DNA from: Lama guanicoe
Lineage: Eukaryota
Assembly (NCBI GenBank): GCA_013239625.1
Contig: MU053561.1
Span: 4,465,992-4,529,991, forward strand
Reading direction: 5' to 3'
Length of the DNA stretch: 64,000 bases
This document shows, piece by piece, positions 1 to 64,000 of this stretch (positions are counted from its first letter, which is position 1; every line of letters begins with the position of its first letter). The position numbers and the translations under genes were made by a program. The notes beneath the pieces were generated by a model. The model made no database searches, had not been told where the DNA came from, and saw only the letters and a list, made by a program, of their open reading frames with translations.

Positions 1-167
1 GGTGGGGAATTGTGTTTATATGAATAAACTATGTACTTGTCAAAAGGCATTTAATTTTAAGAAATTGGCTTAAAATGCCAGTTTAAGAAGTATTTAACAA
101 AGTAAATCACAATATGCAGAGAATATGCATCCTGCCAATATAGTAATAATAACTTCTTAATTCACAG

Positions 168-16226
<16,059 letters not shown>

Positions 16227-17480
16227 CCATATCTACAAAGCACATCATTAATCCACTATGATCAAGTTGGGGGGATTCTGGTGAAGGGTTCTGAATATCT
16301 CCCTCTTCATCCCTCCCAAAATCTGGAATACTTATTCTATTGAGCTATTACACCAGTTTTAACACCTTCCTCGTGTTATGTTTAAAAAAATAAATAAATT
16401 TAAGAAAACCATTTTAAAATTATGCACAGTTGCAGCCTGGAAAACTTAAGGTGGCGCCTTATAGTATCAATTTTAGGAGCTTTATTTGGAGCATTTAACG
16501 CAACTGGTAATTGCAAAATCCACTTTGCCTGTGTAAGTGAAAAATATAGACTGTTACCTTGTTGGCCCTATGAAATTCTGCACTTGGTATTTAGTATATA
16601 CTCTACCTTCATTACTTCCGGCAAGATGTTCTGCCTTAGCACTCAGTTGCATTTTTTCCTTTTCTTTCCTGTTCATTATGCTTTAATTCTGAGGACCATA
16701 TGAGGGTAGAATATATTAAAAATTACAAAAATTTGTATAGGCAAACCATTTCCTTAAGTCAATGGCCAAATGTTAAAATGTTATTTTTCATATCATTTAT
16801 AATCTTGTCACAGTCCACTTAACAAAGTTTGGTTAGATTTCAATGAAAATTATCTTCCAGAGTAGTTTTTTTTTTTTTCCTAGGATCGGGGTGGGTAACT
16901 TTACTACAATTAGTATGTATGGTGCAGAATTTCATGCAAATGAGATGTGCCAGCAGTGTGATAATTTAAACATATTTAAAAAAAAAAGACGAATGCACAA
17001 ATTTGCTGCTGCTTAGATCACTGCAGCTTCTAGGACCCAGTTTCTTTTACTGATTTCAAAAGAAAACAAAAACAAAAAAAATAAAAAAGTTGTGCCTGAA
17101 ATGAATCTTGTTTTTTTTATAAGTAGCCGCCTGGTTCCTGTGTCCTGTGAAACTACGGGCACTTGACCCTTGGTGTAGCTTCTGTTCGACTTTATATCAA
17201 GGGAACGGATTGGTCTGATTTCTTGGCCCCCATCTTGAATTGGCCAAATACAGGTCCCCGGCCAGTGGACTGAAGGCTTTGTCAAATGACAAGACAAGGG
17301 TCAGCTCAGGGGATGTGGGGGAGGGTGCTTTTATCTTCCTCGTTGTCGTTTGAGGTTTTGATCTTCTCTGGGTAAAGAGGCCATTTATCTTTGTAAACAC
17401 ATAACATTTTTGCTTTCTCCAGTTTTCTGTTAATGGCGAAAGAATGGAAGCGAATAAAGTTTTACTGATTTTTGAGACAC
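16227..17480 (+). other. CSDE1: CSDE1 3'UTR with three polyA-signal clusters
   Basis: AATAAA at 16389-16398 (overlapping pair), 17080-17085 and 17453-17458; alternative polyadenylation of UNR is established; 3' end approximate. Confidence 0.8.
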
Positions 17481-17509
17481 TAGCACCTAGTGCTTTCATT
17501 ATTAAAACG

Positions 17510-17650
17510 TCCTGTATGGGGGGAGGGGGGGCGGGTCTGGGCGCGGCCTGCCGCGTGACTCCTGGGTCGGAGGCCCACGTGGCCGGGGCGGGGACTCGGG
17601 CGCCTGGGGCGCCTACTGATTACGTAGCGGGCGGGGCCGGAAGTGCCGCT
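17510..17650 (+). promoter_or_regulatory. NRAS: NRAS TATA-less CpG-rich promoter
   Basis: GC boxes 17585-17593 and 17629-17636, E-box CACGTG 17576-17581, ETS motif CCGGAAGTG 17637-17645, G-tract cluster 17518-17541. Confidence 0.85.
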
Positions 17651-17745
17651 CCCTGGTGGGGGCTGTTCATGGCGGTTCCGGGGTCTCCAACATATTTCTC
17701 GGTTGTAGTCCTAATCTGTCCGAAGCGGAGGCAGCGGAGCTTGAG
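17630..17745 (+). other. NRAS: NRAS exon 1 (non-coding 5'UTR; start approximate)
   Basis: Ends ggagcttgag|gtaagg; resembles human NRAS 5'UTR; splices to cag|gttcttgctggtgtgaaATG at 18234. Confidence 0.85.
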
Positions 17746-18079
17746 GTAAGGTTCTGGCGTGTGTAGCTTTTGGCTTTGGAGCATACTGATGACTCCTTGT
17801 TGCCAAGAATCGAGCGGAATCTGCGAGCTGAAGACAAAGGCCCTGGGCGGGGGTATCCTTCGTTTTGAGCCCTACGGGGGAGCTCTGGAGACAAGCCGGG
17901 GGAGTAAGAAGGTGGAGACAGCCAGGAAGCCTCCCCTCAGAACTGAGACGATTTGCGAGATTACTAGGAAGAGGGGGTTCCTTTACCTTAGGCTGAGGGC
18001 GGGGCCCAAGGGCTATTGAAAAATAGACGATGGTGGGGGTAACTAGAAGGCTACTCCAGAATCCTGAGGCCCAAAGTAA

Positions 18080-23569
<5,490 letters not shown>

Positions 23570-23916
23570 CGAGGTGAGCTTGTGGTCTCGACATAATTGC
23601 AAGTGTTAATGGGGCAGCTTGGAGGAGCGCTGCTGTTGTTTTTCCCATGTTGCTGTTTACCTGAGAGTTTCTGCTCCCTTGTAACTATAAAATACTAACT
23701 ACTTTCCTCATGGCAACCTTGCTGAAAATACTGCAGCCTAAACTGTCCTTAAAACATTTATTTTACAGACAGTGTTACATTTCCGATAACATTAGAAATT
23801 AGAGGCCATTATTTATGAGATATGTTATACCATATTCTTGGCACTGACCAGGAGCTTGAAGGACCCCTACATCAAAACCAGATGATAATGACATGGTGTG
23901 TATTCTTTTCTTACAG

Positions 23917-23958
23917 ATACTTTTAAAGTTCTAGCATCAGAAAAGAGCCACTGTCAAG
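23917..23958 (+). other. NRAS: NRAS exon 6 (42-nt non-coding 3'UTR exon)
   Basis: ttacag|atacttttaaagtt...ccactgtcaag|gtagga. Confidence 0.85.
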
Positions 23959-24061
23959 GTAGGACAAGTTTGGAAACGAATGTGTGGTCATTGATGTTGG
24001 TTTTGTCGCCTTGTTTCTCTGATACTCTGTGCCATTTATACAGATTCCATCTTTATTTCAG

Positions 24062-27000
24062 CTGCACTGACGCCCTGGTCTGGACTTCCCTGGAGGAGAA
24101 GTATTCCTGTTGCTGTCTTCAGTCTCACAAAGAAGCTCCTGCTACTTCCCCAACTCTCAGTAGATCAGTATAATACTCTCTTATTTGAGAAGTTCTCAGA
24201 ATAACTACCTCCTCACTTGGTTGTCTGACCAGAGAAATGAACCTCTTGTTAAGCCCCAGTATTTCTCCACCCTGGGTTCTCCCCCAACACACAGACACAC
24301 CTCCGCCACCCCAGGTTTTTCATCTGAAAAGCAATTAATGCTCTGAAACAGAGAACCAAACTGTAGAAACAGGAAATTCTTTAGAAAACAATGTCTTGAG
24401 CTCTCAAGTAGCAATTGCTGGCAATTTTTTTTTTCTTTTTACTGTTGAACTTGGAATTATGTTGATTTTTGGAGAAATGTCATAAATTACTGTTATACTG
24501 AGAATATAGTTAATGTTGCTGTTTGGTTTGTAATGTTATCAGCTATATTCTATAAACTGGCATCTGCTCTGTATTCAGAAATACAAAAGTGAATACTGAC
24601 TTTTTGAGTCTATCCTCGTCTTCTCGACTTTCTTGTAATTAAATCTAACTTTCACGATGAAGTGCCTTTTTCCTGGAAGTGGTTTGTAGACTTCCTTTAC
24701 AATACTTCAGTGGAGTAGATGTCTCAGAAACGATTATAAATGAAAATGAATGTCTGAGATAGGTCTATGACCTGTCTGGCTTTGAGGGAACAATATACTG
24801 ACATGATAGCAGATGTCATTTCTTACATATTTGAAGTTGGTTTTCTAGAGACCTATTTTTGGGCTCTCCCAAGAGAAAGATGAGACTAAAAATGATTAGG
24901 AACAATTTCACTTCATTTTTCCCTAACCTCCCCCTTTTTTTATTTGTTTTTAGTAGTTTACTACCTACGAAATGTATATAATTTGTTTCTTCTAGCTTAT
25001 TCATAATCTAATGTTCAGTGAACTTCCATTCATATTTAAATTTGGGTCGTATCAGATTCATTCACAGGTGTTCAAAACTGTAAAAATTGGATGCAGTTTA
25101 ATAGTTGTAATCATTGATTCTCCAAATATGTTAAACACATTTTCACTGTATACCATGGTTACTGATGATGTATATAATTGCTCTCAGTCCCCTTCTCACC
25201 CCGTCCTCCGTCCTTCACCCCACAGCAGCAGTGACTTGGTTAATTATTTTAGTTGAGTAAAGCATGGTGCTAATAGACCAGGGTCACAGTTACAAAACTT
25301 TAGTGAGCCATTTAGCATCACAGAGAAAGAAATTCTTCCACATTTGCTCATTGCACCGTTAACTCCAGCTAGTGCTTTTGCTAGATGCATGTGGTTAGTC
25401 CTGTAGGGAGAGAAGAGGTCAGTTAACACAAAGTCTTTACCATTACTGGAAAAAATTGTTATCCTGAGGAGGGTCAGCTTAGAAGTCCTTATAAAGCATC
25501 TAGACTTTTTAGCCCCATGGAAACTAAATTAAGCCGATATTTTTTTCTCATGTTTTTGAGAATAAGGATGCCTCAGATCAAAAGTTTTTAAATTTTCCTT
25601 ATTCATAATGTTCTTAGAAGGATTTAAAACAGGATGTTGATTAATTAGTCTGTGCATACCAGATAACAAGCTGATGAGTTTGGTCAGAACAAGAAGTACC
25701 CTTTGGGTTGAAATTGCTGTTTGAGAGGGGAATGGAAAATATAATTAATTGTTAGTTATGAGGATTTGGAAACTTGGCTTTTCCATTTGCAGATAATATC
25801 CCGATAATTCTAATGAAAAATGGACTTGGATAACTTTTGATAAAAGACTAATTCTACATCAGCCTCTTTCTGTTCTGGTCTTCTAATGTGTAAATACTTA
25901 CTGAGGTCCTCCATCTTCTAATAAGAGTTTTCATTTATTAAGCAAATTCCACATTATCTTGAAATGAATTCAGAAGAGGGGAAGAAACATACTGTACCCA
26001 GAGGATAAAAAAACCCATTGAGGCGTGCTCCTACCTGTTCATTCTGAGAGCTTTCACGGTCTGCACCGTAAACAGACCGCAGCTTTGCTTCTGCTCCTCT
26101 TGGAGCATTGCTCTGTGATTTTCTCGAGGATAGATCGAGGCTTGTCACCTTAGTTGTCGTCATTGTCTCCCCTTTCCTCTTCTTCCCATTCCTCTTGTCT
26201 ATGTGACTGACAGTGTGACTCTTTAGTGTCAAATTAGGGGGAAAAAATAACTCATTTTGGGCTTTTGTGCCCATTACCCTTGTATGTTTGTGTCTTTTAG
26301 TTTCCTCAAATACGTTCTAAGCACAGAAGTATCTAAACGGGGCCAAAATTCAGACTTGAAAATGTTCTTTTAATAGCTTACAAAGTTACACTTTGGTGTG
26401 AATTTTGGCACAGAGGAGTGACAAACGTAGTTAAACGCTGAATAACTTCAGTTAGTGTGGTATAAAATAGTTTTTAGAATATGTTTGTGATTGCTGAAAA
26501 CAATTATAGTTTACCTCAAAATCTGAAAGTCTCTTTCCCCAAGTTAAGTGCCTGGCCAGCTGTCATAAATTACATATTTATGTTTGTTTGTTTTTTAAAG
26601 ATTGCATGTTCAAGATTGTGAAAACATTCAAGACAGGTGTTCTGTCTGAAAGCTACCATGCCTATCTGTAAATGGATCTGCTGAGTGCTGTATTTGCTCC
26701 AACAGCTTCCTCTTGATTGTTACTTGGTAATACAATATCATACTTATTACAGCTTTCACTTCAGGAGTGTAATAGGTAAAATTATCCTCAATATGTATTG
26801 TGATGGGCCCCATGTTTAGTCTTTCATCATCCTTTAAACTGCTGTGAATTTTTTGTCTTGACTTGAAAGCAAGGATAGAGAAACACTTTAAAGAGATACT
26901 TTGGGTTTTCCATTCCAGAATTTGTGAGCATAGTCATATTTTGCTTTACAGTTACAGTCATGAACTCTTTAAGCTGGCAGCTACAACCAAGAACCAAAAA

Positions 27001-27570
27001 AATGGTGCATTCTGCTCCTTGTGATTCATCTCTTGCTAATTAATTATAAGGAGCAAGGATAACTAATTAGAGAAAGTATCTTATTTGGGTGGTTTCTGTA
27101 AACAAGGGACTATAATTCTTGTACATTATTTTTCATCTTTGCTGTTTTAGAAATCTAATGTGCCACAAAATTATTTTAAGGTGTTTCTTATAAGAATTGT
27201 TTTAAAAGCACTCGTTATCAGAATAAGTGTAGATATATTTCAAAATATAACTGGTAATTTTTAAAGGCCTGAGTACTGACCTAAGAAGCAATCGTATGAA
27301 TTCTCTGGAGGGAAGGGAGGATCTCAATGGAAGTTGTATGACTTTTATATTTCTGTGCCATCAAATACAGTTTAAAAATATCACTTGTGCAATTCTGCTG
27401 TTTAAACAGGAATTTTGGCCTCCTTGGCCCTAAATGAAAGGGCTGATATTTTAAGTTGACTATTTTATTGTAAATTAATCCATCCTCACCTTTTTTTTTT
27501 TTTAATTTGGTTGAATGTTTTTCTTGTTAAATGTTTAAAAAAATAAAAACTGGAAGTTCTTTGCTTAGTC
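24062..27570 (+). other. NRAS: NRAS terminal exon (long 3'UTR)
   Basis: tttcag|ctgcactgac...; AATAAA 27542-27547; let-7 seed matches at 24205-24211 and 26512-26518; end approximate. Confidence 0.8.
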
Positions 27571-30254
27571 ATAATGTTTTTTCCACTGATGTACCTTTAT
27601 TGAAAGTTAATATTAAATTCAGATTTTTGGATGTGACATTTGGACAATATTGGAAGATCTGAGTTCCTCATTTTATCTCAATGTGAAATATGTCAGAGCC
27701 TGCTTTATTACGTACATCGGGAGTGATTCATAGCTATATGTCAAGTCCTTCACATACTAATATGAAGTGCTAAAAACTACCATTGGATCTTTTGGCCTTT
27801 TTTTGCATTACTGCACAGTCTACCAATCTTGGTAGAGCTGGAAGAGCATAGGTCTAGGAGCCAGAGAATAGGGGCTCCAACTATAATTTTACTACTCCAG
27901 CCAATATTTTCATCATCTACAAAGTAGGGAAATTGAATAAGGATATCTCAGATTTCCCAATCCTAATTAAGGAGATATAAAACAATGATTTCAAACCTAG
28001 GCTTCTTCACCAACACTGGAATACTGTGATTATGAGGACTTTGGTTCATTCTACCAAAAATAACCATTTTTTTCCACTTTTTTCTTTGAAAAGGCAAGGA
28101 TGGATCATTAGTATTTGAATTAAGCTTAAGGAAACCAAATTTAAGCAACAAAATTCTGTTTCTAGCTACTGAGATGAGTGTAAATATTTTAGATTGTAAA
28201 ATGTATATGAAAAAGAAACAGAATTATGGACGTGGTGTATCAAACAGATTTCCTCCTTAAGTTGATCACCTATGCTTCACATCAGATCTTTTGTTCTGCT
28301 AATAGTTGACTCCCCAGTAACTGAGAAAGGAAAAGAGGAAAGAATATTTTCTTACGATTGCTGCTGTTCTGCTTGGCAAAATGAAGCTTTAGAGAGACAA
28401 ACGATGAAAAATAGCTAAAGAATGTTTTTTATTTGGAATATGAGGGGACCTGTGCATCTCTGTGCTGTTAAAGTTTCTATTCTCATAACAAGCAATTCTC
28501 AAGGTCATGAAAAGGCCAACAGAGTTGCATGAGCTATTTGGTATCCATAAATACATGTAAGGGGCCAAGAGGTTGTACTAGTGGTTATTTTGCAAAATGG
28601 CTTTGGACACATTTCAGAGAATATTCAGCCCCATGACTTGAGAGCACAGAGAGAATCAACGTCTAGTATCCAAATGGGAAAGGTATGCTTTGTAATGCTT
28701 TAAATATAACTCTGGGCAATGCAATGTGGTCCTAGATCTTAATAAAAGAAAACTGGGACTCAAGGAACGTCCGAAATACAGATAACAAATACCTTTGCGG
28801 TGCCAAAAGGAACATCAAAGGTTCAGACTTGTGAACTGGAAGTAGACCCAGTGAATTGATCGCTCTTGTCTGGAGGCATTGTATTCACGATTAACTTTGC
28901 ACTTGCAGCAAAATAGTTAATACTTATTAACCTACTGGTGAGAGGGGAGAGGCGTTTACTTTTCAACTGAAAAGAATGCTTAATCTCTTCTTAAAACTAG
29001 TATAAATACAGATTGCCATCAATTTGTAGGCCACATAAAGAGAACTAGGGGTAGTGCCTGTGATATTGGGGGTTAAAGTGACATTAAATATTTCTAAAAA
29101 TAGAGGCAGCTACATGCCTAACCAGGGAGGATGTGGTTGGAACTGAGCAGTTGCCTGCCTATTAGAGCCTTCAGATACAGGAACCTGAAACATTATCCGA
29201 GTTAGGAAAAGCAATCTTCTAGAGTGGCTTCTGTAGGAGTGATAAAATTGGCACTACTGACACTTTCTGCGGGAGCTTGAGATGTGTGAATTCTGTATGA
29301 TACCTAAGTCTGAAGGAAAATTTGCACATTGTTTTAAAATATTTTAGTGTAAATCAGTTCTCCACATTTACAACTGAGACCCCCTAACGTCCCTGATGTG
29401 ATTTTTTTTAATCATTGGAATAGAGTTTAAAGACAGACATCTTGAAAGTTAGATCAAGAAGTCTCATAAGTTTATGTTTGTTTTGCTTGTGAATTTGAGG
29501 AGTTTGACATTTAATATTAAAGTCCAAAATGAAACTCTAGCACAGAATATGAACTGAAATTACCAAAGCCTGTGCCCCTATTGCCCTATCATTCTATAGT
29601 TGGTGTGACATTTCCTCTCCAAGAACCACATTTGGAGGCATAGCCACATGCCTTAACAAAACATTTTTGTTTCTTTGGCTCAGTAAATTTCTCTTACTAC
29701 TTTCCTTCCTAACTCATTTAGCAGATTTTTATTGAAACTTCTAAGTGCCTGGGCACTGTGCTGCTCCAGTCATATAGCAATGAACCTGGCAGACTTGGGC
29801 TCCTCATTCATCTTTTATATTGTATTGAGGAGAGATTTCAAAAACAGAGTTTCTTAGTTGCAGTTTGTTTCGAAAGATAAGGAGACATACTTCTTATTAG
29901 CCTTGGTGTTCCAACTGCCACCCTCTTGACACTGCCTAGGGCCACCATCTTCCTGATTTTTCTGAATTCTCAAGGCTACCTAAGATGCACCAGAGCCCAT
30001 CTCATGCCTCTTTGCCATTTGGGTCTCTTCTTTTCAAATCAAGGCTCTCAGAAGTGGAAACCATAAATTGCTTTGCAATTTCAGAGTGCTCTTAGCATAC
30101 ATTTATTTAATCCTCCACAAATGCCATATAAGACAGGAAAGATCTCCATTTTACTGATGAGAAAACTGAATCCCCTGTAAGTAGATGAATTGATTCCAGA
30201 TTGGAACTCAGGTCTTCTGACTTTAGATCCTGTGCTCTTTTTCATTCACTAGTC

Positions 30255-30477
30255 CAACTGACCCTTGAACAACATGGGTCTGAACTGGTCAGGTTCACTT
30301 ATATGCAGATTTTTTTCTCAGTAGCAAATATTACAGCACTACGTCATCTGAGGTTGGTTGAATCCAGGGATACAGAGGAATCGCGGATACTGAGGGCTGA
30401 CTGTAAGTTACAGATGGATTGTTGACTTCATAGAGGGTGGGTACCCCTTAAGTCCCGCGTTATTCAAAGGTCAACTG
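30255..30477. mobile_element. Tigger2-family MITE (MER8-like)
   Basis: Terminal inverted repeats caactgacccttgaacaac ... gttattcaaaggtcaactg. Confidence 0.75.
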
Positions 30478-32592
30478 GAGTCTTCAAACTGCTGCTCAAG
30501 GCCCTTGGAGTGTCATATAGGAGATTTCTGAGAAAGCTTGAGTGGGTGGGGCTCTGCTCTTCCTCCCTGTTCTCACCTTCAACCTAAGCTGCACTTTCAT
30601 CTGTGTTTTGGTTTTTTTTTTTTTTGCACATTATCCCGATATTTTAATAATCTTAAATATCAAGAATGACAATTTTTAATTTAACTTCCTGAAGTTTGGT
30701 GTGAATTGACTTCATGTTTTGAATATTCAGTTTTACTAATTTTATAATAGTAATGAAAGAACCTGGTTTTTAAAAAATTGAAAAAAAAATTCAAACCATA
30801 CATAGAATTAATTACAGAGTTAACCTTTATTCAAAGTTAATCACTTTAAACTTTGGTTGTTGTTGTCTTATCATCCTTTGTGAAGATTCTTATGAACGGG
30901 GTCATATGGCGTGTGTGTGTGAAAGCTTTGTAATTTTTCACAAATTGAATCATTTAGATATACGGTGTTCTATACCTTGCTAATTTCACTCAATAATGTA
31001 CATTCCACACCTTTTCCTAACCAGCATTTTACAGCAACATCTTTCTTTTGAAAACTGTGTATTATATACAACCTTCTCTCTACTGACACACACACAGGCT
31101 CTTTTTTTATTTGATGGTTGATTATTTTCTCATATCAAATATCATTATTCTCAACTTATATTTGCCAGTATATGCATAGAGCAAATTGCCACAAATAGTC
31201 AGGTTTACACTCGATGCATTTTTTATTTCAATGCATATGGCCTTAATTGTCCTCCAAACAATGTTTTATCAATAGATTCCTTCCAACAGTGCATGAGAGG
31301 ATGTTTTATCCCAGACCCTGGCCAACCCTAGGATACATCAAACTTTCAAATTTTAAAAAATTAATAGGTAAACTGATATTTTATCTATTGTCCAATTTGC
31401 ATTTATGTAAGCACTTTCCTCTGTTTTTCATTTTAGGCTTCCATTCAAGATTTAGCTTGAAGATTCCATAAGTAAAAGTTTAAACACCCCTTGACCTCAC
31501 CAGTCTACTCCTACAACCATCTGTCAAGCTGGGAATCACTACATCACATCCTTGTGTCTAGTCCAGACCCCAGCATCCTCTAGGCACCATCACGATCATT
31601 GTTCAACTAAGCAAGAGTGATACAGTATGTGACACCCCAGTTAAGAGCCCCAACTCAGGAGCCAGAGTACCTGAGCTTAAATCCCATCTCTACCACTTAC
31701 TAGCTATGAGACCTTGGGCAAGTCAGTCTCTGTACCTGAATTTCTTCAGCTGTAAGATGGAGGTGATAATAGTTCCTCAAAAGACTATTGTGAAAGTTAA
31801 ATGAATGAATATACGTTTTTAAAAAAGCAACTTGGAATAGTGCCTAGCACTGTTATTACTGCACAGAGCCCACAGCTTGCCACCCACCCCATCTCCTAAC
31901 AGAACACAGTATACTGCTGAAGTTTAGATTGTTTTGTTAAAAGCACATTGCTGAATTTTAGTTCTATTCAAGAGACAGGAAACAAAGTCAGTTTGTCTCA
32001 TGGAAAAGGATGAGTCTTACAAATTTGACTTCTTTATTTTTAGGCATGTATGGGGAATTATTACTAACAGGGAAATGAACCTGAATCCAGTAAATACTAT
32101 GAAGTTCCATAATTTGGTTATATTCCAAACTAAAACTCATTCCTTAGGTGTAAGGTAACTTTTTATAAACCTCTAACAGGGTTACAAAAACAGTCCATAG
32201 TTGCTGCTGACAAAAGGGTTCTATTCCCAAACCGGAAGTTGTAATGAACTCAGAACTGCTCTCACTGAAGCAATGTTATAAAGGATTAAGCTCACCCTGA
32301 AAGTCTGTTAATGACAATGAACCCCATATAATGCTTCAGCATCTTAACCATGAGTGACTGAGGGCATTGAGGGGGAAGGGTGAAGAGCAGGTTGGAAAGG
32401 GCTGGGAGCTCCCAGCAGGTTTCACAGCAGGGAGGGAGACCTGCTGCAGTGGAAGAGAAGAAGTACTTTCTGAACAAGGGAAACCAGGCAGCAGTGATCT
32501 CCTGTGTATAGCTCATTCCTGTTAGGTGTCAGTCATCTCCTTCCCGTGGAGCCTCGCGTTACAGTTATCTCTCTCAATAAAATACAGGAAAT

Positions 32593-32690
32593 GGGGAGGG
32601 TATAGCTCAGTGGTAGAGCAAATGCTTAGCATGCGTGAGGTCCTGGGTTCAATCCCCAGTACCTCCATTACATAAACAAACAAACCAACC
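32593..32690 (+). mobile_element. tRNA-derived SINE (Vic-1-like), short form
   Basis: ggggagggtatagctcagtggtagag...ggttcaatccccagtacctcc; TSD taaaatacaRgaaat at 32578-32592 and 32691-32705. Confidence 0.9.
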
Positions 32691-34429
32691 TAAAATACAA
32701 GAAATCTCTCCTTTAAAAAATACATTTGTAAATTTGTTATTTGGAACCCTGAATGTTTTCCATTGGAATAATATTCTAAATGATGGGAAAGGTCCCCACG
32801 GGAGTTCCAAACAATATAACCCATAATTTGGTTGAAATAGTCACATAATTACTTTTAAAAGACCTAGAAAATAATAATTTTATTTTGCTAAGAACTAAAG
32901 CAAAAAGAGAGTTAAATGAGTCTAGTTTATCTTATATATCGATGCTTGAAGAAAAAGCAAATTTAGTTACAGAAAAAGGACAAGCAGTGATTTGTCCCAT
33001 TAAAGGGAACTTCTGGACATTTTTCCTTAAGATCTGTGGATGATAGAACCAGAATATGTTCTGTTTTGTTTTGCTTTAAATTCAGATTTTTTAAATCATA
33101 GAAATAATATTTGTTCATGGTCACAAATGCAAATAAGGCAAAAGAAAAAAATTAAAAATTGCCATCATTCCACTGCCCAGACAGAACACTGGAATAAATG
33201 GTCCAGGCTGTTTTCAATGTTTATAGTAATATATACATTAAATGCCTTTTTTTTTTTTTACAAAATCAAGATTACACTATGTATATGTCTTTGTAATATG
33301 CTTTTTCACTTAATAAAAATCTTTTAATGTTTTCCATGTTAACATATATTTATCTACACCATCATGTTAATGACTAAGTGGTATTTTGTACTATGTTTGT
33401 ACCATATTTTAATCAACCTTCTATTGCAGACATGGTTGTTCCTAATTTTTGGCTCTTAAACAGTTTGGCTACAATTAACTGAAACACATCTTTGAATACT
33501 TGTGTAATAATTTCCTTAAGATAACATAAAAATGAGATTGTCGTATCAATGGATAAGCATATTTTAAAAGGTTTTTTGATAAATATATAGCCAAATTTCC
33601 TTCCAGAAAGGCTAAAATCTTATAATTCCACCTACCACCTGACTCTCTTTCCTCATATATTAAACATTAAGGATTATCAAGAAACTGGTTCTTTTTTATA
33701 ATCAAATTCACTTCAAATTGTATGGGAAAACAATAATAATTATTTTTTAAACTGTTACATGCAGTTTTAGGAACTCTTCATAGTATAATCATATTTTTCT
33801 TATTTGCATCAGGTGGAATTCCCCAAAAGACAATAGTTTAAGAGCTCTTCATTTTTACTTTGATGGTAAAGACTTAAAATTTGTTTAGCACTTTTCCCCA
33901 TTACTTAAATCTACCAACTTTTGTCTGGACATTTCTACATGCTAACAACTTTATAATCATGAATTTACTTACTCAGTGAATCAGGAATATTAAAAATAAT
34001 ATAGGGCTTGAATATCCCCAACCACTACCCCCATGTCTTCAAGTATCTCTGCATTCTTCTCCCTCCTCCACTCCAGACTCAGAGGAAATGGTCCTCTCCT
34101 CTCTTCCAGGTCCTTCCTCCACCTGGGTCTTTCTTCCACCTCCTCCCGTGTCCTCCAAGACTGGTAACTTGTTCTTGCCTTTAGTTTTCACTCTCTTAAG
34201 TATTTACTTTCCTCCATCTACTTGTTTCTTCCCCTAGAATTCCATAAATGTACTCCTTTGACCCTAGTTTCCTCAGTTATCACTCTATTTTTTTCCTCCT
34301 TCCACTCTCTGACAACATCATTAGGAAAGAAGAGCCTCCACCTTCCTCACCTCTTTCTTACTTTTCAACTCACAACCATCAAACCTCCTCTCTTCTCGTG
34401 ACTTCTCTGAAGCTTCTCCAACAGTGTGG

Positions 34430-34880
34430 GAGCCACAGAGGTGGAGGAAGAGGCTCTGGAACCTGCTGTGAGGAACTAGCTGACAGCTTGAGTTTCCACA
34501 CCTTTTCATCTGCAACCTTGAAGCCATGCTCAGTACCCATCCTTGCCATCCCACAGTCAATGATTGATCATGGTAAGGGTATAGAGTTGGACCCTATCAG
34601 TTCTGCTCTCTCCAGAACTCCTAGAACAAGCAGTCCTTGTGGGGAACTCCTCATTGAACTGGCTAAGACTCTTACAGACTAAAATCTGAGGCTCTCTCTC
34701 TTCAGTCCTCCTTCCCCTCTCCTCTTGTAAGTGTCAGATCAGCATCATGTCGTGGTCTGAAGACTTTCCCTGCTGACTACTGCTCCCTCCTCTTTTATCC
34801 TTCACAGGCATTCTCCCAATACATCTCTTGTATGTCTAGTTCTGTTTGGGCATTTTCTTTAAGGACCTGACCTCACCCAA
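34430..34880 (+). mobile_element. ERVL-type LTR relic embedded in pyrimidine-rich L2-like sequence
   Basis: 3' end cacaggcattctcccaatacatctcttg...ggacctgacct resembles ERVL LTR ends; boundaries approximate. Confidence 0.45.
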
Positions 34881-36400
34881 CAGTGATCACCAACCTTTCT
34901 AATGGACAAAGCCTGTGGACTGTTTTCCATCCTCTCATGAAGTCTCACAGCATTTAACCCCAGGACTCAGCTCCAGATTGCTCTTCTCCCATCATTTCCA
35001 TGATACAATATTTCCTAGTTCTCTTCCTTTCTCCTCCACCACTTCATCTCTTTTCTTTTTGTGATCTCTTCTTTCTACAACCAACACCTAAATATTGGTT
35101 TTCCTTTAGAATCAGTCTGTGGTCCTCTGCTCTTTTCTCTCCACATATTCTCTCTAAGTGATGTAACTGATTATTGGAATTTTAACCAACATCATTGCTG
35201 ATGACTCTCATATTTATATTCAGTTCTGGATTCTCTCCTGAACTCCAGAGTCAAGTATCCAGCTGCCTACTGGACATTTCCACTGTGATGTGTTAGGCCA
35301 AATACATTGACTTTGGTCTTAATCCTATCTAACCACTTGTATTGTTTGTCTTAGCAAATGGCACTACTCCCTTACAAACCACTTGCAGGGAAATTTGAGA
35401 CTTATTCTCACCAGCTCCTTTTCCATTAGCCTCCATATCCAGATACCCTGTCTTCAGAATGTGTCATGTCTGACTCTTCCATTCCAATTCTCCAGTGATT
35501 GTCAATTTAAGCCTTCCTCGTCTTTAACCAAGATATTTGAAATGATCTTTTACCTTAATCTTCCTTCTTCCTGGCTTCCCCTCACTCCTAACTATACTGT
35601 GGCCATAAAGATTTCCTAAAATGCAAACAGATCGTGTAAGAGGCAGTATGATGCAGAAGTGAACACAGGCTTCAGCTTAAGATGAATCTAGGTTCAAATC
35701 CTGACTCTGCCACTTACTGATTGTGTAACTATGTATTTTATCACTTAATTTTTCTGAGCTTCAGTTGTTTCATTTGAAAATCGAAGATAATAATAGTATC
35801 TACCACTTAGAAATGTGGAGCTTTAATGGGTTAATGTAGAGTAATTGGTACAGGATACAAGGTCAAAATACATTCTTATTACTACTAACTATTATTATTA
35901 TTTTCACTGTATTCTTGAGAACTCTGCAGTGGTTTCCCAGTGCTATAATAATAAAACTCAAAACCCTTAGCATGGTGTAATGTCTACCTCTCTTTCTTCT
36001 CTGATTCTCGACATGCACATCTTTTCAAACTCTGTCCTTTGGTCCCAACCATACTGAAATAATTGTGGTTCCACAAAAGGGTCATGAATTCTTGAAAACA
36101 GAACATTTATGAAAAAGAATTTGGGCCATAGAATGGGTGGGTATATAAGTGATTGAGTTTTGGGGGCATCAGTGGGACAAGAGCATGAAGTAGTGAGGAT
36201 GACCCCAAAGGCCTGAGGAACTTTTTTTTCGCTGCTGTACTCATCAGTGATGTGGAAATTTGTTCATGAAGTTCTCACATTATTTGCAGGGTGAAGGGAG
36301 TGAGTAATTTTCTAGAAATGCATGATGCCATTTATCTGGATAGAGTTGTTGATGATCCAAGAAAGACTTGTGTGAGGTCAAAAGTCTATACTACTGATCT

Positions 36401-37080
36401 AAGTTTGGTGCAGCCACTGTGGAAAGCAGTATGGAGATTCCTCAAAAGACTAGGAATAGACTTACCATATGACCCAGGAATCCCAATCCTGGGTTTATAT
36501 CCAGAAGGAACCCTACTTCAAGATGACACCTGCACCCCAATGTTCATAGCAGCACTATTTACTATAGCCAAGACATGGAAACAGCCTAAATGTCCATCAA
36601 CAGATGACTGGATAAAAGGTGTGGTATATTTATACAATGGAATACTATTCAGCCATAAAAACCAACAACGCCATTTGCAGCAACATGGATGCTCCTGGAG
36701 AATGTCATTCTAAGTGAAGTAAGCCAGAAAGAGAAAGAAAAATACCACATGAAATCGCTCATATGCAGAATCTAACAAAAAAAAAAAAACAAAACATGAA
36801 TACAAAACAGAAACAGACTCATAGACATAGAATACAATCTTGTGGTTGCCAGGAGGACGTGGGGTGGGAAGGGACTGGGATTTCAAAATGTAGAATAGAT
36901 AAACAAGATTGTACTGTGTAGCATAGGGAAATATATACAGGATCTTGTGGTGGCTCACAGCGAAAGAGAATGTGAAATGAATGTATATATGTTCATGTAT
37001 AACTGAAAAATTGTGCTGTACACTGGAATTTGACACAACATTGTAAAACGACTATAACTCAATAAAAAAATGTTTTAAAA
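36401..37080 (+). mobile_element. 5'-truncated LINE-1 (ORF2 C-terminus + 3'UTR + A-rich tail)
   Basis: LVQPLWKAVWRFLKRLGIDLPYDPGIPILGLYP...CTPMFIAALFTIAKTWKQPKCPSTDDWIK; AATAAA 37061; degenerate TSD tatactRctgatcY at ~36387-36400 and ~37086-37099. Confidence 0.93.
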
Positions 37081-37548
37081 AAATTTATACTGCTGATCCA
37101 AACAATTCTGAGAAGTGATCTAGTCCTTTCCGCATTATAGAATTGGCTGAAACCATCCCTTGCCATTAAAAATCACCTTGTTCTATTTCTTCATAGCACC
37201 CATTACTACTTGAATGTAATAAGCAGGACAGTGTCTGGTTAGGTTTTCAAAAGTTGAGGGCACACAACTAGTAAGAGGAGGAGACAATTAGAACCAAGGT
37301 CTAGTTTATCTTAGTCACTTAAACTTGATCTTTTTAAATGCCCAAGAAATATTTGTTGAAACAATAAATAAAGAGCCAGCAAAATGTTCTTGGACTGAGA
37401 ATATAATGATCAAAGTTGATGTTTCAGAAAGACTTAACCTGGCAGTACTTTGCAACATGGAATGGATGTGGGGAAAATAATTAAGAATCTATTACAATCA
37501 TCTGAATTTGAAGTAACTAAGAAAGTCAGTTAGAATTACATTGGCTGC

Positions 37549-37911
37549 CGCTGTCCCGTGAGGCTTGTGGGGCAGGTGGGGCCGGGCTGGGGCTGGAGCC
37601 GGTTAGGCCTGTGCTTGGGGTTGGGGTCGGGGATGCAGCAGCCGGGCCGAACTGCCTGGCTTGGTCTGTGGCTGAGGGATGGTGACCAAGCAGGTGGTTG
37701 TGACAGTCTGGCCCCTCAGAAAAAGGGAGACCAAAGAAGGAAGAAGAATTATTGGGGAAGTTGATGGCAAAGTGGCAAAAATCAGGAATTTAAAGGTGAC
37801 CGTCAACCCAATGGCTTTGGCAACTCCCAGGAGAAGGTTGTGGCATTTGGCTTTGATTACTGCTACTGGTCAGTCAACCCAGAGGACCCCCAGTATGCAT
37901 CTCAGGGTGTG
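37549..37911 (+). pseudogene. STARD9: Processed retrocopy of the 5' end of STARD9 (KIF16A): 5'UTR + first ~78 codons of kinesin-3 motor domain
   Basis: ATG 37679: MVTKQVVVTVWPLRKRETKEGRRIIGEVDGKVAKIRNLKV, then after a 1-nt deletion (~37797) DRQPNGFGNSQEKVVAFGFDYCYWSVNPEDPQYASQGV; matches recalled STARD9 MANVQVAVRVRPLSKRETKEGGRIIVEVDGKVAKIRNLKVDNRPDGFGDSREKVMAFGFDYCYWSVNPEDPQYASQDV; intronless; CpG decay. Confidence 0.9.
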
Positions 37912-38198
37912 TCTTTTACAGGCAGCTGTCCAGTTTTCCCAGCACCACTTACCGAGGAGACCGTCTTTTCTCCATTGTATATTCTTGCCTCCTTTGTCGT
38001 GGTTTGCTTGGCATGAGTGCTTGGGTTTATTTCTGGGCTTTTTGTCCTGTTCCATTGATATGTGTGTCTGTTTTGTGCCCCCACCATGCTGTTTTGATTG
38101 CTCTGGCGTTGTGGTGTGGTCTGGGGTTGGGGAGTGTGATTCCCCCAGCTCCGTTCTTCCTTTTCAAGATTGTTTTAGCTCTTCAGGGTTTTCTGTGT
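37912..38198 (-). mobile_element. Antisense LINE-1 ORF2 fragment inside the STARD9 retrocopy, A>G hypermutated on + strand
   Basis: Minus-strand translation QWNRTKSPEINP / DKGGKNIQWRKDGLLGKWCWENWTAACKR = L1 ORF2. Confidence 0.9.
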
Positions 38199-38890
38199 TA
38201 AAGATATTTATTAAACCATTGTTAGTGGGGATAAAATAGTAGAAACAAGTGATTGTCCATTTACAGGGCAATGGTTGACTTAATTCTGGGGCATTTACAC
38301 CATGGAATATATTGTAGATGACTTAGAATTTCTATGAGACAGTGTTAACTGTGAAAAGCAAGATGTATGATAACATCCCATTTTTAAAAGAAATAACCAA
38401 AACCCATAAATCTGTGAGTGTGTGTGCATTTATGATTATGACTGTGGGAAGAACAAGAAATGATGCCAGTTGTTATTACCTGCAGGTAGGGGTTAATGTA
38501 TGATGAGGGGAAAGAGGGGTGGCAAATAAAAAGGAAATAAAGCAAAGCATTCCCTGCAGGGTTGGAGGGTGGGGTAGAGAATTACATTGGCTGCTAGCAG
38601 CCAAAAACTCTAACTAATCAGTAGATAAAACAAATTAATTTTTCTTAAGTATTAAGAAGTCTGGAGGTGGGCAGCCCAGAGCTGACCTAGTAGCTTTAGG
38701 GTACCATCAGGGACCCTCGCCCTTTCTTTTTGCTCAGGCATTCTTCACACTTGGCTTTTGTCCTGCCTGTCACTTGTGTTACAACAATGGTTGATTTGCA
38801 CTCACCCTACCCAGATATTTTCTTATTCCAGGCAGGAAGAAGAAGGGCAAAATGCAGAACATAATGCCAGCTGACTGGACCTCTCTCTCT

Positions 38891-39015
38891 TTTTTTTTTT
38901 TTCCTGAGGGGGAGACAAATAGATTTATCTATTTATTACTGGGGGTACTGGGGATTGAACCCAGGACCTTGTGCATGCTAAGCATGTGTTCTACCACTGA
39001 GCTATACCATTCCCC
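38891..39015 (-). mobile_element. tRNA-derived SINE (Vic-1-like)
   Basis: gtactggggattgaacccaggaccttgtgcatgctaagcatgtgttctaccactgagctatacc with T-tract. Confidence 0.9.
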
Positions 39016-39741
39016 TGAGTTGCCCTCTTTTAAAAGAGCTTTTCCAGCAATTCTGCTTCTGTCCCATTGGCCAGACTCTTACATGGTCACTCTCACTGTG
39101 AAGAAGTCTAGCAAGTATAATTTTTTTTGACTGAGTGTACTAGTTAACTTTTGTTAACCTTGTTAACATTAGCTAACTTTTGTTAATAAGGAAAAAGGAA
39201 AAATGATTTTTTGAGGAGACAACTAGGGTATCTGCCACAAATGGAATGAGAAAATTGGAGGGTAACATAAAGATAGGAATCATTGGAGGAGAAGCAGATT
39301 TGGGGAGAAAAATGTTTGGTTTGGATATAAAAATTTGTAGATATCATTGAAAAATCCAGGTGGAAATGTCACAAAAAAAGAGTTTGAAAGGAACAAAAAA
39401 TATTTCGGTTCAGGAACACCTTTGTAATGTGTTCCAATATTGTTGATTGAAAGGAGAGGATGGCCGTAAAGCTAAGCAGCAAAATATTCTGTTTTTGCCA
39501 AAAAGGAAGCTTGTTTCGATTTTCAGTAGGAAATAGTTGAAGAGATTATTCAGTCCATGCCCATAATTCTGCCCCAAATCTGAAGTTCCAAACTGGTGCT
39601 GCTATCTTTAATATAAGCTACTAAGTTCTGCTGAGTCTTGCAAAGTACTGTCTTTACCTGACAGTAATTATCACACCCAGGCACACCTTGGCTATACCTT
39701 GGCTATGTCACACACAGCACATACCTTGGATATATCACATA

Positions 39742-41329
39742 CGGGCATATCTTGGAGATACACCTTGCAGGTTTGGTCCAGACAATCACCAGAAAGCAAG
39801 TACGGCAATAAAGCAAGTTACACAACTTTTTGGTTTCCCAGTGCATATGAAAGTTGTGTTTACATTATTCTGTAGTCTATTAAGTGTGCAAGAGCATTAT
39901 GTCTAAAAAAAATATACATACCTTAGTTTAAAAACACTTTATTGCTAAAAAATGCTAAATAGCTGTCTGAGCCTTTAGTGAGTCATAATCTTTTTGCTGG
40001 TGGAGGGTCTTGCCTCGATGTTGTTGGCTGCTGACTGATCAGCTTGGTGGTTGCTGAAGGCTGGGGTGGTTGTGGTGATTTCTTAAAACAAGCCAACAAT
40101 AAAGTTTGCTGCATCAATTAATTCTTTCTTTCATGAACAATTTCTCTGTAGCATGCACTGATGTTTTATAGCATTTTATCCATAGTAGAGCTTCTTTCAA
40201 AATTGGAGTCAATTCTCTCAACCCCTGCCACTGATTTATCAATTAATTTTATGTAATATTCTAAATCCTTTGCTGTCATTTCAACATCCTTCATAGCATC
40301 TTCACCAGAGGTAGATTCCATCTCAAGAAACCCCTTTCTTTGCTCATCTATAAGAAGCAACTCCTCACTCATTCAAGTTTTATCATAAGATTGCAGCAAT
40401 TCAGCCACATCTTCAGGCTCCATTTCTAATTCTAGTTAGTTTGCAATTTCCATCACATCTGTAGTTACTTCCTCCACTGAAGTCTTGGACCCCTCAAAGT
40501 CATCAATGAAAGTTGGAATCAACTTCTAAACTCCTGTTAATGTTGATATTTTGACCTCTTCCCAGGAATCATGAATGTTCTTAATGGCATCTAGAATGGT
40601 GAATTCTTTCTGGGAGATTTTCGATTTACTTTGCCCAGATGCATCAGAGGAATCACTATGGCAGCTATAGCCTTGCAAAATATATTTTTTAAATAATAAG
40701 ACTTGAAAGGCAAAATTACTCCTTGATCCATGGGCTGAAGAATGAATGTTGTGTTAGCAGGCATGAAAACAAGAGAAATCTTGTTGTACATCTCCATTAC
40801 AGCTCTTGGGTGAGCAGGAGCATTGTTAGTCGGGCACTAATATTTTGAAAAGAATCTTTTTTTTTCCTGACTCTTCTTTTCACTTGATTACTTAGAGGCC
40901 ATTGTAAGGTTATTCACTGGCTTAATTTCAATATAGTTGGTTACAGGGAATAAGGAGGCCTGAGGAGAGGGGGAAAGGCAGGGAACAGCCAGTCAGTGGA
41001 GCAGTCAGAACACACAATTCAACATCATTTGTTGAATAAGTTCATTGTCTTATGTGGGCACAGTTTGTGGTGTCCCAAAGCAGTTACAATAGCAACATCA
41101 AAGATCACTGATCACAGATCGCCATAACAAATATAATAACGATGAAAATTTTTGAAATATTGCAAGAATTACCAGAATGTGACACAGAGACACAAAGTGA
41201 GCAAATGCTGTTGGGAGAATGGTGCCAGCAGACTTACTCAATGCAGGCTGCCACAGATTTTCAATTTGTAAAAAACACGATGTCTGTAGAGTGTAATAAA
41301 GGGAAGCACAATAAAACATGGTCTTCCTG
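39742..41329 (-). mobile_element. Tigger1 (pogo-like) DNA transposon, internally deleted and degenerate
   Basis: TA flanks at 39740-39741 and 41330-41331; TIR-like ends; minus-strand transposase remnants [28 protein letters not shown] and [24 protein letters not shown]. Confidence 0.9.
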
Positions 41330-41725
41330 TACTTAGCCATAACCAGGACTCTCTGTTGTTATGGAAAGAGCATGAAATTTTGGTCCAGAGAGTGTTGGCT
41401 TTGCATTAATGAGCAGAATGTCTTTGGGCAAGACACTCTTCCTAGAGCACGAGTTTTCTCATTTGGGAAGCAAGGGTAAGGTACTCCTTGCCTTATAGAA
41501 TTATAAGTAGGATCAAATAGATAATGTTTGGAAAGTGCTTAACATACTATCGAATGTTATTCATGAGAAAGATATTCTTTTTATAACAGTATGCAGAGTG
41601 AGGGTACCTGAGCAGTCAAGACAGCAGTTGTGTTTCTATAAGATTTGAAGTAAATTTACGACATAAGTGATTAAATAAATTCTGTCTGGTGAATTTCTGC
41701 TAAGTCAGGGATATTTCTTATGAAA

Positions 41726-41726
<1 letters not shown>

Positions 41727-41758
<32 letters not shown>
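41727..41758. repeat. (TG)16 microsatellite
   Basis: Perfect TG run. Confidence 0.97.
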
Positions 41759-41760
<2 letters not shown>

Positions 41761-42019
41761 GAGAGCCTGATGACTGTACCAGCATATTCACCAACCACAG
41801 GACTGTTCTCATGACTAAAATTCTGAGGACCCTGACTTTCCACAAGCCTGGAGGACTTTATTATATTTCATTAGGGTGGAAAATTATCATCAGTGTTCAA
41901 GTCATACAAGAAAATTACACTTGAAGAGAATCCAACCCACGGAGAGAATTAGAGAGTATTGAAATGCAATTCCTGGCCTAGCACAGATATCTTGTCTAAA
42001 GTCCCAGGGTAAACACTGA

Positions 42020-42140
42020 AGGCTTCACCTGTTTTTCACTGTCAATGCCTGAAGCTATAAATAGGTCTAAAGCTCATCTCACTTCTTTTAGCGGAGAAGG
42101 GTCAAATTACAGGGGCAAAGCAAAATAATAAAATGAATGT
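42020..42140 (+). promoter_or_regulatory. AMPD1: AMPD1 muscle promoter: E-box, MEF2 site, A/T-rich core
   Basis: CACCTG 42026-42031; CTATAAATAG 42055-42064 = MEF2 consensus CTA(A/T)4TAG; AATAATAAAA ~42124-42133. Confidence 0.75.
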
Positions 42141-42231
42141 CAGCGTATTTTATACTGTCAGTCAGTCATCCCCACAGTCTCCTGCCTCTTCCTTTCTACT
42201 GTGCTACCCTAGAGTCAAGGATTCCAGCACA

Positions 42232-42253
42232 ATGCCTCTGTTGAAACTTTCAG
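42232..42253 (+). CDS. AMPD1: AMPD1 exon 1 (coding part)
   Basis: acaATG MPLLKLS g|gtaggt. Confidence 0.9.
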
Positions 42254-45200
42254 GTAGGTGTGCAAAAGTGTTTGAAGAGTTCAATTCTTTTAATATGCAA
42301 TCATTCCTTTAAGTATCATGTCAGCTCTGGGAATCCTTTATTTAGGGTTCATAATAGTTTTAATTAATAAATTTCAGGAAGAGACAAGACAAGATTTCCA
42401 GGGTTTTTTGTTTGTTTGTTTTTAGTTTTAGGAGGAAGGTAATCTTCTAAAACTTTATCATGTGGTGCATCCTTGAAGATCCCAGTAGAAAAATGTGTGA
42501 GGTATTTAATACCTACTCTGCTAGTCAAAATTAAATCTGTGCTGCCACACTTCTGAGAAGGGTCCTATGTAATGTCTTTAGCTATATTCTTAGCTGAAAA
42601 TCATGAGCATAATGGAATATTAACCCAATCTGTGTATTCTGATGGTTCACAATCCAGGTTTGTACACAGAGTCATTTCTAAAATAATGTGATAAGTCTTT
42701 TTTATTATAAAAGTAACACATGTTTCATGTGAGATAAAAAGAGAGAAATTTCACTGAAAAATAAAAGTAATAAACACTCATTTAGAGAAACTGGGAAATT
42801 TAGGAAAGTAATAAAAAAAACCCCTACAGTTTCATCATCCAAAGATAACACTTTTAACATGTTAGTGTTTTTCTTTCAAACTATTTTCTTTGCAAATTTA
42901 AAGAATTTTTTTTAAAAAAACCACAGTTATGATTATATTATACATGTCACTTTATCTTCTGTCTTTATTTATTTACTTATTTATTTGCTTAACATTATAA
43001 CTTAATTATTACCATGGTACTTCCAAGTCATCATTTTGAATGGCTGTATAATATTCCAATTTTCTTTACCAATCCCTTAGATTCTTTTTTTTTTAAAGTG
43101 TAAATAGGCTCAACAATAATATTCACACCTAAAGCTTTTTCCATATTTCAGGATTATCTCAATAGACTAGAATTTTAGAAATGGCTGTTTAGTAGATGTT
43201 GCTCCATTGTTTACCAAGTGAGCTGTCTTAGTTTACCTGCTACCAACATTGTGTGAGAATTTCCATCACTCCTTGATCAGGTTTTTTAAAAATCACATTT
43301 TACAAAGAGTACCTCTTTAAGATTATAAACTTAAATGTAAAGAGATGAATTAGAAAGGAAAAGAAAAAGAAGAGACGTACAATGACTATTCCTAGGGTTT
43401 TCTAATGGCAGCAAATTGTAGAAAAATGGAAGAATGAGCTATAATAACACATTCCACCACACTCCTTCCTTATACCAATCTACGTATTTCTATTCCAAAG
43501 CACTGATTAAAGCCACTATGATTTCTGAAAGTTGTTCACATATTTTACCTTGTTCTATTTTACTTCATATAGCTGAAGAAAAACGTGAGTATTTTGGACT
43601 ATTTTTTCCTGCCATTTGCCACAGTATCCATTTTAAAAAGATATTATTCTTTAATTCAGAAACATGGGTATTTTTCAGCAGTGTTTATTAAATGATAGCA
43701 CTGAAAGCCAACAAAAGTTTATAATGACCATAGATCTCCCATAGCATAGCAAATGAACTCTTGGATTTTCCTGACTCCAAAAGAGAAAGTCAGCTTTTTA
43801 AAGAGAACCTCATGGGGCATTCATTTGAAATTGAATAATATTCTCCTTTGGACATTAGCCAAGGGGCTCTATTGAGTCTTGCCTTAGTAAACCCTCAACT
43901 CCAATGCAAAAAATTTCATCATGAATTTTTGATAAAATAAAACCCCGTTTTTGATAAAATTGTAACTTTTTATGTATGTTTCCTTCCATCTCAAATCAGG
44001 GTCCTTTCACTGACTGGTAGTAATCAAAGTGCCCCTGAGCTCCTCTAGAGATGAGATGCGGCAGATGAGAGGCCTGTCTTTCCTACACATTAAGAAAACA
44101 CTGCTGAGAAATAAACATGCTTTTCTGGATCTGTTGGATGAAGAAGCAAGCATGATATTCCTCTTCTCAAGAGCCTTGCCCTTCCTGTGTTAATAATACT
44201 CATCCCCAACTTCTGGATAGTACTGTGAAGTTTTTTTGTTTTTAGTTTAAATTTATTTTTGTTTTTATTTTGTGGGGGGTGTAATTAGGTTTATTTATTT
44301 TATTTATGTTTTAGAGAAGGTAGTGGGAATTGAACCCAGGACCTTGTGCAGAGGAGGTACTGGGGATTGAACCCAGGACCTTGTGCATGCTAAGCATGAG
44401 CTCTACCACTTGAGCTATACCCTCCCTCCAGTACTGTGAAGTTTTTAAAGTCTTTCTTGCCTAATCTTTATAACCATTCTCTGAAGTTGAAATTATTATT
44501 ATTAACATTCCCCTGTTATGATGATGGACACTGAGGTTTCTAGTGACAGTATGGTTTGCCCAAGGCCACCCTGCTGTCACAGACACTTCTCAGTCCTAGT
44601 CCAGTGTTCTTTATGCTTCACCACTCTACTTCTTTCTGTTCTCTTGTTTATTCTCCGTCTAAATATGGATGTCCTAATCTCAAGACATTGCCACGCAGAT
44701 GCTCCACTATCTCAAACATGCTCAAAAAAAAAAAAAAACTCAACCATTATCTATACAAAGCCAAAGGAATCATCTGTCCTTTACTCCATGAATTCAGGTT
44801 GTCACCAAATTTTATCTACTCAACTTTTGATATATTGGTTTCACTTTTTCCTTTCCCTCATCACCACCACTACTTGAAGTATTTTCGAAAGGCAGAGCTC
44901 TTGAATTCAGAATCAAACTTCAGCTGTGGTTACATGAAGTCAAAACAACTGGTTGATTCAGTGGAATAAAATATCAACCATATAATTTTTGGTCATAATG
45001 TAAACTACTTCATGAGAGCAGAGTTTTCAACTGTCTATAGTGGTTTAGGGAGATACAACCTTAGTGAAAATAATAATGTTTAAATTATGAAACAAATAGA
45101 TATGTGCAGTCCCAGATGATGACTGCTTGTTTTAGAAGAGCCAGATCTCAAGCAAGTAGGATTTGGTTCCTGGAACTCCATTTCCAGACTATCCTTCCTA

Positions 45201-48200
45201 AGGCCTCCAACAGCATTGCTACAGACCCATCATGACAAGCCAGCTGCATCATCACCTTCATCCTCCTCCTCCTCCTCATCATCATAACCAACTGGCCTAT
45301 TTCCATTTGCTCTTTATGGTGCATGAAGCCTCTGTTAACTTCTGCTTGTCATTCATCCTGGGGGTGCATGTGCTTTCTTATGGTGTTCAGGGAGAAATGA
45401 TACTATTTCTAGGGAACAGTTGGCGGCAGGGTGGGGAGGCATTCTCAGGCCATCAGATAGATGTACCTACTTCATGTTTTGTTTGTTCCTTCGTGGATCA
45501 TGGTGCTTGCCAAAAAACTAGGCATAGCATCCAAAAATGCTTTTTAGTTTCAGGAAGTGCTTGAGTCCAGTGAGACAAATAGATGCATGAAGTTCAGCCA
45601 ACACAGTGGGCTTCTCTGTTACTCTGCTGTGATGAGCCAGGTTTAAAAACTGGCTGACCTGACTGTTAGTGTTGATGAAGTTAGGAGTCAATTACTATCA
45701 TTTCCAATGTCTGCTTCAGCCATATGGTTTAAAATTTCCAATGTATCATTTACTATCATTTCCAACATATGTTAAATCATAGCATTTATCATTTCTTTAA
45801 TAGCCCAATGCTAACCCCAAATACCAAATATCTGTTTGATCAGTGCTATCAAATTATATCATTCAATTTAATCAGTTGTTTTATTTACCTTTAAAAATTG
45901 CTTTAAAAAAGCACTTCCACATACATTATCTCACTGGATGTCACAATAGCATAGTGAATGAGGTTTGGTGGGTAATAGTATTCCCACTTTATAGATAAGG
46001 AAATTGAAACAGAGGAAGGTGAAGGAGTTAGTAAGTGCAGTTAGTGAGTGAACACATTATACTTGCACTTATAATTGAGAACGTGCTATTTTGGAGATCT
46101 GTATAGACATTGATGGGGGCAGGAGTAGGGAAAGTTTTTCTGCATGCAGTTTGCCTTTTCATCATGTGAAAAATGTTTCTGTCTTCTACTGTTGTTCCAA
46201 ATATCTAGCTGTTTGCCATTCTCATTATTTGCTTACCTGCTCCTTTCTGGAAATACCAAGGGATTTTTAGAAGGATTAGAGGTAAAGACTATTCAGATGG
46301 AAATAATTGGGTATCTGGAAAATACAATGAAACTTAATAGAAAGACAGATACTTGATGGCCATCACCACTCTATATGATAAAACTGGTTCTCTTATATCC
46401 TGAGGGTCTTGACGTTGTTCATTACCAAGCTCAAAGTAACCCCTCCACCTGTTTTAATAATGGGAAAATTAAGGCATGTAAAAATGAGATTGGCTTTCCA
46501 AGGGTCATTCATTCTGGAAGGCCACATGTCCGCGAGAAATGAGACGCCCAACACTAGGCAGTAAATTTTAGTGATCCCTTTCCCTACCCGCCAGCATGTC
46601 ACCAAGTTGTCAGGATTTGAAAAAAATGAGGTTGTGATGTGTGACAGAAACACAATATCCGTCTTATGAAGAAGAAAGGCCCTTACATACACATTTATTT
46701 CTCAGAACTACTTAGATCGCTGGCTCTCTTTAGGAAGGAAAATGCCAAGGACCAGTAACCTTATCCACATCTTTAAAACTGTCAGAAAAATTCCACCAAC
46801 CTAATGGGAAGGACTGTGCTGCATGATTACAATGAAATCATACTTAGCCTTGCCAGAAACAAGTGATCTTATGTTAAGTGCTGGTCCTACAAGAGCCCAA
46901 TCCCGTCTTTAGGATCCTCCTAAATGTGCTATAAGAGTCTGACCTGTGTTTGTAAGAATGGATTTCCAAACTACCCACAGAGAAACCCACTGAAGACAGA
47001 GCAGGCATTAAGCTCTCTCATGTTTTTGGGATGCTGGCCAGAGAGCAGGGGAGCCGCGTACACAGGACAGTCCTTAGCACCATGCCTTACACACAGCAGA
47101 CACTCTCGGATGACTTCCAAGAAAGTGCTTCAATACTAATATGTGAAACCCTCTTTTAGAGGTTGATGCTGAAATGCGTAGCTTTGCTGAAAAGGTGTTT
47201 GCCTCTGAAGTTAAAGATGAGGGAGGCCGTCATGAGATTTCCCCGTTTGATGTGGATGAGATCTGTCCAATTTTTCATCATGAGATGCAAGCACACATGC
47301 TCCATTTGGAGGCTCAATCCACCTCCACAGAAGGCAGGAGGTAAGTGGTGGAAGGGGCACGCTTAGTACACTGGGACACAAGGAAGGGAAATTTGGGGGC
47401 AGATGCTTCAGTCTGTTTGAATGATGGTTCAACTCAGAGGAAAAACTTTGCCAGAGTTAAAAATCCCACCAGCCCAAACACTCACACTGTGTACTCTAAG
47501 AAAGAAGGAAACAGTGGCCTTCCTACCTTCATCCACATCTCCCTTTAGCTGAAGCCTCCCCATCCACCCAACCAGGAGGCGTGATCTACCACGTGATTGT
47601 TCCAAACCAAAGTGGGCTGATGGCCGCCCTGCACACACTCAATCTCCACACTACAGGTTTGGAAACCAGAGCCTCGTCTTTGGACTCTGTCTTTAACCAG
47701 CCTTAGTGTGTGCTCCCTGATATGAATCCTGCCCTCCAGCCAGTCTGATCTCCTCCAGGCCTCGGGGATACCATCCTCCATTTCTGCCCTCATGCCCTGT
47801 CCATCCTATGCCTATGATGCACAATTACCACTTTCCCTGAACAGATCCCCCTCCACAAAGTCTGTTTATTTTCCCTTATTTGAGCTACTCTAGTACTCAT
47901 TCACCACCTGTCACTACGTGCCACAGTTTAGTCCTCAGACCTATTACAGACCACTTACTTGGAACGTGCTCCCCACGGGCCTCCCCTCCCACCACCAGCT
48001 TCATGGGGATAAGATCATTCTGCTGTCCTTCTTTTGGTTTTATATCGTTAAGGAAAGACCAACAATCAACCTTCTTTGGCATCCCCCATATGACCTAATA
48101 TAGGGCTTGGGTCAAAGTAGAAACTTAATGAATACTTGTTGATTTGAGGACATAATGTAGATTAAACAACTTATGAGTTCCAGGTACTGTGCTAAGCATT

Positions 48201-51200
48201 TTATATGCATTACATCTCACAGAAATCCTATATGGTAGACGTTATGACACCATTTTTTTTCAGATAGAGAGACAGACGCTCACAGAATTTAAGGAATGTG
48301 CACTAAATGACACCGGTAGTAACTGACATCCCCTGTGCTTACTGCAGTGCCCAGGCTGCCTGTTCTGTTAGGAGTGGACCTCCTGGGAAGACCAGTGTCA
48401 CGCTGAAAGTCTGCTAGTATGTTCCCTAAGTCCACTCTTCCAAGGTCTACAGGGAAGAAGGGAACACTACAGCATGATACCTCCCCCTATTTGGTTGGAT
48501 CCCGTTTCTGACACTCAGCCCACATTTGATGTTTGTCCTGAAAATGAAATTTTATAGTGAAACATCAATTTATCACAATGAAACTCCCAGTGAAGATAAA
48601 GTTAACTCTTTTTATTTTTCCATTTCAAACCCAGAAAAAAGCGTTTCTTTGGACGGAAGACTATCAGTTTGTCTGTTCCACAAAGTGAAACAACTTCCAC
48701 CCAGTTGTCCCGCATTGATGAATACATTTCTTCATCTCCCACCTACCAGACCGTGCCTGATTTTCAGCGAGTGCAGATCACTGGCGATTATGCCTCTGGG
48801 GTGAGTTGCTCCTTGCCCCTCAGATGTAGCTGCTGGGAAGATACTCAGCTTGATTGTTTCAGCTTCTTCTCCTCCTCCCTGTCCTTTTGAGGAAGCTGCT
48901 AACTCATCTGCCCTTTGTTATACTTCATTATTGCATTTCAATACCAATATGCTTTGACTTATATTTCTGTTTTGCTTTTATCACCCTACATAATTTCTCC
49001 TCCTTTGTCTCATTTGCTTGCACATGAGAGTGTGCAGTAGAATGTGGTGTATGTGTTACAGAATACAGCGGACGGGTTTTGGCAAAAGAACCAGAGAGAG
49101 CAAGCAGGTGGACTAGCCTCACTGAGGGCATCGTAGAGCAGGATCAGGGAGGCACAGGGGGACACAGGGAGGGGGCTCTTGGTGAAAGATGGACCCAGAG
49201 AAGACCTAGAATAGAGGGAAGGGCTGTAGGTAATGTAAACCAATCAGAGAAAACAGATCAGGAGAAAGAGAGGGAGAAGAGAAGAATGGAGAGGCCAGAG
49301 AAAAGATGAGAGGTTAGAACATTCAAATGGGGCTACTGTTTTTCCACCCACTGTCCTCTCCAATTTCACTGCAGATGCTTTCACAGTAGATTACTGCTTG
49401 GAACAGACTCTAGGATGACACACAGATAGTAAACTCATGTTGCAAACAACTTGAACTGCTTGTCTTTTCCAGAACAGTTGGTCAATTAATAAATCTCTGC
49501 CACATGGACTTGCAAAATCAGCATCATATTGTTGAAACTGCTGTTTAGCCATCAGTCTATGCTCCAAATATAGTTTTTACGACCAGTCCTAAGCCCCCTT
49601 ATCATGTAACCAACCCACTTAAGGTCAGTCCTAAGATATTTAAAACTGACAAAGTAGCCAGGGGAGGGTATAGCTCAGTGGTAGAGCACATGCTTAGCAT
49701 GCACAAGGTCCTGAGTTCAATCCCCAGTACCTCCATTTAAAAAAAATTAAATAAGTAAATAAACCTAACTACTTCCCCCCACCAAAAGAAAAGTGACAGA
49801 GCAATGAAATGAGCATTTGTTCACTTCATTTTCTGTGTGATAACGGTGCTCTACAAATGGCAGGGGGTTTAGATACTAAACAACTGAAATGAAATGTTTA
49901 ATAACAACAAAAAATAACAAATTTTGGAGAAGTCCAAGAGTTTAAAAAATCCCACAAGTATTAGGAGACAAACTTGATACCTATATGCTTGGTGGAAATG
50001 AAAACGAATAAAAAGAAAGAAGATGAAAGGACAGACAAAGTTCACAGACGTCAGGGAGTAGCTTCTCCTCCTATGAAGGCTGGAGGGTACCTGAAAACTT
50101 GGCCTGGAGTCTTTGAAGAACCAAGTATGTTGCCACATCTGTTGACTGAATGTGGCCGAGCTGCTGAATAACACTCCACCTGGTTGCAGTCTGTACCCGA
50201 ATCAATCTTCACCCTTGTAACTGAACAGAGAGGTAAAGGGGGAATTATCCCTGATAAACAACTGATTCACCTACTCTGTGCCAGGCATAGTGTGCTGAGT
50301 GCTGAGCACATGAAGGTGAATAAGATCCAGCTCTTGTTCTGGAGGAGCTGATAGACTGGTGACCCATTAGGTGGAAAAGGCACAAGCAAGCCGTTGGACA
50401 CAGGCCCTCAGACTAGCGCCTGTGCCAGACTCTCTTGGCCAAGGCCAGCAGGTCTTTAAAAAGAGTCCAGCTGATTAGGATCGCTGTCTGGACCTCCAGC
50501 CACTGGGAACAAGCTTACATTGGTCCCAGAAGGTCTTGGGGCTCCAATGATGAGCATTCAGTGATTTCAAGTGACAACTGCCTGGGCATGCCAGGCCCAG
50601 CCAGGATGCCGGGATGGGACAAGGGAAATGGACCAGTTAAAAAATTTCCAGCAATTCTAAGAAAATTTTACTTTAGAACCTCACTGATTTTAGTCACAGA
50701 TAAAGTTCTCATCAAAACCATCCCAAAGAATGGCTTCTCACAGGATGGTGTCCTGATCCATCGACAGCTACAGAGGGCAGTGCATGACTGAAAGGGCTTC
50801 AGGGATGTGTGACAGCTTATTCATCCCCCAGTGTTTCCCTCACTGACCAGCAGGTGGTTGGACTTCTCAAATCAGAGCAGCATTGTCTTTCAGTTGAGAT
50901 ACTGTCTTCAGAAGCCCATACTTAAAATATCCTTGTGTTACCTGGAAGCAATATTTTCCATGTTACAATGGGTTCTCTTAATCGTATTTATTAGACAATC
51001 GCTGCTATCTAGCAAAAACCAAAAAGCAAACACAGGACTGTAAGGGAAGACTTGTAGGACAGATTCATTTTGGTAGAAATAGAAGACAGAAAAACTCCAG
51101 GACTTGCTCCTGGGAGGAGACCCAGGGCCTGTGTCAAGTGGGAAGCCCCTCTGTGGGTAGGGGAGACTCAGCAGGGGCTGCGACGCCCAGAAGAGCTGGG

Positions 51201-54200
51201 AGGTGCCCAGACTAGCTTTACCTCCTTCTCGAATTTTTGTAGGAACAACTCTGAAACTCGAATTTTCTTGACAGGTTACAGTAGAAGACTTTGAAATGGT
51301 CTGCAAAGGTCTTTACCGGGCATTGTGCATACGGGAGAAGTATATGCAGAAGTCGTTTCAGAGGTTTCCTAAAACCCCTACCAAGTACTTGAGGAACATT
51401 GAGGGAGTGGCTTGGGTGGCAAACGAGAGCTTCTATCCGGGTAAGGCATTTTTGTTTATAATATCTGGAATATAGCTTTAGGTTCAACTACTAATTATTA
51501 AATGTGCCCCATGATTATAAATAACCCAGTTTTATAATATCATGGTCACCTTTGGCTTCATTCTCTCTCCTGCCCACGTGTCCTTTCGCTGGGTTCAGCC
51601 TGTACAATATCTCTCAGAACCTCCTCTCTTCACCATTCCCCAAATCCTAATTTAGGCCTATATTTCTCCTTATCCAGATTATTACAATAGCTTCCTAACT
51701 ACTCTGTTAAATTCTAACCTCACTCCCTTTCGGTTCATCCTCACTTTGGTGCCAGTTATTATAACATGGAGCTGAGCACCTCCTTGTCCTGACAAAACCT
51801 TCAACTGCTCCCCAATTACCTACAAAATTAAGTGCAATCTGTAGCCTGGCATTCAAGGCCTACCACCATCTGGCCTCCTAACTATGATTTATTTATCTAC
51901 TATGTGTTTATTTTTGGACTTGTACACTCTTTCTATTTTTAAACTGAGCTCCTTTACCTTTAAACTCTTTTTTTCTGGTTGGAAGTGTATCCTGTTCTGC
52001 ATTTGGCTCAGCACATTCCTGTCCCTGTACTGTTGCCATGCTGTTCCCTGTGCCATACTGCCCTTCCCTTCACTTTTTCACTGTATGCGCAGATGTCCAG
52101 GTCCAATCTCACCCTTCAAGGTGCAGCCCAAACATTATCATTTCCTGCCTTCCACGGACCTCCAGATAAAAGTAAACTACGTGTTTCGACTTTCCAAAGC
52201 ACTTTACTTACGTATCTCACTTTTTACTTTGCTTGTATAAAGTCAAGTACATATTTAAAAAGAATCAGATTTTAATAATTTCACAGATTACTGTTGTGTT
52301 ATTGATCATAATTCATATAACCAATTCCTATTTTTAGGCATTTATATTTCTGACTTATAAAAATTTATTTCCAACAAGGCTACAGTGAGCATCTTTATGT
52401 AAATATCTTTGTGCAGTTTCTTTATATCTTTGGGATTATACTTCTAGGATTGAAATTTCAGGGAAGGCAAATATTTAAGGTCTCTGAAAGATCTAATTGT
52501 TATGTTGTTGAAGATTCCCAGTTCTAAAACTTCCTCTATTTCCTTTTAATATTAAAATCATATTAAACATGTATTCAGTTTGATAACTTATAAAATTGGT
52601 TTGTTTATCTTCTATAATGTTGACATTTAGGGTGTTTGTCCTGCCTTTGTTCCTTCTAAATTATACTTTATCTCTCTAGTATATTTAAGAATAGGGACTC
52701 AAAAGCTGTTATTTGACATAGCAATATATTGTTTCACTCTTTTCCTTACCTATCAGTTTTGGATGAAAATGTGTGCAAACTCTCTTTCTATATTATTTTT
52801 CTCACTCTGGCTGTTGTAGTCATCATTTGCAAACAGGAGATTTTTCTGATGCCTTGGGCACATACTTGTTGAAAATAAAAGGAGGGCTTAAAAAACTGTG
52901 ACTGGGTGGAATTTGTTCTTGGCCTTCTGAAATTGAAATTGTAAGCAGTGGAAAGAAAGGGACCTTTGTCTACATTATCCCTTCTTCAATCCTTTCGCAA
53001 AAATTGTGTGTGCTTTAGAAGGTAGGGAAAGATAATTATAATAGGAATTACAATTCTTACAATAGGAATTTATTTTATATTTCCATTTATATTAAAACCA
53101 CTCTAGGTGGAGCACAGAGGATGTTAGGGCAGTGAGACTATTCTGTATGATATCATGATGGTGGATACATGTCATTAGATACTTGTCAAAACTCATGGAA
53201 TGCACACCACCAAGAGTGAACCCTAATATAAACTATGGACTTTGGATGATAATGATGTGTCTATGTAGGTTCATTAGTTGTAACAAATGTACCACTCTGG
53301 TTTGAGATGTTGATGGCGGGAAGGCTGTGCATGTGTGTGTATAGACGCATAGAGAATTCTGCACTTGGTGCTCAGTTTTGCTCTGAACCTAAAACTGCTT
53401 TAAAAAAAAATTGTCTGTTAAAAAAATAACCCTTCTAGATGGGGAGAGGAATACCTCCGTGGTAGAACGCATGCTTAGCATGCATGAGGTCTTGGGTTCA
53501 ATCCCCAGGACCTCCGTTAAAAAACAAACAAACAAAACAAAACAAAACAAAACAAAAAAACCACTATAAATTAAGACAAATAGAGAAGGTTGGTTTACTC
53601 CTTAACTGTAGTTTTACTTTTATTTCTATGCAATTACCTCATAAGTTAATACAAGGCTCCAAACAGGAAGTCTTGGATAACCAACTTTATTAAAGAATTA
53701 AAATTATTTGTAAATAGTATAGCAATTAGATAAAGAGCACTTCTAAAGAACTTGAAAGTCATTCTTACCCTAGATGAAATATTATAGTTATTTTATGCTA
53801 CCAGTTTGGTCACCTTTGAAAAACTGTAAAAATCAACTTCAGCTTAGCTCTGGATAGTTACAACTTACATCGTACAGAATTCCAAACAAACAAGACCTTA
53901 CAGTGTTTAATTTTGGCTATTTTTATGTGATCATTCATCCTGTGTGCTGATATATTACTGTGTGTGTCGTCGAAAAAGTCTTTACCCCTCCCGTGAAGAA
54001 GGGAGAAGACCCCTTCCGAACAGATAACCTCCCGGAAGACCTGGGTTATCGCCTCCGAATGAAGGACGGTGTGGTTTACGTCTACCCGAATGAAGAAGCC
54101 GCCAGCAAAGATGAGCCTAAGCCGCTTCCTTACTCAAATCTGGACACCTTCTTAGATGATATGAATTTTTTACTTGCTTTGATTGCCCAAGGACCTGTGT

Positions 54201-57200
54201 AAGTGTTAGGACCTACACTACTGCTGCTATTACTGCTCCTAATAAGTGTTTAAATAAGTGTTTATTAAGTGCTTGCTGAGTTCAAACACCCTGTGAAACA
54301 CTTCATGTACATTATTTCTTTGACTCCTTATAATCGTATACGGGGTGGGTATTTTTATAATTCCAGATTTATAAGCTGAGACTTTGTCAAGTTAAAGAAA
54401 GTCACGCAGGTGGCTAAGCCAGGATTCGAGCCCAAATCTGCCAGCTCCAAAGCCAGGGTCCTTAACCTTGAGGGGCAATGTCTTTCTGATGTTTAAATGC
54501 CTTCCCAAACCCTCCCTCATTATTGTGTCCAACTTTGATGAAATGATTAAGCCCTTGGAGCCCAATATTTTTCAAATTAAATTAACTGCAGAGGAAGCCA
54601 AAACGTTTGTTCATTTTGAAACACATAATTGTTTCCTACAGGTGATAAGGGTCCTGATGGTTTTGTAATTATGACTGTTTTCCTTAAATGTTGGGAATTT
54701 TTTTAGAATGTGATTTAATTTTTCACAGTAAGACCTATACCCACCGGCGCCTGAAGTTCCTCTCCTCCAAGTTCCAGGTCCATCAGATGCTCAACGAGAT
54801 GGACGAGTTGAAGGAGCTGAAGAACAACCCCCACCGGGATTTTTACAACTGCAGGAAGGTAAACATAGTCTCTGCTCGGAGGTCATTCCCGGACAAAAAC
54901 GTTAACCCAGTCAAGAAAAGTACTGTTTTTCCGATTAATGTTAAGACTTCTGCAGGTTCAGTGCAATTTTAGTGAAAGCAGATAGATTATGTCTAAAAGA
55001 TTAAAATGCATTTCTACTGTTTTCCACATAGAAAGGTGTATCTCATTCTTGACCTAAAATTACAGTTATCATCAACGACAAAAATAGCAAAAACAAATTA
55101 AACCGTAAAAACCACTGTTCTAGGATTTGGAAGATCTTCATTCTAGCCCTTTTTCGTCTACTTCCTGCCTCTAAGACATTGGGGGAAGTGATTAAATATC
55201 TCTGAGTTTCGGTTTCCTCATTTGTAAAGCTGGGGAAATGATCTGCTCAGTCTAGCTCACAAGAGGATTGTGAATATCAAATGAGCTAACGGTTGTGGAA
55301 AACTATTCAACTAGAAACACTTTCAAGATGTGTTCTGACCATTTAAGTGATTGCAAGGAAGTGGGAGCAGAGATTCAGGACCAAATCCTGGCTTAGCCAC
55401 TTGTATAACCTTGGGCAAATTAATTAATCTATCAGAACTTCCTCTTAGAAAATTATAATTATAAGAACATCTAACTCGTAAGTGCCATTGCTGTGCCATG
55501 CCTTCATCATTCCAATCCTTTCTCCCTTTGGGGTGGAAAGCTGTGGTAGCTGCTTCACTTCAGTTGCATCTCAGGAGTGGAGAATTGTCCCCCCAAATTT
55601 TGTGTGGATTAAATGTAGGAAGTAAACTGGATGTATAGATATCCAAGAGACACAGGCATATTATTGCATCCAGCCTAAACTTTCACATCTGGCAAGAGTA
55701 CAAAAAAGTGCTGTGGGTTCTTTTCTGCTGGGCCACCTCCCCCAGCTGTCAGTTCACACCCTGTCATTTACTCCTTTCTGCCATCACAGTGGGATTTGCA
55801 GGCACTGTAGCCTCTAACAGAGCAGCATAACTAAGGCTGATTGCTGGTTTCTCTCTTTCTGAATGTACATACAGGTGGACACCCACATCCATGCAGCTGC
55901 TTGCATGAACCAGAAACACCTGCTGCGCTTTATTAAGAAATCTTACCAAATTGATGCTGACAGAGTGGTCTGCAGTACCAAGGAGAAAAAGCTGACCCTA
56001 AAGGAACTTTTTGCTAAATTAAAAATGCATCCCTATGACCTGACTGTGGATTCTCTGGATGTTCATGCTGTAGGTTGAAAAGATAATGTCAGTTTTATCT
56101 GATACTCAGAACCCCACATGTCTTTCTCCTACAAACTCTCCCTTTGCAGAGCCCTCTTAACCATGTTGGTAAGCACCATGCCGACTCAAAGCACCCACAG
56201 ACAATTTGGGGAGTTCTTTCATTGTCACTGGTGCTGGGTTCCATTCTTGGAGCCCAACCCCTTCCCCTGCTACCAGGCCCCCATTCCTCAAGGCCATTCC
56301 CTGACTCTCTGTGTCCAAGCAGCTCTGATAATTATAGACTTGTGATCCTGTTTCCTGATGCAGGGACGTCAGACTTTCCAGCGTTTTGATAAGTTCAACG
56401 ACAAATACAATCCTGTAGGAGCAAGTGAGCTACGGGATCTCTACCTGAAGACAGACAATTACATTAATGGGGAATATTTTGCCACTATCATCAAGGTGAG
56501 GAGGAACCAACCAGATCTATGGTACCTGGCCTGGTTCTTAAGGAAGGGGAGGAAGAGAGGGAAGAAAGGAAGGAAGGACAGAAGGGGAGGGGAGGGGAGG
56601 GAAATAGGAAAGTGCTATCCTTGGAGTCAAGCACCACACAGATGAATATGATCATTTCTTCTGAAACATCCACTGTAATAATTTAAAAAGACCTTGATTC
56701 CTAGGATAGAGAAGCTAACAGTATGGATTTGGGATTAAGGACTAGGCTCTTTCAGGCTTTGGGAATTGGAAGTTCAGGAAGAGTCAAGATCAGAATCCAC
56801 CCTCATCTTCAGGGTGCATCAGGAGGCAGGAACGATATGTAGGGTTGGGAGGTGTGTGTTTGGGAGACAGGGGACGTGTAGAAAGCGGAGTTTCTTTTGC
56901 AGTAGTGCCTTGGGATCTCATCATGCTTAGTCTGCCTTTTTTCCTCTGTAGACTCCACTCTATCCTATCAGTCTTTTATCTCAACTAGATTCCCCTCACC
57001 TCTCAATCTAACTGTGATGGTTTTCCTCTGCCTTCCTTTCACATTTCCTCTGTTCTTCTTAGTATCCCTCTCCTCTCCCTAGACCCCACAGGTTTAGACC
57101 CCTGAGGGGCCTGTAGGAATTCCTGGCTTTGGACTCCTCTCTTGGCTTTGCAGGAGGTAGGTGCAGACTTGGTGGACGCCAAGTACCAGCATGCTGAGCC

Positions 57201-60200
57201 CCGCCTGTCAATCTACGGCCGCAGTCCTGATGAGTGGAGCAAACTCTCCACCTGGTTCGTCCAAAACCGCATCCACTGCCCCAACATGACATGGATGATC
57301 CAGGTCCCCAGGATCTAGTATGTACCAGCCCATTGGAAACCCTAAAGCCTGCCTTCATCCCACCTGCCTCACCTTCTCCACACAAACAAGCAACATGCAG
57401 CACATCTGTACAGAAATAAGTTTTGTTAAACAGTGCTCAGTCCTGGGTGCCTGGTTTTGTCCACTCTCGGTTCAGCACTCCCGATCAGAGACAGGAGTTA
57501 GGAAGATCACTTCAGTTTAGTTTCCTAACCAGGTTTTTTGGTTTTGTTTTTTAAAACAGGACTTTATGCACATCACAAAATAACTTATTGGGAATGATTA
57601 AAACTTAGCTAGGATAAGAACTTTTTATTATATACTTAAGTATACATTTTATTATTTGTACCTCTTAATCCTGCACCCCTATATTGGCCCTCCCTCCTTT
57701 CCTCTCCCTACTGATAACTACTACTTTGTTCTCTGTATCTGTGAGTCTGCTTCTTTTTTGTTATATTCACTAGTTTGTTGTACTTTTTAGATTCCATATA
57801 TAAGTGATATCATACAGTATTTCTCTTTCTCTGACTTATTTCACCTAGCATAATGCCCTTCAAGTCCCTCTGTATTGCTGCAAATGGCAAAATTTCATTC
57901 TTTTTATGACTGAGTACTATTCCATTGTGTGTCTATAAACACACACACACACAATCACATCTTTATCCATTCATCTGTTGATGGACACCTAGGTTGGTTC
58001 CATATCCTGGCAATTGTAAATAATTTTATTATACATTTTATTATATATTTTCTTTCTCCTGTTCTTCCTCTCTGGGTCCAGTTCCTTCTTTCCCGAGCAC
58101 ATCCGTACTGAGGTGTAGCTTTCTTGTATCAGAACCTCTACCACTGTCTGCCGATTGTCTCATCTACAAGTACGCAAGTTCTCCTTAATCAACAAGTATT
58201 TATCAATGGTATTATCATCTGCTAATTACCCATTGCCCTCAGGGATGTTCATATCATTGATCTTTTATCTAACTTAAGTGTTTATAAATTGTCTGGCCAC
58301 CTGCCTCTGTGTTCTGTGTGTCCTGTGACAATGCAAGAGTTTTATCCTGTCTCTAGTCAAAAAAGTAAATTTTTGATTGGGGTAAAACTTCCTGTCTAAT
58401 ATCATGAAGGCAGAGAGGCAGTACAGTGTGGTGGTTAGGCGCATGGGCCTTGGAACTGGACTGACTATGCTTGAATCCTGTCTCTACCACTTACTAGCTG
58501 TGTGACCTTAGGCAATTTACCTAAGACCTAAGACCTCTCTGTGCCTTAGTTTCATTGTCTTTAAAAATGAGGTCATAACCACACCTAATTTATTGAGTTG
58601 CTATGAGGATTAAATCAGCTAATATTTCTGGCCACTTAGAAGAGTGGATGGCATATATTGAGTGCTGTGTAAGAGTTTATTAGATTGTCCCTGGCTACAG
58701 AGGTGTTCAGAGGTGTTCTTGATAACTGTTTCATGCTCACCATCTTGTGTACCACACACATACAAGTCATTGGACCTTTTATGACACAATTCCTCTACTC
58801 CTCATTCTCTATCTGGACTTAGCTGTGAAGGCTAAGTTTTCTTACCACAGAGGGTCTGTAGAAGAGCTGGAGGCATGGGATTCAGCAAGAAATTTCTACC
58901 TGTTATGCCAAACCCAAACTGAACTCCTTTTTAAGGGTAACCAAGAAGAGTGTAACAGAGTGGACCTAGGATAGACATGCTAGGATTTTTCCTGCATATG
59001 GTGTTTGGTCCTCTGCTTCCCTTAGAAGCAGTCAGTCCAAAAAACTTTTCCCCCAAAATCCTCTTCATTCTTGCTTCTAGTGATGTGTTCCGATCTAAGA
59101 ACTTCCTTCCACACTTTGGAAAGATGCTGGAGAATGTTTTCATGCCAGTGTTTGAGGCTACCATCAACCCCAAGGCTCACCCAGACCTCAGTGTCTTCCT
59201 CAAGCATGTAAGCATGACCCGGAGGCCTTCCTATGGCTACACACGAACCAGCCCTCCTACCTAGCCATGGTTAATTCTCTATGCTTATCTCTGACATTTG
59301 GTCCTTGCCTTTGGCAGCTGAAAGTTTGTTTGAGGGGTGGGACCCTGCACTCAGACTGAACCCATCACTCAGCTCACTCTCCCTGACAGATTACTGGCTT
59401 CGACAGTGTGGATGATGAATCCAAACACAGTGGCCACATGTTCTCTTCCAAGAGCCCCAAGCCCCAGGAGTGGACAATGGAGAAGAATCCATCTTACACT
59501 TACTATACCTACTACATGTATGCGAACATCATGGTGCTCAATAGCCTGAGACAGTAAGTAGACGGGAACTGGAGCTCGAAGGAGAATCTCTGTGACACAT
59601 CTCTGTCCTCCCACATCAGCATCCTAGGTGGTCCAGGGCCTGCACTGCCTTGCTGGAATGCTTCCAAGTGCCCAGAGCAGAAACTTCCTTCCCTTGATTT
59701 TTTTGTTCGGTTTCTCTATTTTGGGGCAGGAATGGACATTTTGGAAACTTCAGTAACTTTCACGGTTCCTTTTCTTTGGAAGTTTAGGAATTTACACTTA
59801 TCACTATGCAATTTAGTATAAAGTTCCATACATTTTACCCTTCTTGATATATCTGGATAAGGAATAAATAGAGGAATATTATAATGAGATTTTCTGGAAA
59901 CAGTTCCCCACTAAAGTGTGAGTAGGAGAAACGATGATAGAGTGATATTGGTAAATTTCAGGTGGAAACTGAGGATGTTTCTGTTCAGGTAATCAAATCT
60001 TAACCTTCCTCCATACCCTCATATCCTCTATTGCCTCCTTTTAAAAAGTCTGTGCTTAGGAAGAATTAAGGTTATGATTTGGAATTGCCAGTTTTGTTGA
60101 ATCCTTTGGCTGCCCCATTCTCTTTCAAAGTATTAATTTTTTTCTGCCGGATTTTCTTGTAAGTCACTCTATGCCCAGAGTTGTTGCCAAGTCCTAGTTG

Positions 60201-61994
60201 GTCACCTGTGATTCCTATAGTAGTTCCATCTCCCTAGGGAACGAGGCATGAATACATTTCTGTTCCGACCTCACTGTGGGGAAGCTGGAGCTCTCACCCA
60301 TCTCATGACAGCATTCATGACAGCAGATAACATCTCTCATGGCCTGAATTTAAAAAAGGTGAGTTGGAGGCTCTCTCCTCAATATTAACTTTTATATAGG
60401 AGTTACAGTAATAGAATTTTTTCCCTTATCATTCCGTTACAAGTCATTATCAACACTGGAATCAAATTAAAGTAGAGTGAAAAAGATTTTTGAGATTATT
60501 TAGTACAGTTCATTTTACAGAGGCCCTGAGAAGTAAAGGGACTTGCTCGAGATGGCCTAGCTAGTTGGTGATGAGTTCACATAGATCTCCTGACTTCCAT
60601 TTTAGAGCTCTGACAAGGGGTAATTCAGAGGTGGCTGGGCTTACCTTAAATAGGTTTTTGCCAGATTTCTTGTTATAGCATGTTCTAAAATTCCTCTTGT
60701 GAGAGTCAGAACTTTCTTGTAGGAAAAAAAAAAATGTTTCAAGGTGAGACCTTCTGCCTGAGACAGACCATCTAACTTAGACAATTAAAGCTCCAACAAT
60801 TAGGTGTGACTCAATGCTTCTGAAAATTGATCCCAAATAAATTTAATCTAAACAGTATTTACATTTTAAAACTATTCTTCTTTACAAGGGGGTTTAAAGA
60901 ATATGTGGTAATTTTGTTGAAAGCTAAAACTTGAGGCAGACCATAGGGTTTTAACATTTCTAGTTTGTATCCCTTTTTAAACATTTTAAGATTTTTTTTC
61001 ACTTTTCCTTTTCAGAGTCCTGTGTTACAGTACTTGTTTTTCTTAGCCCAGATTCCCATCGCTATGTCTCCATTGAGCAACAACAGCTTATTTCTAGAAT
61101 ATGCCAAAAATCCTTTTCTAGATTTCCTCCAGAAAGGTCTGATGATCTCACTGTCTACAGATGATCCGATGCAATTCCATTTTACCAAGGTACACGTATG
61201 GAATTTTGAGCAATACAAGTACTCTTTGCTGAACTGTTATTTACTACCCAGAATTTTAAAGTCAGATCAAAGTATTTCACTATTCTTTCTGTGCAGGATG
61301 TGTATTTAATGCATTCCTTTTTCTTCCTTGTTTTTTTTTTTTTTTGCCTCATTTAAATAAATAACCTAAGGAGCCCCTGATGGAAGAATACGCCATTGCT
61401 GCACAAGTCTTCAAACTGAGCACCTGTGATATGTGTGAAGTGGCAAGAAACAGTGTTCTGCAGTGTGGAATTTCTCATGAGGTAGACTGTCCTTGGCTGG
61501 TTGTCCTTCTGAGTACAGAACTGATAACCTGAATATTGAAAAATTAGTTGGGGAAACACAGGTTGAAAAATTGTTTCACAAATCATATGCAGTTACCATG
61601 GACAGGGACTAGAAAGAATTATTCCCTCTGGCCATGCCTTTTGGGCAAGGGGAATAAAACACACTTGGTTTCTCAGCAGATCATGCACATTGAGACACTG
61701 GATGAGTGCTTTAATGGTTCATTGTTTTCCTTTTGCTTGCAACTAACATAAGGAAGGAATCTTTGTGGGGGATGTAATTGTTTTCTATATCAGAGTAAAA
61801 AGAGAACAATCATTCTGTTTCCTTTCCTCTTGTAGGAGAAAGCAAGGTTTCTGGGCACCAATTACCGTGAGGAAGGACCTAATGGAAATGATATCCGAAA
61901 GACAAATGTAGCCCAAATCCGCATGGCCTATCGCTATGAAACCTGGTGTTATGAACTTAATTTAATTGCTGAAGGCATTAAATCAGGAGAATAA
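42232..61994 (+). CDS. AMPD1: AMP deaminase 1 (muscle), complete gene span (16 coding exons)
   Basis: Exons sum to 2244 nt = 747 aa + stop; DTHIHAAAC zinc motif, [16 protein letters not shown] catalytic signature; all GT-AG. Confidence 0.98.
43573..43584 (+). CDS. AMPD1: AMPD1 exon 2 (12-nt microexon)
   Basis: catatag|ctgaagaaaaac|gtgagt; gives AEEKQ in frame. Confidence 0.9.
44236..44429 (-). mobile_element. tRNA-derived SINE (Vic-1-like) with internal 37-bp duplication
   Basis: Perfect 17-bp TSD agtactgtgaagttttt at 44219-44235 and 44430-44446. Confidence 0.92.
47160..47340 (+). CDS. AMPD1: AMPD1 exon 3
   Basis: tttag|[36 protein letters not shown]...STEGR|gtaagt. Confidence 0.95.
48635..48800 (+). 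CDS. AMPD1: AMPD1 exon 4
   Basis: ccag|[20 protein letters not shown]...[15 protein letters not shown]|gtgagt. Confidence 0.95.
49661..49790 (+). mobile_element. tRNA-derived SINE (Vic-1-like)
   Basis: ggggagggtatagctcagtggtagagcacatgcttagcatgcacaaggtcctgagttcaatccccagtacctcc + A-rich tail. Confidence 0.92.
51275..51440 (+). CDS. AMPD1: AMPD1 exon 5
   Basis: gacag|[35 protein letters not shown]...NESFYP|gtaagg. Confidence 0.95.
53105..53420 (+). mobile_element. Old LINE-1 (L1M-type) 3' end
   Basis: gtgagactattctgtatgat...gagtgaaccctaatataaactatggactttgg...aacctaaaactgct motifs. Confidence 0.75.
53441..53560 (+). mobile_element. tRNA-derived SINE (Vic-1-like), diverged
   Basis: ggtagaacgcatgcttagcatgcatgaggtcttgggttcaatccccagg + (AAAAC)n tail. 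Confidence 0.88.
53979..54198 (+). CDS. AMPD1: AMPD1 exon 6
   Basis: gaaaaag|[23 protein letters not shown]...LALIAQGP|gtaagt. Confidence 0.93.
54729..54858 (+). CDS. AMPD1: AMPD1 exon 7
   Basis: cacag|[43 protein letters not shown]|gtaaac. Confidence 0.96.
55875..56069 (+). CDS. AMPD1: AMPD1 exon 8
   Basis: tacag|[22 protein letters not shown]...DSLDVHA|gtaggt. Confidence 0.96.
56364..56495 (+). CDS. AMPD1: AMPD1 exon 9
   Basis: tgcag|[44 protein letters not shown]|gtgagg. Confidence 0.96.
57154..57317 (+). CDS. AMPD1: AMPD1 exon 10
   Basis: tgcag|[28 protein letters not shown]...WMIQVPRI|gtatgt. Confidence 0.96.
57640..58025 (-). mobile_element. LINE-1 3' fragment
   Basis: ttctctgtatctgtgagtctg...agattccatatataagtgatatcatacagtattt...ccattcatctgttgatggacac. 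Confidence 0.8.
59081..59207 (+). CDS. AMPD1: AMPD1 exon 11
   Basis: tctag|[42 protein letters not shown]|gtaagc. Confidence 0.96.
59390..59553 (+). CDS. AMPD1: AMPD1 exon 12
   Basis: gacag|[28 protein letters not shown]...VLNSLR|gtaagt. Confidence 0.96.
60238..60358 (+). CDS. AMPD1: AMPD1 exon 13
   Basis: cctag|[40 protein letters not shown]|gtgagt. Confidence 0.96.
61016..61189 (+). CDS. AMPD1: AMPD1 exon 14
   Basis: ttcag|[26 protein letters not shown]...[14 protein letters not shown]|gtacac. Confidence 0.96.
61371..61481 (+). CDS. AMPD1: AMPD1 exon 15
   Basis: cctaag|[37 protein letters not shown]|gtagac. Confidence 0.95.
61836..61994 (+). CDS. AMPD1: AMPD1 exon 16 (last)
   Basis: tgtag|[52 protein letters not shown]. 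Confidence 0.96.
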
Positions 61995-62004
61995 AACAAA
62001 TAAA
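61990..62004 (+). terminator. AMPD1: AMPD1 polyadenylation signals
   Basis: AATAAA 61990-61995 (overlaps stop) and 61999-62004. Confidence 0.75.
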
Positions 62005-62704
62005 CCAAATAATAATATGGGTGAGATTTTCATTGTAGAGTGTGAGTAATAATAGTTACCAGTTCATGATTCCATACTATAAGCCAAAGATTGCATTAGA
62101 TATTGTTCTACTGACATTATTTAATTCTTTTCCCAGCTTTTTAGATATTATTATCTCCATTTTGAAGGGAAGATGAGTAAATTGAGGTTAGTGACGTTAA
62201 TAACCTGTACAAGGATTCACCTAGTGAGTAGTAGCACTGGGGACCTGGCATTGTCTGACTCCAGCATTTCCATGGTTTTCAGGCAAAAGAGTTATTAAGG
62301 CAGGGCAAAAATACAAGCAAATTTGTTATAGGGAGAATGTAGGCTTTTGGTTTATAGAATGAAACTTATTAAAGGCACTTAGACCATTGAAAAGTCTTTT
62401 TGACAGCATACACCTGAAGAGTGGCTTTCTTAGACAAAAATGGAACAGGTGTACCCCAATATAGAAAATCCGTACTTACGAGTTAATATACATACAGAGA
62501 ATTTATCTTACAAAAAGATTCTTAGCTTGAAAAGATATAACTGACAATAAGTTATAGTCAGTTGTAGTGGTACGTTTTAAATGGTTTCACTTACCAAAAT
62601 AAAATACACATGTAACTTTTTAGAAACATGCAAGTTACTCAAGGTCTCAATGTCAGGTGGAATTCCAAGTAGTCAGATTATACCTCTCTACACCTACAGT
62701 TGTG

Positions 62705-62718
62705 GTGCCACCTAGTGG
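62705..62718 (-). promoter_or_regulatory. CTCF core motif
   Basis: Reverse complement CCACTAGGTGGCAC fits CCASYAGRKGGCRS. Confidence 0.6.
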
Positions 62719-64000
62719 TTGGGCTGATACTTCATTCAACTTATTGGGTAAACAATTACTGATAAACATCTAAAGTGTCAGGTACTATTCTAGACAGCAA
62801 AGGTATAAAGTATCAGATTTTATTCCTACTCTCAAGTTGTTCACAACATGAAGTTACAGCATGAGTGGAAATTTTTTCACAAATGTGAAAAAAGAATTTT
62901 GTGAAACATCATAGAAAGTAATGACTTTTCAAATAGGAAAAAAAAAAAAGCAAATACCTGCATGCTTCCACATTCTCTACAGATAGCCTTAAGCATAGGT
63001 GCGATCCCAACTGCATGTCTGTACTAGTGTAAGAATCCTCTCCCTGGTTTCTGAAGTTGATGCTCTGTTTGCTGAGTATTTATAAGTCCCTTAGAGAACC
63101 TGATTTTATTTTTCCTTGGCCTCTTTGTCATCAAAATAATACAAATTGCCAAATTAAACTTTCTATTCTCAAATTTAAAAAAGCATTAACTACCATTATG
63201 TGTATCTCCATCTTCCCATGAGAGGGCAGTAGAATACATACATGTTAATCCATTTATTACATTCAGAGAACTCAAGATTTGGTTTCAAATTTGGTAGTTG
63301 AAATTCAGTCTGCTCATTTTGGCAAATAATCTTCCTGAATACAACGGTTGAACTTTGAAATAAATTTGAACTTTTAACTAAATTTCAAAGCCATGCCATT
63401 CTAGCCCAAAATTTTACCTTAGGCAACTGTTTGGGAAGTTTTCTAAATATATAAGGGTTTTTGTTTTGGTTAGGTTTGGTTTTTGGTGGTGAGAGGAGGA
63501 GTCCATAAAGATCACTGTTCAAAATTCAAAGAGTATTCACATTTAATTCCTCATTGAGACATGATTAAAAATATGTCTTGTCATTCCTTTTTTTTCTCCC
63601 ATCATAGAAGGTAATTCCTGTTTTATTGTCCACAGCTCATGGTTTCACAATGGCTTGGGGTATGCAGCTTTTATTGCTTTGGCTAAGTTGGCTTATGACA
63701 GTCATCTGTGATGTGTAACCAAACACCTCTCTTTCTGGCCATCTTCTATTTTGGTACCTCTATGTGAACAAATGTGGAAAGAGTTTGGTCACCAGATCCA
63801 AGAGGCTCTGGTGGGGTGGGATAGGGTAGGGTGGAATGAGGTGGGGCGAGGCTGGGTGGGGTGGTTAGCAAGTGCCTGGGAAACAGGCTCAACTCATCCT
63901 TGACTAGGCAGCCTTAATGAAACTGGGCTGCTGCTCGCAGTAGGCACAGTGCCATGTATGAGCGTGTTGCAGGCGTAGTGTTCAGGCATGTGTGTCACAA

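Follow-up and report, generated by a model that had tools for sequence, protein, structure and literature searches.

The insert described here, 1029 bp between two 17-bp repeats, is very likely a processed retrocopy of a short alternative STARD9 transcript that joined exons 1-3 to a terminal exon derived from an antisense L1 element. It is intergenic, lying between NRAS-like and AMP-deaminase genes in the 64-kb stretch of DNA that was analysed (the window, to which positions refer unless a contig is named). The account as a whole, in which the L1 machinery made this short-isoform copy and the copy carries marks of RNA editing, is likely. A sequence-only reading had already proposed a unit of ~1.03 kb, and the repeats indeed bracket one of that size. 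Its parts are as follows.

37532..37548, + strand: left target-site duplication, 17 bp, preceded by TT
37549..37549, + strand: extra C between the duplication and the parental homology (the parent has G)
37550..37725, + strand: STARD9 exon 1 copy (5' UTR 37550-37678; ATG at 37679), 84% identity over aligned bases, 18 gap columns
37726..37795, + strand: STARD9 exon 2 copy, 96% identity
37796..37911, + strand: STARD9 exon 3 copy, 92% identity
37912..38198, + strand: terminal exon part 1, antisense L1 ORF2 fragment, starting exactly at the parental AG acceptor
38199..38555, + strand: terminal exon part 2, unique intron-3 sequence, 90% identity, K2P 0.106
38525-38530 and 38536-38541, + strand: polyadenylation signals AATAAA
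38556..38577, + strand: G-rich tail, 22 nt (14 G, 4 T, 3 A, 1 C), in the place of poly(A)
38578..38594, + strand: right target-site duplication, 17 bp

The insert aligns with four collinear stretches of a single gene, all on the + strand of contig C9598 in the same genome, and no further copy of this four-piece arrangement was found elsewhere in that genome. The pieces, with the exon that follows them, are these.

C9598:6691055-6691249, + strand: match to exon 1
C9598:6695978-6696051, + strand: match to exon 2
C9598:6697808-6697926, + strand: match to exon 3
C9598:6727214-6727868, + strand: source of 37911-38555, 654 bp, in intron 3
C9598:6742876-6743028: exon 4, matched by a pig STARD9-like protein

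Since exon 4 is placed there, the last piece of the insert lies within intron 3 (45.2 kb, including 269 N), with 29.3 kb between it and exon 3 on its upstream side and 15 kb between it and exon 4 on its downstream side. The insert lacks introns of 4.7 kb, 1.8 kb and 29.3 kb exactly at exon junctions, and every parental border carries GT/AG splice sites (AAGAG|gtgagt after exon 1, ag and gtaagc around exon 2, ag and gtaatg around exon 3, tttcag at the acceptor of the last piece). It had been predicted that the first part would fall on STARD9 exons 1-3 and the remainder in an intron beyond them. Both predictions held: 37550-37911 falls on these exons, bounded by splice sites, and 37911-38555 falls within intron 3, past exon 3. 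The exon structure and the GT/AG borders likewise favour the proposal of a near full-length cDNA of a short STARD9 transcript, which would have passed through an RNA in which exons 1, 2 and 3 were spliced normally.

The identity of the parent is given by protein comparison. The pig STARD9-like protein has 13 collinear matches at C9598:6695969-6759654 (51-95% identity), with motor exons running on collinearly downstream. In keeping with the earlier assignment of the peptide to STARD9/KIF16A, 10 of the 36 matches to the exon-3 peptide, its nearest relatives with a name, are called STARD9 (identity 75-96%), and the other 26 consist of 12 labelled "kinesin-like protein", two with other names, one with a status label only and 11 nameless. 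Homologues found with this peptide carry the kinesin motor profile PF00225. The retrocopy, in which only the first 77 motor residues are present, has no match to it, and two retrocopy reading frames together with parental exon 3 matched no Pfam family at E <= 0.01. The START domain PF01852 has 12 matches genome-wide and none on C9598, where short split exons may miss the threshold. At the 5' end, a GGGGCGGG box stands directly before the start of parental homology, and the region has a CpG o/e of 0.73 and 72% G+C; transcription of the source would thus begin in a CpG-island promoter of the STARD9 orthologue. The leader at 37549-37678, rightly described before as GC-rich, has 71.5% G+C.

The copy has decayed, with a frameshift, CpG loss (6 CpG in the exon 1 copy vs 14 in the parent) and ~5% substitutions, which would have accumulated after integration. 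A kinesin N-terminus had been assigned to 37679-37911. It does start at the ATG at 37679, and 37777-37920 matches the pig STARD9-like protein (73% identity, E = 1.9e-15), but a 1-nt deletion near 37798/37799, in the exon 3 copy, shifts the kinesin frame. Because of this frameshift and the intergenic location, the copy is a pseudogene, and no function of the locus itself is evident or indicated. The source RNA, ~1.0 kb long, would have coded for ~110 residues without the motor P-loop.

Minus-strand translation of 37873-38163 matches residues 917-949 of human L1 ORF2p (E = 9.6e-8), and 37911-38199 has 3004 candidate loci in the genome, 39 of the 40 that were scored showing 82-84% identity; the antisense ORF2 piece reported earlier is therefore real, and a Pfam search of it returned 0 families. 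The parental L1 is antisense and 5'-truncated, reaches at least 1.27 kb upstream of the acceptor, which sits inside it, and shares its end point with the L1 part of the insert. Within the L1 part, the retrocopy has only three derived states in common with the parent, a number that does not exceed the 1-3 it has in common with other L1 copies; what suggests descent from the parental L1 is the unbroken match across both borders. The sequence that follows had been taken for older repeat-like material but is not repeat-like, 38199-38555 having exactly one other copy in the genome, in STARD9 intron 3. Thus the L1 piece is parental intron used as an exon, a second template is not needed, and the "chimeric" character given to the unit is only apparent. 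Among database proteins, none crossed the junction between exon 3 and the L1 exon (18 matches among 25 candidates covered at most 59% of the query, none spanning both halves). The transcript would have been spliced from exon 3 to the cryptic AG acceptor in the L1, continued past the L1 end into unique intron, and been cleaved ~14 nt after an AATAAA. Two such signals, at 38525 and 38536, had been noted and are both present; parental homology stops 14 nt past the second, AATAAA is conserved in the parent, and the 3' end of the insert corresponds in this respect to a cleavage and polyadenylation site of the template.

The 17-mer AGAATTACATTGGCTGC has two exact copies in the window, at 37532-37548 and 38578-38594, as was claimed. 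Its count stays at two with up to two mismatches permitted, 0.02 matches are expected in shuffled sequence, and two matches were reached in 0 of 100 shuffles. The repeat cannot be extended (TT vs AG on the left, CG vs TA on the right), and its length falls within the ~7-20 bp range of L1 products. The TT noted earlier stands directly 5' of the left copy, so that the first nick would be placed at TT/AGAA, that is 5'-TTCT/AA on the bottom strand. This resembles, with one departure, the L1 consensus 5'-TTTT/A given in PMC4476161. Before insertion the site would have read TT, a single 17-mer, then TAGCAGCC. The left flank (449 bp) is single-copy in the genome and the right flank is repeated only from ~300 bp onward, where a SINE-like element lies; the flanks being single-copy, no paralogous empty site was found in the same genome. 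The L1 machinery would have nicked at TT/AGAA, copied the RNA between the two genes and produced the 17-bp duplication.

In 17 sequencing runs, from four organisms and six studies, 0.77-0.88 of the sampled words were contained. With the insert making up ~55% of the query, these shares hint that much of it is present in those runs.

The L1 segment has changed in an unusual way, which, like the lack of poly(A), the sequence-only reading had not remarked on. When the direction of change was set with eight other L1 copies, on the retrocopy lineage 16 of 49 ancestral A became G, vs T>C at 5 of 120 (Fisher p = 2.1e-6); the eight were those most similar to the retrocopy, a choice that biases against this result. 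All 16 changes lie at 37956-38129, within the antisense-L1 segment only, and at 38100-38129 zero A remain. On the parent lineage there is no A>G among 14 changes in the same segment, and private A>G number 17 in the retrocopy vs 1-4 in each of nine other L1 copies. Outside the segment, A>G was found at 7 of 131 positions in the adjoining unique part (p = 1e-5 against the L1 segment) and 2 of 66 in the exons (p = 4e-5). ADAR enzymes favour a 5' U or A and disfavour a 5' G. A 5' T precedes 9 of 16 changed A vs 8 of 33 unchanged, and a 5' G precedes 3 of 16 vs 9 of 33; both go in the expected direction, on small numbers. This dense A>G excess on the RNA strand, with no complementary T>C excess, has the form of a hyperediting imprint, and it was probably left by A-to-I hyperediting of the source RNA by ADAR, judging from the pattern of substitutions. 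The antisense-L1 segment would have paired with complementary L1 RNA before reverse transcription and been heavily deaminated (A to I, read as G), by which the 16 strand-specific changes would have been fixed in DNA. Across ~62 kb of the parental locus (intron 3 of 45.2 kb with its 269 N, introns 1-2 and 10 kb upstream), no inverted L1 copy complementary to the edited segment was found, and the terminal exon does not fold on itself unusually (z = 0.21). Thus a partner for double-stranded RNA is only inferred, and may have been sense L1 RNA in trans.

The main competitor to editing is mutation of the DNA after insertion, with GC-biased gene conversion, an asymmetry tied to transcription or an error-prone polymerase among its possible causes. 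Such an origin would agree with the missing RNA partner at the parental locus, with the further W>S changes that the retrocopy lineage underwent (T>C 5, A>C 3, T>G 1) and with an asymmetry on the parent lineage as well (C>T 8 vs G>A 0). However, the A>G excess favours the strand of the copied RNA 11-fold, where GC-biased conversion would treat both strands alike. It is also limited to the 287 bp for which complementary RNA exists in the cell; the next 357 bp and the exon copies lack it, and locally, at 38100-38129, every A is converted. DNA mutation is accordingly an unlikely source of the cluster, though the least unlikely of the alternatives considered here.

At the 3' end one L1 hallmark, a poly(A) tail, is missing. 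The hallmarks claimed for the unit are there as regards the duplication and the nick site, but in front of the right duplication no poly(A) or A-rich remnant was found, and the 22-nt G-rich tail stands there instead. The origin of this tail was sought in several places. Downstream parental sequence gave none (308 of 500 shuffles score equally well), and comparison with the parent with A>G allowed was unconvincing (115 of 2000 shuffles equal). The same holds for parental exon 1, where 16 of 19 bases agree with a gap (49 of 1000 shuffles equal), and for eight L1 loci, with best scores of 15-20. In the whole genome there is no second exact copy, and there are 17 near-matches vs one for a reversed control; the seven of these 17 that were examined had no common flanks and no wider match to the window. 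One may speculate that the tail was an A-rich one that was hyperedited, since reading its G as A gives 17 A of 22. If the cDNA had instead been captured at a double-strand break, with no part played by the L1 endonuclease, the missing poly(A) would be accounted for, and the extra nucleotides at both junctions (1 nt 5' and 22 nt 3') speak in favour of this. Yet the clean 17-bp duplication and TT/AGAA suit a staggered cut by the L1 endonuclease, and tailless retrocopies made by L1 and flanked by duplications are documented for snRNAs (PMC4476161). Break capture is thus very improbable beside integration by L1.

The combination of gene and L1 sequence in one insert also recalls template switching, in which the L1 reverse transcriptase jumps from L1 or another RNA to STARD9 mRNA, as in U6-L1. 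This is an established route to chimeric retrocopies, according to PMC4476161 and PMC5470649, and in principle the 22-nt tail could be a short first template. Products of the U6-L1 type finish in the 3' end of an mRNA, an Alu or a sense L1, with poly(A), and the insert has none of these there. The L1 piece is antisense and internal to ORF2, lacks an L1 3' end or poly(A), begins exactly at the AG acceptor of the parental intron and runs unbroken on its right into the unique intron-3 sequence with its one other copy. The four pieces, moreover, are collinear on one strand of one gene, and the tail matches none of the eight L1 loci, its near-matches sharing no flanks. A switch of template is hence more improbable still than break capture. 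Last, the disfavoured idea that 37912-38577 was resident and STARD9 exons 1-3 were inserted beside it draws only on the differing composition of the two halves and is barely credible, because the duplication encloses the whole unit, 37911-38555 is contiguous in STARD9 intron 3 and nowhere else, and the 37911/37912 junction joins a GT donor and an AG acceptor of the same gene.

Several known systems can be compared with the insert. With L1-mediated processed pseudogenes, whose hallmarks are given in PMC5470649, it shares the loss of introns at exact junctions, a 17-bp duplication, a T-rich/A-rich nick site, an end at a polyadenylation signal, a parent elsewhere, and a decayed, non-coding state. 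It differs in having no poly(A) remnant and in being full-length at its 5' end, which follows from a 1-kb isoform having served as template, the main mRNA of the gene being very long. The earlier statement that the insert keeps the 5' end of a very long mRNA is correct as to the end; the paradox drawn from it dissolves, the source RNA being only ~1.0 kb. Processed pseudogenes can be fossils of alternative transcripts, as Shemesh et al. are said to have described in 2006 (PNAS 103:1364). The present copy likewise preserves a parental transcript that varied in splicing and polyadenylation; unlike those, this transcript ends in an intronic terminal exon from an antisense L1. Exonization by splice sites on the antisense strand of L1 is described for active mouse L1 subfamilies and transcripts in PMC2176070. 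Here too an exon arises through an AG acceptor that an intronic L1 carries on its antisense strand, but as a DNA fossil in another mammal and as a terminal exon, with its poly(A) signal in the flanking intron. The tailless, 3'-truncated snRNA and tRNA retropseudogenes made by L1 (PMC4476161) are also flanked by duplications, with an L1-like cleavage site and no poly(A). As in those, the purine-rich 3' junction could pair with the nicked target, any overlap merging into the duplication; the template here was instead a spliced mRNA reaching its poly(A) site.

As for editing, this copy resembles edited retrotransposons, which Knisbacher and Levanon reportedly found in 2015 to be fixed in genomes, in that A>G changes cluster densely on one strand of a segment derived from a repeat. 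The likeness extends to hyper-edited RNA as PMC4365171 presents it; in the present case, however, what was edited would be the transcript of a cellular gene, a retrocopy of that gene holds the record, and no intramolecular inverted repeat was found. In the literature, no STARD9 retrocopy was among the matches listed for STARD9 pseudogenes, no work joining retrocopies with intronic polyadenylation was found, and no title among the matches listed concerned editing marks in gene retrocopies.

Events of this kind are already known, and this case is unusually informative. One insert serves as a record of five RNA-level events in an ancient germ-line transcript: its start site, three normal splices, an antisense-L1 acceptor used for a terminal exon, intronic polyadenylation and, probably, A-to-I hyperediting. 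The retained 5' end of a giant mRNA has an ordinary cause in a short template. It is a tentative and rather doubtful idea that the antisense-L1 exon itself got the short STARD9 mRNA mobilised, by pairing in trans with sense L1 RNA in the L1 ribonucleoprotein, ADAR1 editing the duplex and ORF2p priming on the purine-rich 3' segment without poly(A). Were this generally true, an antisense-L1 exon would act to recruit an mRNA for retrocopying, and A>G clusters in retrocopies would be its mark. A search for strand-specific A>G clusters could be run on retrocopies with antisense repeats, each compared with its parent; it would give a view of ancient editing and address whether mRNAs that pair with L1 RNA are more readily retrocopied.

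The insert at window 37549-38577 is supported as a processed pseudogene derived from a short, L1-terminated isoform of STARD9, a kinesin-3 with a START domain. Its single source in the same genome is contig C9598, plus strand. A genome search with the exon part gave four matches, namely the window itself and three parental exons, and a search with the unique 3′ part gave two, the window itself and the parent, with no additional copy in either case.

Pieces of the insert and their parental counterparts (C9598, plus strand)
Window 37550-37725, C9598 6691055-6691248: exon 1, 84% of aligned bases identical, 18 gap columns
Window 37726-37795, C9598 6695980-6696049: exon 2, 96% identity
Window 37796-37911, C9598 6697810-6697926: exon 3, 92% identity
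Window 37912-38555, C9598 6727215-6727868: terminal piece in intron 3, 86% identity

Canonical splice signals border every parental piece (AAGAG/gtgagt, ag/exon 2/gtaagc, ag/exon 3/gtaatg), and the terminal piece is directly preceded in the parent by the acceptor ttttaatttcag. A pig STARD9-like protein aligns exon by exon on C9598, and its mapping puts the next motor exon (exon 4, P-loop region) at 6742876-6743028. Therefore, the terminal piece, 29.3 kb downstream of exon 3 and 15 kb upstream of exon 4, is inside the 45-kb intron 3. The parental exon-3 peptide has 36 protein matches: StAR-related lipid transfer protein 9 is the name of 10 and kinesin-like protein that of 12, two carry other names, one has a status label only and 11 are unnamed. 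The Pfam START profile had no match on C9598, where short split exons may score below threshold. Elsewhere in the genome, two intronless long kinesin-motor matches (C2832:7777030-7777977, minus strand; C55221:1063392-1064369, plus strand), open for 567 and 527 codons and 40-42% identical to the STARD9-like motor, may represent retrogenes or kinesin genes with a single exon.

In the parent, the L1 lies antisense to STARD9, reaches upstream of the acceptor by at least 1.27 kb, and is 5′-truncated at C9598:6727504, the same point at which L1 homology ends in the insert (38198). Thus, an AG within the antisense L1 marks the start of the terminal exon, which runs over the truncated L1 end into unique intron sequence; parental homology stops 14 nt past the second AATAAA. 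Functional antisense splice sites have been described in mouse L1 (PMC2176070). From exon 3 the parental frame would stay open for 33 codons into L1 before a stop, and the predicted product would have about 110 residues and no nucleotide-binding loop. Homology starts 129 nt upstream of the ATG. A GGGGCGGG box immediately precedes this point, and the region is CpG-rich (CpG o/e 0.73, G+C 72%). This position is compatible with a transcription start, though no proof of it. On this evidence, the template measured about 1.0 kb, and the apparent paradox of a 5′-complete copy of a very long mRNA is gone. The sequence-only reading had taken the insert for cDNA of a short STARD9 transcript and predicted genomic matches to exons 1-3 and to an intron piece downstream of exon 3. 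Both are borne out by the collinear, splice-bounded exons 1-3 and intron-3 terminal exon. Six STARD9 models, from bats, naked mole-rat, a lemming and one metaclust entry (P0003, P0008, P0011, P0017, P0026, P0032), end soon after the exon-3 peptide QYASQ(D/E)V in short, unrelated tails. Terminal exons may have arisen repeatedly in the large intron 3, or else these gene models are broken.

The insert is flanked by two exact copies of AGAATTACATTGGCTGC, at 37532-37548 and 38578-38594. No third copy with up to two mismatches occurs in the window (G000:C1182:4465992-4529991, within a 2.05-Gb mammalian assembly), and two matches were seen in 0 of 100 shuffles (expectation, 0.02 matches). The repeat is exactly 17 bp long, with differing bases outside it on either side, and its left copy is immediately preceded by TT. 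The duplication and the parts of the insert were found as had been claimed.

Components of the insert (window coordinates)
37549-38577: whole insert between the repeats, 1029 bp
Upstream of the ATG: leader, G+C 71.5%
37679: ATG, followed by the kinesin N-terminus
37912-38198: piece of L1 ORF2 in antisense, with a match to residues 917-949 of human ORF2p (E = 9.6e-8)
Two AATAAA polyadenylation-type signals

The duplication and the TT/AGAA site (nicked strand TTCT/AA) fit L1 endonuclease, for which the consensus 5′-TTTT/A is given (PMC4476161). A perfect 14-nt palindrome, GGCTGCTAGCAGCC, closes the target site (window 38584-38602), and the second-strand cut, that is, the duplication end, is one base off its centre. 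A poly(A) remnant is counted with the duplication among the hallmarks of such insertions (PMC5470649). No poly(A) is present between the end of homology and the right duplication, so that the proposed L1-mediated retroposition keeps its duplication and cleavage site and loses this hallmark. The gap is occupied by a 22-nt tail (14 G, 4 T, 3 A, 1 C), for which no convincing source was found in the parental downstream sequence, even when A>G was allowed, or in the whole genome, eight L1 loci or parental exon 1. The nearest precedent for this junction is the snRNA-derived L1 products described as tailless, duplication-flanked and primed on purine-rich RNA segments (PMC4476161). The 5′ junction carries one additional C (37549).

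Neighbouring exons in the window
14.7-15.8 kb, plus strand: cold-shock-domain and SUZ-C exons (CSDE1-like)
18.1-22.7 kb, plus strand: Ras-family exons
51.2-62.0 kb, plus strand: AMP-deaminase exons

The insert lies between the Ras-family and AMP-deaminase exons in the orientation of both, and this gene order agrees with the NRAS-AMPD1 placement assumed earlier. About 300 bp to its right is a SINE-like repeat (38884-39023) with 2419 candidate genomic loci, showing 80-92% identity among the 40 scored, bar two short weaker second matches. In sequencing runs from four organisms, the share of sampled query words present was 0.77-0.88, with the insert accounting for 55% of that query.

Between retrocopy and parent, K2P is 0.106 over the unique part of the terminal exon, which is neutral in both copies. 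In the L1 part (287 bp), with A>G excluded, 16 changes fall on the retrocopy lineage and 14 on the parent lineage, about 5% each. Mammalian neutral rates are 1-2.2e-9 per site per year, which very roughly dates the insertion to 25-50 million years ago. Two 17-mers remain identical with probability 0.17 at 10% divergence; therefore, the perfect duplication is compatible with this age. Retrocopy and parent have only three derived states in common against other L1 copies, and the parental L1 was young at the time of copying. The retrocopy has lost 1 nt at the beginning of exon 3 as well as CpG from its leader (6 versus 14 in the parent). An open frame of 187 codons (37676-38236) starts at the STARD9 ATG and, after the frameshift, crosses the antisense L1; it has no Pfam family match and is taken for chance. 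Among 12 substitutions in exons 2-3 (37726-37911), eight are parent G to retrocopy A, six of them at CpG as read from the alignment, and none is C to T; exon 1 is balanced in this respect (G>A 6, C>T 7). The skew in exons 2-3 may be due to chance, to one-sided decay of CpG or to deamination of cytidines in the first cDNA strand. The antisense-L1 segment (C9598:6727215-6727503) shows, on the parent lineage, eight C>T and no G>A on the STARD9 coding strand, a strand asymmetry within a transcribed intron.

Divergence is much higher in the L1 part (K2P 0.198) than in the adjoining unique part, and the excess is of one type: 16 of the 52 A in the parent are G in the retrocopy, against 1 of 58 G for the opposite change. 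Differing columns were polarised with eight other L1 copies from the same genome, the most retrocopy-like ones, a choice that biases against this result. On the retrocopy lineage, A>G occurred at 16 of 49 sites versus T>C at 5 of 120 (Fisher p = 2.1e-6); none of the 14 changes on the parent lineage is A>G. As a control, private A>G changes in ten aligned copies number 17 in the retrocopy and 1-4 in each of the nine others. The sites span 37956-38129, with five within 17 nt and nine within 42 nt, and no A is left at 38100-38129. Elsewhere in the insert there is no excess (unique part, 7 of 131 A; exons, 2 of 66).

A-to-I hyperediting of the source RNA, followed by reverse transcription, would leave such an A>G burst on the copied-RNA strand. 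Because the burst is strand-specific and confined to the one segment for which complementary RNA exists in the cell, the cluster is likely to be an imprint of RNA hyperediting. ADAR has a 5′-neighbour preference, and the bias here, in small numbers, agrees with its direction: T precedes 9 and G 3 of the 16 changed A, and T precedes 8 of 33 unchanged ones. Against editing, no inverted L1 partner for the segment was found in intron 3 (45.2 kb, 269 N), introns 1-2 or 10 kb upstream, and the terminal exon shows no self-folding (z = 0.21). A DNA-level cause of the cluster is improbable. If editing took place, the segment may have paired with sense L1 RNA in trans or with an element lost since. Retrocopies of this kind are already known; the tailless 3′ end and the probable fossil of RNA hyperediting make the present case more informative.

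What the first reader, a model, noticed from the sequence alone, without database searches (positions are those of the whole stretch)
37906..38140. Dense A>G changes on the transcript strand: candidate genomic fossil of ADAR A-to-I hyperediting
Seen: only 11 A in 150 nt (37991-38140) and none in 38098-38132; 9 of the 11 survivors follow G or C. Against the antisense L1 consensus as recalled (gattactgtagctttgtagtatagtctgaagtcaggg), the copy reads gattgctctggcgttgtggtgtggtctggggttgggg. By eye there are roughly 15 A>G changes, mostly in TAG/TAT/TAC context. Conserved ORF2 residues shift as T>C on the L1 strand (I>T in WNRT, Y>H before DKGGK, F>L in DGLLGK), and STARD9 GAT(D) reads GGT at 37906-37908. 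Established: ADAR prefers 5' U/A and 3' G, disfavours 5' G, and inosine is copied as G; APOBEC3 would give G>A instead. Inference: an edited RNA was reverse-transcribed into the germline. Caveat: several T>C differences are also visible, so GC-biased conversion is an alternative.
Basis: partly seen in the sequence, partly recalled or inferred. Interest (0 to 1): 0.85.

Follow-up and report, generated by a model that had tools for sequence, protein, structure and literature searches.

The report
A-to-G hyperedited retrocopy of STARD9 transcript
A reverse-transcribed copy of an alternative STARD9 messenger RNA carries a dense, one-stranded burst of A-to-G changes that its parent gene lacks, which looks like RNA editing by ADAR frozen into the genome.

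Summary
Window 37549-38577 is an L1-type processed retrocopy flanked by a perfect 17-nt target-site duplication. It copies STARD9 exons 1-3 spliced exactly onto an alternative last exon. That exon is built from an antisense L1 ORF2 fragment plus unique sequence with AATAAA signals. The parent lies on another contig of the same genome.

I polarised the differences with 28 and then 29 other L1 copies. The retrocopy lineage has 16 A>G changes and the parental lineage has 0. All other changes are balanced (16 vs 12). Fifteen A>G fall in 131 nt (37999-38129), which is 15 of 26 ancestral A sites. T>C on the same strand is rare (1 site there). Neighbouring bases follow the published ADAR1 order. The adjacent exons and the unique 3' part show no such bias.

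This rejects GC-biased conversion, gene conversion and chance, and fits ADAR hyperediting before reverse transcription (about 0.7).

Three gaps remain:
- No inverted L1 partner exists in 60 kb of the present parental locus.
- A G-rich 22-mer sits where the poly(A) tail should be and is unexplained.

This is a new member of a known kind.

The parts
37532..37548 (+). 5' target-site duplication AGAATTACATTGGCTGC. The site is preceded by TT, so the target reads TT/AGAA, an L1-endonuclease-like site.
   Evidence: Perfect 17-nt direct repeat with 38578-38594. Context read.
37549..37725 (+). Copy of STARD9 exon 1 (5' UTR and start of the kinesin motor ORF), with heavy CpG decay, one frameshift and an 18-nt gap.
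   Evidence: Matches G000:C9598:6691055-6691249 at 75%. Alignment. Boundary at 37725/37726.
37726..37795 (+). Copy of STARD9 exon 2, joined to exon 1 with no intron.
   Evidence: Matches C9598:6695978-6696051 at 96%. The parental exon is flanked by AG and GT.
37796..37911 (+). Copy of STARD9 exon 3. It contains the A>G at 37907 (GAT>GGT).
   Evidence: Matches C9598:6697808-6697925 at 92%. The parental exon ends GATGTG|GTAATG. The exon 3 translation hits proteins named StAR-related lipid transfer domain containing 9, at 75-96% identity among the named hits.
37912..38199 (+). First part of the alternative terminal exon: a 5'-truncated L1 ORF2 fragment lying antisense (L1 sense is the - strand). 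It is spliced onto exon 3 at the parental acceptor TTTCAG|T.
   Evidence: Contiguous with parental L002:1502-1790. More than 5800 first-look L1 candidates in the genome. The minus-strand translation matches human LINE-1 ORF2p residues 893-939, E=7.6e-14.
37999..38129 (+). Core of the A>G cluster. Fifteen retrocopy-lineage A>G at 37999, 38001, 38006, 38011, 38015, 38037, 38088, 38100, 38105, 38113, 38116, 38118, 38124, 38125 and 38129. A 16th lies at 37956.
   Evidence: Polarised with two outgroup sets, giving the same 16 sites. 15 of 26 ancestral A sites became G. Clustering permutation p=0.001.
38200..38555 (+). Second part of the alternative terminal exon. This sequence is unique: only the parent and this copy exist in the genome. 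AATAAA at 38525-38530 and 38536-38541.
   Evidence: Only 2 matches in the genome, at 100% and 88%. 35 mismatches over 355-356 aligned positions with no directional bias. Signals located.
38556..38577 (+). G-rich 22-mer (G14 T4 A3 C1) in the position where the poly(A) tail is expected. Origin unexplained.
   Evidence: Parental homology stops at 38555. No source was found in the genome, the fetched loci or the window.
38578..38594 (+). 3' target-site duplication.

Best explanation
Window 37549-38577 is an L1-mediated processed retrocopy of an alternative STARD9 mRNA. That mRNA comprised exons 1-3 spliced to a terminal exon created by an antisense, 5'-truncated L1 ORF2 fragment plus downstream unique sequence with a poly(A) signal. 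Before reverse transcription, a stretch of about 130 nt in the antisense-L1 part of that RNA was in a duplex. There it was promiscuously deaminated by an ADAR (A to inosine). Reverse transcriptase copied inosine as G, so the insertion fixed 15-16 A>G changes on the transcript strand.

Shown here: the retrocopy anatomy, the parent, the polarity, clustering and strand asymmetry of the changes, and agreement with the ADAR1 neighbour order.

Inferred: that the agent was ADAR acting on RNA, and what the duplex partner was.
For: (1) Retrocopy. A perfect 17-nt direct repeat flanks a 1029-bp insert. Its parts map in order to C9598: three exon matches, then a contiguous stretch 29 kb downstream. The joins fall exactly at parental GT/AG boundaries, including TTTCAG|T for the L1 exon. 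The copy ends 14-19 nt after AATAAA. The unique 3' part has only these two copies in the genome.

(2) Polarity. With 28 L1 copies chosen by likeness to the retrocopy, the retrocopy has 16 A>G among 34 private changes and the parent has 0 among 16. With 29 copies chosen by likeness to the parent, the retrocopy lineage has 32 changes (A>G 16, T>C 5, others 11) and the parental lineage has 12 (C>T 7, A>G 0). 16 vs 0 gives binomial p=3e-5. In the first set the non-A>G changes are 18 vs 16 (p=0.86).

(3) Density. 15 of 26 ancestral A sites in 37999-38129 became G. PMC3113232 (passages read) states that 50-60% of adenosines in dsRNA longer than about 50 bp can be edited.

(4) Strand asymmetry. 16 of 48 A against 6 of 119 T (odds ratio 9.4, p=5e-6).

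(5) Context. The 5' neighbours of edited A are T9 A2 C2 G3, against C11 G8 T7 A2 for kept A. A 3' T is depleted (2 of 16 against 12 of 28, p=0.049). A rank score built on hADAR1's 5' U>A>C>G and 3' G>C~A>U gives 3.38 vs 2.18, one-sided p=0.006.

(6) Locality. Outside the core, parent-A to retro-G is 11 of 223 parental A; in the core it is 15 of 28. The neighbouring exons show the opposite trend (G>A 14, C>T 8, A>G 2).

(7) Background. The 29 parent-like L1 copies have 0-4 private A>G each (mean 1.76).
Against: No duplex partner was found. blastn of the whole alternative exon against C9598:6688001-6748000 gave only the self hit at E<=1e-5; that region covers all upstream pre-mRNA and 20 kb downstream, with 269 N. 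The best RNAduplex energy of the edited segment against the pre-mRNA (-80.6 kcal/mol) equals that of shuffled controls (-77 to -84). The MFE fold of the exon shows no long helix over the segment.

Depletion of 5' G alone is not significant (3 of 16 against 8 of 28). Single-neighbour tests are borderline (p about 0.05). The score test was designed after seeing the data.

Four ancestral A sites became T or C (38003, 38007, 38080, 38181), which ADAR cannot produce. Five T>C also lie in the retrocopy lineage.

The expected poly(A) tail is replaced by a G-rich 22-mer that editing alone does not explain.

Among copies picked by likeness to the G-rich query, one L1 copy (L029) has 14 private A>G and 9 T>C, so A>G-rich copies do exist in the genome.
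Confidence: 0.7

Rival explanations
1. A DNA-level, strand-asymmetric burst of A>G. It would arise during or after integration, for example by error-prone synthesis at WA motifs (polymerase-eta-like) during gap repair of the insertion, or by misincorporation of dC opposite rA by the reverse transcriptase.
For: 11 of 16 changed A have a 5' T or A, which also fits a WA motif (motif recalled, not tested). Four other ancestral A sites changed to T or C. The tail position is also strongly G-enriched, with T and C mixed in. No dsRNA partner was found.
Against: The burst is confined to 131 nt of a 1029-nt cDNA. The 131 A of the adjacent unique part show only 7 unpolarised A>G, and the 19 A in the 34 nt next to the tail show none. 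A pool-imbalance or polymerase effect should act along the whole cDNA. The A:T asymmetry (15 A sites against 1 T site in the core) is far stronger than I recall for polymerase-eta tracts. 3' T depletion and 3' G preference follow ADAR1.
Confidence: 0.17
2. GC-biased gene conversion, or a regional weak-to-strong substitution bias, acting on the retrocopy after insertion.
For: Retrocopy-lineage T>C is slightly raised: 5-6 against 1-2 in the parent, with an outgroup mean of 3.0. Three T>C lie close together at 37923-37962.
Against: The process should be strand-symmetric, yet A>G per A is 33% against T>C per T of 5%, and only 1 T>C sits in the core. Flanking parts of the same insert show no weak-to-strong excess. 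From the counts, I tally 13 weak-to-strong against 16 strong-to-weak in the unique 3' part, and 11 against 28 in the exons.
Confidence: 0.04
3. The Gs were inherited or copied from another template: a G-bearing L1 copy by ectopic gene conversion, a different (lost) parental paralogue, or an L1 subfamily that carries G at these sites.
For: L029 and L019 share 9 and 6 of the A>G positions with the retrocopy. At 37999, 7 of 28 copies have G.
Against: No L1 copy in the genome is closer than 84% to the retrocopy's L1 part. That is no better than the parent, so there is no donor. L029 and L019 were selected by likeness to the G-rich query; in the parent-selected set no copy has more than 4 private A>G. 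The L1 part is contiguous with unique sequence that has only one other copy, the parent, and with an exact splice join.
Confidence: 0.04
4. Chance accumulation of ordinary substitutions in a T-rich antisense L1, noticed because the reader scanned for odd composition.
For: The window contains roughly 400 non-overlapping 150-nt stretches.
Against: 16 vs 0 in a relative-rate test (p=3e-5). Clustering p=0.001. Asymmetry p=5e-6. The background is 0-4 A>G per copy. These survive a correction of about 400-fold, alone or jointly.
Confidence: 0.01

Closest known systems
Genome-encoded A>G clusters in mammalian retrotransposons read as ADAR editing before re-integration (Knisbacher & Levanon 2015, Ann N Y Acad Sci 1341:115). 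I saw only the reference-list entries and one citing sentence. The content is recalled; the paper is not held.
   Same: The same logic applies: an RNA edited A-to-I is reverse transcribed, and the Gs become germline DNA, detected as dense one-stranded A>G against a progenitor.
   Different: Here the carrier is a processed pseudogene of a host mRNA, and the exact progenitor locus is present in the same genome. The edited element lies antisense inside an exon rather than being the mobile element's own RNA. No inverted partner is visible.
ADAR hyperediting of long dsRNA (Eggington, Greene & Bass 2011, PMC3113232; passages and Table 3 read)
   Same: About 58% of A converted within the core, against a published ceiling of 50-60%. 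Neighbour order 5' U>A>C>G and 3' G>C~A>U is reproduced in direction.
   Different: That work measured editing on a defined perfect duplex in vitro. Here the duplex is hypothetical and the edits are read from DNA tens of millions of years later.
Canonical L1-mediated processed pseudogenes (target-primed reverse transcription in trans)
   Same: Intron loss at exact junctions, a 17-nt target-site duplication, a TT/AGAA nick site, a 3' end shortly after AATAAA, and frameshifts with CpG decay.
   Different: No A-rich tail: 22 G-rich bases stand in its place.
APOBEC3 G>A editing of retroelements (Carmi, Church & Levanon 2011; reference entry seen, content recalled)
   Same: A deaminase footprint fixed through a retrotransposition intermediate.
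   Different: The change is the opposite one (G>A on the plus strand, from C>U on the cDNA). In the core there are 0 G>A.

Membership tests
L1-mediated processed pseudogene (retrocopy) | Introns removed exactly at the parental exon boundaries | tested here: met
   Three joins (exon 1/2, 2/3, 3/alternative exon) coincide with parental GT...AG boundaries.
L1-mediated processed pseudogene (retrocopy) | Target-site duplication of about 7-20 bp at an L1 endonuclease-like site | tested here: met
   Perfect 17-nt repeat. The target reads TT/AGAA. The consensus TT/AAAA is recalled.
L1-mediated processed pseudogene (retrocopy) | 3' poly(A) tail following a polyadenylation signal | tested here: not met
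   AATAAA is present 14-19 nt before the end of homology. What follows is a 22-nt G-rich tract with 3 A.
L1-mediated processed pseudogene (retrocopy) | An intron-bearing parent gene elsewhere in the genome | tested here: met
   C9598:6691055-6727868. The exon 3 product is named STARD9 by its sources.
ADAR hyperediting footprint | Derived A>G on the RNA-sense strand only, against the progenitor | tested here: met
   16 A>G in the retrocopy lineage against 0 in the parent. 16 of 48 A against 6 of 119 T.
ADAR hyperediting footprint | A dense cluster, up to about half of the A in a stretch of 50 nt or more | tested here: met
   15 of 26 ancestral A in 131 nt. Permutation p=0.001.
ADAR hyperediting footprint | Neighbour preference 5' U>A>C>G and 3' G>C~A>U | tested here: inconclusive
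   The direction is right and the combined rank score gives p=0.006. But 5' G depletion is not significant (3 of 16 against 8 of 28), and the single tests give p about 0.05.
ADAR hyperediting footprint | A long double-stranded partner, typically an inverted repeat in the same transcript | tested here: not met
   No second copy of the exon on either strand in 60 kb of the parental locus. Duplex energy equals the shuffled controls. A trans partner or a lost partner cannot be excluded.
ADAR hyperediting footprint | A>G mismatches in RNA reads of the progenitor exon | not testable with these tools
GC-biased gene conversion tract | Weak-to-strong changes on both strands alike | tested here: not met
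   In the core, 15 A>G against 1 T>C despite about twice as many T.

The most novel reading that the evidence does not exclude
The duplex partner was not in the STARD9 transcript at all. It was the sense mRNA of the then-active L1 family. When the retrocopy was made, the exonised L1 fragment was young: 2 shared-derived changes against 12 later ones in the parental lineage. It would therefore have been about 98-99% complementary to contemporary L1 mRNA.

Pairing in trans would create the ADAR substrate. ADAR1 is reported to bind the basal L1 RNP (PMC5224506, passages read). Pairing would also tether the STARD9 mRNA to an L1 particle. That would favour its reverse transcription in trans: hitch-hiking by base pairing, with the editing scar as its record.

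A bolder add-on is that the G-rich 22-mer is what remains of an edited A-tail.
Probability: 0.15. Interest if true: 0.75.

Novelty: new member of a known kind. Interest (0 to 1): 0.5.

Why it matters
The progenitor exon and its retrocopy sit in the same genome. This makes it an unusually clean natural case in which an RNA-level modification appears to have been written into germline DNA. All 12 substitution types can be polarised, and the edit pattern can be read site by site.

It also documents an ancient alternative STARD9 isoform that ended in an exonised antisense L1.

The absence of any cis partner raises a testable question. Can host mRNAs carrying antisense L1 pieces pair with L1 mRNA, get edited, and be preferentially retroposed? 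If that were general, retrocopy/parent pairs across genomes could serve as a fossil record of germline dsRNA and ADAR activity.

Tried and rejected
RNA check. The look-up of sequencing runs on the parental exon listed 24 runs. So expression and editing of the parental exon remain untested, and the un-laid shares are not counted as evidence.

Cis partner. blastn of the alternative exon against 60 kb of the parental locus gave only the self hit. The inverted-repeat scan of L002 found only short arms of 29 nt or less, none spanning the edited segment. The MFE fold showed no long helix there. The RNAduplex scan matched the shuffled controls.

Source of the 22-nt tail. A genome pattern search allowing up to 3 mismatches gave 42 forward and 73 reverse hits, against 32 and 28 for the reversed control. 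None was exact apart from the site itself. There were 0 hits with up to 5 mismatches in 266,658 bases of fetched loci and none elsewhere in the window.

Polarising the unique 3' part failed, because only the parent and the retrocopy exist.

The first outgroup set was biased towards G-bearing copies because it was chosen with the retrocopy as query. I therefore repeated the analysis with a parent-chosen set. The same 16 sites came out.

Literature. Four full-text searches turned up no paper describing an ADAR-hyperedited processed pseudogene of a host gene. Knisbacher & Levanon 2015 is not held. The 2016 review PMC4982230 (passages read) says a role of ADAR editing in Alu subfamily evolution 'has not yet been determined'. 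The supplements of these papers were not opened.

Earlier scan notes: nothing found for this place or sequence.

Full report
1. THE OBSERVATION

There are 11 A in 37991-38140 and none in 38098-38132, and 9 of the 11 survivors follow G or C. Stretches of 150 nt with 11 or fewer A occur at only two places in the 64 kb: here, and at 17517-17539. The latter is an ordinary GC-rich promoter-like island.

2. WHAT THE REGION IS

A perfect 17-nt direct repeat (37532-37548 and 38578-38594) brackets a 1029-bp insert. Searching the window's own genome places the parts of the insert, in order, on another contig (C9598). There are three short matches at 6691055-6691249, 6695978-6696051 and 6697808-6697925, followed by one contiguous 655-bp stretch at 6727214-6727868, 29 kb further on.

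In the parent the three short matches are exons flanked by AG and GT. The third ends GATGTG|GTAATG. The long stretch begins right after TTTCAG. The window joins all four pieces exactly at those boundaries. The exon 3 translation hits proteins named StAR-related lipid transfer domain containing 9, with kinesin Pfam domains; the named hits are at 75-96% identity.

The first 288 nt of the last piece (37912-38199) are an L1 fragment lying antisense. Its minus-strand translation matches human LINE-1 ORF2p residues 893-939 (E=7.6e-14), and the genome holds thousands of look-alikes. The remaining 356 nt are unique: only the parent and this copy exist. They carry two AATAAA signals, and homology ends 14-19 nt after the second.

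The target reads TT/AGAA at the 5' edge of the duplication. The exonic part has a frameshift and heavy CpG decay.

This is therefore an L1-type processed retrocopy of an alternative STARD9 mRNA whose last exon was an exonised antisense L1. Divergence in the unique part is 35 mismatches over 355-356 aligned positions. By my own arithmetic with recalled mammalian neutral rates, that is very roughly 25-50 million years.

3. THE SUBSTITUTIONS

Parent against retrocopy over 37911-38555 gives 84 mismatches, of which A>G are 24 and T>C are 17, unpolarised. For the L1 part I polarised each difference by the state in other genomic L1 copies.

The first outgroup set had 28 copies, but these had been picked by likeness to the retrocopy and so lean towards G-bearing copies. 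It gave 34 private changes in the retrocopy, of which A>G were 16, against 16 in the parent, of which A>G were 0.

The second set had 29 copies picked by likeness to the parent. It gave the following:
- Retrocopy lineage: 32 changes (A>G 16, T>C 5, A>C 3, C>T 3, five others with 1 each).
- Parental lineage: 12 changes (C>T 7, no A>G).
- Shared-derived: 2.
- Ambiguous: 4.

The same 16 A>G sites came out both times: 37956, 37999, 38001, 38006, 38011, 38015, 38037, 38088, 38100, 38105, 38113, 38116, 38118, 38124, 38125 and 38129.

16 against 0 gives p=3e-5. In the first set the other changes are balanced (18 against 16, p=0.86). The 29 parent-like copies have 0-4 private A>G each.

4. SHAPE OF THE BURST

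Of 48 ancestral A sites in the L1 part, 16 became G. Fifteen of these lie among the 26 A sites of 37999-38129, where 8 stayed A and 3 became T or C. A permutation test for this clustering gives p=0.001.

On the same strand only 6 of 119 ancestral T became C (odds ratio 9.4, p=5e-6), and only one of those lies in the core.

Outside the core, parent-A to retro-G is 11 of 223 parental A. In the core it is 15 of 28. The adjoining exons show the reverse trend (G>A 14, C>T 8, A>G 2). The unique 3' part shows none (A>G 7, G>A 5). The 34 nt before the end of homology, with 19 A, are identical to the parent.

5. CONTEXT

Edited A have 5' neighbours T9 A2 C2 G3. Kept A have C11 G8 T7 A2.
- 5' T enrichment: p=0.054.
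- 3' T depletion: 2 of 16 against 12 of 28, p=0.049.
- 5' G depletion alone is not significant: 3 of 16 against 8 of 28.

A rank score built on the published hADAR1 order (5' U>A>C>G, 3' G>C~A>U; Table 3 of PMC3113232, read) is higher for edited than for kept sites. The values are 3.38 against 2.18, one-sided p=0.006 overall and p=0.008 within 37991-38140. This test was designed after seeing the data. The same paper states that 50-60% of adenosines in long dsRNA can be edited, which matches 15 of 26.

6. MECHANISM

The burst is derived, one-stranded, lies on the transcript strand of a sequence that demonstrably passed through RNA, is confined to about 130 nt, is near the known saturation level, and has the right neighbour tendencies. 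This is what ADAR hyperediting followed by reverse transcription predicts.

GC-biased conversion is contradicted by the strand asymmetry and by the unbiased or opposite spectra next door. Gene conversion from another L1 is contradicted because no copy is closer than 84% to the retrocopy's L1 part. An effect of the polymerase or the nucleotide pool should not spare the A-rich 3' part of the same cDNA.

I put ADAR editing at about 0.7 and a DNA-level burst at about 0.17.

7. WHAT DOES NOT FIT

(a) The classical substrate, an inverted L1 in the same pre-mRNA, is absent. The exon has no second copy on either strand in C9598:6688001-6748000. Its best duplex with the pre-mRNA is no better than that of shuffled sequence. 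The exon alone folds without a long helix over the segment. The locus may have changed since, or the partner may have acted in trans.

The exonised L1 was young when the retrocopy was made (2 shared-derived changes against 12 later ones). Sense mRNA of the same, probably still active, L1 family would therefore have been nearly perfectly complementary. ADAR1 has been reported to bind the basal L1 RNP, although that study saw no editing of L1 RNA itself (PMC5224506, passages read). This trans-duplex, hitch-hiking idea is speculation.

(b) Where the poly(A) tail should be (38556-38577) there are 22 bases with G14 T4 A3 C1. There is a sharp boundary to unedited A-rich sequence, and no source was found anywhere I could search. 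An edited A-tail would need a U-rich partner and leaves 5 non-purine letters unexplained. A template switch or later decay are alternatives. I leave this unexplained.

(c) RNA evidence is missing. Six runs on record as RNA hold 0.23-0.48 of the parental exon's sampled words.

GAT>GGT at 37906-37908, Y>H before DKGGK and F>L in DSLFSK>DGLLGK are real retrocopy-specific changes. 'I>T in WNRT' is not: the parent and human ORF2p also read WNRT.

9. COMPARISON AND NOVELTY

The principle is in the literature: A-to-I edited RNA of retroelements fixed as genomic G, and A>G hypermutated retroviruses. I could see only the citation entries of the key paper, and my account of its content is recalled.

Four full-text searches did not surface a described case in a processed pseudogene of a host gene with its progenitor exon at hand. 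That is a limited search, not proof of absence.

I rate this a new member of a known kind. It is moderately interesting in itself, and more so if the missing cis partner means pairing with L1 mRNA.

Noticed in passing
window 38556-38577: A G-rich 22-mer (G14 T4 A3 C1) occupies the place of the retrocopy's poly(A) tail, directly before the 3' target-site duplication. There is a sharp boundary to unedited A-rich sequence, and no source was found.
   Followed up: partly
L029 (G000:C3168:1260241-1260531) and L019 (G000:C9044:1137129-1137414): Two other L1 copies of the same ORF2 stretch carry 14 and 9 private A>G on the antisense strand (L029 also has 9 T>C). They share 9 and 6 sites with the retrocopy. 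They were picked by likeness to the G-rich query, so selection bias is likely. Whether they are also edited antisense exons was not examined.
   Followed up: no
window 37722-37742: Four non-CpG G>A differences from the parent in two tight pairs (37722/37724 and 37741/37742; GGGGG>GGAAG turns Gly-Gly into Gly-Arg). These could be a small APOBEC-type mark on the same retrocopy or just chance.
   Followed up: no
window 17510-17700: The only other A-poor stretch of the window is a GC- and CpG-rich promoter-like island, followed by an ATG and a GT donor-like site. This is an ordinary cause of low A.
   Followed up: partly
window 38880-39010: A tRNA-derived SINE-like element follows a T-run about 300 bp downstream of the retrocopy. 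It is unrelated to the finding. I identified it by eye only.
   Followed up: no
proteins P0004, P0006, P0009, P0017: Several mammals have short annotated STARD9 products (82-133 aa). They follow exon 3 (...YASQDV or ...YASQDM) with unrelated short tails. This hints that termination or alternative exons right after exon 3 recur across species.
   Followed up: no
L002:1502-2155 (C9598:6727215-6727868): Public runs on record as RNA (X3-X6, X10, X13) hold 0.23-0.48 of the sampled words of the parental alternative exon. Four of them are labelled reproductive-system metagenome.
   Followed up: partly
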